64,000 nt of DNA from Candidatus Bathyarchaeota archaeon (GCA_963769425.1 CAVYLP010000003.1:160001-224000), one strand, 5' to 3'. Shown: positions 1 to 64,000, counted from the stretch's first letter. Notes: generated from the letters alone by a model not told the origin. Program-made: numbers and translations.

Positions 1-266
1 GGGACGAAGTCGGGCAGGGACCACGATAAGTTCAAGGAATGCAAACTCACCGCTCAAGAAGGGCATCGAGGTTGACGCCTCCATATATCGAGGAGTGCCC
101 CGTACACATCGAGTGCACTACCGTCTTCAAGACTGACATGAAGCCTGGCCAGCTCGAGTCTGGCTTAGAGAAGGAGATGTACAAGACGAAGGACTTCCAC
201 ATGCTCTACATGGGTGAGGTCAAGGGCGTCTACGCCGTAAAGGACGCCGAGAAGAAGCTCATGTAG
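1..266 (+). CDS. Flavin reductase-like (FMN-binding split barrel) protein, 5' truncated, with apparent frameshift(s) near 50-80
   Basis: Frame 1 reads GTKSGRDHDKFKECKLT and the ORF-track frame continues PYIEECPVHIEC...HMLYMGEV; both are flavin reductase family motifs. Confidence 0.7.
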
Positions 267-749
267 GTGAAACTCTTGAAGGTCCTAATAGTCTACGACT
301 CAAGCACCGGCAACACGGAGAAGATGGCACACGCTGTCGAGGACGGCGTCAAGAAGGCCGGCGTCGACCTCGTCATGAAGCACGTCGACGAGTCAAGCGT
401 GGACGAGCTACCACAGTACCAAGGGCTCATCCTCGGCTCACCCGTCTACTACGGCCTGCCTAGCGGGAAGATCAAGAAGTTCATAGACGAGTCGGTCAAG
501 TATCACGGGAAGCTTGACGGCATGGTGGGCGGCGCATTCGCGAGCGCGGGCGGAACCCACACGGGAGCGGAGAGCACAATCATCGCCATCAACGAGATGC
601 TCCTTGTCCACGGGATGGTGATCCAGGGCTCATCAGCGGGCAGTCACTACGGCGCATCCTCGGTAGGCTCACCTAACGATGCTAGCCTAGAGGCGTGCAA
701 GAAGCTCGGCGAACGCGTCGGCAAACTCGTTAAGAAGCTGAACAAGTAG
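267..749 (+). CDS. Flavodoxin / WrbA-like NAD(P)H-dependent oxidoreductase
   Basis: YDSSTGNTEKMA FMN loop, GSPVYYG, GGAFASAGGTHTGAE. Confidence 0.9.
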   Translation: MKLLKVLIVYDSSTGNTEKMAHAVEDGVKKAGVDLVMKHVDESSVDELPQYQGLILGSPVYYGLPSGKIKKFIDESVKYHGKLDGMVGGAFASAGGTHTGAESTIIAINEMLLVHGMVIQGSSAGSHYGASSVGSPNDASLEACKKLGERVGKLVKKLNK

Positions 750-787
750 GGGAAACCATTTTCTCCCCAAACCCGCGCTTTACCTTC

Positions 788-1750
788 ATGGCACCCAAAG
801 CCGTCGACAGCATCCTAGACGTGATCGGGAATACTCCACTAGTGAAACTACACAGGGTCGTTCCCAAGAACGGCGCAGATATTTACACAAAACTCGAATA
901 CCTCAACCCCAGCGGCAGCTATAAGGACCGCATCGCCTTGGAGATGATCCGTTCCGCGGAAGCAGAGGGTAAACTCAAGCCCGGCTACACAATCGTCGAA
1001 GCGTCCACCGGTAACACGGGGACCGCCCTAAGCTTCGTCGGGGCACGACTCGGCTACAACGTCGAGATCTACATGCCCGAGGGCATGACCCGCGAAAGAA
1101 TAAAGATCATGGAGAGCTACGGCGCCAAGGTCCACGAGTTGAAGATCGAGGGCCTAGACTCGAATGGGAGCGTCGCCGGTGCGGAGGTCGAGTTCATCCC
1201 CCGACAGAAGTGCCTCGATCTGGAGCGGAGCAACCCGAAGATCTGGTGGGCGAGGCAGTTCAGTAACCCAGCTAACTGGAGGGCACATATAGTCACGGGG
1301 AACGAGATCCTCGAGCAAATGAACGGCAATATAGACGCCTTTGTCGCCAGCATTGGCGTAGGTGGTACCCTCTACGGCGTCGCCAAGGCCCTGAAGGAAA
1401 AGCTCCCCAAGTGCAAGGTCATTGGCTTAGAGCCAGCATCCGCCCAGTATGCGATCAGTAATGGCATAACCTCCCCGCCGGGAATCAGCAAGGAGATCTC
1501 TGGTGGAATAATCGAGGAGATGATGGAGAGCGGCCTCATCGACAAAGTCGTCAAGGTCACGAATGAGGACGCGATAAAGACCTCCGACCGCCTCGTTCGG
1601 GAGGAGGGACTATTCTGCGGCATCTCTGCAGGCGCCAACGTCTACTACTCCATCAAGGTTGCCGAGGATCTTGGTAAGGGCAAGCGCGTAGTCACAGTCC
1701 TCCCGGATCACAGGGACAGATATCTCAGCGAGAAGAAGTATACAACCTAG
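788..1750 (+). CDS. cysK: PLP-dependent cysteine synthase family protein
   Basis: IGNTPLV, KLEYLNPSGSYKDR (PLP lysine), EASTGNTG, GVGGT, GISAGAN. Confidence 0.88.
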   Translation: MAPKAVDSILDVIGNTPLVKLHRVVPKNGADIYTKLEYLNPSGSYKDRIALEMIRSAEAEGKLKPGYTIVEASTGNTGTALSFVGARLGYNVEIYMPEGMTRERIKIMESYGAKVHELKIEGLDSNGSVAGAEVEFIPRQKCLDLERSNPKIWWARQFSNPANWRAHIVTGNEILEQMNGNIDAFVASIGVGGTLYGVAKALKEKLPKCKVIGLEPASAQYAISNGITSPPGISKEISGGIIEEMMESGLIDKVVKVTNEDAIKTSDRLVREEGLFCGISAGANVYYSIKVAEDLGKGKRVVTVLPDHRDRYLSEKKYTT

Positions 1751-1824
1751 TGGCTTCCACATTTTCATGATTTATCCAGAAAATTACTCGTGATATTTTT
1801 AACTAAGAATAGGAACATCATGGT

Positions 1825-2466
1825 GTGTCTTCCCGGGAAAAATTAGTCGACGCTTTCCTCAATCTGGATGAACTCAGAACACAACAGGTAGTCAAATCGA
1901 TGTTGGATAAAGGAGTGGACCCAGTTGAGATCCTTGAAGAATGTAGAATAGGAATGCTCGAAATCGGGGAGCGCTTCGAGAGGGGTGACTTCTTCCTATC
2001 CGAGATGATCATGGCCGCTGAGATCTTCAAGCAGGTGACAGATCAGATTAAGCCACACTTGGTCGGTTCAGACTCAGCTAGAGGTACGATAGTAATCGGG
2101 ACGGTTTCTGGTGATGTTCATGACATCGGCAAGAACATATTCATCTCGCTGCTCGAGGTTGAGGGATTCCGCGTTGTCGACCTTGGTGTTGACGTACACT
2201 CAGAGAAGTTTGTCGAGGCTATCTTGGAACATAAGCCGGAAATCGTGGGTATGAGCTGTCTTCTCAGCAACTCAATCGATGAGATGAAGATAACCGTAGA
2301 CGCTATCACCCAAGCGGGGCTCAGAGATAAGACGAAGATCATTGTCGGGGGAGGAAGACTCGAAGGGGATGCCGCCGAGTACATCAAGGCGGATGCCTAC
2401 ACAGATAATGCAGCTAAGGGTGTGAAACTGTGCTTGGAGCTGCTGAGAGGTGAAGATGTTGAGTGA
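1825..2466 (+). CDS. Cobalamin-binding corrinoid protein (MtaC/MttC-like)
   Basis: N-terminal cap domain, GDVHDIGKN (DxHxxG), DLGVDV, GMSCLL, IVGGG. Confidence 0.92.
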   Translation: MSSREKLVDAFLNLDELRTQQVVKSMLDKGVDPVEILEECRIGMLEIGERFERGDFFLSEMIMAAEIFKQVTDQIKPHLVGSDSARGTIVIGTVSGDVHDIGKNIFISLLEVEGFRVVDLGVDVHSEKFVEAILEHKPEIVGMSCLLSNSIDEMKITVDAITQAGLRDKTKIIVGGGRLEGDAAEYIKADAYTDNAAKGVKLCLELLRGEDVE

Positions 2467-3685
2467 GGACTTCGAGGAACTCTACAGACTCCGTCAGGAG
2501 AGGATCAGCCGAGTTGTACAGTTGAAGGAGCCTGACAGGGTTCCTCTAGTTGAGAGTTATGGATACTTCGCTGCAAGATACGCTGGGATAACCAGTTACG
2601 AATTCCTCTATGACTACGATAAAGCGCGGGAGGCCTCTGTAAAAACCGCGGTCGACTTCGGTTATGACACAGCGGGTGGCATGAATACCCTCGGAGCACT
2701 TCCATTATCGGTGGCTTTCATAGGCGAGTTCGACGGGTTACCTCCAAGCTTCGTCAACGGACCTATGCATGACATCCTTGGTGTTAGGTACGCTAGGTTC
2801 CCTGGGCGGGAGCTCACAATCGACTCGCCTTTCCAATTCATTGGTGAGGAATACATGAAGGCGGACGAGTATGATCAATTGATTGAGGAGCCAAAGAAGT
2901 TCATTGCTGAGAAGCTTCTTCCGCGCACGCTTCGAAGCCTCGAGAATCCCGGCTCTGCGAGGGCTATGTCTGCTTTGTACCGATGGGGGGTCGAGCACAG
3001 GAGGAGCTCGGAGGAGGCGGCTAGACTCAGGCAGGAACTGAGGATGTGGGGTTTCGCGGGCTTCACTGAAGGCATCTCATACGCGCCACTTGACTTCATA
3101 GGCGACTTCATGAGGGATCTAAAGAACACCCTGCTTGACTGCTACAGGCAACCCGACAAGGTGAAGCAGGCAGCCGAAGCCGTTAAGGGCCTAATCATAG
3201 AGATGGCGAGGATCACGGCAAAAACTACGCCAAAGGGCGCAATCGTCTTCATTCCTCTGCACCTGAATGAGTATTTTTCGCCAAAGCAGTACAGCGAGTT
3301 CTACTGGCCCACATTAAAGGACGTCATTAACGAGCTCATCAAGTTAGGGATTACACCAGAGGTCTTCTACGAGGGACAGCACGACGCACACATCGAAACC
3401 ATACTCGAGTTACCCAAGGGTAAGACTATATCGCGGTTTGAGAAGACGGACCTGAATAAGGCGAAGCGTATAATTGGTGACCACTCCTGCATCATAGGAG
3501 GTCCCCCAGCGTCTCTGTTCCTGACGACTCCAGCCAAGGTCGACGCTTACGTTAAAGAGTTGTTTAGCGAGGTCAAGCAGGGGGGTGGATTCATACTGAG
3601 CCCTTCAGTGCCGATACCGTCCTCCTCGAAGCCTGAAAACGTGAAGGCCTTGATGGATGCTGTTAAGAAGTACGGAGTCTATTAA
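2456..3685 (+). CDS. Uroporphyrinogen decarboxylase-family corrinoid-dependent methyltransferase
   Basis: EPDRVP N-terminus, FSPKQYSEFYWP, GGGFILS...PENVKALMDAVKKYG C-terminus; overlaps the corrinoid gene. Confidence 0.8.
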   Translation: MLSEDFEELYRLRQERISRVVQLKEPDRVPLVESYGYFAARYAGITSYEFLYDYDKAREASVKTAVDFGYDTAGGMNTLGALPLSVAFIGEFDGLPPSFVNGPMHDILGVRYARFPGRELTIDSPFQFIGEEYMKADEYDQLIEEPKKFIAEKLLPRTLRSLENPGSARAMSALYRWGVEHRRSSEEAARLRQELRMWGFAGFTEGISYAPLDFIGDFMRDLKNTLLDCYRQPDKVKQAAEAVKGLIIEMARITAKTTPKGAIVFIPLHLNEYFSPKQYSEFYWPTLKDVINELIKLGITPEVFYEGQHDAHIETILELPKGKTISRFEKTDLNKAKRIIGDHSCIIGGPPASLFLTTPAKVDAYVKELFSEVKQGGGFILSPSVPIPSSSKPENVKALMDAVKKYGVY

Positions 3686-3742
3686 TCGCTAACCTTTTAC
3701 GCATTATAAGATGCTTGTTTCTGATTAATCTCTGTTCTCCAA

Positions 3743-3901
3743 TTAATTATCGGAGACATAGTCCGAAGATTTTACCTCCTCATCTTCAATTTTTCCTGAA
3801 ATGTTATAGAGTCTTAGATTGATTTCGTTGAGGCTTTCCTCGTGTTCTTTTAAGATGGTTATTAAGAAATCTAGGGCGTCTATATTGTCGTTTAAGCTCA
3901 T
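3743..3901 (-). CDS. Small hypothetical protein, 52 aa, below the ORF-track cutoff
   Basis: Manual translation MSLNDNIDALDFLITILKEHEESLNEINLRLYNISGKIEDEEVKSSDYVSDN; ATG start and amphipathic helix pattern. Confidence 0.55.
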   Translation of the reverse strand: MSLNDNIDALDFLITILKEHEESLNEINLRLYNISGKIEDEEVKSSDYVSDN

Positions 3902-4383
3902 ATTTCGGTGTGCATCTCTTCGGATTAAAAGTCATTATGGTTTTGAAGTTCATCAAATTAAAAAACTCAATTAACCTTATGAGAATGCGTTAATCTCTTT
4001 TTTTACGCGAAAAATAGTATGATGTGGTAAGGAGTTGACTTATTGCATAAGGGTGGTTGAGACGATGGGTGGCCCCATCGGCTTTGAGTCGAAGGTTAGT
4101 GAAGCTATACATTTCATGACTAAGCTGCTTCTTAAAATCAGACGACGACTTGGAACTGGCTAAAACTGAAAAACTGCTCCAGATTTTTAAAATTTGAAGG
4201 CGTGGGCCCTCTTTGGGTCTTTATGTTGGGGCTTGACAGAGAATCCCAGAGGTCTGGAATAGTCGAACTAAGGGGGTTATGTGACACGTTAGATTCGTTA
4301 TGGATTTACAATATTAAGAAAGTACTTATTACATTACTATTAAAGCACGTTCATATTAAATAATTACAAGCCATGATCAAAAG

Positions 4384-4704
4384 ATGATGGACTTCCCTGA
4401 CTCGCATGCGCATAAGGAGGAAACGCAGCCAACGAACTGTCCGCTATGCGGTAGAAATATGACGCTGATACATGACTTAACGGACTTCAGTGTTCAACTC
4501 TGCTACACGCATGGAGTGTTTGTTGTGGATAAGCCGACGAGAGATGTTTGGATCTTGGAGGGCTTCAAGGGGGAGATGGTGCCGATTAAACGCAAGTGGT
4601 ACACAGTTGAGAACCACAAACCGCTCACCCTAGACAAGTACAGGGACATGGTAAAAATGGCTAATCTTAAGCGGCTGGAGGAAAAGTCAGCTATCCGTTC
4701 TTAG
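4384..4704 (+). CDS. Hypothetical protein with possible Zn finger
   Basis: CPLC...CYTH motif; AT-rich promoter-like upstream sequence. Confidence 0.55.
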   Translation: MMDFPDSHAHKEETQPTNCPLCGRNMTLIHDLTDFSVQLCYTHGVFVVDKPTRDVWILEGFKGEMVPIKRKWYTVENHKPLTLDKYRDMVKMANLKRLEEKSAIRS

Positions 4705-4873
4705 CATTGCGTAAAATACCCATGTTCCTCTTATTGGGGGTATTCATCGAAATTTGTTTAGTATTAATTCCCTCTATTCGGATTGAGCAGATTATAAAGA
4801 AAGCGTTTGTCGATTTTTTAGTCTAGCTATTCTAGAAATCATAATAATAAAAACAGAAAAAATTAAAGATAAA

Positions 4874-5434
4874 TTAAACCATTAAGTTATCGTTTTTCTT
4901 CTTTTCTCCAATAATTGCTCTTAGTTGCCTTATTTCAGACTCTTTTTGAATTAATTCTCTTTCTAAGGTTTCGATGTATACATCTTGGGCACGAATAGCC
5001 CCATCCATTTTAGCAGCTAGGTCATTTATTAATGCTCCTTGGCTTACTATAGATACGTTAGGTACATCCACTATCTCTTGATTCAATTCAAAGTATATTT
5101 CTCTTATTTCGTTTAAATGTTTTAATGTCTCTGAGTCCATAATATTAAATCTTACACTATCTTCCATGGCCTTCAATGTTATTCTTGTTGATTCCTCATA
5201 GTTTTTAAGTTTTTCAAGATTTGAGGAAAAAGTTACGGCATCTATTACTTCAATCATCTTTTTCGAATTTTCTTCAAATAATCGTATTTGTTCTACCGCT
5301 GCTTCTAGTCCTTTATTATAGGAAGCATCCGATCGAATTATCTTGTTTGTTATTTCAGGTTTTTCTTCGGGACTTGATTTTTCCACATTTTCCTTGGACT
5401 CATCAACTGTGTCTTTTTTCGTTTCTTGGCTCAT
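4874..5434 (-). CDS. Hypothetical coiled-coil protein
   Basis: 186-aa ORF in AT-rich DNA, E/K-rich with heptad-like C-terminus. Confidence 0.6.
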   Translation of the reverse strand: MSQETKKDTVDESKENVEKSSPEEKPEITNKIIRSDASYNKGLEAAVEQIRLFEENSKKMIEVIDAVTFSSNLEKLKNYEESTRITLKAMEDSVRFNIMDSETLKHLNEIREIYFELNQEIVDVPNVSIVSQGALINDLAAKMDGAIRAQDVYIETLERELIQKESEIRQLRAIIGEKKKNDNLMV

Positions 5435-5728
5435 GATTCCTTTAATTATTAATAGTTTATTTAAAATTTCCGAGTTGGTTAATTATTTTTAGAGTCGTAA
5501 AGAATCGTGCGTGTTAAAAAATTGCAGAATCTCATGGATCATTTTGGATACTTTATGGACATAATCACACTCTAGTGAAAAATACTGCGCATAATCTATA
5601 AACCAGGTATAACAATCTAACCCTCCCTAAAGAATTCGTAGAAGTATAACAATCGCCCATTGGTAAGAGGCTTAATGATAGGGAAAAAAAATGATACGAT
5701 ACTGATTGGTGGAGGGATACTTCTGTAT

Positions 5729-5947
5729 TTATTTTGAGAAATTTAGGTTACGATTATTAACTATTTGTTTCTTCTTCAGCGTATAGAGAAGCAATTTATC
5801 GAACTCTTCGAGGTCGAGTTCCATATTGGAAAGACCTTTTAGGTCGAATACCTCGCCGCATTCTTCACAGATATATTTTTCGTCGTCGATACAGTTCAAT
5901 GTACCTTCACATGCTGTGCAGCGAAACTTGTGAAGCTGGGCAATCAT
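5729..5947 (-). CDS. Small Zn-ribbon protein
   Basis: CTAC...CEEC motif. Confidence 0.5.
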   Translation of the reverse strand: MIAQLHKFRCTACEGTLNCIDDEKYICEECGEVFDLKGLSNMELDLEEFDKLLLYTLKKKQIVNNRNLNFSK

Positions 5948-6186
5948 TTATCTTCATTATTAGAGTTACATTTAATGATAATAAATCATTACGGAGTGTT
6001 ATACGATATGAACAATCCATTGGTTTTTCTGGTTGTTTCAGATCTGTTATAATCCATCGGTCGGTTTCTAAACTCAATAATGCTCGAATCAGGAAAAAGA
6101 TTGAGACGATGGTGAACTACAGGAGTTAGGGAAAAAATCTAAAACTATGCACATTTAGCGAACGCTAGCTTGCATATGGGTATTCG

Positions 6187-7269
6187 CTATGTTTGAGGTT
6201 CACGATCCCTCCTCAGAGAACCAGCGGCGCAGTGGATCGAGCCACTGTTCCTCGGGCCGACGAGGCTCGGTATGTCAACTTCGACAACCTCAACTCCGAT
6301 ACTTTCAAGCCATTTCGTGGTTTTCGGCTCACCTGATGGAATGAGAACCTTCATGGGCTCCAGTACGACCCCAGTCTCTGGGCCAACCGGCATACCCTGA
6401 TCCACGCGGCAGATTTCGTCTGGTGGGACCACGAACTTCCAATCCATCTCGCTCCTGAGCCACTCGAGGAAATATTTGTCGAGCCACTTGGGGTTCGCGA
6501 CCGATGTGTGTCTGTCGATCATACAGTAGTGGGTGAGCTGTGGGCGGGGACCATACCCGGGGAGGATCCTGACATCCACCTCAGGGTCCTGTGTGTGGAT
6601 GATTCGTCTGAGCTGCTCGTGACCCCAGTCGTTCGCCCTCCAGACCTCCTGTTCCATTGTGTTTGACCTGGGATAGTGGACGGCGGCGAAGAGGTGTTTT
6701 TCGTCTAACCACCCGATGTTGCCGCCCTCAGCCATTCCTTTCCCTGTGATCATGCCGACGACGGGGCACCCGGCCTCCGCCAGGGCTTGGTAGGTGGGTA
6801 GCTCCTCTCCCTTCCTGATGTTATCGTACATCCTAAGTATCACCTGCCCATAGACTGCGGGATGGCAGACATCGTCAGTGTAGATGGCCTTTACTTGGTA
6901 GGGTGGGTCGTTAGGGTCGGGCTTTCTCTCGACCACTTCGACCCCCTCCTCCCTGTAGGCCTTCGCGAGTCTCTCGTGGTCTTGGATGAGCTCCGCTAGG
7001 TCATTTGGCTTGTAGCTCGTCCTCCACGCGGATAGGCTTGAGTCGTGGGGTGGCCATGGTGTCGGTTTGCCTATGCTTAGGAACTCCTTCCCAGGTTTGT
7101 GGAGGAGTACCGTACGGAGCTTCCCGATTGTTGTGTTTGATTTCCAGTTCTTCCCCCAGACTTTGGGCATCTCCTCCTCGAAGTCTGAGAGGATCTGCGG
7201 GTGATGCTTCATGTACTGCTCGTGGAGCGTCATCCCCGTTTTTTCCTTGAACTCGTCAACCTCATCCAT
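6187..7269 (-). CDS. Pentein (amidinotransferase / DDAH / arginine deiminase-like) family protein
   Basis: GKLRTVLLHKPG, YTDD, RKGEE, AEGGN, C-terminal GSIHC nucleophile motif. Confidence 0.85.
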   Translation of the reverse strand: MDEVDEFKEKTGMTLHEQYMKHHPQILSDFEEEMPKVWGKNWKSNTTIGKLRTVLLHKPGKEFLSIGKPTPWPPHDSSLSAWRTSYKPNDLAELIQDHERLAKAYREEGVEVVERKPDPNDPPYQVKAIYTDDVCHPAVYGQVILRMYDNIRKGEELPTYQALAEAGCPVVGMITGKGMAEGGNIGWLDEKHLFAAVHYPRSNTMEQEVWRANDWGHEQLRRIIHTQDPEVDVRILPGYGPRPQLTHYCMIDRHTSVANPKWLDKYFLEWLRSEMDWKFVVPPDEICRVDQGMPVGPETGVVLEPMKVLIPSGEPKTTKWLESIGVEVVEVDIPSLVGPRNSGSIHCAAGSLRRDREPQT

Positions 7270-7387
7270 GAATTAGACCCATTATCTAAGGGTCAGTTGG
7301 ACTTTAAATTATCGTGCACCCGATTTCTGGGGATCATTACATACTATAATTCTATTTTCGGGTACAATCGTATCCACTACTATAGGC

Positions 7388-8347
7388 TTAGTTGAAATAG
7401 CGAGCACGCAGACGGGTTAAATTACCTCTTAAGGTCTTGAGGGGGGAATAGGACTTACTGAAGATGTTCATGATCCCCTCAGGCTCGATCATCAATACAG
7501 CGATGATGACTAGTGTAGGTATTAGTCCCTCCCAATCCGCGGCCGCAATTCCATACCGCAATATCAGAAGCTGAGTCAATCCCTTCTGTACTAATGTAAT
7601 AAGGAGTCCACCGATTACCGCTCCCGTGATGCTTTGGAGCCCACCCATGACGCTTCCCGCCATGACGATCACTAGGAATGTATCGGTGTAACCTAAGCCG
7701 GTATATTGCCATAGTGGGATTATGGCACCTACGAGGCCAGCTAAGACGCCTGTAAGTAGCCATGTTAAGATGTGAATTCTGTGTACGTTTACTCCGAAAA
7801 CTGAGGCTAGAGACTCGTCTTCTGCGACAGCTCGCATGGCGATGCCTAATTTTGCTCTTGTCAGGAATAAGTAAATGGTAGCGACGATCACTGCGCAAAG
7901 GGGCAGGCTCACGATTAGAACGCCGGGGTATCCCTGCCACGTGAAGTCAAAGGAGGCTAGCCAGAACCCTTCAGTTGGGTAACCTTGGTTATACAAAAAC
8001 CAGTAGCTAAACACATCCACTAGGGAACCGATGATCATGGATATTGCGAAGAAGACGAAGGTGAGGGTGATTATATTGGCGCCATTCTCCTTGATCGGTC
8101 GCACCACCACGAAGTAGAGGCCCACAGTGAGGATACCGCATAGAACCGCTGATATTGCCCATGTCGAGTATGGGTTGAAACCCCATATTCTGACGAGTGC
8201 GTAGGCAATCATGGTGCCAATCATTGCGATTGCTGTATGGCCAAAGTTTGGGAACTTCTCCATTTGGTAGATGAATGTGAATCCTATGCATAGAATTATC
8301 ATTAAGCACGATTGGACGATGATATTAACTAGAATAGCGTTGGGCAT
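7388..8347 (-). CDS. Branched-chain amino acid ABC transporter permease (LivH-like)
   Basis: GFTFIY...PNFGH, KLGIAMRAVAED...GVN, VMGGLQSITGAVIGG, EPEGI. Confidence 0.85.
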   Translation of the reverse strand: MPNAILVNIIVQSCLMIILCIGFTFIYQMEKFPNFGHTAIAMIGTMIAYALVRIWGFNPYSTWAISAVLCGILTVGLYFVVVRPIKENGANIITLTFVFFAISMIIGSLVDVFSYWFLYNQGYPTEGFWLASFDFTWQGYPGVLIVSLPLCAVIVATIYLFLTRAKLGIAMRAVAEDESLASVFGVNVHRIHILTWLLTGVLAGLVGAIIPLWQYTGLGYTDTFLVIVMAGSVMGGLQSITGAVIGGLLITLVQKGLTQLLILRYGIAAADWEGLIPTLVIIAVLMIEPEGIMNIFSKSYSPLKTLRGNLTRLRARYFN

Positions 8348-8476
8348 TGGTGACCCTCTTATAGTTATTTTGTATGTTCTGGATCATAAGATGGTAACCA
8401 ACCGTTATTGAACATAAATCAATTACCTATTGGAGGATTTGCCAATATAAGCTTTATGAACAAGGTTCAACAATTA

Positions 8477-9073
8477 ATGTGTGTGCCCACACGCAGCATC
8501 ATTCGCGACAAGGATGAAAAGATAAGGCTCATCTACGAGTCCTTCGCCAGGCTTGTGAGGAAGGAAGGTTACGAGAGGGTTAGCACCCGGGGGATTGCTA
8601 AGGACGCGGGCATTAGCATAGGTATAATATACCATTATTTTCAAGAGGGTAAGCCCGAGATAGCGGCAGGGTTCTGGGAGGAGTCGCTAAACGTGATGAT
8701 GGACCCTATCTCTATTCTCAAGGGCTCCGATGAAGACATTAAGAGGGAGATAATGCTCCACCTAGAGAACCATCGTAAAAATGAGGCGCTATACAGAGCC
8801 TTCGATCAAGCGATCCTGGAGAAACAGGACCTCTTTAAAGGGTTAAAACAGAGTAGAGCAAAGTTAATCGAGGGCAAGATTCGTGCTGGCTTCTCAGAGG
8901 TAAACTCACCGACTCAGTTGAGTGAACTCGCTGAAAAGTATCTCATGGTTTACGGTTTAGTGGACGCCATTGTTCATAGGCACCTTTTCCAGGCACGTTT
9001 CGCGAAGACTGATGAGAAATTGGTGAATATTCTCAGTGAATTGTCTCTCGATTTATTGAGGAAAGAGTTGTGA
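8477..9073 (+). CDS. TetR/AcrR family transcriptional regulator
   Basis: GYERVSTRGIAKDAGISIGIIYHYF helix-turn-helix; start uncertain (8477 or 8483). Confidence 0.88.
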   Translation: MCVPTRSIIRDKDEKIRLIYESFARLVRKEGYERVSTRGIAKDAGISIGIIYHYFQEGKPEIAAGFWEESLNVMMDPISILKGSDEDIKREIMLHLENHRKNEALYRAFDQAILEKQDLFKGLKQSRAKLIEGKIRAGFSEVNSPTQLSELAEKYLMVYGLVDAIVHRHLFQARFAKTDEKLVNILSELSLDLLRKEL

Positions 9074-9336
9074 ACGAGCTCCGCTGAGCAATCTGGACTA
9101 GGATATATTTTGCATACATACAGAGAAAACTTATGACATCCAAGGAAAGCATTAGTGATGGTGGGGAATGCTCAGCTATTGGAGAAGGTATAAAAATATT
9201 TTATGGTTAGTGAGATTCAACGATTTAAAACATCCTCACCTAAAAGCATCAACGATTATGATGAGGGTTCAATGGTTGAAAACGTCAGCAGTGATTAGGA
9301 GAATTTCGCACAGCTTTACGCCTTAGGAGGTTTAAT

Positions 9337-10011
9337 TTGGAGAGGGATCGTTATGGTATTGACTTGACGAACCTATTGTTCAGAGGCGACCCCTATCTGA
9401 GGGAATTCGACGCCACGATAGTAAGCGTGGGTGATAACTTCGTGGTCCTTGATAGGACGTGTTTCTTCCCCAAGGGAGGCGGACAAGTCGGGGACACCGG
9501 CGTCCTATCGGGAGTGAGAGTTTTGGACACGCTCAAGGAGGGGGAGGAGGTTCGACACATCCTCGAAGGGGACTATAAGTTCCTCCCTGGGCAACCTGTT
9601 CATGGTGTGATTGACTGGGATAGGCGATACAGGATTATGCGCCTCCACTCGGCTTCCCATCTTGTCTATTATGCTATGAAGGAGACCTTCGGGTTAAAAT
9701 GTGTACCAGCATCATCTGGGCTTCTTGACGATGCGAAGGATAGATCTGACTACCTATTCGACTCCCCCCTGGACAGGGTGAAGCTAGCAGAGGTGGAGGA
9801 GAGGGTTAACCGACTGATAGTCGAGGGTATACCAATAACGCACGGGCAGGAATCGGATGGAGAGAGACTCCTTTGGAGGGTAGCCCTCTTCCCACCAATG
9901 GAATGTGGGGGGACCCACGTCAGAAACACAGCGGAGATCGGGCGAATCTCCATTAAACGGGGTAGTAAACCGGGCAGGGGAAAGGAGCGTATCGAGTTAA
10001 CACTTGTCTAG
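9337..10011 (+). CDS. alaX: Alanyl-tRNA editing protein AlaX-M
   Basis: DRTCFFPKGGGQVGDTG, MRLHSASHL and ECGGTHV Zn-binding motifs. Confidence 0.9.
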   Translation: MERDRYGIDLTNLLFRGDPYLREFDATIVSVGDNFVVLDRTCFFPKGGGQVGDTGVLSGVRVLDTLKEGEEVRHILEGDYKFLPGQPVHGVIDWDRRYRIMRLHSASHLVYYAMKETFGLKCVPASSGLLDDAKDRSDYLFDSPLDRVKLAEVEERVNRLIVEGIPITHGQESDGERLLWRVALFPPMECGGTHVRNTAEIGRISIKRGSKPGRGKERIELTLV

Positions 10012-10124
10012 TTTATTGCTGAACTCGGATCTTAATTTATTGAGTTTTCTCGTATGCAATAGATCTCATGTTGGTATTCTCGGATAGGCTTCCACATCAG
10101 CTGCCTCTCAACATCGGTGAAGAT

Positions 10125-10434
10125 GTACCACTTAAGGTGACTGCACCGCAGACCCCTGTACCGTGTAGCGGTGTGATCATACCAAGCAGCGGTGATATTT
10201 CCTCGTCCCTCATACCTAGCAGCGGCGTCAATATACCGTGTAACGGAGAGTCGCTATACCATCTAGCGGAGATATTATACCTAGCAGCGGAGAGTGTTCC
10301 TCTCTCCTTATACCATGCAGCGGTGTCGTTATACCTAGCTGCGGTGTAAATTATACCATGTAGGGCGGTATTCATACCTACTAGGAGGGTATAACATTTT
10401 TTCCACATGTCTGTACCTAGTAGGAGGGTATAAC
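10125..10434. repeat. Degenerate phased repeat array, about 12 copies of RTACCnnGyAGCGG-type core
   Basis: Cores start at 10125, 10158, 10179, 10212, 10233, 10256, 10277, 10310, 10331, 10353, 10374, 10413 (spacings 33,21,33,21,23,21,33,21,22,21,39). Confidence 0.85.
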
Positions 10435-10686
10435 TTACTGGCGGGTTAAGTGTGGATTCCTTGTAGGTAGATATCGAAAAAAACCACAATTTTTTCCCCT
10501 ATCACTAGGAACGGTCTTCGCTTTGGCCCTGTTCCCCCAGTAGAAGTAGACTTTGAAATAGAGAGAACTCGAAGCAACGTAGTACGGCTAGTTGCATAAT
10601 GAAGGATGGCCCTTGATTAGATGTGTGTATGTCCCTACGATTACCTAATATAGTTGGATTATTCTAAATGAAACGCGAAAAAATCC

Positions 10687-11127
10687 TTGAAAGTATCTCA
10701 AGCCATGAGGAAAACCGTGGTGATCATCCACGAGGGCATGTCAGTCACTGAAGCATCCAAGAATATGCGCGAAAAGAATCAACCATGTGCCATCGTTTTT
10801 AGGCAGGATAAACCCTACGGCATCGTGAGTGAGCGAGATATCGCTTGGAAGGTTGCTGCAAACGGACTCGATCCCAAGAGTTTGAAGATTGAGGAAATAA
10901 TGTCGACCCCCCTCATTTCAGTTGATCCGGACGAGGATCTTGCAGAAGCAGCAAACTTGATGAAAAAACATAAGATCAGAAGATTAGCGGTGATCAGGGG
11001 AGAGACCCTGTATGGCGTCTTGACGGCCGGGGACATTATGCGCAATCTTGGCAACTACCTAGATAAAGAGGTACAAGACGTTCTCCGATACCTATGGATG
11101 CCTCGATTCTACGATCAGGTTGCATGA
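10687..11127 (+). CDS. CBS-domain pair protein
   Basis: GIVSERDI, IMSTPLISVDPD, IRRLAV...GVLTAGDI. Confidence 0.9.
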   Translation: MKVSQAMRKTVVIIHEGMSVTEASKNMREKNQPCAIVFRQDKPYGIVSERDIAWKVAANGLDPKSLKIEEIMSTPLISVDPDEDLAEAANLMKKHKIRRLAVIRGETLYGVLTAGDIMRNLGNYLDKEVQDVLRYLWMPRFYDQVA

Positions 11128-11177
11128 AATAGACAATTATTTTCTATTTAGGAATCTCGAGCGAATAAAATGCTCGT

Positions 11178-12104
11178 TTAAATTAAGGCTAGCCTTTCAC
11201 TATACTTATCCACGTTCCCAACTAGGATCTGTGAATAGTAGTCAGCTATCCGCTTAGTGATGGGCCCCGGGTACTCCTTCCCCACGTCGATATCGTCGAT
11301 GCTGGTTATCGGCGTGACCTCACCCCCGGTACCGCAAAGAAAGGCCTCATCGGACGCGTATAGCTCGGCACGGGTCAGGTCCCTCACCTCAGTTGGGACT
11401 CCGAGGTCGCTTGGGACGAATTCTAGGAAGAGATTTCTCGTGACGGACTCGAGGATGCTGGCGGTCACTGGCGAGGTGATCAGTTTGCCGTCGCGGACAC
11501 TCATCACACATGCCCCAGTGCCCTCCGAGACGTAGCCCCTGTTATCTAGGAATAGCGCAGCGTCATAGCCGCATCGCTTCGCCTCTCTGCTGGCCAGGTT
11601 GCTGTTAGCGTAGTTCGCCCAACTCTTAGCCTGGGGCGGCAGGGCGTCGCTTGAGATCCGTCTCCAGCTGCTGACCATGAATCTTCTCCTCTTCGAGAAC
11701 TCGGGGTTACTCGCTGGGAGCAGAGTGTTAAACTTCCAGACGGGTATCACGACGTGGACTTCATCGGGATCCCCCGCCTTGGGCCAGATCCTGGGTTGGA
11801 TGTAGATGTTAGAATTGTAGTCATTCTCCTTGACGACGGCTCTCAGCCCCTCGAATAGCTCATCCCTTCGGTATGGCATCTTCAGTCCGTCTATCGCCGC
11901 GCTCCTCCACAGCCTGTCCATGTGCTGATCCCAGGAGAACACTGAGAGTCGTCCCTTCCCACCTATGTTGCCTAGGATATGCGCCTTTATTCCCTCAAAT
12001 ATGCCTAGGTAGATTGGCTCCATCGCGGAGACGAGTGCACGCTCGGTCTCCACCACTCCACCATCCATCCAGCAGAACTTCGCACCATTGAATGCAGCTG
12101 ACAT
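11178..12104 (-). CDS. ilvE: Branched-chain amino acid aminotransferase (PLP class IV)
   Basis: IFEGIKA, HMDRLWRSA, AKSWANY, GYVSEGTG, ILESVTR, DEAFLCGTGGEVTPI. Confidence 0.82.
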   Translation of the reverse strand: MSAAFNGAKFCWMDGGVVETERALVSAMEPIYLGIFEGIKAHILGNIGGKGRLSVFSWDQHMDRLWRSAAIDGLKMPYRRDELFEGLRAVVKENDYNSNIYIQPRIWPKAGDPDEVHVVIPVWKFNTLLPASNPEFSKRRRFMVSSWRRISSDALPPQAKSWANYANSNLASREAKRCGYDAALFLDNRGYVSEGTGACVMSVRDGKLITSPVTASILESVTRNLFLEFVPSDLGVPTEVRDLTRAELYASDEAFLCGTGGEVTPITSIDDIDVGKEYPGPITKRIADYYSQILVGNVDKYSERLALI

Positions 12105-12282
12105 GTTATCCCTGTCTAGTTTTTAGTTGCACCAATATATGAAGCCGATATACTCACACGACTGAAATCGGACGCGAGTGCAAAAGAAAGGTCAGAATAA
12201 TGTGAGATTTATGGTATGCATTATAAGTGCGTATGCGTGCGCTGACATCAAACTCATTACCGTAAAGACGCACGGATACCCC

Positions 12283-13203
12283 ATGAAGGTAGAGTACCCC
12301 AACCCTTTCAGAGCCTCCGGCCAGTGGTTCAAGGGCAATCTCCACACCCACACAACGGCCTCAGACGGCGTCAGAACTCCACAGGAAACTGTGGACCATT
12401 ATAGTAGAAACGGCTATGACTTCCTCAGCATAACCGACCACGGAGTCCTAACCGACCCCACTACTCTAAACCCCCAAGGCATGACCCTAATACCCGGAGA
12501 GGAGATCTGCCTCGGAAACAGCCAAGCGGGTACAAACACACACATGGTCGTAGCCAACATCAAGGAAGGTCTCCCCCTAACTGACTTCAACCAGGCCACA
12601 GACCCGCAGGAGGCCATAGACCTCACCACCCAACAGGGGGGATTCACAATCATTGCCCATCCATATTGGTCTGGCTTACACATCAGTGACATCCTCAGAC
12701 TCAGGGGATACCTCGGCGTGGAGATATACAACACGAGCTGCGACGTATACCGGGGAACAGGATTCTCTTCGCCACACGTAGACGCCATCATCGCTGCTGG
12801 TAGACGCCCCTTCATCTTTGCTACGGATGACCACCATGGGGAACCCGAACCAATGAAACAGAGCGACGCCTGCGGAGCCTGGATAATGGTAAAATCAATG
12901 GAGAAAACCACCCAATCAATAGCTAAAGCAATTGAAGCGGGGTACTTCTACGCGAGCAACGGTCCAACAATAAAGTGCGTCGAAGCCAGACCTGAGGGCA
13001 TCCACGTTGAGACCAGCCCGGTTAAACACATCACCTTCGTATCGACTCCCAGCCTCGGCGCCCGCTTCACAGCAGGTGATAAGCCTCTCACTGAGTATAC
13101 CTACCCTGGACGACTCGGAGAGACCTATGTGAGAATAGAGGCCATGGACTCTGAGGGAAGAATCGCGTGGACAAATCCAATTTTCAATTCTGGCGCGTCT
13201 TGA
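12283..13203 (+). CDS. PHP-domain (CehA/McbA-like) metallohydrolase
   Basis: WFKGNLHTHTTASDG, ITDH, IAHPYW, TDDHH, AWTNPIF. Confidence 0.85.
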   Translation: MKVEYPNPFRASGQWFKGNLHTHTTASDGVRTPQETVDHYSRNGYDFLSITDHGVLTDPTTLNPQGMTLIPGEEICLGNSQAGTNTHMVVANIKEGLPLTDFNQATDPQEAIDLTTQQGGFTIIAHPYWSGLHISDILRLRGYLGVEIYNTSCDVYRGTGFSSPHVDAIIAAGRRPFIFATDDHHGEPEPMKQSDACGAWIMVKSMEKTTQSIAKAIEAGYFYASNGPTIKCVEARPEGIHVETSPVKHITFVSTPSLGARFTAGDKPLTEYTYPGRLGETYVRIEAMDSEGRIAWTNPIFNSGAS

Positions 13204-13396
13204 TCACTATTGGATAATACGAAGAGATTTTGTTGTGTACGCGCCTTGAACCAAGTACGAGTAGAAAGCTTGAGAACAACCTGTATAACATTGTGGACTA
13301 CTTTGAAACATAGGGCATTCTGGAAAGACGATTTTCTAAACAAGCAAACACGCATTATTCTTAAAGGATTTCAACGAAACCTAGAGTAGGTGCAAA

Positions 13397-13951
13397 ATGT
13401 TGAAGGACTTCTACAGGCTTCAAGCAAGGCCAACAGTAGTTATATCAACCATTTCCCCGAGAGGAATACCGAATGCCGCCCCCTTCAGTTTCTCATCCCC
13501 TATGGCATCTAGACCGACGCCTCTATTCGGGTTCTGCTGCGAAGTCGAGCACGACACTTGGAGAAACATCAAGCAGAACGGCGAATTTGTTGTCAACCTC
13601 GTCGGCGAGAAGTTCGGACCCCTGATGGAGGGGCTCGAGACCCATTATCCCTACGAGGTCGATGAGATAAAGGAATGCGGCTTAACGGAGACCAAGTCTA
13701 GCAGGGTCCAACCGCCCAGAATCGCAGAGGCCTACGGTTGGATGGAGTGCAGGATGAGAGAGCGCGTGGAGCTGTCAGATAGGAGTGTGTGGATCATCGG
13801 CGAGGTCCTCGACTCGGATGCAAGTGACGATATCTACAACTCGCGTGACGGCGCAATAGATGTGGGTAAGGTGAAGCCACTCAACCACATATGGGGGGAC
13901 ATCTTCACGACGACGATGACTGAGACAAGATTCAAGAGAGCTGCGAGTTGA
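13397..13951 (+). CDS. Flavin reductase family protein
   Basis: PNAAPFSF, DTWRNIKQNGEFVVN, PPRIAEAYGWMEC. Confidence 0.88.
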   Translation: MLKDFYRLQARPTVVISTISPRGIPNAAPFSFSSPMASRPTPLFGFCCEVEHDTWRNIKQNGEFVVNLVGEKFGPLMEGLETHYPYEVDEIKECGLTETKSSRVQPPRIAEAYGWMECRMRERVELSDRSVWIIGEVLDSDASDDIYNSRDGAIDVGKVKPLNHIWGDIFTTTMTETRFKRAAS

Positions 13952-13975
13952 AAGAAGTAACGCGATTTTCTCATT

Positions 13976-14563
13976 TTACTCTTCACGTGGCCTACGAGGT
14001 ATTTTTTCATAGAACACTAATTCGGCTAATGGTTTTCTATCCCTTTTCTCAGGCCACGACTCGGGGACCCCTATGGGAATGAGGCAGTTGATCGAGTACC
14101 TCCTAGGCACTCTGAAAAACCGGCGAACAGTCTCAGCGGACACGGACCCAGTAATCATCACTGACCCATAACCAAGGGCTCTCGCCGCCAGCATGATGTT
14201 CTCCGCAGCCAACGCACCATCCTGTTTCGCGTAACCCCTGTAATTGATAGCCGTGTCAACTAGAACTATAATGTGCAGGGGCGCCCCTAACAGCTTATTG
14301 TAGTGGGACTTCATTCCCTCATCGGTGTCTGCATCGTAGCCATTATCCAGAAGCCACTTCTTCCTGCTCCGCCAAGCGAAGTCTCTGAATGCATCAAGCT
14401 TGTCCTCCACCTGGATAACCAAAAAACGCCATGACTGTTGATTACCCGCATTAGGTGCCTGCCGCGCGGCATCAAGTATCTGTTCAAGATGTTTTTGTGG
14501 GATTGGATCTGACTTGTAGCTTCTTACGGATACACGCTTCTGAAGGACCTCAAAAAAGCTCAT
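13976..14563 (-). CDS. Nitroreductase family protein
   Basis: RVSVRSY, APNAGNQQSWRF, NIMLAARALGYGS. Confidence 0.9.
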   Translation of the reverse strand: MSFFEVLQKRVSVRSYKSDPIPQKHLEQILDAARQAPNAGNQQSWRFLVIQVEDKLDAFRDFAWRSRKKWLLDNGYDADTDEGMKSHYNKLLGAPLHIIVLVDTAINYRGYAKQDGALAAENIMLAARALGYGSVMITGSVSAETVRRFFRVPRRYSINCLIPIGVPESWPEKRDRKPLAELVFYEKIPRRPREE

Positions 14564-14663
14564 CTCATAATTGGATCTGATTTTTCAGACATCTAACATC
14601 AGTTCGATATTAAATTAAAATCTAAAAAAGATTTTCGTAGATTCTGTTTCGTGCAAGAAGCAG

Positions 14664-15410
14664 TTATAGCTTCATTCTCTGGAAGGCTAATGACCCGAGT
14701 CCAACCATCACAACCGCGAAGGCCAAGAGTACGGAGAAGTCGACTAGTAGCCCGAATCTATACGACCCAAGCATCAGACCCCTCATCGCGTCCACCCCAT
14801 AAGTCAACGGGTTAGCTAGGGTTAGTGCCAGCAGCCAGTCCGGTAGGTTGGTGAGGGGAAAGAGTGCACCTGACAGGAAGAACAGAGGGAACACGATGAA
14901 CCCCCCGATGAGGCTGAAGCCCTCACTCGACTCCATGAAGCTGCCAATGATGAGGCCAACGCTAACGAGGCCGACTAGGAGAACAATCATGTACGCGTAG
15001 ACGAGGATCAAGCCGAGCCCCACACTCACCCCGAAGAAGGGAGAGAGCAGAAGAATTATTGAAGCTTGGATCAGGCCATCTGTCGCCCCTCCGGCTACCT
15101 TCCCTAGGAAAGCCGTACTCCTCCTCACAGGCGCAACAAGCACCTCCTTCAAGAAGTCTATCTTCTTATCCCAGACTATGCTTGCACCATAGAAGACTGA
15201 GGAGAAGATCAGCGCCATCACGATTATCCCCGGGTAGATGTAGGCTTGGTAGCTGAGCCCAGCGACGCTAATCTGCGAACCCAGTCCACCGCCATATACG
15301 ACGAGCCATAGTATCGGGCTAACGATTGAGGATAAGACCCTCGACCGCTCCCGGAGGTAGACACGAACCTCACGCTCCCAGATAGCGTAGAGTCCACCAA
15401 GTTCTGTCAA
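14664..15410 (-). CDS. ABC-2 type exporter permease
   Basis: LKEVLVAPV, FLSGALFP, NPLTYGVDAMR; six hydrophobic segments. Confidence 0.9.
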   Translation of the reverse strand: MTELGGLYAIWEREVRVYLRERSRVLSSIVSPILWLVVYGGGLGSQISVAGLSYQAYIYPGIIVMALIFSSVFYGASIVWDKKIDFLKEVLVAPVRRSTAFLGKVAGGATDGLIQASIILLLSPFFGVSVGLGLILVYAYMIVLLVGLVSVGLIIGSFMESSEGFSLIGGFIVFPLFFLSGALFPLTNLPDWLLALTLANPLTYGVDAMRGLMLGSYRFGLLVDFSVLLAFAVVMVGLGSLAFQRMKL

Positions 15411-16360
15411 ATGCCACCGCCTCCTTGCTCGTGGTACTGTCGCCCCGTATACTTGAGAAAGACATCACTGAGAGTTGGGGGTCGTAGATCAACTGATTCG
15501 ACCTTTCCGATGGCTCCGAGGATCTCCTGGATATTTGAGCCAGCGTCTACGACCGTGAGCGTGATCTCCTCACCTCTCGCCTCAACTACCTTCACGTACG
15601 GGAACGATTCAAGCGCGGAAAGATTTGGCGTTTTCATACGGATCTTGATGATATCACCGCCGAGACCCCTCTTCAACTCACCCGGAGTGTCAAGCACGAC
15701 AATAGCCCCATGATCCATGATCGCAATCCGGTCACACAGCCTATCTGCCTCATCCATGTAATGAGTCGTTATGATGATGGAGAGCCTCTCCTCCTGCACG
15801 AGCCTCTCAATGTACTCCCAGATGTGCTCCCGCGTCTGAGGGTCAAGTCCAAGAGTCGGCTCATCAAGAAACAAGACCTTCGGTCTGTGTAGGAGCCCCC
15901 TCGCGATCTCGAGCCTCCTCCGCATCCCACCGGAGTAGTGCTTCAAGAGGTCATTCCTCCTATCCGTTAGGTCGACTAGCTCAAGCACCTCATCGATCCG
16001 CTGACGCCTGATAGAGTTAGGAACACCATACATGAGGGCATGCATCTTCAGGTTCTCGTAGCCAGTAAGTAGCTCATCCGAGCTAGGGTCCTGGAAGACG
16101 ATCCCGATGCTCTCCCTAACCTTACCCGGCTGCTTAACAACGTCGAAGCCGTTAACCCTCGCCTCGCCACCCGTGGGCTTCAAAATCGTGGCAAGCATAT
16201 GCAGTGTCGTAGTCTTACCTGCCCCGTTTGGACCGAGGAGACCGAAGACTTCTCCCTCATTGATCGAGAAACTCACCCCGTCGACCGCTTTGATGTTTCC
16301 TTTGTAGATCTTCGTAAGGTTACTCACCTTAACCATATCAGCGGACTCAGGTGGAGACAT
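15407..16360 (-). CDS. ABC exporter ATP-binding protein (DrrA-like)
   Basis: GPNGAGKTT, YSGGMRRR, LDEPT, TTHY. Confidence 0.92.
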   Translation of the reverse strand: MSPPESADMVKVSNLTKIYKGNIKAVDGVSFSINEGEVFGLLGPNGAGKTTTLHMLATILKPTGGEARVNGFDVVKQPGKVRESIGIVFQDPSSDELLTGYENLKMHALMYGVPNSIRRQRIDEVLELVDLTDRRNDLLKHYSGGMRRRLEIARGLLHRPKVLFLDEPTLGLDPQTREHIWEYIERLVQEERLSIIITTHYMDEADRLCDRIAIMDHGAIVVLDTPGELKRGLGGDIIKIRMKTPNLSALESFPYVKVVEARGEEITLTVVDAGSNIQEILGAIGKVESVDLRPPTLSDVFLKYTGRQYHEQGGGGI

Positions 16361-17123
16361 ATTCAGTGCGCCAACTTTGTTACCAAACCATAGTGCGAGC
16401 CATAAAGGGTTCGTTCGTTTACACTAAATGAATAGGAAGTACGTGCAGAGCCTTCATCAATCGTGAGGAGACAGAGACCTGGCTCGCAAAATAGGACCCG
16501 GATCACTTAGCCAAGAGCCTAAAAGCCCTATCAGTGCTCTTCCAGAGTAAGGCCTACTTCTACTGGAGGAACCGGGCTGCCAAGAATGATTCCTAGTGGC
16601 AGGTGCAAAAGTGATGTTTTTCCTTATTCCTACCAGCGAGGCATACGCGACCAACCAGCAAACGTGTTACTCCACCCACCGAACATCCACTCCTCCTGTC
16701 GACACCCATACGGGTGAACTCAACCTCGGATGAATCATCGCAATGGACCGGTGAGGAGTCATTAAGCAATTCTGTAAAACGCTTATACTATGCTACCGTA
16801 CGGGGGAGACTTGAAAAACGCGCCGATCCCTCAAACATCATGAATCAGGCTCTATTTCTGAGTAGTTTGATAATTCAACCTTCTCTCGGTGAGCGTATTT
16901 GGTGGAAAATTATTGGCCAACAGAAAAACGAGTATAAGGGGTTCACAAACGCACTGGAATGGATATAGGAAAACCATTGGGGTAACCATGAGTCTAATCG
17001 TTAGGCTGCTGATGAAACTCGGATCGAGATAAGGATCGACTAGGCGATGTCCTCGGGTGGAGTAGACTCAGAGAAGCCCCACGGTCAACCCCGAGAAAAT
17101 GAGTATCAGAACTTCAAGGACGT

Positions 17124-17172
17124 CTTTCAAGACTTTTGAAAGAGCTTTCAAACATTATGATCGTTCTTTCAA
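17124..17172 (+). promoter_or_regulatory. Candidate operator: three CTTTCAA boxes at 21-bp spacing plus TCTTTCAA-N5-TTGAAAGA dyad
   Basis: CTTTCAA at 17124, 17145 and 17166, about 40 bp upstream of the 17213 ORF. Confidence 0.5.
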
Positions 17173-17212
17173 TTGTGTAGCATCAAATAGCTCCACTGTC
17201 TCCTAATCATCG

Positions 17213-18385
17213 TTGAACAACATGGCCACAAAGAGTCTTTCAATCAAGTATGGTGCAGCCGCTATAGTGATGGCTCTAGCTATCATCGGTACATCCCTAT
17301 TCGTGAATAATTCGGTAACCCCAACAGGAACCGCCGTGGGGAAGGGATTAACGAACTTCATCGTCATGCTCACCGACCCGCCAACAGTTCCCTATGGAAC
17401 GACTGAGCTCAACGTGACCTACTCCAGCATACAGCTTCACGTGATTGCCAGAGATGGCACTTCGAACTGGGTGGCATCCCAGGAATCCGGCCGCGTGAAT
17501 CTACTATCACTAGTTAACGTGACGCAGACGATAGCTACACTGAGCCTACCCACAAACTCTACAGTCGACAAGCTTCAATTCACGCTCTCCTCCGCCACCT
17601 CAAATGTCAGCGGCGTAGTTTACCCAGTAACCCTACTATCGAATCAGCTGCTAATCAACATAAGATCCGTAAAGCTCAACGGCACCACGACAGGCGCCCT
17701 CATAGACCTTAGGCCGACCCTGATAGAGATCAACGCCTCCAACTCCACCGGCGGCTCCGTGAAATACTTCGTCCTCTCACCAAGCGCGACCGCTGTCGTA
17801 AAGTCGAGCGTCAACGAGACTCAGAAGAGCATCGGCTGCAGAGTCCGCCTCCAAGATAAGGAGAATAAGGAAATAGCGGATGAGTACCGCAGATCCTCCA
17901 ACAACGTCACGATCACGGATGCCAAATTCTCTGTGAAGGGAAACACCACAACCCTATCCGTCACAATCAAGAACATCGGCAAAGCCAACGCAACCCTGTC
18001 GAGCCTGACAATGAACGGCGAGTTTAACACAACCTTCTCCTGGGTCGTGAAGACACAATTCACCATGGGTAAGAACGACATGATGAGTGGAGGGAACATG
18101 ATGAAGGATCACCCCGAATCGATCCCCTTCAAGATAAGCGGTGGCAAGCTGATACCCATCTTCGGAGACAACGAAGTTGATAATGGTCTAGGCGCAGGGA
18201 AGCTGGTTATAAAGCCGGGGCAGTCAACAACCCTAACCTACACCGGTGTCCTGCAGCTCCGTAGTGATGGCCGCGGCAAGTCGCCGAGCGTCGTCGTGAC
18301 ACCGATGGTTGGAAAAGAGTACACCGTGCGCATCATGAGTACCGGAAACCAGAGCTTAAAAGTCACAGCCGTCAAGGGTACTTAA
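17213..18385 (+). CDS. Membrane-anchored, S/T/N-rich extracellular protein (DUF4382-like N-terminal domain)
   Basis: N-terminal hydrophobic anchor, MLTDPP motif, many N-x-S/T sequons, Ig-like C-terminal strand pattern. Confidence 0.65.
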   Translation: MNNMATKSLSIKYGAAAIVMALAIIGTSLFVNNSVTPTGTAVGKGLTNFIVMLTDPPTVPYGTTELNVTYSSIQLHVIARDGTSNWVASQESGRVNLLSLVNVTQTIATLSLPTNSTVDKLQFTLSSATSNVSGVVYPVTLLSNQLLINIRSVKLNGTTTGALIDLRPTLIEINASNSTGGSVKYFVLSPSATAVVKSSVNETQKSIGCRVRLQDKENKEIADEYRRSSNNVTITDAKFSVKGNTTTLSVTIKNIGKANATLSSLTMNGEFNTTFSWVVKTQFTMGKNDMMSGGNMMKDHPESIPFKISGGKLIPIFGDNEVDNGLGAGKLVIKPGQSTTLTYTGVLQLRSDGRGKSPSVVVTPMVGKEYTVRIMSTGNQSLKVTAVKGT

Positions 18386-18538
18386 TATCTATTTTATTTA
18401 CACATTTTTCGTACGAACCTGAGCTCGTTGGCACTCATCGAGTCAGAGGATTTGTCACAAAAAACAACATCAATACGAAGAATGCGCGTGTGCTTAGTTT
18501 AATTTTTGGCTTTCATTTTCATAGTGTTGCTTGGGTTT

Positions 18539-19675
18539 TTACGCAGTCTCCTTTAGTAGTTCTTCCAGATCATGGTAATCCATCTTCTGGCAGGATGCTC
18601 CTTCCCTGTGTACAAAACTTCCATTTACAATGTTTAGACCCGTCCTTAGAGCCGCATTCTCCCTTACTGCCCTCACCCATCCCTTGTCAGCAACATCCCT
18701 AACATAGGGTAGGATGGCATTAGAGAGGGCCAAGGAGGCGGTTCTCGGGACCGCCCCTGGTACGTTAGGTACACAATAGTGGATAACGCCGTCGCAGCTG
18801 AAGGTAGGGTGATCGTGGTGCGTCTCCTGGCAAGTTTCGATGGGGCCATCGGGATCGCAGCCTATATCAACTATAACTGAGCCCGGCTTCATATGACTCA
18901 CCATCTCTTTTGTGACGATCCTCTTCCGGGTCCTGAGAGGGTTGAAGAAGACACCGTTGATGACGAGGTCGGCCTTCTTAACCGATTCTTCGACGTTGTG
19001 TCTGTCGGAGATGAGGGTAGTAACCTTGTTGGCGAAGATGTCGTTTAGCTCGTTGAGGCGGCGGACGTTTACATCGAGAACCGTGACGTTCGCCCCAAGC
19101 CCGACAGCTGCCTTCGCAGCGCCTGTGCCGACGGATCCCCCGCCGATGATGACAACTTCGGCGGGTCTGCATCCTGCCATTCTCCCTATCATTACGCCCT
19201 CCCCGCCGAGGTGTGTCTGGAGGTGGTAGGCGCCCATGATGACGCCGTTGTGGCCAGCTATTTCGCTCATAGGGGCAAGGAGGGGGGTTGACCCGTTTGA
19301 TTGGACTGTGTCGTAACTGAAGGCGATGACGTGAGCCTTGATCAGTGCTTCAGCTAGGGGGCGTTTCGAGGTGAGTAGGCCCTCAGTGAAGTGGAGGTAC
19401 GCCATAATGATCTTGCCCTCTCGGAGATTCCCGAACTCCTGAGGGAGGATCTCCTTCACCTTGACAATTAGGTCAGACTCAAATATTGCCTCATGGCTAT
19501 CTGCGATTTCGGCGCCGGCTCGCTGGTACTCCTCATTTGTGAAACCACTGGCGACTCCTGCGTCCCTCTCGACTATTATGTGGTGCCCGTTCTCCTTCAG
19601 GGCTTCGATGGCTTGGGGTGTGAGTGCCACCCTGTTTTCTCCTGACTTGACTTCACTTGGGACTCCGATTATCAT
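18539..19675 (-). CDS. ald: Alanine dehydrogenase (bacterial AlaDH/PNT type)
   Basis: IGVPSEVKSGENRVALTP, VKVKE, LLAPMSEIAG, GGGSVG, HYCVPNVPGAVPRTAS. Confidence 0.92.
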   Translation of the reverse strand: MIIGVPSEVKSGENRVALTPQAIEALKENGHHIIVERDAGVASGFTNEEYQRAGAEIADSHEAIFESDLIVKVKEILPQEFGNLREGKIIMAYLHFTEGLLTSKRPLAEALIKAHVIAFSYDTVQSNGSTPLLAPMSEIAGHNGVIMGAYHLQTHLGGEGVMIGRMAGCRPAEVVIIGGGSVGTGAAKAAVGLGANVTVLDVNVRRLNELNDIFANKVTTLISDRHNVEESVKKADLVINGVFFNPLRTRKRIVTKEMVSHMKPGSVIVDIGCDPDGPIETCQETHHDHPTFSCDGVIHYCVPNVPGAVPRTASLALSNAILPYVRDVADKGWVRAVRENAALRTGLNIVNGSFVHREGASCQKMDYHDLEELLKETA

Positions 19676-19847
19676 GGCTTGTCTGGTATGGTCAATTTCT
19701 CTATCAATTATTTAACAGCGTGTATCTTCGCGTGCAGCTCGCATCGCGATAAATAGGATAAACACACGTTTAATAGCCAGGGGCTCGTGTATGTTGCGTA
19801 TATTGGAAACCTAACGGTTGCCCGTGTACGAAAAGGAGAAACAAAAA

Positions 19848-20018
19848 ATGGGATATAGAGATAGTCGAAGTAACTACAACAGTGGGCCGCGCGAGATGAC
19901 GAAGGTCATTTGCTCCGACTGTGGAAAGGAGACGGAAGTCCCCTTCAAGCCAACCGAGGGTCGGCCAGTCTACTGTCAAGAGTGCTTCGCTAAGCACAGG
20001 CCACCGAGAAGGTTCTAG
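19848..20018 (+). CDS. CxxC-x17-CxxC domain protein
   Basis: ICSDCGKETEVPFKPTEGRPVYCQECF; AGGAG upstream of the ATG. Confidence 0.9.
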   Translation: MGYRDSRSNYNSGPREMTKVICSDCGKETEVPFKPTEGRPVYCQECFAKHRPPRRF

Positions 20019-20336
20019 ACCAAGTCAAGTGACCGATAAGCGGAGGAATCCGCTATGTTTTTTTTATTTTTTTAAATATTTACAACGCATACATTTTATT
20101 TCAGGTTAGGGATTTACCGTTTTTATTAGTCTTTTGAGCCATCTCTCTTTGTTTATATCTTGTTATTGGTTTCAGTTTGGTGGTGTGTGCGAGGATTAAG
20201 TAATAAAACTCAGATATCAGCGCAGTACACCAGTCAATGAGTTAGTTTGTGACCTCAAATTGTTAGTTCTTACTTTCAGTCAGCAAGGCTATTAAACTCG
20301 GAAGAGCAGCGAGTTTTATTTAGGGGGTGGAAATAG

Positions 20337-20565
20337 ATCAAGAGCTATTTACAACCTCGAATAGTCGGGCACCTTGTTTTCGTCTCGGGGGTCGAAGAGA
20401 CCCCGAAAAAATAGATTAATCCTGTGTGGCATTTTTTGGGTCTTGTAAAGAATATGGAAGAGCTCTACTGATAAGTTAGAAGATTTGGATAAGATCTGTG
20501 ATGTTGAGTTGCGATGTATAGCTGTCATCTTCTCTTTTACGCGTGTATCTCCTGGAGTAACATAG
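20337..20565 (+). pseudogene. Possible decayed RidA (YjgF) family remnant
   Basis: Interrupted fragments RIVGHLVFVSG and LEDLDK...VELRCIAV resemble RidA N- and C-terminal motifs. Confidence 0.3.
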
Positions 20566-20789
20566 CATTCATTTCCATCCCTTCTGATTTCAATTCTTTG
20601 AAAACTAGCTTCGACCTATTATATTAAATTGAGCATGAATTGTTTAAGATAATTAGAAATAAGATTAATACTGAATCAATTAGCATCCTGTTGTTTATTA
20701 CGAATATTTTTTAGGAATCTTTTAAATTAAAACGAGGAGTTACCTGAGCTTATTTAAAGGTAATTTAATTCAAACTAAAATATGAGAAG

Positions 20790-20906
20790 TGGTCCCGCCT
20801 CCGGGATTTGAACCTGGAACCACTCGGTGTCTGCTCAAGGCCTGATTGCCTTCGCCCCGCGGGGCGGAAGCTACAGCCGAATGCTCTACCATTGAGCTAA
20901 GGCGGG
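20790..20906 (-). tRNA. tRNA-Tyr(GTA) with 42-nt intron at 37/38 (20829-20870) and encoded CCA
   Basis: Acceptor stem CCCGCCT/AGGCGGG (C1-G72, A73), D-arm TAGCTCAATGGTAGAGC, anticodon loop CTGTAG|A, bulge-helix-bulge (CTGT pairs with GCAG), T-loop TTCAAAT. Confidence 0.95.
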
Positions 20907-20948
20907 CTCCGCCAAAAGGAGTCTGCACGGAAAATATAAGCCCTATGG

Positions 20949-22052
20949 TCAGCTGGCACTGCCCACCCGAGGGCGGAGGGCCTCCCTGATGCTCCTTCGA
21001 TATGACGGCCTAAGTACGCCAACGTCCGTGATGAACCCGGTGATGTACTTAGCTGGGGTCACGTCGAAACTGGGGTTTTTGGCCACCGTACCCTCAGCAG
21101 AAATACGGACCTTTGTGTAATTGCCATTCTCATCCGCACCCCAGACATAGTTGACCTCGTCGGGGTTTCTCTCCTCGATCTCGATGCCGTCCCCGTTGGA
21201 GCACTTGAGGTCGAAAGTCATCCTAGGGGCTGCCACGTAGAATGGAATACCATTTTCTTTGGCTAGTACCGCTTTCTCGTAGGTGCCGATCTTGTTGGCC
21301 GTGTCTCCGTTCGCCGCGATTCTGTCCGCGCCCACAATTACGAAGTCGATCTCACCTCGGTGCATATAGTGACCCGCGGCGTTGTCCACGATGAGGGCGT
21401 ATGGTATACCCTCTTGCTGAAGCTCCCATGCGGTGAGTTTCGCGCCTTGGCTGCGTGGGCGGGTCTCGTCTGTGTAGACGAAGATGTGTTTTCCGGACCT
21501 GTGAGCGACTCGTATTGGGGCGAGGGCGGAGCCGTTGTCAATGAAGGCGAGTGCCCCCGCGTTGCAGTGGGTGAGTATTTTAAAGCCTTCCTTGATGAGG
21601 GCGTTACCGTACTCTCCCATCTTCTTCGAGGCTTCGAGGTCCTCCAGCGCGAGCTTGTCCGCCTCGGAACACGTAGCGGAGACCCGCTCAGCTATGGTCC
21701 CCTTCGATGCGGCTTTCTCGCATCTATCGATTGCGTGGAAGAGGTTTACAGCCGTGGGGCGTGTTGACCTGAGAAAGTCAGCGGCCTCGGAGACGTAAGC
21801 ATTGAATTCCTTTAGGTTTTTCCCCTGCGCCTCGATGGCTGCCTGGGCCACACCGTACCCCCCGGCGACGCCTATGGCACCCGCGCCTCTGACCGCCATG
21901 TCGCGGATCGCCTCCGCCGTCTCCAAGTGGTTGCGCAGCGTCAGTATCTCAAACCTATGCGGGAGGAGTCGCTGATCGATCATCTTCACCTCGGATCCCT
22001 CCCTCCAAAGTGTCCACAGCTCCCGCGTCTCACCGTTGAACTTTACCCTCAT
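20949..22052 (-). CDS. mtnA: S-methyl-5-thioribose-1-phosphate isomerase
   Basis: MAVRGAGAIG, TRPTAVNL, THCNAGALA, DETRPRSQGAKLTAWEL, GADRIAANGDTANKIGTY. Confidence 0.93.
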   Translation of the reverse strand: MRVKFNGETRELWTLWREGSEVKMIDQRLLPHRFEILTLRNHLETAEAIRDMAVRGAGAIGVAGGYGVAQAAIEAQGKNLKEFNAYVSEAADFLRSTRPTAVNLFHAIDRCEKAASKGTIAERVSATCSEADKLALEDLEASKKMGEYGNALIKEGFKILTHCNAGALAFIDNGSALAPIRVAHRSGKHIFVYTDETRPRSQGAKLTAWELQQEGIPYALIVDNAAGHYMHRGEIDFVIVGADRIAANGDTANKIGTYEKAVLAKENGIPFYVAAPRMTFDLKCSNGDGIEIEERNPDEVNYVWGADENGNYTKVRISAEGTVAKNPSFDVTPAKYITGFITDVGVLRPSYRRSIREALRPRVGSAS

Positions 22053-22696
22053 TACTTAATCACTTCACCGCTCTTCTTCGCCCAGAGGTAGAGATCCATC
22101 TGACCAAGGGGCATGTCGAGCCTCTCAGCCACGCCTGTTAGTATCTTCTCATACTCCAGGTACTTCTTCCTCGTCACAGTTTTGGGGCGCTCATCGATAA
22201 TGCCCTGTTCTAGCATGTGTGTGAGGATGTGCTTGTCTATTATGGCGAGGTCGAGATAGCCGACGTTTCGGAGGAAGTGACTCGCCTCCTTCATGCCGAG
22301 ACCTGTTATATTTTCTACCAACCATTCCCTAGCGGTGCGGCTGCTCGGCTGAGAGGTGATGATCATCTTAAGGTCCTTCTTGTGAGCGCGCGCCTTCAGG
22401 ATGAACTCGGCACGTTTATTTGGGAACCTATGTCTGTGCTCAAGACAAGTCCTCAGCTCATCCAGTCCACCCTCATTGATAGCTCCGCAGTCGTTGAGGG
22501 CGGCGATACAGGCGACAGCTCCCCTAGCGCTGTAGTTGGCTGTAAGCAGGCAGAAGACGAGCTCCTCGAACCACCTCTCCTCCCCCTCGCCTTGTGCCAC
22601 CTTGAACTCCTTGATCCTCGCCTCCACTTTTCTGCGTGTCTCGGGTTTCTCCACCTCCGCCCTCACAACGGCTGCGAGACGCTCAAGGCTCTCCAT
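22052..22696 (-). CDS. ogg: 8-oxoguanine DNA glycosylase/AP lyase (OGG2 type)
   Basis: ELVFCLLTAN, HRFPNKRA, GLGMKEASHFLRNVG, AIIDKHIL, C-terminal Lys. Confidence 0.92.
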   Translation of the reverse strand: MESLERLAAVVRAEVEKPETRRKVEARIKEFKVAQGEGEERWFEELVFCLLTANYSARGAVACIAALNDCGAINEGGLDELRTCLEHRHRFPNKRAEFILKARAHKKDLKMIITSQPSSRTAREWLVENITGLGMKEASHFLRNVGYLDLAIIDKHILTHMLEQGIIDERPKTVTRKKYLEYEKILTGVAERLDMPLGQMDLYLWAKKSGEVIK

Positions 22697-22836
22697 GACG
22701 GGTTGCACGATCCTTAACCTCGACTGGGCTCTTCTTAAAGGCATACAAGGTCATATTGCCTTCCTGGTGTAAACCGCTGCGATGGATACGGTTATACTCG
22801 CAGGCACTCGGCTATTCTTCTGCAGGTGCCGCTGGC

Positions 22837-23373
22837 TTGTCTGTGGATGTGAACCTCCTCGAATACGAGAACACTCCAATCAAGCTGGTGGCTCTCAGGA
22901 AGACCCCGAAGATAGAGACCCCCGGACTCATCATTGAGGAGGTGGACGAGCGCAAGGAGTTCTCCGTCCCATTCTGGGTCGCCAGCGTCCTGGTCGAGGC
23001 CGGACTCGCCAAGTACGGTGAGGAGGGACTAACAACCGAGGAGTGGACCTCGACCCACTTCAAGGAACGCTATAACCCAGGTGGGCCACCCGGGGCCCTG
23101 ACCAAGGACTTCTACGCCAAGGCATACATCAGCCTCACCCTCGCGGCTAAGGCGGTAGGAAGTGACCCCACGAAAGCGGAGCAGATCAACAGGCTCCACG
23201 CACGCTTCAGGGAGATCATCGATAGTAGGGTGGGTAAGGTCACACGCATCGCCACGACCGAGACCGCCCTCCAGCCCGGCATCCTCCAACCCGAGGAGCA
23301 GGCACTTTACCAGGAGCTTGAGCATCTGGTATCCGAGTGGCGCAGGGACATAAGGAGGCTGAGCACCAGGTAA
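22837..23373 (+). CDS. DNA replication complex GINS (Gins23-like) subunit
   Basis: VPFWVASVL B-domain motif followed by helical domain (DFY...RVGKV...PEEQALY); TAATG coupling to mcm; start uncertain. Confidence 0.8.
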   Translation: MSVDVNLLEYENTPIKLVALRKTPKIETPGLIIEEVDERKEFSVPFWVASVLVEAGLAKYGEEGLTTEEWTSTHFKERYNPGGPPGALTKDFYAKAYISLTLAAKAVGSDPTKAEQINRLHARFREIIDSRVGKVTRIATTETALQPGILQPEEQALYQELEHLVSEWRRDIRRLSTR

Positions 23374-25418
23374 TGGCCAAGCAGGTTAGCCACGAGGAGG
23401 TCTTCACCCGATTCGTCGAGGACTTCCGCAACGACGAGGGCGCCCTCAAGTACGAGCAGGCAATACAAGAGATGCCCATAAAGGGCGTCAGGTCCCTCCT
23501 TGTCGACTTTAACGACCTCTACAACTACGACATGGAACTCGCCACCGACGCGCTGAAGGATCCCGAAAGGATACTCGAGCTTTTCAGCCGCGTCGTCTAC
23601 GACAAGCTCAGGCAGCGCGACCTCGTCTACGCCGAGGCACAGAAGAAGATACACGTCCGCATCCGCGCCCTTCCCTCCGTCACACAGCTCAGGAAGATAG
23701 GCTCCGAGCACATCGGGCGCCTCGTCATGGTCCAGGGCATAATAGTACGCGCCTCCGCCACGACTCCCCAGGTCATGAAGGCCGTCTTCCGCTGCAGCAA
23801 CTGCAACGAACTCAACTACGTCGAGCAGGACGGGGAGACCATCAAAACCCCCATCAAGTGCGAGCACTGCGATAGCAAGGTCAGGTTCGACCTCGTCCCT
23901 AAGCTCTCAGTCTTCATGGACTCTCAGAGGGTCACTATCCAAGAGAGGCCTGAGGACCTGCCCCCGGGGCAGCTCCCCCGTAGCCTACACGTCGACCTAA
24001 AGGATGATGTAGTCGATCAAGCTCGCCCTGGTGATAGGATCACAATCGTTGGCAGCGTCGACCTACTCCAGCGCTTCGGGCGCGGCGGACAACTGCGCAT
24101 CTTTGACATGGTGATGGAGGCAAGCCACATAGAGGTTAGTGGCCGCGATTCGGAGATGACCGCCATCTCCCCCGAGGACGAGGAGAAGATTAAGGAAATA
24201 GCCCAGGACCCGTGGGTCCACCGCCACCTCCTACAGAGCATCGCCCCCAGCATCTACGGCCACGAGAACATCAAGGAGTCAATCCTCTACCTACTCTTCG
24301 GGGGCGTAAACAAGGAACTCCCCGACGTCCGCATAAGGGGGGACATAAACGTCCTGCTTGTCGGTGACCCGGGTACGGGTAAGAGCCAACTCCTACAGTT
24401 CGCGGCGAAGATAGCGCCGAGGGGGCTTTTGACGACTGGCAGGGGGAGCACCGCCGCGGGTCTCACAGCCGCCGTCGTCAAGGAGGGGGGGACCGGCAAC
24501 TTCGTACTAGAGGCGGGAGCCCTCGTACTTAGTGACCAGGGCGTATGCTGCATCGACGAGATCGACAAGATGAGGGAGGAGGACAGGGGTGCTATACACC
24601 CCGCGATGGAGCAGCAGATCGTGCCGATCGCGAAGGGCGGAATAGTCGCTACCCTCAACGCTCGCGCGAGCATCCTTGCCGCGGCGAACCCGACGTTGGG
24701 CCGATACAACCCCTACCAGACCATTGGGCAGAACATCAACCTCCCAGTAACTATCCTCAGCAGGTTCGACGTCATCTTCGTCCTCAAGGACGTCCCCGAC
24801 GCCGAGAGGGACGCGACGATGGCTGAGCACATACTCGGCCTCCACAGGTCAGCGGGCTCAACCATCACATCCCCCATCGACCCTGAGCTCTTCAGGAAGT
24901 ACATCAGCTACGCTAAGACACGCGTCCGCCCTCTCCTCAGCGAGGAGGTCGTAACCCGATTCAGGGACTTCTACGTCAAGATGAGGACCGCCAGCGTCGA
25001 AGGTGGTGAGGCGTCCGCTGTCGCCATCACGGCGCGTCAGTTGGAGAGTCTGGTTAGGCTCGCCGAGGCACGTGCCAAGGCACACCTCAGAAGCGAGGTC
25101 ACGAAGGAGGACGCCGAGGCAGTCATCACTCTCATGCAGACCAGCCTAGAGCAGGTGGGTATCGACGTCTCCACGGGTCAGATAGACATCGACATCCTCT
25201 ACACGGGCAAGCCTAGAAGCCTCCAGACGCAGCTACAGAAGGTGCTCGGCAAGATAGCGGAGCTGGAGAGGACCGGCCCAGTTAAGGACGATGATCTCTA
25301 CGAGGCGCTCGCCGAGGAGGGCGTGAACAGGAGCGAGGCGGCGAAGCTCATCAGCACGCTGATGAGGGATGGTACGATCTTCTCGCCGCGCCCGGGTACC
25401 TACCGGCGCGCCTCCTAG
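23373..25418 (+). CDS. mcm: MCM replicative helicase
   Basis: C4 Zn finger, GDPGTGKSQ, IDEIDKM, MEQQ, SRFD, TARQLESLVRL, C-terminal wHTH; no intein. Confidence 0.97.
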   Translation: MAKQVSHEEVFTRFVEDFRNDEGALKYEQAIQEMPIKGVRSLLVDFNDLYNYDMELATDALKDPERILELFSRVVYDKLRQRDLVYAEAQKKIHVRIRALPSVTQLRKIGSEHIGRLVMVQGIIVRASATTPQVMKAVFRCSNCNELNYVEQDGETIKTPIKCEHCDSKVRFDLVPKLSVFMDSQRVTIQERPEDLPPGQLPRSLHVDLKDDVVDQARPGDRITIVGSVDLLQRFGRGGQLRIFDMVMEASHIEVSGRDSEMTAISPEDEEKIKEIAQDPWVHRHLLQSIAPSIYGHENIKESILYLLFGGVNKELPDVRIRGDINVLLVGDPGTGKSQLLQFAAKIAPRGLLTTGRGSTAAGLTAAVVKEGGTGNFVLEAGALVLSDQGVCCIDEIDKMREEDRGAIHPAMEQQIVPIAKGGIVATLNARASILAAANPTLGRYNPYQTIGQNINLPVTILSRFDVIFVLKDVPDAERDATMAEHILGLHRSAGSTITSPIDPELFRKYISYAKTRVRPLLSEEVVTRFRDFYVKMRTASVEGGEASAVAITARQLESLVRLAEARAKAHLRSEVTKEDAEAVITLMQTSLEQVGIDVSTGQIDIDILYTGKPRSLQTQLQKVLGKIAELERTGPVKDDDLYEALAEEGVNRSEAAKLISTLMRDGTIFSPRPGTYRRAS

Positions 25419-25488
25419 TCGTTGGGAAATCCTTAAACGGGTACCGCCTCAGCCTATTGTTAACGCGGGCGCTATTGGAGGAACTGAT

Positions 25489-26559
25489 ACGGTCATCAAG
25501 GTAGCCATTGCCGGCGTTGGCAACTGCGCCTCCGCCCTTGTTCAGGGCGTCGAGTTCTACAAGAACGTCGAGAAGGATGAGGACATCCCCGGCGTCATGC
25601 ATGCACGCTTCGGGGACTACCACATACGGGACGTAAAGTTCGTCGCCGCATTCGAGGTAAACAAGGAGAAGATTGGTAAGGACATCGCAGACGCCATCTG
25701 GGCTGACCCCAACTGCTGCGCCAAGTTCAGCGACGTCCCAAAGACAGGCGCCAAGGTCTACGCCGGCCCAATTAACGACAGCGTCGCCCCACACATGTAC
25801 GACGCCTTCCACGCTGACAAGAGCATAGAGACCGTCAACGTAGCACAGATACTCAAGGAGAGCGACGCCGACATGTTAGTTAACTACCTCCCTGTCGGCA
25901 GCGCTAAGGGGACACAGGTCTACGCACAGGCGGCGCTAGACGCTGGCTGCGCCTTCGTCAACTGCATCCCAGAGTTCATCTGCAGCGTCCCCGCGTGGGC
26001 GAAGAAGTTCGAGAAGGCAGGGCTCCCGGTCGCTGGAGACGACATAAAGAGCCAAGTCGGCGCAACTATCGTCCACCGCGTACTCGCGAGGCTCTTCTAT
26101 GATCGCGGTGTGAAGATCGACTCAACCTATCAACTCAACATAGGGGGCAACACTGATTTCCTCAACATGACCGTCGAGAACAGGCTCAAGACGAAGCGCA
26201 TAAGCAAGACGCAGGCCGTCCAGAGCCTCATCCCATACGATGTCCCAACGAGGATAGGCCCAAGCGACTACGTCCCCTTCCTTGAGGACCACAAGGTCTG
26301 CTACATCAGGATCAACGGCAAGGCCTTCGGCGATCTACCCCTCGTGATGGACGCGAAGCTCTTAGTCAACGACAGCCCCAACAGCGGAGGAGTAGTAATC
26401 GATGTGGTCCGGGCCGTGAAGATCGCCCTAGACCGGGGCATAAGCGGCCCTCTCCTCGGGATAAGCAGCTATAGCTTCAAGCATCCACCCCAGCAGGTCC
26501 CCGATGACCAAGCCCACCAGTGGGTCGAGGACTACATCGCAGGTAAAAGAGATCGTTAA
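25489..26559 (+). CDS. ino1: myo-inositol-1-phosphate synthase
   Basis: KVAIAGVGNCASALVQG, NYLPVGS, GDDIKSQVGAT, GGNTDFLNM, DSPNSGG; start placed at ACG after GGAGG (see findings). Confidence 0.92.
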   Translation, partial: TVIKVAIAGVGNCASALVQGVEFYKNVEKDEDIPGVMHARFGDYHIRDVKFVAAFEVNKEKIGKDIADAIWADPNCCAKFSDVPKTGAKVYAGPINDSVAPHMYDAFHADKSIETVNVAQILKESDADMLVNYLPVGSAKGTQVYAQAALDAGCAFVNCIPEFICSVPAWAKKFEKAGLPVAGDDIKSQVGATIVHRVLARLFYDRGVKIDSTYQLNIGGNTDFLNMTVENRLKTKRISKTQAVQSLIPYDVPTRIGPSDYVPFLEDHKVCYIRINGKAFGDLPLVMDAKLLVNDSPNSGGVVIDVVRAVKIALDRGISGPLLGISSYSFKHPPQQVPDDQAHQWVEDYIAGKRDR

Positions 26560-27059
26560 GATTCTGGGAACCAGAGGGTGAGTTCTAACCTCGCCTCCTC
26601 AAGATTACCCGAGGCGTGTATGAGATTCTCACACGCCCTATTTTCAGCGGTGCTCCTCGCGATGGAGTCGACGCCGAAGTCGCCCCTGATCGTCCCCTTC
26701 TCCGCCGTGGCTGGGTCTGTGTACCCCGTGACCTTCCTCACGTTCTGAATGGCCTCCTCGCCACCGAACCTTATAGCGATGACGGGGTTTCGGGTAAAGT
26801 ACTTCCTCAGCCGTTCAAGCACATTCATTCCGTGGGCTTTCACGTCGGTTATGCCGGGGGAGGCGAGCTGCGCCTTCTTCCCAAGCCCCTCCGCCATAGA
26901 GTCCGGATAATGCTTCCTCAGAATGGCCTCATTCACCTTACGATAGTAGCGAATATCAACAATTCTCAATCCAGCCACCTCGAATCTGCTGATTATTAAT
27001 CCCACGAGATTCCTCTCGAGTGCATCCGGCTTCAGAATGACGAGGGTCTCCTGATACAT
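26556..27059 (-). CDS. ndk: Nucleoside diphosphate kinase
   Basis: TLVILKPDA, GTIRGDFG, NLIHASG phospho-His motif. Confidence 0.93.
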   Translation of the reverse strand: MYQETLVILKPDALERNLVGLIISRFEVAGLRIVDIRYYRKVNEAILRKHYPDSMAEGLGKKAQLASPGITDVKAHGMNVLERLRKYFTRNPVIAIRFGGEEAIQNVRKVTGYTDPATAEKGTIRGDFGVDSIARSTAENRACENLIHASGNLEEARLELTLWFPES

Positions 27060-27161
27060 CCTTCTTCCCGAATATGGAAAAGTCGATGACCTATAACGCC
27101 TTCGCCCGCGGAAGCGATAAGCAATTTAACCACAACGTCTCAGACTCTCCCGGTAAACGAC

Positions 27162-27647
27162 TTGTCAGCGAAAGCACAGATTCTGAGGGAGCTAGCAGAG
27201 TACCACTTCAACTCACTCGAGGAGGCCCTTAAAGACCTCGACGAGAAGGAAGCAATGTACAAGCCAACAGATGAGTCAAACAACATCGAATGGATAGTGA
27301 ACCACCTCTGCAGGATCAGCAACACGGCAATCCCGCGCATCCTAAAGGGGGACCCAAACTACAAGCCCACCGGGTGGCCCGACGACTACAAGGACAGACA
27401 CTACAGTATCACTAAGTACATGGAGGACCTCGCCATGGGGAAGAGGGCAGCCCTCGACGGCATCGGTAAACTCACCGACGCACAGCTAGAGGAGGAGATC
27501 CCGCTTTGGGGTGGAACCAAGAAGAGAAAGATTGGTCTCTTCGCCTACATCGGCGAGATCATCCACCACAAAGGACAGATTCTCTACATCAGGGGGACCG
27601 TGAAGCGCTTCAAGGCGAAGGATCCCAACTTCCTCGCCGACTGCTAA
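27162..27647 (+). CDS. DinB/YfiT-like (thiol S-transferase superfamily) protein
   Basis: NNIEWIVNHL and EIIHHKGQILYIR motifs of the DinB four-helix bundle. Confidence 0.85.
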   Translation: MSAKAQILRELAEYHFNSLEEALKDLDEKEAMYKPTDESNNIEWIVNHLCRISNTAIPRILKGDPNYKPTGWPDDYKDRHYSITKYMEDLAMGKRAALDGIGKLTDAQLEEEIPLWGGTKKRKIGLFAYIGEIIHHKGQILYIRGTVKRFKAKDPNFLADC

Positions 27648-27726
27648 AGTGGCTCAAATAGGCTAAAAAATGCGTAGTATTATATACCAATTTCAACTGA
27701 TTTTAATGCGGAATTCTGGTGGTTAG

Positions 27727-28185
27727 ATGACAGTAAAGACGAAGATGATAAAGGACTTTGCACAGATCGGATTCGACAGGCTCGGCAGCGCAACGAAGAC
27801 CCTGAAGCCTGAGCAGCTCGACTGGAAGAGCTGCACCCAGGCCAACACGATCAGGTGGATACTAACCCACCTGAGCGAGGAGCTGAACGTCTCCCTCCCC
27901 AAGTTCCTCGGCGAGGAGCAGCCTAAGGATTGGCCGAAGGACTACGTCGGTAACCCGAAGTACAAGATGGAGAAGATCATGGCCGACATCGAGAAGGGGC
28001 ACAGGAAGCTCAACGCGGGCCTCAACAAGCTAACGAACGACAAACTCGATGAGGAGGTGGAGGCGTGGGCGGGTAAGAAGCCCCGCGAGTTCTACCTCAT
28101 GCTCATGGTGAGTGAGATAATCCACCACGAGGGGCAGATCGCGGCCATCCTCGGCGTCGAGAAGAGGATTAAGGGCACCAAGTAG
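27727..28185 (+). CDS. DinB/YfiT-like protein, paralog of the upstream gene
   Basis: NTIRWILTHL, WPKDY, EIIHHEGQIAAI. Confidence 0.85.
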   Translation: MTVKTKMIKDFAQIGFDRLGSATKTLKPEQLDWKSCTQANTIRWILTHLSEELNVSLPKFLGEEQPKDWPKDYVGNPKYKMEKIMADIEKGHRKLNAGLNKLTNDKLDEEVEAWAGKKPREFYLMLMVSEIIHHEGQIAAILGVEKRIKGTK

Positions 28186-28245
28186 CCGCCCACCCCCTTT
28201 TTATTTCACCTTTCTAGACACCCTATCTGTTAGGGGGCATCTTGT

Positions 28246-29364
28246 ACGAGGATCGGTATAACCTGTTACCCGGGCGTCGGAGGCAGCGGCATACTGGCCA
28301 CGAGGCTCGGCGTCGAGTTCGCCAAGAGGGGCCACGACGTCCACTTCATAACATACGAGCGTCCGTTCGCCGTCCAGGGTATAGATCAGGAGAACGTCCA
28401 CATACACCTCGTCAACGTCCTCGAATATCCCCTGTTTAAATATCCCCCGTACACTGTCGCCCTCGGCTCCGAGATGGCTAGGGTCTCCCAGCAGGAGAAG
28501 CTGGATGTGCTCAACGTCCACTACGCCATCCCGCACGCCACGGCGGCCTATCTCGCCCGTGAGATAACGGGGGTCCCCTACGTTGTGACTCTCCACGGCA
28601 GCGACGTCACAATACTCGGTAGCGACCCCAGCTACCAGATCGTCAACAATCATAGTGTCGAGAATGCGGACGCTGTGACCGCGGTTTCCAAGTTCATGCA
28701 GAGGGAGGCATACGAGAGGCTTGGGATCGAGCGCGAGGTTAAAGTGATACCCAACTTTGTCGACACCCAGGCATTCGCCCCCGCTCCCTACGGCGCATCC
28801 AAGGCCGACTACGACGAGTGTGGAGGTATCATTCACGTGAGCAACTTCCGCCCCGTGAAGAGAGTCCCCGACCTTGTCCACGCAATGGCCGTCGTGGCCG
28901 AGGCTGAGCCGAAGGCGAAGCTGACTCTAGTGGGAGACGGTCCGGACAGACCTGGCGTAGAGAAGCTGGTAGACAGCCTTGGGCTGCGCAGAAACGTGAC
29001 CTTGACGGGGTTCAGGAGCGACATCCCCAACCTCATGCGATGCAGCGATATCGGCGTATTGTGCAGCGAGACGGAGAGTGCCCCATTGACACTACTCGAA
29101 GGGATGAGCACGGGGCTCCCCATGGTGGCGACGGAGGTCGGTGGCGTGCTCGAAATCGTGGATGAGGGCAGTAACGGGTTACTCGTTCCCCCGAAGCAAC
29201 CAGAGGAGTTAGCCCAGGCGATACTCCGCCTCTACAGGGACCCGAAGCTGAGGAGCAGACTAGGAGAGAATGCCCGCAAGACCGTTCTTGAGAGGTACAC
29301 AGCGGAGAAGGTTGTCAACCAGTACATTGAGACCTTCGAGGCAGTCTCAGTGCCTAGAGGTTGA
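28246..29364 (+). CDS. bshA: N-acetyl-alpha-D-glucosaminyl L-malate synthase (GT4)
   Basis: Frame open from 28234: RIGITCYPGVGGSGILATRLG...FKYPPYTVAL...HYAIPHA...TLHGSDVT...HVSNFRPVKRV, the BshA signature set; start is ACG 28246 or TTG 28242 with a 1-nt insertion. Confidence 0.9.
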   Translation, partial: TRIGITCYPGVGGSGILATRLGVEFAKRGHDVHFITYERPFAVQGIDQENVHIHLVNVLEYPLFKYPPYTVALGSEMARVSQQEKLDVLNVHYAIPHATAAYLAREITGVPYVVTLHGSDVTILGSDPSYQIVNNHSVENADAVTAVSKFMQREAYERLGIEREVKVIPNFVDTQAFAPAPYGASKADYDECGGIIHVSNFRPVKRVPDLVHAMAVVAEAEPKAKLTLVGDGPDRPGVEKLVDSLGLRRNVTLTGFRSDIPNLMRCSDIGVLCSETESAPLTLLEGMSTGLPMVATEVGGVLEIVDEGSNGLLVPPKQPEELAQAILRLYRDPKLRSRLGENARKTVLERYTAEKVVNQYIETFEAVSVPRG

Positions 29365-31093
29365 CGTAGAAGACCGTCGAATTCGGGGTCCAGCCGCCGT
29401 AGAGCCTCTTGTATATATTAACGTTCTCCACTAAGCCCGAGGCGAGGGCGAGGTCGATCCATGCCCAGCTGACCTCCTGCCCGTACTTCTCGGGGGCGAA
29501 GTGGCCGAAGGCGTAGGAGAGGTAGGCGTCCAGCTCTTGGGCCTGCACCTGCTTCGCCTTCATCTCTTGCATGAGGGCTGCCCTCGTCGCCGGGTCACCC
29601 AGTCTGTGCTTTATAGCATCGACCTCCGACTCGGCATCCTCCTTCGCCTTGCTCAACGCGGTGTAGGTCTCATCGATGGCCTTCCTTATCCCGGCGTGTG
29701 CCTGGGAGATGCCCTCGACGTTGTTCGTCTTCTTCGCTTCCACCCATGAAGCGAGGGCGTCGAACAGCTCCCTTCGTGAGAGGGTCGTGTACCCCTTAGT
29801 TTCTAGGTTTCTGCCCGCCACCTCATTCCAAGGCGTGTTGTAGAATACCCTTGCGTAGCGGGTGTAGGTGGGGAATGGTATTCCAAGCTGGGAGACGCCG
29901 GGTATGACCTCGGCGTAGTAGCTCGTCTCCCCCGGCCCGCCAACGTGTGCGAGGACGGGGATAATGGAGTCGACGACCACCTGTCTAGAGTCTACCCTAG
30001 GGGTGATAATTTTCCCTATCTCCTCGATGTCCGGCTTCTCCGCCGAGAAAGAGTAGCTGTATGTCTGCTCGCACCTCGGGCATTTGCCCTCAACGCTCGC
30101 CGTTGAGCCGGAGCCCGCACTGTACTTTAACTCGACCCTGCTCCCGTGGCAGCTCGGGGTCTGGCACTCTAGGAAGAAGGGGACGTAGTCCATTGACCTC
30201 TTACCTATCTGCGCCCTATAACCCAGCCCCTCGATCAGGTCGACGGCGTCGTTAGATGAGCGAACAAATCTGCTCCGATTCGGCTCGGAGAGGAGAACCT
30301 CGTACCCGTGCCTGAAGAAACCCCTGATGGCTGGATCCGTAGCCGAAAGCATCGGTATCCCCATATCTGACTCAAGGTTCAGTACAGAACCGAGTATCTT
30401 CGTAGAGAAGTCGGCGACGTTTTCCGTTGAGTAGTAGGAGCCCTTTATGATTGTGAAGACGTGAGAGAGGTTCTGGAGTACCTTCTCCTGTTTTGCGGGC
30501 TCCACACCCTTGAGGAGACCCCTGTAGTTGCTCTCTAGTTTCTCTAGGGTCTTCCTGAGCCACTCCTCGTCTGGATTTGGCAGCCTACGTATGGGTGCGC
30601 CCTCGTAGTCGGGTGGAGAAGGATAGGTTATGAGCATACCCCTTGCTGATGGACTCGGAACCCGGATATTGAGCAGTTCAGCCTGGACGCTGTCGTAGTC
30701 CCCTACGTAGTAGAGTGGGACGTACCCTCCACCGAGGCTAGCGAGGGTCGAGATGTATGTTATCTTGTTGAAGATGAAGCTAGGACCTCCGAGGCAGTTC
30801 GGCTGCTGACCCGTCTCGACGACCCCCTTATCGAGGGAGTCGATCCTCTTCGAAGCCTTCGAGGTCAATATACCCAGCCCTCGCATCTGGCTCTTGATGG
30901 CCTTCTTGAGCCCCTCAAGCTCGGGTGGCGGTGTGCCGTACTTCGCCCTTATCTCGTCGAAGTACCCGTAGCACTCGGCCATGTTCTGGGGTATCCCCCC
31001 CCAAAGGCGGGGTGCGTATTCGCCACTCGGGTCCTTCTCCGTGTACTTCTGATATAGCATATGAACTGGGGGATTATCACTCACATCATTCAC
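29354..31093 (-). CDS. bshC: Bacillithiol biosynthesis cysteine-adding enzyme BshC-like
   Basis: VVETGQQPNCLGGP..FNK, DYD, HVGGPGETSYY, long C-terminal coiled coil; 579 aa; context with bshA and bshB. Confidence 0.8.
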   Translation of the reverse strand: MNDVSDNPPVHMLYQKYTEKDPSGEYAPRLWGGIPQNMAECYGYFDEIRAKYGTPPPELEGLKKAIKSQMRGLGILTSKASKRIDSLDKGVVETGQQPNCLGGPSFIFNKITYISTLASLGGGYVPLYYVGDYDSVQAELLNIRVPSPSARGMLITYPSPPDYEGAPIRRLPNPDEEWLRKTLEKLESNYRGLLKGVEPAKQEKVLQNLSHVFTIIKGSYYSTENVADFSTKILGSVLNLESDMGIPMLSATDPAIRGFFRHGYEVLLSEPNRSRFVRSSNDAVDLIEGLGYRAQIGKRSMDYVPFFLECQTPSCHGSRVELKYSAGSGSTASVEGKCPRCEQTYSYSFSAEKPDIEEIGKIITPRVDSRQVVVDSIIPVLAHVGGPGETSYYAEVIPGVSQLGIPFPTYTRYARVFYNTPWNEVAGRNLETKGYTTLSRRELFDALASWVEAKKTNNVEGISQAHAGIRKAIDETYTALSKAKEDAESEVDAIKHRLGDPATRAALMQEMKAKQVQAQELDAYLSYAFGHFAPEKYGQEVSWAWIDLALASGLVENVNIYKRLYGGWTPNSTVFYVNL

Positions 31094-31744
31094 CTCAACA
31101 GATTCTTGGCTGACTTCGCCTCGTAGAACGGCCCGTTCTTCGCCAACGACTCCTCGATGAAAGCCTCAGCATACTCGCAGTTCGCCTGGACTCCCCTCAG
31201 CTCCGCCTTCTTGTCGTTGAACCTCTGGTAGTAGTCCCAGGGGAACTTCGCCAACTGGGAATCGTAGGCCCCTACCGCGGCTCTCTTCACCTCCATCGTC
31301 TCGGAGATGTCGATCAAGAGGTGGGGGCTCGGGATGAGGGTGTTTATCTCCATGAGGAGGAGACGCTCGACTAGGTGGGGCTTAACATATGTGGTCGTGT
31401 GAGCTGCCCACTCTATAGCCTCCTTCACGACCTCGTACGCAGTCCTGTGGTCGGCATGGTAGTCGAAGGGCAGGTGGGTGACGACTATCCTCGGCCTCTC
31501 CGCCACGATCACGTCGGCCACCCTCTTAATTAGCTCCCTCGAAGGGGAGACGTTGTCCTCCATGAAGACGATCGGCTCAGCCAACCCAAGGGCCTTACAC
31601 GCCTTCATCGATCTCTCCCTTACGATTTCTAGGGTTGCACGTCAGGCATAGAACTCTTGACACCTTTGTGTGTAGCGCGAGGGTGCCACCACAGCCGAAA
31701 GTTTCATCGTCAGGGTGGGAAACGATGGCAAGAATTCCGTCCAT
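31090..31744 (-). CDS. bshB: PIG-L/LmbE family de-N-acetylase (BshB-like), 1-nt frameshift near 31609
   Basis: Upstream frame MDGILAIVSHPDDETFGCGGTLA joins MKACKALG...DYHADHR...YDSQ...YAEAF; overlaps the bshC start. Confidence 0.82.
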
Positions 31745-31816
31745 GGAGCTCAAACGATTAGGGAAACCAAGGCATAAAAGGGGTTCCCCGATTATTCAAT
31801 ATCGGCAAACATCAGA

Positions 31817-32801
31817 GTGGTTGAAATTAATAGGGTTGTGAAACCGCAGGGGAAAACGCTTTCCGGTGGGCCTGATAGATATCGTGTCGCCTTGAGTCCG
31901 ATGGTGCCCGTTGCAGAATCAGGTAGATTGGCCATCTACTGCCCTGCCGACGGGAGGTACGCGTTTTACAACAGCCCTTACCCGGCACATCGATTGATGA
32001 CTGGGATCGACGTGTATCCCAACCCGATGATAAATGAACCCATGCCATCACCGATCGATGGTGAGGTACTTCAGGTGAGGCGTGTTAGGGCACCACTCGG
32101 TCACGGCTTCGACGCGCCCAAGTTCGACGTGGTAACTATAATCAGAAGCGGCGAAGACCCGGAGAGAATCGTCAAGATCCTCCACGTCGAAACTAAGGCG
32201 AAGGTAGGGGAGTCGATTGAAGATAGGGCAAAGTATGGGTCCACTCATCCGCTCCGGGTACTTCGGATACCAGACGCCACTCCACGCCCATATAGAAGTA
32301 CGGCCCCCCGGCGATCCCCTGCGCGTCAGGGGCGGGTATCCTATCGACAGCTTCCTCAAGCTCAAGAACCTCGAATTGACTAGGGCGATCGCTGGAACTG
32401 TAGTAGCGTCGAGACCCGGATATGCCCTGATAAAGCTGGATCTGGCCACACCCGGGATCGTAGCCGATGTCGGCGGCGCACCGGGGATACTAGATGGGGG
32501 GATACCCATCTACGGCTGGTTTGGTGCACACGTTGAGAACCCGGTTAAGGATTCACCTGTGAAGCTACTCGGTAGGACTATTGGATGGACCACAAACGTG
32601 GCGCCGAGGACATGCGTCGCGGAGTGCACCAGCTTCACTGTGATGCTCGGCTCCGCTCCTGTGGATGCCTTCTTCATGCTCCTCCCAAGCGGGGAGCCCA
32701 ACGTTGTGGTGACTTCTAGGGGGCAAGGCGAGTTAAACCTCGAACAAGGCGCCGAGGTAAACCTGACAATCGAGAAGAATGACCTAGCCCAATACATATA
32801 A
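31817..32801 (+). CDS. Conserved archaeal hypothetical protein with M23-peptidase-like motifs, 1-nt frameshift near 32219
   Basis: FYNSPYPAH..GIDVY, SPIDGEV, KILHV, then in the next frame SGYFG...HAHIEVR. Confidence 0.65.
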
Positions 32802-32834
32802 GGGGAGGGACGCGACCTAAACAGACGAATCCAG

Positions 32835-33200
32835 ATGTCTGACCTCAGTCAGCTCCCCCCGAACGTACAGGAGAGGATAGCACGCCTCCAGCAGCTACAG
32901 AACACAATGCAGCAGCTACAGGCCCAGAAGCAGAGACTCGACGCCGAGAAGTCCGAGACCGAGCGGGCGCTAACCACTTTAAATGAGACGCCCGAGGGCG
33001 CCAAGATCTACAAGAGCGTCGGCGCCGTCCTCATCGAGAAGGAGAAGGCCACCGTCGTGAAGGAGCTGGCCGAGAGGAAGGACTTCTTAGAGATGAGGGA
33101 GAAGGTCCTAGAGAAGCAAGAGGAGAAGGCTAAGGAGAAGCTTCAGGGGCTGCAGGAGACCCTGCAGAAGGAGCTCGGCCTCCCCCAGCAGCAAGGTTAA
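32835..33200 (+). CDS. pfdB: Prefoldin beta subunit
   Basis: Coiled coils flanking the KIYKSVGAVLI hairpin. Confidence 0.93.
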   Translation: MSDLSQLPPNVQERIARLQQLQNTMQQLQAQKQRLDAEKSETERALTTLNETPEGAKIYKSVGAVLIEKEKATVVKELAERKDFLEMREKVLEKQEEKAKEKLQGLQETLQKELGLPQQQG

Positions 33201-33898
33201 TCCTTCTTAAACACTCTACCGAACCCAGTTTGCTTCTGTTCCGTTTTCTTGGGCTCACCTGTCCCACGGAGCGGGGAGGTGTCCACGCCCAGCTTAAACA
33301 GCTTATTAATCACCTCGACCCCGTCGGCGGAGCCAGTGTAGTCGATGCTCGTCAGCTTGGTCGTGGGGATGAAGAGGCAAGCGTAGGGGAAGCCCCTCTC
33401 GGCGCAGTCATCGAGGATGCAAGAGTTGATTCCGGAGATCGCGCCTTCCCTAAGCAGCGGGTACCCGAGTTTGGTGAGATCTATCTTGTTGGAGTAGGCG
33501 AGAGCCTTGACCTCTGAGGAGATTGTGCTGAACGGCAGCCCGTCGATCGCGTAAATCTCAGTGGTATTCTTTTCCCTCAGCCACTTGAGGAGGGCCTCCG
33601 CGATAGGCCTGCATCCCTCCGCGGGGACGAGGCTCTCGGTCACCACGAATATGAGCTTATCCTCCTCGTCGAAGTGTATCCTGAAGGAAGAGATAGGTTC
33701 TCCGTTTGAGATGAGGGTCATTGGCGGGACGTAGTCGGATTTAACGTGGGCAATAATCGGGAACATCTTCGCCCTGATAGAGAACATCACAGAGGTGTTG
33801 CCTATGAAGCCGGCCCCTGCTAAACCTAGGATGGCCTTGTACTCCCCCCTCTTCAGGGGGGTCGTCTCAACGATTGAGGTGTTGTTTCTCGTGGACAT
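33197..33898 (-). CDS. PAC2-family proteasome assembly chaperone
   Basis: GLAGAGFIG, PPMTLISNG, GAISGINS, VDTSPL. Confidence 0.78.
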   Translation of the reverse strand: MSTRNNTSIVETTPLKRGEYKAILGLAGAGFIGNTSVMFSIRAKMFPIIAHVKSDYVPPMTLISNGEPISSFRIHFDEEDKLIFVVTESLVPAEGCRPIAEALLKWLREKNTTEIYAIDGLPFSTISSEVKALAYSNKIDLTKLGYPLLREGAISGINSCILDDCAERGFPYACLFIPTTKLTSIDYTGSADGVEVINKLFKLGVDTSPLRGTGEPKKTEQKQTGFGRVFKKD

Positions 33899-33989
33899 TG
33901 TTCTTTAGTTGTTGGTGGTGGATTTAAGATGCTGCTCGGGTTTGTGAATCAATTTGGTGAAGTTTTCGTTTTAATACGAGGACTGACTA

Positions 33990-35012
33990 ATGTTTCCGAG
34001 GATGTTGGGGCCCGTGGATTTCAGCGATCTCAAGGACCATCTAAGGGGCAAGGTCTCAATTCTGTGCCACCACAACGCGGACCCGGACGCCATCGGGGCC
34101 GCATACTCGATGGAGAGACTAATCCACACCCTCGACCCAAACGCCGTGACGGAGATTCTCTACCCAGATAGCGCCAGTCTGCTAGCGGAAAGGATGATAA
34201 GCCACTTCAAGATCGAGGCCTCGCCTCACCCAAAGATAATGGGCGCAGACGTCGTCCTGGTAGTTGACACTGGGAGCCTGATCCAACTGGAGGTGCTCCA
34301 ACCCATGCTAAAGACTGGCGCCGCACGGGTCTTCATCGACCACCATGGAAGGGACGACGAAATTGCGAGAATCGCCGACGTTTACATCGTCGACGAGTCA
34401 GCGGTAGCGACTTGTGAGATCATCTACCAGTATTGGCGCTCCCTGGGGCAGAGTCCATCGAAGGACGTAGCGGAGGCACTGCTTCTAGGGATAGCCTTCG
34501 ATTCCAAACACTTCGCCATTGGTACGCCGAGGACTTTCAGGATCATCGCGGAGCTTATGGAGTTGGGGGCGACCCTGAGCGGGGCGCGTGAACTTCTCCA
34601 GGGCGTGATGGATGTCTCGGAGAGGCTCGCCCGCCTAAAGGCAGCGCAGAGGCTCACCATCTACCGGATGGACCCGTGGATCGTCGTCACGTCCAACCTG
34701 GGTTCATTCCAGTCCTCAGCCGCGAGGGGCATACTCAACCTCGGCGCAGACGTCGCTATCATAGCCGGGAATGAGAAAGAAGAACTCAAGGCTAGCCTAC
34801 GATCCACGGAGGAGTTCTATCGGAACTCCGGGATTCACCTCGGGGAAGACGTTACAAAGCCACTATCCGAACCCTATAAGGGAGCGGGTGGAGGACACCC
34901 TACTGCAGCAGGGATAAACGGCTTTGGTGAGGCTGAGAAATTCCTCGTGGATGCGGCTGAGACTATAAAGGCGAAGCTGGGTCAGCCAAAGAAGGACGTA
35001 GTATCCTCTTAA
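33990..35012 (+). CDS. DHH/DHHA1 family phosphoesterase
   Basis: HHNADPDAIG, VVDT, IDHH, SLRS, GGGHPTAAG. Confidence 0.9.
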   Translation: MFPRMLGPVDFSDLKDHLRGKVSILCHHNADPDAIGAAYSMERLIHTLDPNAVTEILYPDSASLLAERMISHFKIEASPHPKIMGADVVLVVDTGSLIQLEVLQPMLKTGAARVFIDHHGRDDEIARIADVYIVDESAVATCEIIYQYWRSLGQSPSKDVAEALLLGIAFDSKHFAIGTPRTFRIIAELMELGATLSGARELLQGVMDVSERLARLKAAQRLTIYRMDPWIVVTSNLGSFQSSAARGILNLGADVAIIAGNEKEELKASLRSTEEFYRNSGIHLGEDVTKPLSEPYKGAGGGHPTAAGINGFGEAEKFLVDAAETIKAKLGQPKKDVVSS

Positions 35013-35111
35013 ACTTGGGCAAGCTTTGAGGACTCCTTCAATTCACTATTATATGTGTAACTATTATATCTCGGGTGTAAGACTAAGAAGAAGAAATCGG
35101 CGGTTAGTCCC

Positions 35112-36845
35112 ATGGGCAGAGTCAGCGTCGAGGGCCTGTGTTATAGCTACCCGAACACCCCCGATCTAGCCCTGAGGGACATCAACCTCCAGATAGAGGA
35201 AGGCGAATTCATCCTACTCACCGGTCCAAGCGGATGCGGCAAGACTACTTTTTGCCGATGCCTCAACGGTCTCATTCCCCACTTCTACAGCGGCGAGATG
35301 AAGGGGGACATAAAGATCGACGGCCTCTCCACAAGGGACCACCCCACATATGAGCTAGCCAAGCACGTCGGTCTCATATTTCAGAACCCCGACAACCAAA
35401 TCTTCTCCCTCACCGTCGAGAAGGACATAGCCTTCGGTCTAGAGAACATGGGTGTGCCAAAGCCGAAGATGGTCTCGGAGATAGACTGGGCGATGGGGCA
35501 GGTCGGGATCACATCACTCAGGGAGAGGGGTACACACGAGCTATCCGGAGGCCAGAAGCAGCGCCTCACAATAGCCAGCATTCTCGCGATGCACCCCGGC
35601 GTCATTGTTATGGACGAGCCCACCGCCTTCCTAGACCCCGTCGGTGCCGAGAAGATATTCAACGTGCTCAAGACCCTCAACCGGGAGCATGGCATAACCA
35701 TCCTCCTCATAGAGCACCGGATGGATCTCGCAGTCAAGTACTGTGGCAGGATAATCGTATTCAACGAGGGCCAAGTAGTAAACGATGGGAGACCCCGAGA
35801 TATCTTCACGGCGGACGAGACTCGCCTCATCGGCGTCGGCATCCCCCGCATGGTCGAGCTCGGCAGGAGACTCCGACAGAGAGGGTACCAGCTAGAAATC
35901 CCCCTAGATTCCGACGAGGCATACGCGAGCCTCGTCCCCTACCTGAGGAAGCAAAAGGCACTCAAGCCCCGCAACGAGATCGAGGACCTGAACACCTTCG
36001 TCGGTGAGTACTCAAACAGCCCCCTCATCCAGCTGAAAGATGTTACCTACTCCTATTCAAACGTAGAAGCCCTCGGGGGCGTCTCCCTTTCAATAAACCG
36101 GGGAGAATACGTCGCCATAATGGGTGAAAACGGCGCAGGTAAGACTACTCTAGTGAAACACTTCAACGGACTCCTCCGCCCCAAGAGTGGAACAGTCACG
36201 GTCGACGGCGAAGACGTGTCCACGAAGAGCATCGCCACCATGGCGCGCAAGGTGGGCCTCGTATTCCAGAACCCCGACGACCAGCTATTCGCCGAAGACG
36301 TGGAGGAGGAGATCAGCTTTGCCCTTCGGAATTTCGGTTACGAGGAAGCCGTAATAAAGGAACGTGTAGACTGGGCTCTAAACCTCCTCGACATAGAGCG
36401 CTACAAGAAGTCCAGCCCCTTCATCCTCAGCGGCGGGGAACGGAAACGTGTGGCGCTCGCATCGATCCTCGCGTGGAACCCCGATGTCCTCGTCCTAGAC
36501 GAGCCCACCGTAGGACAGGACTATGGGCAGAAGGAGAGGCTCAAGCACTTCCTCATGCAACTGAGGACCCAAGGGAAGACTGTCGTTATAGTAACCCACG
36601 ACGTCGAGTTCGTTGCAGAGAGCCATCCCCGCATCCTCCTAATGTCCCAGGGTAAAGTAGTCGCGGACGGCCCGACGAAGAGGATAATGACTGACTCTAA
36701 GAGCCTCGAGGCCAGTAGCGTGGCGCCTCCAGAAGTCACGAAACTCTTCACCAAACTCGCCTCCTATGGCCTCCCCGCTGATGTTCTCGACGTCGACGAG
36801 GCCATCGAGCTGCTCACTAAGAAGATGAAGGGGGGGCAGAAATGA
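35112..36845 (+). CDS. ecfA: ECF transporter fused double ATPase (EcfA-A')
   Basis: Two ABC cassettes: GPSGCGKTT/FQNPDNQ/LSGGQKQR and GENGAGKTT/FQNPDDQ/LSGGERKR. Confidence 0.92.
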   Translation: MGRVSVEGLCYSYPNTPDLALRDINLQIEEGEFILLTGPSGCGKTTFCRCLNGLIPHFYSGEMKGDIKIDGLSTRDHPTYELAKHVGLIFQNPDNQIFSLTVEKDIAFGLENMGVPKPKMVSEIDWAMGQVGITSLRERGTHELSGGQKQRLTIASILAMHPGVIVMDEPTAFLDPVGAEKIFNVLKTLNREHGITILLIEHRMDLAVKYCGRIIVFNEGQVVNDGRPRDIFTADETRLIGVGIPRMVELGRRLRQRGYQLEIPLDSDEAYASLVPYLRKQKALKPRNEIEDLNTFVGEYSNSPLIQLKDVTYSYSNVEALGGVSLSINRGEYVAIMGENGAGKTTLVKHFNGLLRPKSGTVTVDGEDVSTKSIATMARKVGLVFQNPDDQLFAEDVEEEISFALRNFGYEEAVIKERVDWALNLLDIERYKKSSPFILSGGERKRVALASILAWNPDVLVLDEPTVGQDYGQKERLKHFLMQLRTQGKTVVIVTHDVEFVAESHPRILLMSQGKVVADGPTKRIMTDSKSLEASSVAPPEVTKLFTKLASYGLPADVLDVDEAIELLTKKMKGGQK

Positions 36846-37636
36846 GCCTGCTCGAGGGACTCAGATTCACGAGGGGGGACTCCCCGCTCCACAGGCTCGA
36901 CCCACGCGTCAAGTTCCTGATGACGATAGTCATCTTCGCCCTCTCGATAATCTTCTTCGACCTCATCCCCTTGCTGCTGGTTTTCACCTTGCAGATTCCC
37001 TTGATCCTCGTCGGGCGGATATGGAGAGAGTGGCTGAAGACCCTGAAGGGTGCCGCCTTTTTAGCGATTATTATCTTCGCCACGAACTTACTCAGCTTTT
37101 ACTTCTTCCAAGGCATGCACCTGACCGGCGCAACGGTGGAGTACAGCCTCACCCTAACACTCAGGTTCCTCGCTCTCATAACAAGCTTCAGCCTCTTCTT
37201 CCTCACAACATCCCCCGACAAGCTCAGCCTCGCCCTAGAGAAGGCCCGTGTCCCGTACGAGTTCAACTTCGCCTTCATAACCGCGATAAGATTCGTCCCT
37301 GTCCTCGCCGAGGAGGCTCAAACAATAATGGACGCCCAACGATCAAGGGGGCTAGAGTTAGATAAGGGCGGCTTCCTATCCCGTATAAGGAAATACATTC
37401 CGGTCCTCCTCCCACTCATCGTCAACTCCATCCGAAGAAGCCTTGAACTCGCCGAGGCCATGGAGTCGCGCGCCTTCGGGGCGACGAAGAATAGGACAAA
37501 CCTCTATGAACTCAAGATGGCGAAGAGCGACTACATTGTACTAATCATAACAGTCTCCGTTCTCATTGTGGCTGTATACGCCCGCCTATTCCTGCCACCA
37601 TTCCCGAAGGTACTGGGGGGGATCGTATTTATCTAG
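36842..37636 (+). CDS. ecfT: ECF transporter transmembrane component T
   Basis: HRLDPRVK, AQRSRG, AMESRAF. Confidence 0.92.
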   Translation: MSLLEGLRFTRGDSPLHRLDPRVKFLMTIVIFALSIIFFDLIPLLLVFTLQIPLILVGRIWREWLKTLKGAAFLAIIIFATNLLSFYFFQGMHLTGATVEYSLTLTLRFLALITSFSLFFLTTSPDKLSLALEKARVPYEFNFAFITAIRFVPVLAEEAQTIMDAQRSRGLELDKGGFLSRIRKYIPVLLPLIVNSIRRSLELAEAMESRAFGATKNRTNLYELKMAKSDYIVLIITVSVLIVAVYARLFLPPFPKVLGGIVFI

Positions 37637-37735
37637 ACCAATCCTTATAGTCATTTCATAACCCTTAAATAATTACTATAGAGACTAGAGTCGATATCAA
37701 GGGGTATCAGTAAATACTGTAAGGGAGAGCCATGC

Positions 37736-38791
37736 ATGGAACCTAGGCGAATACAGAAAGTCGGATACTCAACCCTCTCAGTCAGCATCCCCATGAACTG
37801 GGCCAAGAAGATGAACGTCAAGAAAGGCGATATCGTCTTCCTCAGCGAGGAGAATGACGGCGCCCTGCGCATCGCCCCAGAGCCCAGTAAGGCGGAGGAC
37901 ACGAGTGTCTACGTAGTAAATGTCGACCAATGCGACAACACAACCATACTCGCTCGTGTCATAGTCGGTAACTACGTCCTCGGGCGCAATATGATACGCG
38001 TCGAGTCGAGCCGCCGCCTCATGAGGGAGCAGATCGAAAGTATAAGGGAAGTCACCCAGAGACTCCTCGGCATAGGCATAATTGAAGAGAGCGACAAGCA
38101 CTTACTTCTCCAGTGCAGCATAGACCCCAAGAACTTTCCCCTCGAAACAGTCGTCAAGCGCCTATATGTCATAACGAGTATAATGTTTAAGGAATCAATC
38201 GATAGCCTCATCGACGAGGACCACGAGCTCGCGAAGGATGCCATCACCCGCGAGTACGAGGCCGATACAATCTACTGGCTACTATCACGGCTCCTCGCCT
38301 CAGCGCAGCAGAGCCGCGTCGTCTCCGAGAGCATCGGAATCGTCGATCCTATGGAGATCTCCGAGTACAACCTAATCGCCTGGTACTTGGAGATGATCGG
38401 GGACCGCCTCAACTCCGTCTGCGCCAACATCCTCAAGCTCGAGAATCACAAGAAAAACACTGACGGCGACCTGATAGAGCGCCTCGGTCAACTCGCCCTC
38501 GTCAGCTTTACTATGTTTGACAAGGCGATGAAGAGCATAGTCGATAAGGACATAAAGGTTGCCAGCGATGCCGTCGACCTCTATGATGCCGTCCAGATAG
38601 AGGAGGAGAAGCTCCTCAGCGAGTTCCACACCACTAACTCGGAACTCACCATCCGCTTCAACATGATCGCTTGGGAGTTCAAGATAATCGCGGAGCACAG
38701 CGCGGCCATAGCTGAGATATCCATAGACAACATCCTCCGCGGCGAGAACAAGATCTGCCGCATAGAGGAAGAGTCGACGGAAGAAGAGTAG
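37736..38791 (+). CDS. AbrB-PhoU family phosphate uptake regulator
   Basis: RRIQKVGYSTLSVSIPMNW AbrB-like N-terminus plus two PhoU repeats (LEMIGD, KIIAEH). Confidence 0.88.
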   Translation: MEPRRIQKVGYSTLSVSIPMNWAKKMNVKKGDIVFLSEENDGALRIAPEPSKAEDTSVYVVNVDQCDNTTILARVIVGNYVLGRNMIRVESSRRLMREQIESIREVTQRLLGIGIIEESDKHLLLQCSIDPKNFPLETVVKRLYVITSIMFKESIDSLIDEDHELAKDAITREYEADTIYWLLSRLLASAQQSRVVSESIGIVDPMEISEYNLIAWYLEMIGDRLNSVCANILKLENHKKNTDGDLIERLGQLALVSFTMFDKAMKSIVDKDIKVASDAVDLYDAVQIEEEKLLSEFHTTNSELTIRFNMIAWEFKIIAEHSAAIAEISIDNILRGENKICRIEEESTEEE

Positions 38792-39157
38792 ACTCGCCCA
38801 CCGCATTTTTTAGGGCTATAAAATCGATATGGTAATCAATCTCACCATTAATATAACGCTTCGCAGAAAAGGAAAATCATAGTATATACTCAGGCGAGCG
38901 TTCGTTTGAATAGCAAACACCCACTATTCTCGATGAATAATATATTCCCGGACGCATCCACTGACTGAACAGTGAGTGATGGCCGATCTCCTTGACCGGT
39001 TCACGCTTATAAACGAAACAACTGTTCCAACCAGTACAGTTTTTTGACTACTAAACCAGAGTACTAGCTAATCATTACTGGGGGCATAGGATAAATAGGT
39101 TTATAGGAGCCTTTTTTCTGTCTATAGACAATTCGCTAAAAGGGATTTGAACCATCC

Positions 39158-41368
39158 ATGGTACGTTACAAGCAGACGGGCGACATCCTGAAGCTCATGC
39201 TCGACAAGGAGCACATCAGGAACATAGGCATTATCGCGCACATCGACCACGGCAAGACAACAATGAGCGACAGCCTCCTAGCGGCGGCTGGGCTCATGTC
39301 GCCGGACCGCGCAGGTGAGGCCCGCGCCCTCGACTACCTAGAGGAGGAGCAGGCGAGAGGCATCACCATCAAGACGGCAAACATCAGCCTACTGTATGAG
39401 GATGAGAAGGGTCAGCCCTACGTTATCAACCTCATCGACACCCCGGGGCACGTCGACTTCAGCGGAAAGGTCACGCGCGCCATGAGGGCGCTCGACGGAT
39501 GCATTCTGCTCGTAGACGCCGTGGAGGAGTTCCAGATCATGACCGAGGTACGCCTTAGACTAGCCCTCGACGAGGCCGTCAGGCCGGTCCTCTACATCAA
39601 CAAGTTCGACAGACTTATCAAGGAGCTCAAGATGGACGCCGAAATGGCGCAGGCGAAGATACTGCGTATCATCGGCCAGTTCAACACCATCGTCCAGACC
39701 TTTGCGTCTGACGAGTTGAAGAACGAGTGGACCGTCAACGCGGGCCTGGGCCAGGTCTGCTTCGGCTCAGCGCTCGACCGCTGGGGCTTCACACTCCCGA
39801 TGCTGCAGAAGAAGGGCATAACGTTCAAGCAACTCGTCCAGATGTATCAGGACGGGAAGCTCGCGGAGATTCAGGAGAAGCTCCCGCTGGCCGAGGCCAT
39901 GCTCAGCATGGTCACCCAGCACCTTCCCAACCCCATCGTCTCCCAGCCTAGGAGGCTCAGGACGATCTGGAAGGGTGACCCCGAGAGCCCGATGGGTAAG
40001 GCGATGTACGCCATCGATCCCAAGGGACCCACCGTAGTCTGCATCACGAACATCATCATCGACCCTCAGGCTGGAGTCGTCAGCACGGGCCGTGTATTCA
40101 GCGGCACCCTCCATAAGGGTCAGGACTTCCACCTCGTCGCCGCCAAGAAGGATCTCAAGGCGCAGCAGGTCAGCATATACATGGGCCAGTTCAGGGAGAT
40201 CGTTGAAGAGATCCCGGCTGGGAACATCTGCGCCCTCCTAGGCATAGCTGAGGGCAGGGCGGGCGAGACCCTAGTAGTGCCAGAGCTGAAGGAGGGTGCC
40301 GTCGGCTTCGAGTCGATAAAGTACGCCTCCGACCCAGTCCTCACGATCGCGGTCGAGCCCAAGAAGCCCACCGACCTACCCAGACTCATCGACGCCATGC
40401 AGAAGATGAGCATACAAGACCCCAACCTAGTCACCACAATCAACCAAGAGACAGGTGAGTACCTGCTCGCGGGTATGGGTGAACTCCACCTAGAGATCGC
40501 CCTAAAGGACCTGAAGCGCGAGTACAACCTAGACGTGACGGAGAGTGAGCCCACGGTCGTCTACCGTGAGGCCATCCGTGACAGCGTAGGCCCGTTCATG
40601 GGTAAGAGCCCCAACAAGCACAACAGGGTCTACTTCAAGTTCGCCCCCCTCGACCCGGTGATAATCGAGCTCATCCGCAACGGTGAGATCAGCGTCATCA
40701 CGAGCCAGAGGAAGATGGAGGAGATCCTCGTGCAGAAGGTCGGCTGGACCACTAAACAGGCCCGCCAGGTCTTCGCCATCAACGAGAACGCCAACATGAT
40801 GGTCGACAGCACAGTCGGCATCCAGGGCATACGCGAGGTCAAGGAGCACATCTCAGGCGGTTTCGCCTGGGCCCTACAGCAGGGCCCGCTCGCGGGCGAG
40901 ATCGTCCGCGGAATAATGGTCGACATGGTGGACGTCGCGCTCCACGAGGACCCGGTCCACAGGGGTCCGGCGCAGATGATGCCCGCGGTCAGGGGCGCAA
41001 TGTACGCTGGCATGCTCTCCGCGCGGCCGACGCTCCTTGAGCCCATCTACAAGATACAGGTCCGTGTCCCCGCCCAGTGGCTGGGAAACGTCACAGGTCT
41101 CCTCAGTAGGAAGAGGGGCAGGGTCCACGACATGGACCAGCAGGGCGCCGTAGCCGTCGTCACGGGCTTCGTCCCCGTCAGTGAGACCATCGGCTTCAGC
41201 GCCGAGATGCGCGCTGCCACGAGTGGTAGCGCCTTCTGGCAGAGCACATTCGACCACTGGGCCTCGGTCCCCGACAGCCTCCTGCTCGAGGTCGTGAAGA
41301 AGATCCGCACGAGGAAGGGCATGACGCCCGACCCGCCAACCGCGGCTGAGTTCCTAGTGAGGGAGTAA
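39158..41368 (+). CDS. fusA: Translation elongation factor aEF-2
   Basis: AHIDHGKTT, RGITI, DTPGHVDF, NKFD, GMGELHLE, SPNKHN, HEDPVHRGPAQ. Confidence 0.95.
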   Translation: MVRYKQTGDILKLMLDKEHIRNIGIIAHIDHGKTTMSDSLLAAAGLMSPDRAGEARALDYLEEEQARGITIKTANISLLYEDEKGQPYVINLIDTPGHVDFSGKVTRAMRALDGCILLVDAVEEFQIMTEVRLRLALDEAVRPVLYINKFDRLIKELKMDAEMAQAKILRIIGQFNTIVQTFASDELKNEWTVNAGLGQVCFGSALDRWGFTLPMLQKKGITFKQLVQMYQDGKLAEIQEKLPLAEAMLSMVTQHLPNPIVSQPRRLRTIWKGDPESPMGKAMYAIDPKGPTVVCITNIIIDPQAGVVSTGRVFSGTLHKGQDFHLVAAKKDLKAQQVSIYMGQFREIVEEIPAGNICALLGIAEGRAGETLVVPELKEGAVGFESIKYASDPVLTIAVEPKKPTDLPRLIDAMQKMSIQDPNLVTTINQETGEYLLAGMGELHLEIALKDLKREYNLDVTESEPTVVYREAIRDSVGPFMGKSPNKHNRVYFKFAPLDPVIIELIRNGEISVITSQRKMEEILVQKVGWTTKQARQVFAINENANMMVDSTVGIQGIREVKEHISGGFAWALQQGPLAGEIVRGIMVDMVDVALHEDPVHRGPAQMMPAVRGAMYAGMLSARPTLLEPIYKIQVRVPAQWLGNVTGLLSRKRGRVHDMDQQGAVAVVTGFVPVSETIGFSAEMRAATSGSAFWQSTFDHWASVPDSLLLEVVKKIRTRKGMTPDPPTAAEFLVRE

Positions 41369-41425
41369 TCCCTCCAACCCTTTTTTAGAGCAGAACCACA
41401 CACCTCTACCCTAGGTGGCACTGGG

Positions 41426-42806
41426 GTGAAGTTCCTCAACGAAGATCACATCATCGCCAACGGATCTGGGGTCTACTCCAAACTGCGTGGCGACGCCCTA
41501 GAGATATTGGGATCGGCACTCGACGCGGTCGATCCGAAGAAGGCCATCTATGAGCAAGGTGAAGGTTAAGGACGGCAGGCTCACCGTCGAGGGTAAGACT
41601 TATGATCTGACCCGATTCAGGCGAATCTACCTGGTGGGCGGCGGCAAGGCAGGTGGTTCAATGACGGAGGCCGTCGAGGCCCTGCTCGGGGACAGGCTCA
41701 CGGGTGGGGTAGTCAACACCCTGCAGGGTACCGAAGGAAAGTATCATGTTAACCGGGTAGAGCTAGTGGGTGCATCCCATCCAGTCCCAAACGAAGCGGG
41801 GGCACACGGTGTCGCCAAGATGCTCTCGATGGTCACGGGACTTACGAACAAGGACCTCGTCATCGTGATAATCTCCGGCGGTGGCTCCGCCCTGATGCCT
41901 AACCCCGCCGAGGGGATAACGCTCGACGACCTACAAGCGATAACAGGGAGGCTCCTGAAGAGGGGGGCAGCCATAAACGACCTCAACGCCGTCCGGAAGC
42001 ACCTCGACTCCTTCAAGGGGGGGCAGCTCGCGAAGCGATGTCAACCCGCCGAGGTTTTGAGCCTAATCCTATCGGATGTCGTCGGAGACCCTCTCGACAC
42101 AATCGCGTCGGGACCCACTGCTCCGGACTCTACCACGTGGGGAGACGCTAAGGGTGTCCTTAAGAGGTATGATTCGTGGGATGGTGCTCCCGAGCCCATT
42201 CGGAAGAGAATAGAGAAGGGGTTAGCTGGGGAGCTACCCGACACGCCGAAGGCAGATGACCCAGCTTTCTCCAAGACCCGTAATGTACTAGTCGCCAACA
42301 ACTCCTACGCGGCGGAGGCAGCGTCTAAGAAGGCGACCGAGCTCGGGTACAGCTCGATGATCCTGTCAACAATGGTCGAGGGGGAGGCACGACAAGTTGG
42401 AAGCGTCTACTCTGGAATCGCACAGGAAATTGTGAATAGAGGTAGACCGATCAGTGTCCCCGCCGCGATTATCATAGGCGGCGAGACTACGGTGGACGTT
42501 AAAGGATCAGGGAAAGGAGGGCGCAATCAGGAAGTTGCCCTCGGCGCAGTCAAGAAGATAGCCGGGACACCATGTTTGATCACATCCCTTGCCACCGACG
42601 GTTTAGACGGCCCAACCGACTCGGCGGGAGCAATAGTAGACGGATCCACCCTGGGGAGAATCGTTAAAATGAATCTCTCGATCGACGCCACCCTCCGGGA
42701 GAACGATGCCTATCACCTCTTCGAGAAGGTTGGCGACCACCTCATGACCGGCCCGACAGGGACGAACGTGAATGACCTCGCTCTTATACTCGTGGCCGGG
42801 GAGTAG
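41426..42806 (+). CDS. Glycerate 2-kinase (MOFRL family), 1-nt frameshift near 41550
   Basis: Upstream frame MKFLNEDHIIANG...ALDAVDP joins GGGKAG, SHPVP, SGGGSAL, SDVVGD, GGETTV, GGRNQE, GPTGTNVND. Confidence 0.9.
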
Positions 42807-42810
42807 CGAG

Positions 42811-43209
42811 ATGCCCACCCGAAGCGAGAGGCAGAGTGAGGCCCTGGAGAAGATGGAGGCAGTACTGAGGGGGGAGGATGAACCAATAGAGTTCATACTA
42901 GTAGAGGGGACGCGGGACGTAGAGGCACTCAGGTTCCTCGGCGTTACTGCTCCCATCGATGTCAGCTCCCACGTCAGGAGAGCAGAGCCCGCCATCGCCG
43001 ATAACATCTCAAAAAAGACCCGTAGTGTGCTCGTCCTCACCGACTTCGACGAAGCGGGGAGAACCCAGGCAAAGCGCTTGACCGAACTATTGACCGCGGA
43101 GGGGGTCCGCGTTCAGATCGAGCTGAGGAGAAAGATAGGTCGACTTATGGGCATCCTTGATCTGAAGACCATCGAATCCATCGATAATCTGGTCATGAGG
43201 AAAGATTAG
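42811..43209 (+). CDS. Small Toprim-domain protein
   Basis: ILVEGTRDVEAL, LTDFDEAG. Confidence 0.88.
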   Translation: MPTRSERQSEALEKMEAVLRGEDEPIEFILVEGTRDVEALRFLGVTAPIDVSSHVRRAEPAIADNISKKTRSVLVLTDFDEAGRTQAKRLTELLTAEGVRVQIELRRKIGRLMGILDLKTIESIDNLVMRKD

Positions 43210-43438
43210 GATGCGTTGACGGTCCATAATCTTGAAGCTTCATATTATAAAGGCGTAAAACATTTCAGGGACCGGGAAGCCCGAAACGGGGTCCTTTAAC
43301 CCCTTATGGGCGTGGAGCGTGGCCATAACCAACTTTTTCCCCGATACCATTCACCAAATGGGACAGGGTTTCCATCCATGATCGGAGTGTTGGAAACACA
43401 TAATAGTGCTCGAGAAGAAGTGTTGGGAGGCGGCGAAA

Positions 43439-44524
43439 TTGACGAAGATCGTTGTACTCTACGACACGTGGTCGAAAGCGGACGCCAAGCAGATCTGGGA
43501 GGGGATGCTGAAGGCGAGCCTCGGCCCCGACTACCCCAAGCACGAGATAATCTACCTCGAAAACCGAGCGGGGGCATTCAAGTGGTCGACGGACGTCAAG
43601 GAGAACGTGAAGGAGGCGTTCGGTGACCCGGATTTCATCAAGCAGAACATCAAGGGGGCGGAGGTCGTTCTAAGTGGCTTCGCGCCGATGACCGCCTCGG
43701 TCATGGACTCGGACCCCGCCTTGAAGGTGATAGGTATAGCCCGCGGGGGACCGGTGAACGTCGACGCTGCCGCCGCCACGAAGCGTGGAGTGATGCTCGT
43801 TGGCACGGTTGGGCGGAACGCTATCTCTGTCGCGGACCAGACGATGGGCTTCATACTCTCCGAGTCGCGCCACATCGCCCGCCACAGCATGGCACTCAAG
43901 ACCGGTACATACTTCACCGAAGTCGCGAAGATGGGCAGAAAGTACCTCGAGGGGTACGCCTTTCAGGAGCTTGAGGGCAAGACCCTCGGCCTCATAGGCT
44001 TCGGTGAGGTGGGGAGACGCGTAGCGAAGAGGGCGCACGCCTTCGACATGAAGGTACAGGTCTTCGACCCCTATATCACTGCAGAGGCGCTGATGAAGGA
44101 CGACTGTACGAAGACCGAGCTGGAGCAACTACTAAGGACATCTGACTTCATCTCGATACACGCCAAGCTGACCCCAGAAACGACCCACATGCTCAACAAG
44201 GAGCGCATCGCCATGATGAAGCCATCAGCCGTCATAGTCAACTCCGCGAGGGGAGAAATCATCGACGAGAAGGCGCTCTACGAGGCGCTCAAGGAGAAGC
44301 GGATAGCCGGCGCCGCCCTCGACGTATTCGAAGAGGATCCAGTCAAGCCCGATAACCCCCTTCTAAAGTTAGATAACGTCACCGTGACCCCACACACCGC
44401 TGGGCGATCCCCCGAGGTTGAGAGGCGCGGCTACCAGCAGGTCGCTGAGGCGACGGCAAAGTACCTCCGGGGTGAGGAGATCCGGAGGGCACAGATAGCC
44501 AACCCCAAGGTCCTGGAGCGTTAA
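43439..44524 (+). CDS. D-isomer-specific 2-hydroxyacid dehydrogenase
   Basis: RGGPVNVD, GRNA, GLIGFGEVG, NSARG, DVFEEDP, TPHTAG. Confidence 0.9.
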   Translation: MTKIVVLYDTWSKADAKQIWEGMLKASLGPDYPKHEIIYLENRAGAFKWSTDVKENVKEAFGDPDFIKQNIKGAEVVLSGFAPMTASVMDSDPALKVIGIARGGPVNVDAAAATKRGVMLVGTVGRNAISVADQTMGFILSESRHIARHSMALKTGTYFTEVAKMGRKYLEGYAFQELEGKTLGLIGFGEVGRRVAKRAHAFDMKVQVFDPYITAEALMKDDCTKTELEQLLRTSDFISIHAKLTPETTHMLNKERIAMMKPSAVIVNSARGEIIDEKALYEALKEKRIAGAALDVFEEDPVKPDNPLLKLDNVTVTPHTAGRSPEVERRGYQQVAEATAKYLRGEEIRRAQIANPKVLER

Positions 44525-44530
44525 GAATCC

Positions 44531-46018
44531 TTGCCGAGTGCCTACCTGATGGCGATCGACTGCGGCTCGGGTGGCGTGAAGTGCTTCATAGTCGACATCC
44601 AGGGTAAGATCATCTCCCAGGCGGGCGTGGAGTGGGACAGAGATGCGTGGGACACCGAGGTCGGGTGGCGATCAATAAAGAGGGCGATAAGGAAGACTCT
44701 GACCTCTTCCGGAATCCGGCCCGATCAGGTACTCGGAGTAAGCACAACGAGCATGAGGGAGGAGTTTGTACTTCTCGACAAGCATGGACGCGAGATCAAA
44801 TTCGAGGTCAAACCAGACATATACTCACACGGGGACAAACTAAACAAGAACCTCGGTGAACGCATGTACCGGACCTCGGGCCACTGGCCGGTCCCTGGAT
44901 GGATAGCCGCCGCGAAGCTCGCCTGGCTAAGGGAAAAACACCCAGAAATCATAGACAAAACCAACCTCTTCCTGATGATTAGTGATTGGGCCGGGTACAT
45001 GCTAGGTGGCGTACCGTACACAGAGGCATCGAGCGCCTGCGAGACCAGCCTATTCGACGTTACAGAGGGTGACTGGTCCTGGGATTTATTGAGTGACATT
45101 GGACTCCCCGCCGAAATCTTCCCAAAGGTCGCAAAAAATGGGGTTCAAATCTCACAGATTACAGGTAAGGCGGTTAAGGGTACATCACTCCTAGAGGGGA
45201 CGCCTGTCGTCGTGGGTGGGGCGGACACGCAGTGCGGCCTACTAGGCTGCGGCGCCATTAACAAGAGTGATGTAGTTGCCGTGGGTGGTACGACGACCCC
45301 TGTTCAGATGGTCACAGATAAGCCGGTCTTCGACGCGAAGGGCAGGACGTGGACCAACGCCCACGTCGTCGATGGAAGATGGATCATAGAGAGTAACGCC
45401 GGCCGCACCGGTTGGGTCTACAGATGGTTCAGGGACAACATCCTCTGCGAGAAGCCATCGAACAAGGTCTACGACTCGATGAACGCCCTCGCCCTCGTGT
45501 CGCCACCCGGCTCTAACGGCGTCAACGTATTCTTCGGTCCCCACATCTTCAACTCGGGCCCACCATACTGGGATGGGGACAACCTAGGCGACATCCCCGT
45601 GCCGCCGACCATCGTGGGCTCCTCTAAATTCACACGTGGAGACCTCGCGAGAGCCATCATCGAGGCGAACTGCTACGCCGTCAGGGCGAACCTTGAGCAA
45701 CTATGCGAGATAACCGGTCTTAAGGTGCAGCGGCTCGGCTTCTGCGGTGGCAACTCTAAATCCGAGCTGTGGAACGAGATACAGTCCGCGGTCATCGACA
45801 AGCCGGTTATTGTACCAAAGGAGAGGGACGCCTCCGCCGTTGGGGCGGCGATATGTGCTGCGGTAGGTGCAGGAATCTACAAGAGCATACCCGAGGCGAC
45901 CAAGGCGATGGTTCACCTCGAAGAACCCGTGCAGGCCAAGAAGGAACTCTCTTCAACCTACGACAGTCTCTATAATTCGTGGATCAAGACCCGCCACCAC
46001 CTTTCGGGGAACTTATAA
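44531..46018 (+). CDS. FGGY-family carbohydrate kinase
   Basis: AIDCGSGGVK, TSMRE, GGADTQ, GGNSKSELW, ASAVGAAICAAVGAG. Confidence 0.9.
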   Translation: MPSAYLMAIDCGSGGVKCFIVDIQGKIISQAGVEWDRDAWDTEVGWRSIKRAIRKTLTSSGIRPDQVLGVSTTSMREEFVLLDKHGREIKFEVKPDIYSHGDKLNKNLGERMYRTSGHWPVPGWIAAAKLAWLREKHPEIIDKTNLFLMISDWAGYMLGGVPYTEASSACETSLFDVTEGDWSWDLLSDIGLPAEIFPKVAKNGVQISQITGKAVKGTSLLEGTPVVVGGADTQCGLLGCGAINKSDVVAVGGTTTPVQMVTDKPVFDAKGRTWTNAHVVDGRWIIESNAGRTGWVYRWFRDNILCEKPSNKVYDSMNALALVSPPGSNGVNVFFGPHIFNSGPPYWDGDNLGDIPVPPTIVGSSKFTRGDLARAIIEANCYAVRANLEQLCEITGLKVQRLGFCGGNSKSELWNEIQSAVIDKPVIVPKERDASAVGAAICAAVGAGIYKSIPEATKAMVHLEEPVQAKKELSSTYDSLYNSWIKTRHHLSGNL

Positions 46019-46049
46019 GAGCGAAGACTCGGAATCGTATTGACCAAAG

Positions 46050-46712
46050 ATGGACCCCGTCGAAAAAGACCTTAGGGAACGCCTCGCCAAGGTGGGGCGA
46101 CAGATATTCGCGGAGGGACTGACACACGGCGCGTCAGGGAACATAAGCGCCCGCATCCCCGGCACAAACAAGTGCGTGATCAAACCATCCGGCTACAGCT
46201 TCGCAGACCTCGAGCCCCAGCACTTCATAGTCGTCGACATCGAGACGAGAAAGGTACTTGAGGGCAAGGAGAAGCCGAGCATCGAGACCCCCTTCCACAC
46301 GAGGCTCTACAAGCAATGGCCCGAGGCGGGGGGCGTCGTTCACGTTCACCCTCACTACTCGACCATACTATCCATCATAGGCACGGAGATAATACCGATG
46401 GGGATTGAGATCACAGAAGCACCGGCCCTCGCAAAGGGTATACCTGTAGCGAAGTTCGCTCCACCTGGCACAGACGAATTGGCGGACAATCTCGTTGATG
46501 CAATGAAGGATCACGTCGCCGCCCTGATGCCCCACCACGGGATAACAACAATCGGCAAGACAATTGAGGAGGCCGCGACCAACTCCCGCATGGTGGAGTT
46601 CCTCGCGAAACTCCACTACGAGGTCATGCTAGTCGGCAAGCCCCACCCACTTAGGGAGGACGTGCTGAAGGGACTCGTCGAGAGGGCGAAGCAGAAGGGG
46701 CTACTGATCTAG
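46050..46712 (+). CDS. Class II aldolase/adducin family protein (FucA-like)
   Basis: SGNISAR, KPSG, PSIETPFH, VHVH, PHHG. Confidence 0.9.
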   Translation: MDPVEKDLRERLAKVGRQIFAEGLTHGASGNISARIPGTNKCVIKPSGYSFADLEPQHFIVVDIETRKVLEGKEKPSIETPFHTRLYKQWPEAGGVVHVHPHYSTILSIIGTEIIPMGIEITEAPALAKGIPVAKFAPPGTDELADNLVDAMKDHVAALMPHHGITTIGKTIEEAATNSRMVEFLAKLHYEVMLVGKPHPLREDVLKGLVERAKQKGLLI

Positions 46713-47747
46713 CGACTTCCCGCTGTTCTCCCGCTTCTTCATATCAGAGAGCCTGTCAACCAGGCTCATTCCTGGTTGATAATCGCTCAGTGGTTTGACG
46801 TCTATTAATCCCGCCTTCTCCGCAGCATCTAGGGCAGCCTTCCCCTTCTCGGATCTGACTAGGACCGTGGACCACCCCTCGGGTGAGCCGATGTTCCCAA
46901 CGGATAAGTCCGCGAGCTCCGATGTGTAGTCTAGGCAGACTCTGCAGCAGGGGCGGGACAGTTCCTTCAGTTTCCTTATTTTGACATCGAAGGGAGCATC
47001 CTCCCCCATGCGGGCTATAAATTTTCCGCTCCTGATCTCGAACTTGCTCACCTTCTCGGGGTCGACGCCTTGCTCCCTCAGGTAGGCCATCAGTTTTTCG
47101 TAGTCGAAGGTCTCCATGCAGAACAGACCTATGGCCAACGTCTTATTCTTCTTCTGCTGCTGGCGCCGCCTCAGCGCATGGATCTGGCAGGGCGTCCCCA
47201 CGAACGAGACCCTGTCGAGACCCTCCCTCTCGGCCTTCTTGAGCGCGAGGAGCATGGGGGCTGATGTATATTTCGTGCCGGCACACCCCTTGATCGTCTC
47301 CTCATCTCTGGCGAGGACTGGCACAGGATACCAAGCCTTCTCATCATCCAACCCAGCTACAACCACGCCACTTTCTACCCCGAGTAGGCCTAGAAGCAGG
47401 GAGGTAACCGCGCCCCCATCCTGGGCTTGCCCCAAGACGTCCGATCTCAGGGACCGAACAGCATAGGCACCCAGAATAATCCCGTTCACAGACTCCCCGG
47501 AGGTTCTACTTCTCCCCAGGGCATCTTTCTCCAGCTCGCCGAAACCATGCTCCGCACGGGGGCAACTCAGGTAGCAAGTACCGCATGCGGTGCATTTTCC
47601 AGTCAGCTTCGGCACGTCATCAACTAGACTGATGGCGTCGGTAGGGCAAATCGAGACACATGAGCCGCAGGCGACGCAGCGGCCCGGGCGGATGACCTCA
47701 GCAAGGAGGTTGCCGAAGACCTTTGGTTTAGCCGACAAGCCGATCAT
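46701..47747 (-). CDS. Coenzyme F420 hydrogenase/dehydrogenase beta subunit family protein with N-terminal ferredoxin domain
   Basis: CVACGSCVSICP, CTACGTCYLSCP, QDGGAVT, VGTPCQ, GLFCME, DLSVGNIGS. Confidence 0.88.
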   Translation of the reverse strand: MIGLSAKPKVFGNLLAEVIRPGRCVACGSCVSICPTDAISLVDDVPKLTGKCTACGTCYLSCPRAEHGFGELEKDALGRSRTSGESVNGIILGAYAVRSLRSDVLGQAQDGGAVTSLLLGLLGVESGVVVAGLDDEKAWYPVPVLARDEETIKGCAGTKYTSAPMLLALKKAEREGLDRVSFVGTPCQIHALRRRQQQKKNKTLAIGLFCMETFDYEKLMAYLREQGVDPEKVSKFEIRSGKFIARMGEDAPFDVKIRKLKELSRPCCRVCLDYTSELADLSVGNIGSPEGWSTVLVRSEKGKAALDAAEKAGLIDVKPLSDYQPGMSLVDRLSDMKKRENSGKSLDQ

Positions 47748-47931
47748 ACAGTAATTACCATTTTTATTTAACTAGTTTCTGCCCGAATCGTTCCCAGAAA
47801 CGGGAAAGGCGCCGGAATAAAACCCCTCCGAAGCAGACGATCGGGTGCCGACATGTATCCCGCATAGTCAACGTTTTTATTGGTAGGGCCGTATGAGTTG
47901 AAACGCCTTCGTAAAAGATAGGTGAGACGCG

Positions 47932-50034
47932 ACGGTAAAGCTGGAATCCATCTTCAGGCCCTCATCGGTGGCGATAATCGGTGCCTCGGCGACACCGAAC
48001 AAGGTCGGCTACATCCTCGTCAGGAACATGCTCAAGAGTGGCTACCAGGGGAAGATATACCCGATAAACCCCCAGGGGGGCCAGATACTCGGCCTCAAAG
48101 TCTACACCTCCGTGAAGGAGGTACCGGACAGCATCGACCTCGCTGTCGTCGCCATACCTGCTAAGCTGATCCCGCCGGTGACCGAGGAGTGCGGGGAGAA
48201 GGGGGTCAAGTCTATGATCATCATCTCCGCAGGCTTCAAGGAGACGGGGAAGGAGGGCGCGGAGCTTGAGATGCAGGTCGCGGCAATCGCCAAGAAGTAT
48301 GGCTTGAGAATCCAGGGCCCCAACTGCCTCGGTGCAGTAAATACGTGGACTCCACTTGACCTCAGCTTTGCAGCCGCCCTACCAAAGAAGGGGGGCATCG
48401 GTTTCATCAGCCAGAGCGGAGCCCTCGGCACCGCCATACTCGACTGGATCCTGAAGAAGGACATAGGGTTCCACAGCTTCATCAGCCTCGGCAACAAGGC
48501 TGACCTCGACGAGGTCGACTTCATAGAGGCGATGGCGGAGGACCCCGACGTGAAGGTAATTCTCCTCTACCTTGAATCGATTGAAAGAGGAGCCAAGTTC
48601 ATCGAGGTCGCGAGCCAGGTCACGAAGAGTAAACCCATCATCGTCGTCAAGGGCGGCACCAGCTCCGCTGGCGCGAAGGCCGCGGGGAGCCACACCGGCG
48701 CACTAGTGGGCAGCTTCCTCGCCTACCAGAAGGCGTTCGAGAAGTCGGGGGTCATCCTCGCTGACACGATGGAGGACCTCTTCAACTACGCTATCGCATT
48801 CATGGAGCAGCCCCTCCCGAAGGACGAGGGCATAGCCATAGTCACTAACGCGGGTGGTCCGGGAATACTGGCCACCGACCTAGTGGAGCGCCTTGGCGTC
48901 AAGATGGCCGAGGTAAAAGGGGAGACTAAGGAGAAGCTCAAGAAGGGTCTCCCCGCCGCGGCGTCGACGGGCAACCCGATAGACGTCCTAGGGGACGCGG
49001 GCGCAGACAGGTACGCCTTCGCCATCGAGGAGGCCCTCTGGGACCAGGGGATACACCTCGTCGTCGTCCTCCTCACACCGCAGGCGATGACGGACAGCAT
49101 GGCGACCGCCGACGCGATGGTAAGACTGAACGAGAAGCACCCGGAGAAGACGATGCTAGCCGTCTTCATGGGCGGGGAGCAGGTGGAGGGTGCCTCGAAG
49201 CACCTGAAGGATAAGGGGATACCCTGCTTCGACTTCCCAGAGAAGGCCATCAAGACAGCAGATGCCATCTACCGCTACTCCCGTTACCTCAAGACGCCCG
49301 AGCAGAAACCCACCATCTACACGATCGACAAGAAAAAGGTGGACACCATCTTCAAGGCGGTGAGGGCGGACGGCAGGAAGGTCCTGCTACCGACCGAGGC
49401 TGCTGAGGTCGCGCGCGTTTTCGGCATCGCAGCGCCCCCCAGCAAGCTGGCTGAGAAGCCAGAGGACGCGGTGAAGTACGCCCATGAGATGGGTTACCCG
49501 GTCGTCATGAAGATCGTCTCACCTGACATCCTTCACAAGACCGACATCGGGGGAGTCGTCCTCAACATCACGAGCCCCGAGGATGTACGCCAAGCATTCT
49601 CCGAAATAATGGCGAAGAGCAGGAAGGCACACCCGGAGGCGAAGATATATGGCGTCTCCGTGGACAAAATGGTGCCAAAGGGGAGGGAGATGATCGTCGG
49701 CATGAGCAGGGACCCTCAGTTCGGCCCCATGGTCATGTTCGGCCTCGGCGGCATATACGTCAACTTCCTAAAGGATGTCGCCTTCAGGATCGCGCCACTC
49801 AACGCGAGGGACGCGGAGGGCATCGTGAAGGAGACGAAGTCATACACCCTCCTCAAGGGGATCAGGGGCGAGCCACCAGCAGATATCGCGGCGCTGGAGG
49901 AGACGATTCTGCGCATCAGCCAGTTCGTCACAACCTATCCTGAGGTAGCGGAGATGGACATCAACCCCATACTCGTCTACGGGGAGGGCGAGGGCTGCCA
50001 GGCGCTGGACGTTAAGATCGCCCTCAGGTCTTAA
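47932..50034 (+). CDS. acdAB: Acetate--CoA ligase (ADP-forming), fused alpha-beta
   Basis: FRPSSVAIIGAS, GPNCLG, SQSGA, SHTG phospho-His, NPIDVLGD, HKTDIGGV, DINP; start uncertain (see findings). Confidence 0.92.
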   Translation, partial: TVKLESIFRPSSVAIIGASATPNKVGYILVRNMLKSGYQGKIYPINPQGGQILGLKVYTSVKEVPDSIDLAVVAIPAKLIPPVTEECGEKGVKSMIIISAGFKETGKEGAELEMQVAAIAKKYGLRIQGPNCLGAVNTWTPLDLSFAAALPKKGGIGFISQSGALGTAILDWILKKDIGFHSFISLGNKADLDEVDFIEAMAEDPDVKVILLYLESIERGAKFIEVASQVTKSKPIIVVKGGTSSAGAKAAGSHTGALVGSFLAYQKAFEKSGVILADTMEDLFNYAIAFMEQPLPKDEGIAIVTNAGGPGILATDLVERLGVKMAEVKGETKEKLKKGLPAAASTGNPIDVLGDAGADRYAFAIEEALWDQGIHLVVVLLTPQAMTDSMATADAMVRLNEKHPEKTMLAVFMGGEQVEGASKHLKDKGIPCFDFPEKAIKTADAIYRYSRYLKTPEQKPTIYTIDKKKVDTIFKAVRADGRKVLLPTEAAEVARVFGIAAPPSKLAEKPEDAVKYAHEMGYPVVMKIVSPDILHKTDIGGVVLNITSPEDVRQAFSEIMAKSRKAHPEAKIYGVSVDKMVPKGREMIVGMSRDPQFGPMVMFGLGGIYVNFLKDVAFRIAPLNARDAEGIVKETKSYTLLKGIRGEPPADIAALEETILRISQFVTTYPEVAEMDINPILVYGEGEGCQALDVKIALRS

Positions 50035-50905
50035 TGACCCTAAGCGCATCTTCGAGGTCTCTTTCTACCCTGAACTTCCTGTGGAAGAATGTGAGGATGT
50101 TCTTCACATCCCTCTCTAGTATCTCACCCGCGTTCGGGTGGTTTGAGGAGATGTACTGGGGCCAGTCGATTATGTAGACGACGCCCTCGTTTGAGACGAT
50201 GACGTTGAACTCGCTCAGGTCAGCGTGGATTATCCCCGCCTTGTACGCCTTGCGAATGTCCACGAGTATCTCGTCCATGTAGCCCTCTGGGTTGTCTAGG
50301 GTCGGAACATCGCCTAGCTGGTGCCCTTCGATGCGCTGCATTACTACTGTGTGCCTATTCTGGTAGATGGGCTTCGGGACTGAAACCCCTGCGTGGAAGG
50401 CGAGGGTTAGGGCGGTGTACTCTTTCTCGGCGGCGAGCCTCGACTGATAGAGCCACGAGACGTGGTGCCTCCCTGCGAGGTACTCCCGTTTCCGCCGGGT
50501 GTCTCTGAAGCTGACCCGCCCGAGCCTATGGAACTTCACCGCCACCCCCTCGCCTGATGGAGTAAGGGCTTCCAGTACGTCCGCTTCCTTACCCATGCCG
50601 AGGGGCATCCCGAGTGCGTCGATGATCTCCCCCCTGACGAGGGCGTTCAGGGCGAGGAGGTCGTAGCTGTTATAGTTGAGGATGAAGCCTACGTAACCCT
50701 CCGACTGCCTCCAGACAAGATCCTTATGGTCAAGCTCACCGAGCCAGTGCTTCACCTCATCTAGTCCCAAGCCGGTGTACTTCTCGATTGTCTCCGTCGG
50801 GACGAATTCATACTTGGCCATACCAAGCTCAATGCCCTGAAGTATCCTGAACTCACGAGGGTCGAGCTTAGTCAGAAGGGATGCAGCTTTCTCGGCGGAA
50901 GACAC
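50024..50905 (-). CDS. rio2: Rio2 serine kinase
   Basis: N-terminal wHTH, GMGKEADV, KFHRLGRVSF, IHADLSEFN, IDWPQ. Confidence 0.92.
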   Translation of the reverse strand: MSSAEKAASLLTKLDPREFRILQGIELGMAKYEFVPTETIEKYTGLGLDEVKHWLGELDHKDLVWRQSEGYVGFILNYNSYDLLALNALVRGEIIDALGMPLGMGKEADVLEALTPSGEGVAVKFHRLGRVSFRDTRRKREYLAGRHHVSWLYQSRLAAEKEYTALTLAFHAGVSVPKPIYQNRHTVVMQRIEGHQLGDVPTLDNPEGYMDEILVDIRKAYKAGIIHADLSEFNVIVSNEGVVYIIDWPQYISSNHPNAGEILERDVKNILTFFHRKFRVERDLEDALRVIKT

Positions 50906-50930
50906 GGATAGAATGAGGAGTGTCGTCTAT

Positions 50931-51428
50931 TTAGAGCTTAATCCGAGTTTTTAGCGCCTGACTCACAGGTACTCCAATTATTCCTGCTACAACAACTTGC
51001 AAGAGATTAATAGGTACCTCCACTAAAGCAGCAGAAACACCACCAAAGAAAACGATCTCTACTAAAAAATACCCTATGACAACACAGACTCCACCGAGAG
51101 CCCAGCCTAATATTACCCTATTTAATTTAGATGTCGCAAGACGTCCTCCGATGTATCCTGCTACTAGTCCCTCACATCCCTTTATTATTAAAGTGAAAGG
51201 CGCATAGTAGAAGTAGGGACTCATCATGTCGGATATCGCAGAGCCTATTCCACCTGCAAGTCCTCCAACTAATGGGCCGAATAGTAATCCAGAGATAATA
51301 ACAAAAACGTCTCCTATGTTGAAGTAGCCGGATGTAGCTGGAATTGGTATCATTATCAGATAGGTACCAACAAAACATAGCGCCGCCATGACGGCTATCG
51401 CCGCTAGCTCTCGTGAACCTAGCTTCAA
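50931..51428 (-). CDS. ECF transporter S component
   Basis: AVMAAL, GYFNIGD, LFGP..GG.AGGIGSAISD, PFTLIIKG. Confidence 0.88.
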   Translation of the reverse strand: MKLGSRELAAIAVMAALCFVGTYLIMIPIPATSGYFNIGDVFVIISGLLFGPLVGGLAGGIGSAISDMMSPYFYYAPFTLIIKGCEGLVAGYIGGRLATSKLNRVILGWALGGVCVVIGYFLVEIVFFGGVSAALVEVPINLLQVVVAGIIGVPVSQALKTRIKL

Positions 51429-51445
51429 ACCATTTCACCTATGAT

Positions 51446-51477
51446 AGTTAAAACTATAATAAGTTAGAACTATAATA
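51446..51477. promoter_or_regulatory. Tandem 16-bp repeat AGTTA(A/G)AACTATAATA upstream of the ECF S-component gene
   Basis: Copies at 51446 and 51462; the first overlaps the dyad TAGTT-AA-AACTA. Confidence 0.45.
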
Positions 51478-51486
51478 AATCTTCGC

Positions 51487-52908
51487 CTAGAGGAGGACCT
51501 GAAGATCATCCAGCGCAGAGAGAGTTCGCCTGCCCCTTTCAGTTATCTCATAGTATCTGCGCTTACCACGTAGGTTGGACGAGATGAGGCCTTTCTCCTC
51601 GAGGTCGGCTATATGTTGGTAGACGGCACCGATGGTCATCCCCTTCCCTACGGCCTTCCAGATCTCGTATCCATAGGTCTCCCCAGCCGAGATGCGACGT
51701 AGGATCTTCTCCTTGGTAGTAAGCATGGAGCCCAATCCGGGGGACCTCTTATGTTTGGTAAGGCTCTGAAGGATGTCATCCGTCTTCAATCCGCTGCTCG
51801 TTATGAGGCAGATTACCTTATCACTGCGATCGATCTTCCCGCTCTTGACTAGTCCGCTGAGACTTGCCACTGTAGCGGCGCTCGCAGGCTCTGCGAAAAT
51901 GCCCTCAAGCCGGGCGATCTCACGACCCGCCGCAAGCATGTCCTCGTCGCTGACCGTGATCGCGAAGCCCTTGGACTCCCTCAGTGCTTTTAGCGCTAGT
52001 TCCCCGAATATGGGTCGTGAGACCCTGATCGCGGTCGCCTCCGTCTCGCCTTGATCCATGGGCTTCGGGGTGTCTGCGCCGGTGTCGAAGGCTGAGACGA
52101 TAGGTGAGCACCCCCTGGCCTGTATGCCCACGAGCCTCGGGAGCTTTCGTATGCGCCCCATGGTCTCCAGTTCTTTGAAGCCCTTCCACAAAGAGCTAAT
52201 TGTGACACCGCTACCCATGGCGACGAAAAGCCAGTCAGGTTCTCCCCCCTGCTCAACAATCTCGTAGGCGATTGTCTTCAGTCCCTCGATGGATAAGGGG
52301 TTTAACTCGGTCGTGGCCTGGTACCATCCCATCTCCCCCTCGAGTGTGATGGCTCTAGAGATCGATTCCTCGATTGTCTCCCCCGACTCGACTATCTCAG
52401 CGTTGTAGACCATCATCTGGGCTAGTTTGCCGATGTCCAATGCCTTTGGGACGATAAGGTGGCAGGCAATGTTCGCCTTGGCGGAGTAGGCAGCGACGGA
52501 GGCCCCGTGGTTTCCGTTCGTGGCGCAGACGAGCGAGCTGAAACCCTTCCCCGAGGCGTCGGATACGATGAGCGCAGCGGAGCGATCCTTGAAACTGTTC
52601 GTTGGGTTCCGCGTCTCATCCTTTAGGGAAAGATGCTTTAGTCCGAGAGCTTCAGCGAGCCTCTGCGCCTCCTGCAAGGGTGTGCCACCCTCGCCGAGGC
52701 TGATAGGCTTCTTCACTGAGGGGAGGACTGGCTTATACCTCCAGAACTTCAGCTCTCCCGTAAACTCTACCGTCTTGAGGTACTCCTCGTCCCAGACGTA
52801 CTCCAAGATGCCCCCGCACTTCTCGCACCTGTTCCTACCCGAGTCGCTCGGGAAGACGTAGCCGCACTCGGTGCAGACGAGGTTCACCCGGGGCTTCATC
52901 ACCTCCAT
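51487..52908 (-). CDS. thrC: Threonine synthase with C-terminal PadR-like wHTH domain
   Basis: Zn ribbon, SLGEGGTPL, NPTNSFKDR, EPASAAT, then ETYGYEIWK...GAVYQHIADLEEKGLI...RRYYEITERG. Confidence 0.85.
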   Translation of the reverse strand: MEVMKPRVNLVCTECGYVFPSDSGRNRCEKCGGILEYVWDEEYLKTVEFTGELKFWRYKPVLPSVKKPISLGEGGTPLQEAQRLAEALGLKHLSLKDETRNPTNSFKDRSAALIVSDASGKGFSSLVCATNGNHGASVAAYSAKANIACHLIVPKALDIGKLAQMMVYNAEIVESGETIEESISRAITLEGEMGWYQATTELNPLSIEGLKTIAYEIVEQGGEPDWLFVAMGSGVTISSLWKGFKELETMGRIRKLPRLVGIQARGCSPIVSAFDTGADTPKPMDQGETEATAIRVSRPIFGELALKALRESKGFAITVSDEDMLAAGREIARLEGIFAEPASAATVASLSGLVKSGKIDRSDKVICLITSSGLKTDDILQSLTKHKRSPGLGSMLTTKEKILRRISAGETYGYEIWKAVGKGMTIGAVYQHIADLEEKGLISSNLRGKRRYYEITERGRRTLSALDDLQVLL

Positions 52909-52977
52909 CTGGGCGCATCCACTCTTTAAGCGTTGAACCCAACTCTTTTATTGCGCCCACCGAAGGTGACGAGCGAC

Positions 52978-53292
52978 ATGACCCCCGCCCCCAAGATAAC
53001 CGAGCTCCACCCCGGGATGGAACACCTCGACTTCAAGGTCAAGGTCTCAAAGAAGAATGAGGTGCGTAAGGTGAAGACCTTCACAGGCGTCGAGCATATG
53101 ATTCTTGAGGGAGAGATAAGCGATGGGGAGGGCTCCATCTCCTTCGCCGTATGGAACGAGAAGATTGAGTTATTCAGGGACATCGTAGCTGGGGACATGG
53201 TCGAGTTAACAGACTGCTTCGTGACCAGTTACAAGGGGATACTGCAGGTCAACGTCGGCAGGGATAGTAACGTCGTCAAGGTGAGTGCGTAG
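52978..53292 (+). CDS. Single OB-fold ssDNA-binding protein (SSB/RPA-like)
   Basis: KITELHPG, ISDGEGSISFAVWNE, YKGILQVNVG. Confidence 0.82.
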   Translation: MTPAPKITELHPGMEHLDFKVKVSKKNEVRKVKTFTGVEHMILEGEISDGEGSISFAVWNEKIELFRDIVAGDMVELTDCFVTSYKGILQVNVGRDSNVVKVSA

Positions 53293-53865
53293 ATGAGTGA
53301 AGACACTCTTGCGAGAATGAGGGACGAGGTCCGACACTCGACTCCACCGTATGGCACACACGGTTACGAACACGTGGACAGGGTCTACAACACATGTCTT
53401 CACATTGGCAAGATCGAGGGAGTCGACATGAAGATACTCCTGCCCGCTGCACTCCTTCACGACGTGGCGAGGGAGGAGCAGAACCACGCCGAAGCCGGGG
53501 CGGAGAAGGCCAAGTCCATACTCAAGAGGTATGGTTATACATCCGACGAGATCGAGAAAATCGCCAACGCCATCTCGACCCACAGCTTCTCCGGAAAAAA
53601 GCCCCCCGTAACTCTCGAGGGAAAGATTCTCTCCGACGCCGACAAGCTCGACGCTCTGGGAGCCCTTGGAGTCTACAGGACGGCGGTCTACAGCGGCGAA
53701 CACGCGAGGCCCATCGAGGATTTCATGGCGCACTTCCACGATAAGCTGCTCAGGCTCGAGGGGCTCATGTTCACGGCTGAGGCGAGGCGGATGGCGAAGG
53801 ACAGGACGGAATACCTGAGAGAGTTCGTCAATCGATTGGGACGTGAGCTTAAACAGGAGTTCTAG
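53293..53865 (+). CDS. HD-domain phosphohydrolase
   Basis: HGYEHVDRV, ALLHDV, THS, DADKLDALGA. Confidence 0.9.
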   Translation: MSEDTLARMRDEVRHSTPPYGTHGYEHVDRVYNTCLHIGKIEGVDMKILLPAALLHDVAREEQNHAEAGAEKAKSILKRYGYTSDEIEKIANAISTHSFSGKKPPVTLEGKILSDADKLDALGALGVYRTAVYSGEHARPIEDFMAHFHDKLLRLEGLMFTAEARRMAKDRTEYLREFVNRLGRELKQEF

Positions 53866-53976
53866 TAGCCATTCGGCCCTAATCGGCATTTTAACGACAT
53901 GTTTTAGGGTTAAATAGGTCAGGGTAAATGGGTTAAAAGTATACCGTTAATGACTAGAAATTAGGCTTCTAAGTGC

Positions 53977-54267
53977 TTACGGTGAGTCGTCGTCGTCCTC
54001 GCCCTTACCGGCTTTGCCCTTCGGGTTCGGCGGGTTGGCGGGGTCTATGCAGATGTAGACGATGTTGTTGCCGCGCACGAAGACGTCACCATAGTTGGCG
54101 ACTAGGCCGTTCTGATCATACTCCTTGGCGCCCTTGAGCATGATGTTCATGTATCCGTCTACGCGGGTCATCTTCCCCCAGTACTCCCCGTGGCCCTTGA
54201 GGTTGATTGTGACGTTGCTCCCGACGCTCTTGATGAGTACGTTAAGCGGCTTCTTGCTCGGCTCCAT
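53977..54267 (-). CDS. Sm-like archaeal protein (SmAP/Lsm)
   Basis: DGYMNIML (Sm1) and VRGNNIVYI (Sm2) motifs. Confidence 0.92.
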   Translation of the reverse strand: MEPSKKPLNVLIKSVGSNVTINLKGHGEYWGKMTRVDGYMNIMLKGAKEYDQNGLVANYGDVFVRGNNIVYICIDPANPPNPKGKAGKGEDDDDSP

Positions 54268-54372
54268 TCGTTCTACACCCTTGGAGATTCATAGATAGAC
54301 CAAGGGGGAGATTATAAAAACCTTCTGAACAAACCAAAACGTGCGGGTTTTTCGTGTCAGCCCCGCTTCCGG

Positions 54373-54912
54373 CTACGCCTTGGCACACGCTATCCAGTCG
54401 TTCGTGCCCTCGTCCCCGACGATTTCAACGCTACTGAATCCTTTCCCCTCCAGCAGCCCGACGAGGTACTCCCTATTGAACGCCGCCTTCAACGCGGTAA
54501 TAAATAGAATAGCCTGAGCCCTCGACACTCTCTTCATCTCCGAAATGGCCAGCCCCTTATCAGGCAGGTTTTGTATGAGCGTCACCGCGTAGACGCCGTT
54601 GAAAACCTCTGCACGAAACGGTAGATGCTCGGAGTCGCCTTGCACTAGATGGTGGTTAGGCTTCAGCCTCTCCTTAGCGACTATGAGGAGATTACCTGAG
54701 ATGTCGAGTCCCACACTGGGGGAGTCTACATGTCTGAGGAACATACCTGTGCCGCACCCGTTATCGAGGAGCAGATCGTCTCCCCTCGGGCGGGTTAGCT
54801 GCAAGGCGACGTCGTACTTCCTCAACTGCTCCTCCTCGTACCTGAGGTCGTAGAGCCCCCCGCCCAGGTCGTCATAGTTCTCACGCACTTCGCGCTTGTC
54901 GAGGGGCTTCAT
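54373..54912 (-). CDS. Class I SAM-dependent methyltransferase
   Basis: LLDNGCGTG, GLDIS, GDSEHLPF. Confidence 0.9.
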   Translation of the reverse strand: MKPLDKREVRENYDDLGGGLYDLRYEEEQLRKYDVALQLTRPRGDDLLLDNGCGTGMFLRHVDSPSVGLDISGNLLIVAKERLKPNHHLVQGDSEHLPFRAEVFNGVYAVTLIQNLPDKGLAISEMKRVSRAQAILFITALKAAFNREYLVGLLEGKGFSSVEIVGDEGTNDWIACAKA

Positions 54913-55332
54913 CGACTAGAGGGGGGACCAGCGACGTTATTCGCTTTTCTCCCCTTGGAAATCTAGTTGGACATAAAACCTATCCGACTGTGAGGCATGA
55001 ACAACCTTTAACACCTGATTTATGGATATGAACAATATCCGATTTCGGGAAAAGAGGCCTGGAAACAGCCCCGATGAGGATCGAGGACCCACCTCAATGT
55101 TTTACGCCTTAAAAGAATGAAGTATCAACATTATGGACACGGTTCACGGCCCCGCCATTACAATAAAAAAAGTTATTATAATGTTAAAATTCGCCGCTGA
55201 TGAAATGGGAAAACGCGCTGATTCAAAAAAGCGGGTTAAACACCATAAACGCGAGGTTATTGTTATCAACTCCATCGCACACGCGAAAACACCTCCCAAT
55301 CTATATATCCGCCAAACAAACCCTAACACCCC

Positions 55333-57021
55333 ATGACCGCAGACGTGCGACACAGGAGCTCGAAAGTCTACGACGGAGACGACCGCCTCAGTCAGAGAAG
55401 CCTCATGAAGGGAGTGGGGCTAACAGACGAAGACCTACGTAAGCCACTCGTCGCCATCGCTAACTCGTGGAATGAGATAAACCCAGGACACATTCACCTG
55501 AACGAGCTCGCCAAATTCGTCAAACACGGTGTGGCTCAGGCCGGTGGAACCCCCCTCGAATTTGATACCATCGCCGTCTGCGACGGAATCGTCATGGGAC
55601 ACGACGGGATGAAGATGAGCCTCCCAAGCAGGGAGATAGTTGCCGATAGCATAGAGATCATGGTTGAAGCACATGGTTTCGACGCCATGGTCTGCATGAC
55701 CACGTGCGACAAGATCGACCCCGGCATGCTCATGGCCGCCGCGCGACTCGACATCCCCACAATCTTTGTCCTCGGAGGACCCATGGAAGCGGGGTGCCCC
55801 GCCTGGGGAAAATACAAGGGCACCAAAATCACCGTCCAAGAGATGTTCGAGGTAACCGCCCTAGTCAAATCCGGTAAGATGAGCCAAGAAGAGGCAAAAT
55901 ACCTCGAAAACATCTGCTGCGGGAGCGCAGGCGCGTGTAGTGGAATGTTCACCGCCAACACAATGCAATGTCTCACCGAAGCCATAGGGATGACGCTCCC
56001 CGGAATGGCGACAGCGGAGAGCATGGGAAGCGAAAGGCAGAGACTAGCCACGGAAGCAGGCGCCAAAGTCATGGAGCTCCTCCAAAAGGGAATCACCCCG
56101 AGTAAAATCATGACCGAGAAAGCATTCAGAAACGCGATCACTGTCGATATGGCTCTAGGAGGCTCGACTAACACAGTCCTCCACCTCAAAGCGATCGCCA
56201 GCGAACTCGGCTACGATCTACCCCTAACACTATTCGACGAGATCAGCAAAAAGACCCCACACCTCTGCAACATGTCCCCCGCAGGACCCTACAAGATCCA
56301 GGACCTACATCGCGCGGGAGGAATCCACGGCGTAATGTCTAGGATACAGAAGAAACTCGACCTCACCGTCATGACCGCCACTGGAAAAACTCTAAAGGAG
56401 AACCTAAAGGGTGCCGCGATCACTGATGAGGAGGTTATCCGACCCCTCGACAACCCAGTGCACGTGCAGGGCGGGATAGCCATCTTAAAAGGCAACCTCG
56501 CACCAAACTGCGCGGTAGCCAAGATGGCCGCTATAAGTCCGAAGATGTGGACCTTCACGGGAACCGCCCGAGTCTTCGACCAGGAGGAACCCGCCGTCAA
56601 AGCCATCTACAACGACGAGATCAAGCCCGGCGACGTTCTCGTCATCCGCTACGAGGGACCAAAGGGTGGACCGGGTATGCGTGAGATGCTCGTCGGAACT
56701 AGCGCCATAGTGGGCAAGGGGCTGGGCGAGCAGGTCGCCTTAATCACCGACGGCAGGTTCTCGGGCGCGTCGAGGGGACCATGCATCGGCCACATCTCCC
56801 CCGAAGCAGCAGCCGGCGGACCAATAGCTCTCATCGAGGACGGGGACAAGATAATCATCGACATCCCCAACAGGAAACTCGAACTAGGCGTCTCCGAGAA
56901 GGAGCTCGCCAAACGGAAGGCGAAGTGGACTCCACCGAAATCAAAGGTGAAGAAGGGCTATCTCGTCAGATACGCCTCACTTGTAACCTCCGCCGACAAC
57001 GGTGCGATACTAAAAGTATAG
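55333..57021 (+). CDS. ilvD: Dihydroxy-acid dehydratase
   Basis: [54 protein letters not shown]. Confidence 0.95.
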
Positions 57022-57025
57022 AGGG

Positions 57026-58543
57026 TTAAACACCCTCTTTCTCTATCTTCTTCGTCAACGCTGCCACGTCGTACAGCGGTGTGTTGACCTTCGGGTCGAT
57101 CGGCCGAGCGAATTTCTTCTCAGTCGCGGCCCTATGTAGAGTGTTCATGGTGCAGAACGGGATGATCTTCCCATCCGGGGTAGCGTAGTGGACGGCGCAT
57201 CTCTGAACCCTCTCTATGTCGAAGTTGTATGGGTCCATGAAGTGCATGGTGCCGATCATGAGCATGTTGTGGTGGAGCTTGCTGAGACTCTGATAGCTCC
57301 CATCCGTGAGGACTGGGAGAAGGAACTTGCGGAAGGTACCTAGCTTCACGTTCTTCATTACTCCGCTAACAGCCGAAGCGGTAGCTCTCGCCTTGCTCCC
57401 TGATTCATATTTTTCGTTTGAATCATTAACGGATTTTAAAAGTCCCTCGACATTGAGATAGTGGGTGATCGGCTCAACTTTATTTCCCTCCATAACGAGG
57501 TAGGTGGCCATACCACAGTGAGGGTGAGTGCTGAAATCGATGTACTCCCTCTCCTTAATGTGACCCACGAACCTAGTAAACGGTACCGCTGTCGGAATCG
57601 GGAACCAATCGCTCTCCTTAATTAAGCCATCCGTCTGTTCGTTTGCGAGTCTCATCAAGTCGGGGATGGTTATACGCATCTGCTCCCTTTCCTTCGTGTT
57701 GATTCGCCCCGTGATTGCGACGGGCTGGAAGTTCACGCATCGGACGACGTCGCGGTTCTCTATAGCAAACCTTATGATGTCCCCGACCTGGTCGGTGTTG
57801 ACTCCACCAACCAGCACAGGGACGAGGACGACGCTGTGGAAACCTGCCTCCTTGAGGTTGCTTAGAGCCCTCTTCTTGATCGCGACCAAGTCGAAGCCCC
57901 TCGCCACCTTATAGGGCTCTGGCGTAACACCGTCGAACTGAAGATATACCGTGCTAGCTCCTGCATCCTTCAAGGTCTTACAGTACTCGACACTCTCCGC
58001 CATCTTGATGCCGTTCGAGTTGATCTCCACATGGTGGAAGCCCATGTCCTTGGCCATTTTAATCAGCTCTGGGAGATCCTCTCGGACAGTTGGCTCGCCT
58101 CCACTGAACTGCAGTCCCGGCGGGGAGATCGGTCTATTCGACCTGAGGTTCTCCATGATGCCCCGTATCTCCTCTTTCGTGGGCTCATAGAGGTAGCCTG
58201 CAGCTCCCGCGTGGGCGAAGCATATCGGGCAACGCAGGTTGCACCTGTTTGTGATGTCGATTATTGCCAGCACGGTGTGTGACTTGTGCTCAGGGCAGAT
58301 ACCGCAGTCGTAGGGGCAACCCTTCTCTGTTTTTGTCCGGGGGTTGTCAAGCTTCTTTCCATCTGCCGCGAACTCTGCCGCCCTGAGGTATTGATTATAG
58401 TCCCCCCAATAAAGATCGGACCACTCCCCGTGCTCGGGGCACGTCTTCCGAATGTAGACCTTACCACCCTCCTCATAGATCTCGGCGGGTAGGACCTTCA
58501 TACACTCGGGGCAGAGACTCTCGGTGTCTTTTATCTTATTCAT
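57026..58543 (-). CDS. tes: Radical SAM tetraether lipid synthase (Tes / MJ0619 family)
   Basis: SLCPEC..CPEHG, CPYDCGICPEH, CNLRCPIC, HPHCG, RCAVHYATPDGKIIPFC. Confidence 0.85.
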   Translation of the reverse strand: MNKIKDTESLCPECMKVLPAEIYEEGGKVYIRKTCPEHGEWSDLYWGDYNQYLRAAEFAADGKKLDNPRTKTEKGCPYDCGICPEHKSHTVLAIIDITNRCNLRCPICFAHAGAAGYLYEPTKEEIRGIMENLRSNRPISPPGLQFSGGEPTVREDLPELIKMAKDMGFHHVEINSNGIKMAESVEYCKTLKDAGASTVYLQFDGVTPEPYKVARGFDLVAIKKRALSNLKEAGFHSVVLVPVLVGGVNTDQVGDIIRFAIENRDVVRCVNFQPVAITGRINTKEREQMRITIPDLMRLANEQTDGLIKESDWFPIPTAVPFTRFVGHIKEREYIDFSTHPHCGMATYLVMEGNKVEPITHYLNVEGLLKSVNDSNEKYESGSKARATASAVSGVMKNVKLGTFRKFLLPVLTDGSYQSLSKLHHNMLMIGTMHFMDPYNFDIERVQRCAVHYATPDGKIIPFCTMNTLHRAATEKKFARPIDPKVNTPLYDVAALTKKIEKEGV

Positions 58544-58681
58544 AAATTATGCCCACTTGACCTGTTAATTATGAAAATCGACACTTCGTTTAAGAAGGTA
58601 TTCGTATTATTCACCTTCTAGGTAGTAGTTATTCCCACCGATAGAGGTAAATAAATCCCCGATTCTCTGTCTTCGATCGGC

Positions 58682-59458
58682 ATGTCGAGGACACCAGTTA
58701 GCGTGAAGGCAGAGAGGGCACTGAGAGATATCGGCCTAACCGAGTACGAGACCATGGCGTACCTCTCTCTCGTGAAAGCCGGCGAATTCACCGCCAACGA
58801 CGTGAGCTCCTCAACAACCATTCCCTACTCCAAGGTCTACACGGTACTGGATACACTCGAGAAGAAGGGCTGGGTAGAGGTGAGGGGGGGTCGCCCCAGG
58901 ATGTATTACCCAAGATCGCCGGTCGAGGCTATGAGATCCGAGAAGACGAGGCAGGAGGATAGGTTCGAGAAGAATAGGGAGATGGTCGTATCGGAGCTCC
59001 AGGCCGTCTACGAGCACAGGGAGATCAAGGAGAAGCCAGAGATCTGGATAATACGGGGCGAAGACAACGTCATCTCGAGGATCAGGGAGACCATCACCGG
59101 TGCGAAGAAGGAGCTCATGGTGGCTCTCCCAGTGCTCCCGATGCCATTAGTTATGAAGGTGATCCCGACATTCCAGGCACAGATGGACCGAAAGCTACAG
59201 GTCCAGCTACTGACTACAAGGGAAGCCGAGAAAGCCCTCCCCGACATGCTCGTACACCTGACCGAGGTTAGGACACGAGATGACATGTTCGGGGGAGGGA
59301 TCGTAGCCGATGGACACGAGACCCTGCTCTTCTTAAACCAAGGGATTGAACGAGAGGAGAGCCTGGCGATCTGGTCGGACCACGTTGGGCTCAACATGAT
59401 ATCCAGAGGCTACTTCAAGCACCTCTGGGAGACATCTAGCCCCGTGCAAAGAGACTAG
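58682..59458 (+). CDS. TrmB family transcriptional regulator
   Basis: GLTEYETMAYLSL, IPYSKVYTVLDTLEKKGWV, effector domain ending YFKHLW. Confidence 0.9.
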   Translation: MSRTPVSVKAERALRDIGLTEYETMAYLSLVKAGEFTANDVSSSTTIPYSKVYTVLDTLEKKGWVEVRGGRPRMYYPRSPVEAMRSEKTRQEDRFEKNREMVVSELQAVYEHREIKEKPEIWIIRGEDNVISRIRETITGAKKELMVALPVLPMPLVMKVIPTFQAQMDRKLQVQLLTTREAEKALPDMLVHLTEVRTRDDMFGGGIVADGHETLLFLNQGIEREESLAIWSDHVGLNMISRGYFKHLWETSSPVQRD

Positions 59459-60712
59459 AAAAGGGCATCTACTTTTTTCACGGTCGACTCGGATAACCCT
59501 AGAGTCGTGAGCCCTAAATGATCTGATAGCAAAGATGTCATCCGCCAGCTCCTTCATCGAATCCAATTCCACAGAGTTGATGCCGTCGATTGCCTCCTCC
59601 AAGGTCTTAGGCTTCTCCTGCCTGAGAGTTGATACACCCAACTGCATCATCCTGCTCTCTGAGCTTTCCGAGCGAAGTACGAATAGACCAGTAGTCTTGT
59701 GCTTGATCTTCTGCAGGGTTCTCTCTGATATGTTCCCTTTAAGGGCCTTGAGCTCCCTAAGCTCAATCCTCAGAATCTTCTCCACATACTGATCTTGGGT
59801 ACCGGCGAGTATGGCGAATATCCCGGCATCATTCATGGAGAAGCCTGTGCTGAAAATGGAGTAGACTAGGCCATACTTTTCCCTTATTTCCTGGAAAAGT
59901 TTCGAGCTTGCCCCTACCCCGAGATAGGATGAGATCAAGTTTAGGGCGTCCCGTTGAGGGTCGGCATAAGCTAAACCCTTAGATGTCAGGGCGATCTGCA
60001 CCTGACTCGTTTTACGTTGTACGTGCCGTTTAACAGGTCTGAATGAGGGCTTCTCGCGAGTCTCTACGCCATTGTACCGTTTGCTGAGGGTGAGGTTTTT
60101 CTCAATAATCGCAACAAGTTCCTCATGTTTCAAAGCGCCTGCACCCGTAACTATCATTCTGTCGGGCAGGTAATGCCTCTCGAAATAGGTACGAATCGAG
60201 TCGCTTGTTAGACCGCTTAGAGGAGTCTTCTCCCCAAGTATTGGGTGTGCTGCCTCGTTTTCACCCCAGGCTGACTCGAAGTAGAGATCGTGTATGAGGT
60301 CACCGGGATCATCGTCTCTACTGTCGATCTCGGAGAGGACAACAGTCCGTTCTTTCTCGACATCTTCCTGTCTCAGTAAGGGATTCTGAACTATATCGGA
60401 TAGGACCTCCAATGCGAGTTTGAGGTCCTTCCCCAGCACCTTTGCGTGGAAGCAAGTCATATCCCTGTCGGTGAATGCGTTGAGGTAGCCACCCCGCTCC
60501 TCTATCGCCTTCGATATCTCCTTGGCACTCCTTTTTGAAGTACCCTTGAAGAGCAGGTGCTCTAGGAAGTGTGTGCACCCGTGATACTCTTCACGCTCAT
60601 CCCGAGAGCCTACATTTACCCAAATTCCAACCGATGCCGAGCTGGATTCCTTGATTTCCTCCGTAACTATCTTTAGTCCATTTGATAGGTGTGACTCAGC
60701 AACTTCCCTCAT
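59455..60712 (-). CDS. M16 (pitrilysin) family zinc peptidase, 1-nt frameshift near 59526
   Basis: HFLEHLLFKGT (HxxEH), NAFT, SKLFQEIREKYGLVYS; removing one base gives the C-terminus DHLGLTTLG...DALF and a stop at 59455. Confidence 0.88.
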
Positions 60713-60949
60713 AGATGCATCGCGTTGTCAGTAAGACTCCACTTCATATATTCTTAACCATGAAAATTATTCATGGATTGTTTTCTTGTCTCAGTCTTTT
60801 TCGGTGCTTTTTAATTGACCACTCGGTTCATACTTTGGATGTTAAAAAGGCCATTCAATTAATCGTTTTTTTACTCAGATCTATCAATTCACAGGGGGAT
60901 TCGTGTATGCCTTATGAATAATATACATTCAACAATTGGGACACGAACC

Positions 60950-61672
60950 CTAGCTATCACTCGTTTTCTCCTTCGAAACTATTGCTTCCGCCATCTTCTT
61001 CCCATCGTCGGTAAGTTTGAAGGAAAGGTCCTGTTCGAGGAACCAGCCCATCAACTTGAAGACCCTCGACCTAAACGATGGCGGCTTAACGGTTATCTCG
61101 AAGAGTGGCTTGTCCGAGTGCGCAGCATCAGGCCAGGAATAGACCGCCAGCTTCTCCCGATCAATAGTCAACTCCCGTCTCACATCCTTGTAACCAAGTT
61201 GACCGCCCTTCTCGTAGAGAGTGATCAACAGCTTTGATGTCAAGTATAGATCCTCGATCTCGTGAATTGTACTAGGCGTGAGGTCAGCGAGCGAGGGTAA
61301 AGACAAGTCCTTTTCCGCCATTAAGCTAGGGAGTCTTCCCCCCACTATTAACCCTGTTTCAGTCAGTTTCCAGAGATCGAAAGTATATCTATCCTCGTAG
61401 TCTGATGCTATGGGTTTCCCCCTCTCATTCATCTTCGATATAAGCCCCGCTTCTTGAAGGGAGACTAGCCACCCATTAATCTCCTTCTTGTTTATGAATA
61501 GACCCTCGTCCTCTAGCTTCGTTTCGATGTCATGAGTCGTTATATGAGTGTATTCCTTGTTCTGGTAGAAAAATTCGTAGATTCGACGAGCGTTTCGACT
61601 ATGTAGTGGTTTCAGGACTCCCTCAAATAAGTTGTCTAGTGTATCCTGCGACGCTCCTTTCGTCTCATCCAA
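60950..61672 (-). CDS. Hypothetical protein with probable winged-helix domains
   Basis: KEINGWLVSLQEAGLI...WKLTETG and FKLTDDGKK wing motifs. Confidence 0.6.
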   Translation of the reverse strand: MDETKGASQDTLDNLFEGVLKPLHSRNARRIYEFFYQNKEYTHITTHDIETKLEDEGLFINKKEINGWLVSLQEAGLISKMNERGKPIASDYEDRYTFDLWKLTETGLIVGGRLPSLMAEKDLSLPSLADLTPSTIHEIEDLYLTSKLLITLYEKGGQLGYKDVRRELTIDREKLAVYSWPDAAHSDKPLFEITVKPPSFRSRVFKLMGWFLEQDLSFKLTDDGKKMAEAIVSKEKTSDS

Positions 61673-61783
61673 ATTGCATCAAGACCCTTAGAACAATATT
61701 CAGAAAAAAAAAGAATATTAAACTTGCTATTGATCTGCTGAAAAACGATAAAAAGAAAGAGGCTGTTCTTTAGAGGAATTGCT

Positions 61784-62773
61784 TTGACAGAGTCCAAGGT
61801 CTACGTTACAAGACAACTCTTCAAACCTGCAATAGACTTTTTAAAGAAGAGTAGTTCGGTCGAGGTATTCGAAGGAGACGACGACCCTGTACCAAGAGAA
61901 GTATTGCTAAGAAAAATAGGCGACATCGATGACCTTCTATGCCTAATAACTGAAAGGATTGACCAAGAGATATTTGACATAGGTAAGAAGCTTAAAGTCG
62001 TCAGCAACTACGCCGTTGGTTTCAACAACATCGACGTGAATGAGGCATCGAAACGAGGTATCTACGTCACAAACACCCCCGGGATACTCACTGAGACCAC
62101 GGCGGACTGCGCTTTTGCTCTCATGATGGCGGTATCACGAAGAATCGTCGAAGGCGACAAGAACATACGCGCCAAGAAATGGGTTCACACCTGGGGTCCG
62201 AGGATGTTCATTGGGTCAGACATCCACGGGAAGACGCTCGGTATAGTAGGGCTGGGTCGAATAGGCGTGGCCATGACGAAAAGGGCCAAAGGCTTCGACA
62301 TGAAGGTAATGTACTACGATCCAATCCGCCGAATAGACTTGGAAAAAGAGTACGGCATCACATATGCACCGTTGAATGATCTACTTACACAGGCAGACTT
62401 CGTATCGATCCACGTACCCCTAACCAACGAGACCGTACATCTCATCGGTAAGCAACAATTCAATATTATGAAAAAGACCGCTTACCTCATCAACACATCA
62501 AGGGGACCGGTAGTCGACGAAAAGGCCCTCTACGAGGCGTTAAAGGCGAAGAAGATCGCCGGTGCGGGATTAGACGTATTTGAGAAGGAACCAATAGATC
62601 CAATGAACCCACTCATCGATCTCGATAACATAATCATGACGCCCCATATCGCAAGCGCGAGTATTGACACACGCATGGCCATGGCAATGATGGCCGCCAC
62701 GAATGTTGTCGCGGTCCTTGAGGGAAGAGAACCACCAAACGCAGTCAACCCGGAAATAAAGAAAAAACATTGA
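61784..62773 (+). CDS. gyaR: Glyoxylate reductase (D-2-hydroxyacid dehydrogenase)
   Basis: KVYVTR, NYAVGFNNID, NTPGILTETTAD, GLGRIG, NTSRG, PHIASA. Confidence 0.88.
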   Translation: MTESKVYVTRQLFKPAIDFLKKSSSVEVFEGDDDPVPREVLLRKIGDIDDLLCLITERIDQEIFDIGKKLKVVSNYAVGFNNIDVNEASKRGIYVTNTPGILTETTADCAFALMMAVSRRIVEGDKNIRAKKWVHTWGPRMFIGSDIHGKTLGIVGLGRIGVAMTKRAKGFDMKVMYYDPIRRIDLEKEYGITYAPLNDLLTQADFVSIHVPLTNETVHLIGKQQFNIMKKTAYLINTSRGPVVDEKALYEALKAKKIAGAGLDVFEKEPIDPMNPLIDLDNIIMTPHIASASIDTRMAMAMMAATNVVAVLEGREPPNAVNPEIKKKH

Positions 62774-62829
62774 AAACGAAAATATTGTCCAATTATAACG
62801 AGACATAAAACAGCATTTATCGTATTATT

Positions 62830-63793
62830 TTATAATTCTCCCTTTTGGTGGCGCTCACTCAACACCTCAAACATATCCTTGACCATAGCCTGAAGATTAA
62901 AGGTCGGTCTCCAGCCCCACTCCGCACGGGCAGCAGAATCGTCGAGGCTCATCGGCCAAGAATCCGCAATCGCCTGTCTATAGTCAGGCTTGTACTCGAC
63001 TACAAGATCAGGCATATGCTGCCTTGATTTCGGCTACCAACTGAGTAGGTGAGAAGCTTAAGGCGCCCAGGTTAAAATCGGTGTGATGTTTTAAACGAGA
63101 TAAATCTGCCTCAAGAAGCTCAACAATGCCTTTTAGACAATCAGGCATGTACATCATCGGCAGAATCGAATCAGGCTTCAGGAAGCACGTATATCTCCTG
63201 TTCTTAATAGCCTCGTAGAATATCTCAACGGCGTAGTCCGTCGTGCCACCCCCAGGCGGTGAGACATTACTTATTATCCCGGGGAACCTGACGCCACGAA
63301 CATCGACGCCCCACTTTTGATAATAATAATTCCCCAGAAGCTCACCCGTAACCTTGGTTATCCCATAGATGGTTCTCGGCTTCGTGACCGTCTCCTGCGG
63401 GGTATTCTCCCGAGGGGTCTCAGGGCCGAAGACCGCTATCGAGCTCGGGTTAAATACCCTCATCAGTTTTCGATTCCTCGCCACCTCGAGGACATTATAC
63501 AGTCCATTGATGTTCACGTGCCATGCGACGTTAGGCCTCTGTTCACCCGAAGCCGATAGGAGAGCAGCCAAATGAACTATCGAGTCTATCGCATGCTCTA
63601 CAACAATCTCATCGAGTTTCTTCGCGTCGGTAACGTCAAGTAGCTCGAAGGGTCCGTCATCTTTCATCGGGTTTCGTAGATCGGACGCGATCACATTCTC
63701 CTTCCCGTAGATCTCTCTAAGCCTAGGTGTCAACTCCGAGCCAATCTGACCGGAGGCACCAGTCACGAGAATCCTACGAATATCGCCGCCCAT
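62830..63793 (-). CDS. tdh: L-threonine 3-dehydrogenase (SDR type), 1-nt frameshift near 63021
   Basis: GASGQIG, HLAALLSA, PSSIAVFG, YGITK, PGGGTTDYAV; continues as RQAIADSWP in the next frame. Confidence 0.88.
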
Positions 63794-64000
63794 CAGAAAA
63801 CCCTCAATGATCATCCTCAACTAAATCTAGATAACATCTTCTATCTACCAGAAAACGTAAAAGAACAGGAGCACAGAGTCAAATTAGAGGTTCTATGAGA
63901 GATCCAATCAGGTTCCTATCCGTTGAGTACCAGGAGTTAGTCGATAAGGCCTTGGACTGGAGGCTGAAGACGATTCAAGGCCCCAGCGAACCTGTCGCAA

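Follow-up and report, generated by a model that had tools for sequence, protein, structure and literature searches.

A tandem array between two host genes of a Bathyarchaeota archaeon is, on balance, probably a non-coding relic of a virus-derived cassette, in which the operator or recognition site next to a small gene, geneB, has been multiplied, each copy being a putative target of a geneB-protein dimer. The array lies at 10159–10474 of the window (the whole 64,000-nucleotide stretch of Candidatus Bathyarchaeota archaeon DNA analyzed here). It belongs to a genome-wide family of intergenic arrays, is flanked by stubs of two genes that are neighbors in an intact cassette of relatives, is built from a unit homologous to the dyad that precedes geneB there, and varies in unit number between natural populations.

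The array occupies part of the 675 bp that separate an alaX-like gene from a CBS-domain gene (Table 1) and comprises 11 same-strand (+) units at 10159–10434 and a twelfth at 10455–10474, with steps of 21–39 bp. Matches to the core TACCNNNNNGCGG numbered 11 in the 64-kb window, seven of them at 10159–10344 (+), whereas 100 shuffles averaged 1.72 and never exceeded 6, and a repeat search recovered eight copies of a 13-nt core at steps of 21, 33, 21, 23, 21, 33 and 43 bp. A weight matrix, one of the checks proposed in an earlier reading of the sequence alone, was derived from 261 units of other loci, leaving out the window array, and still revealed 11 (+) sites of at least 10 bits inside 320 bp, compared with a largest cluster of 2 in 200 block shuffles. 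The unit at 10455–10474 scored well (19.6 bits), showing that the array extends beyond 10434. That sequence-only reading had described about 12 helically phased boxes, and these units bear it out except at two places: its first box, at ~10126, scored below 8 bits and falls inside the geneB stub and hence is no unit, and the 10232 unit is a weak one, at 6.3 bits. It was also right about a higher-order repeat of ~98 bp (the 82-nt block at 10156–10237 recurs at 10254–10335 with 74% identity) and about the last two boxes, near-identical 21-mers at 10375 and 10414 that share 95% identity and lie 39 bp apart. The pseudo-palindromy that it saw in the cores holds for those last two boxes, which carry the dyad TACC-N9-GGTA, whereas most other window units have no convincing dyad, unlike the units of other arrays.

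Table 1 Features of the array locus and of the second module in the window (positions counted from the first letter of the window)
Feature	Position	Strand	Details
Flanking host gene, alaX-like tRNA-editing protein, outside the element	9337..10011	+	Pfam tRNA-synt_2c, tRNA_SAD
geneB 5' stub (pseudogene)	10029..10136	-	Reads LKWYIFTDVERQLMWKPIREYQHEIYCIRENSIN followed by a stop; begins LKWYIFTDVERQ..., read from 10136 to 10032; 34 aa
Tandem units, TACC(W)(W)G(Y)AGCGG type	10159..10366	+	Given as ten; starts 10159, 10180, 10213, 10234, 10257, 10278, 10311, 10332, 10354; steps 21-33 bp
Terminal module: unit TACCTACTAGGAGGGTATAAC, then ATTTTTTCCAC	10375..10406	+	One of 24 genuine terminal modules of the genome
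Post-terminal unit TACCTAGTAGGAGGGTATAAC	10414..10434	+	39 bp past the terminal unit (family constant); 23.2 bits
Further unit GATTCCTTGTAGGTAGATAT, then degenerate 'type-B' tail CGAAAAAAACCACAATTTTTTCCCCTATCACTAGGAACGG	10455..10520	+	
geneA 3' stub	10537..10600	-	KAYLYW-type motif, here CAAAGTCTACTTCTACTGG = K-V-Y-F-Y-W; no intact ORF
Flanking host gene, CBS-domain protein, outside the element	10687..11127	+	Pfam CBS 3.5e-26
Second module of the family	16440..16830	+	geneA stub ...SKAYFYW; type-B boxes at 16588 and 16625; degenerate geneB-like start

In four other metagenome runs, labelled peat and sediment, contigs connect the alaX-like gene to the array, for example X1 record 3 (9976–10286, five differences) and X4 record 23 (9300–10231), and variants among them skip 65, 44 or 39 bp, each the summed length of whole units. 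Because independent contigs, albeit short-read ones in which collapse within the repeat is possible, carry the array at the same locus, it is no assembly artifact, the outcome that the sequence-only reading had named as a refutation, and the number of units differs among natural populations. The array is non-coding, as had been argued from the sequence: a step of 22 or 23 bp puts the next unit in another frame. A 130-aa minus-strand ORF across the array reads the unit in differing registers (...AARYN..., ...PLLGM..., ...ALHGI...), and, in gene orientation, just ~9 of the genome's 23 arrays are free of stops from end to end. The unit has TAG in two of six frames, so its makeup alone predicts long ORFs across arrays of this kind. 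We tried ORF 10097–10489 (−) as a gene and rejected it: it spans the array with the units in different registers. Both it and ORF 10068–10349 are spurious and should not be annotated as genes.

At the genome scale, the TACC..GCGG variant matched 129 times, the window array being its single cluster, while the last two window boxes belong to a genome-wide box family with the core (T/A)CC-TAG-TAG-(C/G). Intergenic gaps at many loci hold long same-orientation arrays of 21–24-bp units: 23 loci had at least five core matches on one strand and five were shorter, giving 28 modules, all intergenic. They share one plan, namely a geneA 3' stub, a unit, GGTATAAC-T-run-CCAC, 2–19 units and a geneB 5' stub, with 138 of the unit steps counted across the genome measuring 21–24 bp. 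The terminal module is constant, consisting of the last unit, GG(T/G)ATAACG(A/T)TTTT(T/C)CC(A/G)C, 9–10 nt and one more unit. Its regular expression matched the genome 27 times, with 24 genuine cases including window 10375–10434; the other three, without neighboring units, were judged by eye. Arrays fall into the subtypes TTCCTAGTAGCTGGAAC, GTACCCAGTAGGGTGGTAC and TTCCTAGCAGCGGGG (the window type) and a ~200-bp 'type B' with inverted partners; they are internally homogenized into these subtypes, and identity between copies is 72–95%. The window module is among the most divergent, with just its tail aligned to other copies by blastn, and its type-B tail is 72–76% identical to dispersed copies at C3:378900, C3:264022 and C6:520688. 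The second module of the window, between ORFs 15407–16360 (−) and 17213–18385 (+), has type-B boxes scoring 18.8 and 15.9 bits and a geneB-like start of another subtype. Orientation relative to the neighboring large genes is mixed, with about half of the arrays co-directional and about half convergent, which indicates that the arrays do not belong to those genes.

Linkers between units vary in sequence and length and have drifted to 30–40% identity, while the core persists: at C4:107357–107629, for example, 12 cores occur in 273 bp and the core is kept in every consecutive unit. This pattern in the sequences suggests that selection acted on the core through much of the history of the arrays, with the proviso that units were recognized by this very core, which biases the conservation profile inside arrays. 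Fixed element ends were not found; the left ends of the geneA stubs vary between copies. A tRNA gene lies less than 500 bp from 2 of the 28 modules and less than 2 kb from five or six, at most a mild excess over chance that may hint at integration beside tRNAs. The distance to a tRNA gene is 418 bp for the module at C1:235085–235162 and ~170 bp for that at C6:323244–323350 (L160:1245–1351), and a copy in metagenome DNA (L205) likewise abuts a tRNA.

Outside this genome, the exact core-pair pattern occurred in none of 40 relatives, many of them fragmented assemblies from which repeats may be missing, so the amplified form is known from this species-level lineage only. In 11 relatives, the alaX orthologues have different neighbors, without array or boxes. 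Matches to the core-pair pattern were found in at least 112 stretches of a 185,579-species collection, nearly all single chance matches, and in 35 stretches of IMG/VR, nearly all single; the terminal-module pattern had no match in IMG/VR. Contigs of Thermoflexales/Thermoflexia MAGs (L052, 132–207; L061; L105, 1501–1620) carry bacterial arrays in which four to six palindromic boxes, TTCCTAGTAGGAA, recur at exactly 22 bp ahead of a terminator-like hairpin; core and period are as here, in an unrelated phylum. A 27-kb viral contig of IMG/VR (L240, 3001–3090) contains four intergenic TCCTAGTAGG boxes at 23–24-bp steps, directly upstream of a small gene beginning MVNYSIAMMANP... A full-text literature search found no paper on intergenic tandem repeats in Bathyarchaeia.

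The gene remains beside the arrays point to their source. Beyond the array, on the opposite strand, the geneB leader encodes M/L-R-K-Y-V-F-T-E-I-E-R-R-R-L-x-x-W-L, and such N-terminal geneB fragments were found at no fewer than (at least) nine loci, the array-linked copies being truncated to 10–64 aa. In the window, this stub has TTA where the start codon should be and lacks 1 nt that other copies have. Its assignment draws on an hhalign comparison with the family alignment (12 columns, 58% identity, E 1.9e-4, probability 48%), on a nucleotide alignment with four other leaders and on a position relative to the array that is the same as elsewhere. At the module end opposite the geneB stub are C-terminal geneA fragments of 26–62 aa, with the geneA end motif CAAGGCCTACCTCTACTGG at 10537–10555 in the window; intact geneA of relatives (490 aa) ends ...LSQTKAYLYWCRDW. 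By tblastn, this genome has no intact geneA, only stubs beside arrays. Both flanking stubs are dead in the window, as at most loci. The sequence-only reading had stated that no cognate binder is adjacent, which does not hold: the array abuts a dead geneB 5' stub on the opposite strand, and intact relatives carry the homologous site just upstream of geneB.

Relatives of the same order (G029, G028 and G027) retain the cassette in the order Laminin_G_3/YQBQ-like tail protein, 153 aa, 87 aa, geneA, geneB, geneC and large terminase (TerL). There, geneA encodes an ABC-ATPase plus GNAT (ABC_tran 2e-11; phrog_293 1e-33), a 70–100-bp spacer separates it from geneB (81 aa), and geneC (85 aa) is helical; the terminase matches Terminase_6N (1e-9), Terminase_6C (1e-7) and phrog_2 (3e-36). 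A defense-system search of the cassette with PADLOC gave only generic P-loop matches for geneA and none for geneB. One copy of this region (L233, G028:C2, 3995–5571) has geneA split into ORFs of 234 and 225 aa, with geneB, geneC and terminase that look intact. The genome studied here has a geneB–geneC–TerL trio of its own at C2:93412–95193 (L153, L218). After it come cellular genes, cytochrome c assembly among them, instead of portal or capsid genes, so the trio is itself a remnant, an orphan packaging module. A second terminase gene is located at C6:24259–25410. The geneB profile found the family in 14 of the 40 relatives, a patchy occurrence as expected of mobile DNA. In the parts covered, a paper on viruses of Bathyarchaeia describes tailed forms that have a large terminase, with no mention of a small terminase subunit or such repeats (PMC10848311).

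In these relatives, the spacer has an A/T-rich promoter-like element and, 4–40 bp before the geneB start, one dyad box, and the terminal module of the window is homologous to the A/T-rich element of the geneA–geneB spacer. More widely, in other genomes and in metagenomes, the upstream DNA of geneB contains one inverted repeat with lineage-specific arms: GGAATTACAaGCTACcTGTAATTCC; GATACTACTgctgTAGTAGTATC; GATACAaccacTGTATC; TTATGAGAAGCTACTACTCATAA; GGTTAAAGtggCTTTAACC. An inverted repeat scoring at least 7 occurred in 12 of 36 geneB upstream regions compared with 6.3% of shuffles, a count that overstates independence, because several of the 36 regions are near-duplicates. Many of these dyads have a GCTAC center, as does the unit here (GTTCC-A-GCTAC-TA-GGAAC in gene orientation), and the dyad accompanies geneB whether geneA or geneC lies upstream, and also without TerL downstream. 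On the gene strand, GGAAAAAACGTTATAC is a candidate promoter element, and the minus strand of the terminal module, GTGGAAAAAATGTTATACC, resembles an archaeal BRE/TATA, to go by its letters. A congener (G002) has the unamplified layout of a unit, an A/T-run TAAAAATATTTTTTTTCGC, two units, a Shine–Dalgarno sequence and ATG. Also in this congener is a dead stub module (L223, G002:C19:20800–22500), with a geneA end from the KAYLYW motif, a three-unit spacer and a geneB with an in-frame stop; being unamplified, it indicates that stub modules disperse without amplification. Tandem Repeats Finder (TRF) revealed no arrays upstream of geneB in 55 loci outside this genome. With a single dyad elsewhere and no upstream arrays at those loci, an operator-like box was tandemly multiplied in this lineage, and dispersal of the stubs began earlier.

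The most likely binder of the boxes is a protein of the uncharacterized geneB family, as judged from gene position and structure models. We searched for loci of geneB relatives with a five-row alignment as query. The geneB profile matched 179 representative clusters at E ≤ 1e-3 in a 1.84-billion library. In this genome, full-length copies occur at C2:95193 (79 aa, with a different upstream site), C3:87514 (86 aa), C3:131963 (130 aa) and C4:352123 (92–95 aa). The last is the sole full-length geneB of the matching subtype: it is 74% identical over 38 aa to an array-linked stub, has all seven near-invariant residues and has type-B boxes upstream. A 588-aa protein (P0033) contains eight separate stretches that match the geneB profile and looks like a tandem-domain form. 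No recognizable DNA-binding family or fold emerged for geneB from Pfam, PHROG, PDB, Foldseek, the ESM Atlas or PADLOC. Specifically, there was no match in Pfam or PHROG (ribbon-helix-helix Pfam families, 0 of 66 members; geneC had no PHROG match either), none among PDB sequences (best E 0.11), no fold match in Foldseek (best E 7) and no usable match in the ESM Atlas. Comparison with Terminase_7 gave E 0.079 for one member and matches for 2 of 66 members (best E 0.05), below any threshold. IMG/VR yielded no geneB relative, and a word-index search found a single one.

An AlphaFold2 model of geneB (pLDDT 83) has a seven-residue N-terminal segment, a helix at 8–20 and a long helix at 25–57. Its segment-helix-helix arrangement recalls ribbon-helix-helix proteins, a resemblance between the model and that fold, not a result. 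Modeled as a homodimer, geneB scored 0.78 versus 0.00 for the best of three controls, a mark reached by 20 of 30 proteins whose solved structure is a pair of one and the same chain and by 1 of 23 whose solved structure is a single chain, counts that hold only roughly since our own alignment was used for the dimer model. The runs agreed in at least 97% of contacts, partner pLDDT was at least 88 and the interface includes residues 1–6 of both copies. A small symmetric dimer of this kind would suit a dyad site.

These observations can be assembled into a tentative course of events. Tandem duplication in this lineage would have multiplied the single box into arrays of 2–19 units with a period of ~22 bp, and modules of array plus gene stubs would have dispersed to ~28 intergenic sites. 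Each unit would be a putative site for a dimer of the geneB family, and the ~22-bp period, two helical turns, would set successive dimers on one face of the DNA, allowing cooperative coating. In the intact cassette, the first half-site appears to overlap the BRE/TATA-like element (GGAAAAA-TTATAA type), and a dimer bound there would silence geneB along with the packaging genes, flag the DNA for the terminase, or do both. Since both stubs in the window are dead, the array has no gene in cis to control and can act only in trans; the trans-acting protein could come from the C4:352123 copy or from an incoming virus. The presence of a ~0.5-kb piece at 28 places could reflect selection for a trans effect (as decoy or packaging entry), spread driven by recombination, or preferential survival during provirus decay.

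Several other explanations of the array can be weighed against these results. The arrays could be a neutral or selfish satellite, tandem repeats that slippage or unequal exchange expanded within decaying remnants of viral DNA and that have no present binder or function, which we regard as possible, if unlikely. Such an origin would accord with stubs that are dead at most loci, unit numbers that differ between populations, homogenization into subtypes and the lack of the amplified form in all 40 relatives; it is at odds with consecutive units that keep their core while linkers drift, with the terminal module and its 39-bp spacing being kept at 24 places, and with the persistence of a full-length geneB of matching subtype with all its near-invariant residues. 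Rather unlikely in our estimation, and overlapping with the favored explanation, is that the boxes are packaging-recognition sites of the pac or cosB kind, with geneB as the small terminase or a DNA-recognition partner and the dispersed arrays as pseudo-packaging sites or terminase decoys. In lambda-type genomes, a cos or pac site lies between the tail/lysis block and the packaging genes, and here, too, the spacer sits between a tail/lysis-like block and packaging genes, with geneB and geneC directly preceding the large terminase; geneC, however, and not geneB, abuts TerL, and the weak Terminase_7 matches (E 0.05–0.08), which would favor this role, are sub-threshold. Moreover, geneB keeps the dyad even at loci with geneC ahead of it and no TerL behind, which fits a geneB operator better than a genome-end site. 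The trans-acting option can also be put more strongly, as a host or resident satellite that keeps more than 300 copies of the viral box in ~28 arrays, either as decoys for the small DNA-binding protein of an infecting virus or as entry sites at which a relic terminase packages host DNA. We consider this stronger version improbable; as decoys, the arrays would disturb viral gene control or DNA packaging by soaking up the viral protein.

An element acting at the RNA level seems very improbable to us. In that scenario, the BRE/TATA-like terminal module would drive a minus-strand transcript spanning the units, which would be a long geneB 5' leader or, now, a non-coding repeat RNA serving as a sponge or being processed. 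The promoter-like element upstream of the units in gene orientation would suit such a transcript, as would the T-run after the last unit on the other strand. The RNA analyses speak against it: folding of the array was no better than shuffles on either strand (z −1.02 and −0.01), stems were not preserved across unit subtypes, and Rfam returned nothing near threshold over the locus (two matches with E 0.55 and 7.5, far below gathering scores) and, over five long arrays, one tRNA and nothing else. There remains the list of candidates raised from the sequence alone, comprising a replication origin with iterons, a parS-like centromere, a nucleoid-organizing platform and a CsoR/RcnR operator, which together we hold to be extremely improbable. 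Their general idea of a protein-binding platform or multi-operator site is favored by the evidence, insofar as the boxes are bound as proposed, whereas the specific candidates fail. Direct ~22-bp repeats with helical phasing and the existence of a CsoR-family gene in the genome had made them attractive; the 28 loci, the lack of an adjoining initiator or par gene and the array-free alaX loci of the 11 relatives stand against them. An archaeal oriC (ORB plus orc1/cdc6) was rejected because the only Cdc6_C match lies at C1:24396–24674, on another contig, and the units have one orientation, and an iteron origin because, helical direct repeats notwithstanding, the array is flanked by an alaX-like gene, a CBS gene and a dead stub of 34 aa and is one of 28 loci. 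For a segregation centromere, neither parA/parB nor segA/segB is among the immediate neighbors. The single Trns_repr_metal (CsoR-family) gene, at C3:127818–128057 (L234, 94.7 bits), is 42 kb away and unlinked to any array; it lies ~4 kb from a geneC–geneB pair at C3:131619–132355. CRISPR was discarded, in agreement with the view that the spacers are too short, since the whole period is 21–33 bp with linkers of 4–13 bp, compared with repeats of 24–48 bp and spacers of similar length. A MITE does not fit either, as copies differ in where their geneA stub ends on the left and no terminal inverted repeat was seen by eye.

If the boxes bind the geneB protein, as the amplified-operator explanation predicts, the arrays would offer a ready-made and highly multivalent target for studying an uncharacterized family that heads the packaging module of Bathyarchaeia viruses, a group without a cultured virus–host system. 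A viral control site that runs away into dozens of chromosomal arrays would bear on the origin of tandem repeats in archaea and on whether hosts can turn copies of a viral operator against the virus. Should the arrays prove inert, annotation would still gain an explanation for ~28 long 'empty' intergenic regions.

Among known systems, cosB of phage lambda has the sites R1–R3, bound by gpNu1, and an IHF site. It shares with the layout here repeated short sites in the spacer that separates the last of the late genes from the small gene opening the packaging module, immediately upstream of the latter; it differs in having three sites, as opposed to up to 19 direct units and dispersed relics in a host chromosome, and geneB has no significant similarity to any small terminase. 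Cox of P2 and Apl of 186 are phage proteins of ~80–90 aa that act as repressors or architectural proteins on same-orientation, helically spaced boxes. They are comparable to geneB in size and in their runs of boxes, with no relation found in sequence or fold. Ribbon-helix-helix regulators such as Omega of pSM19035, ParR/parC and MetJ use iterated operators and share with the geneB model a small dimer, a short N-terminal segment plus two helices, and tandem sites; however, helix 2 of geneB (25–57) is much longer, there is no family or fold match to ribbon-helix-helix proteins, and partition genes are absent. Plasmid iterons are likewise ~22-bp direct repeats, two helical turns apart, beside the gene of the presumed binder, but here there is no Rep-type initiator, and the repeats occur at 28 loci with dead stubs. 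MITEs and REP/BIME elements also occur as tens of intergenic copies in one genome with mosaic subtypes, whereas the present modules have no terminal inverted repeats or fixed ends and carry stubs of two protein genes. The array is kin to iterated operators and terminase-recognition repeats, and what is unusual is its runaway amplification and dispersal and its tie to an uncharacterized viral family.
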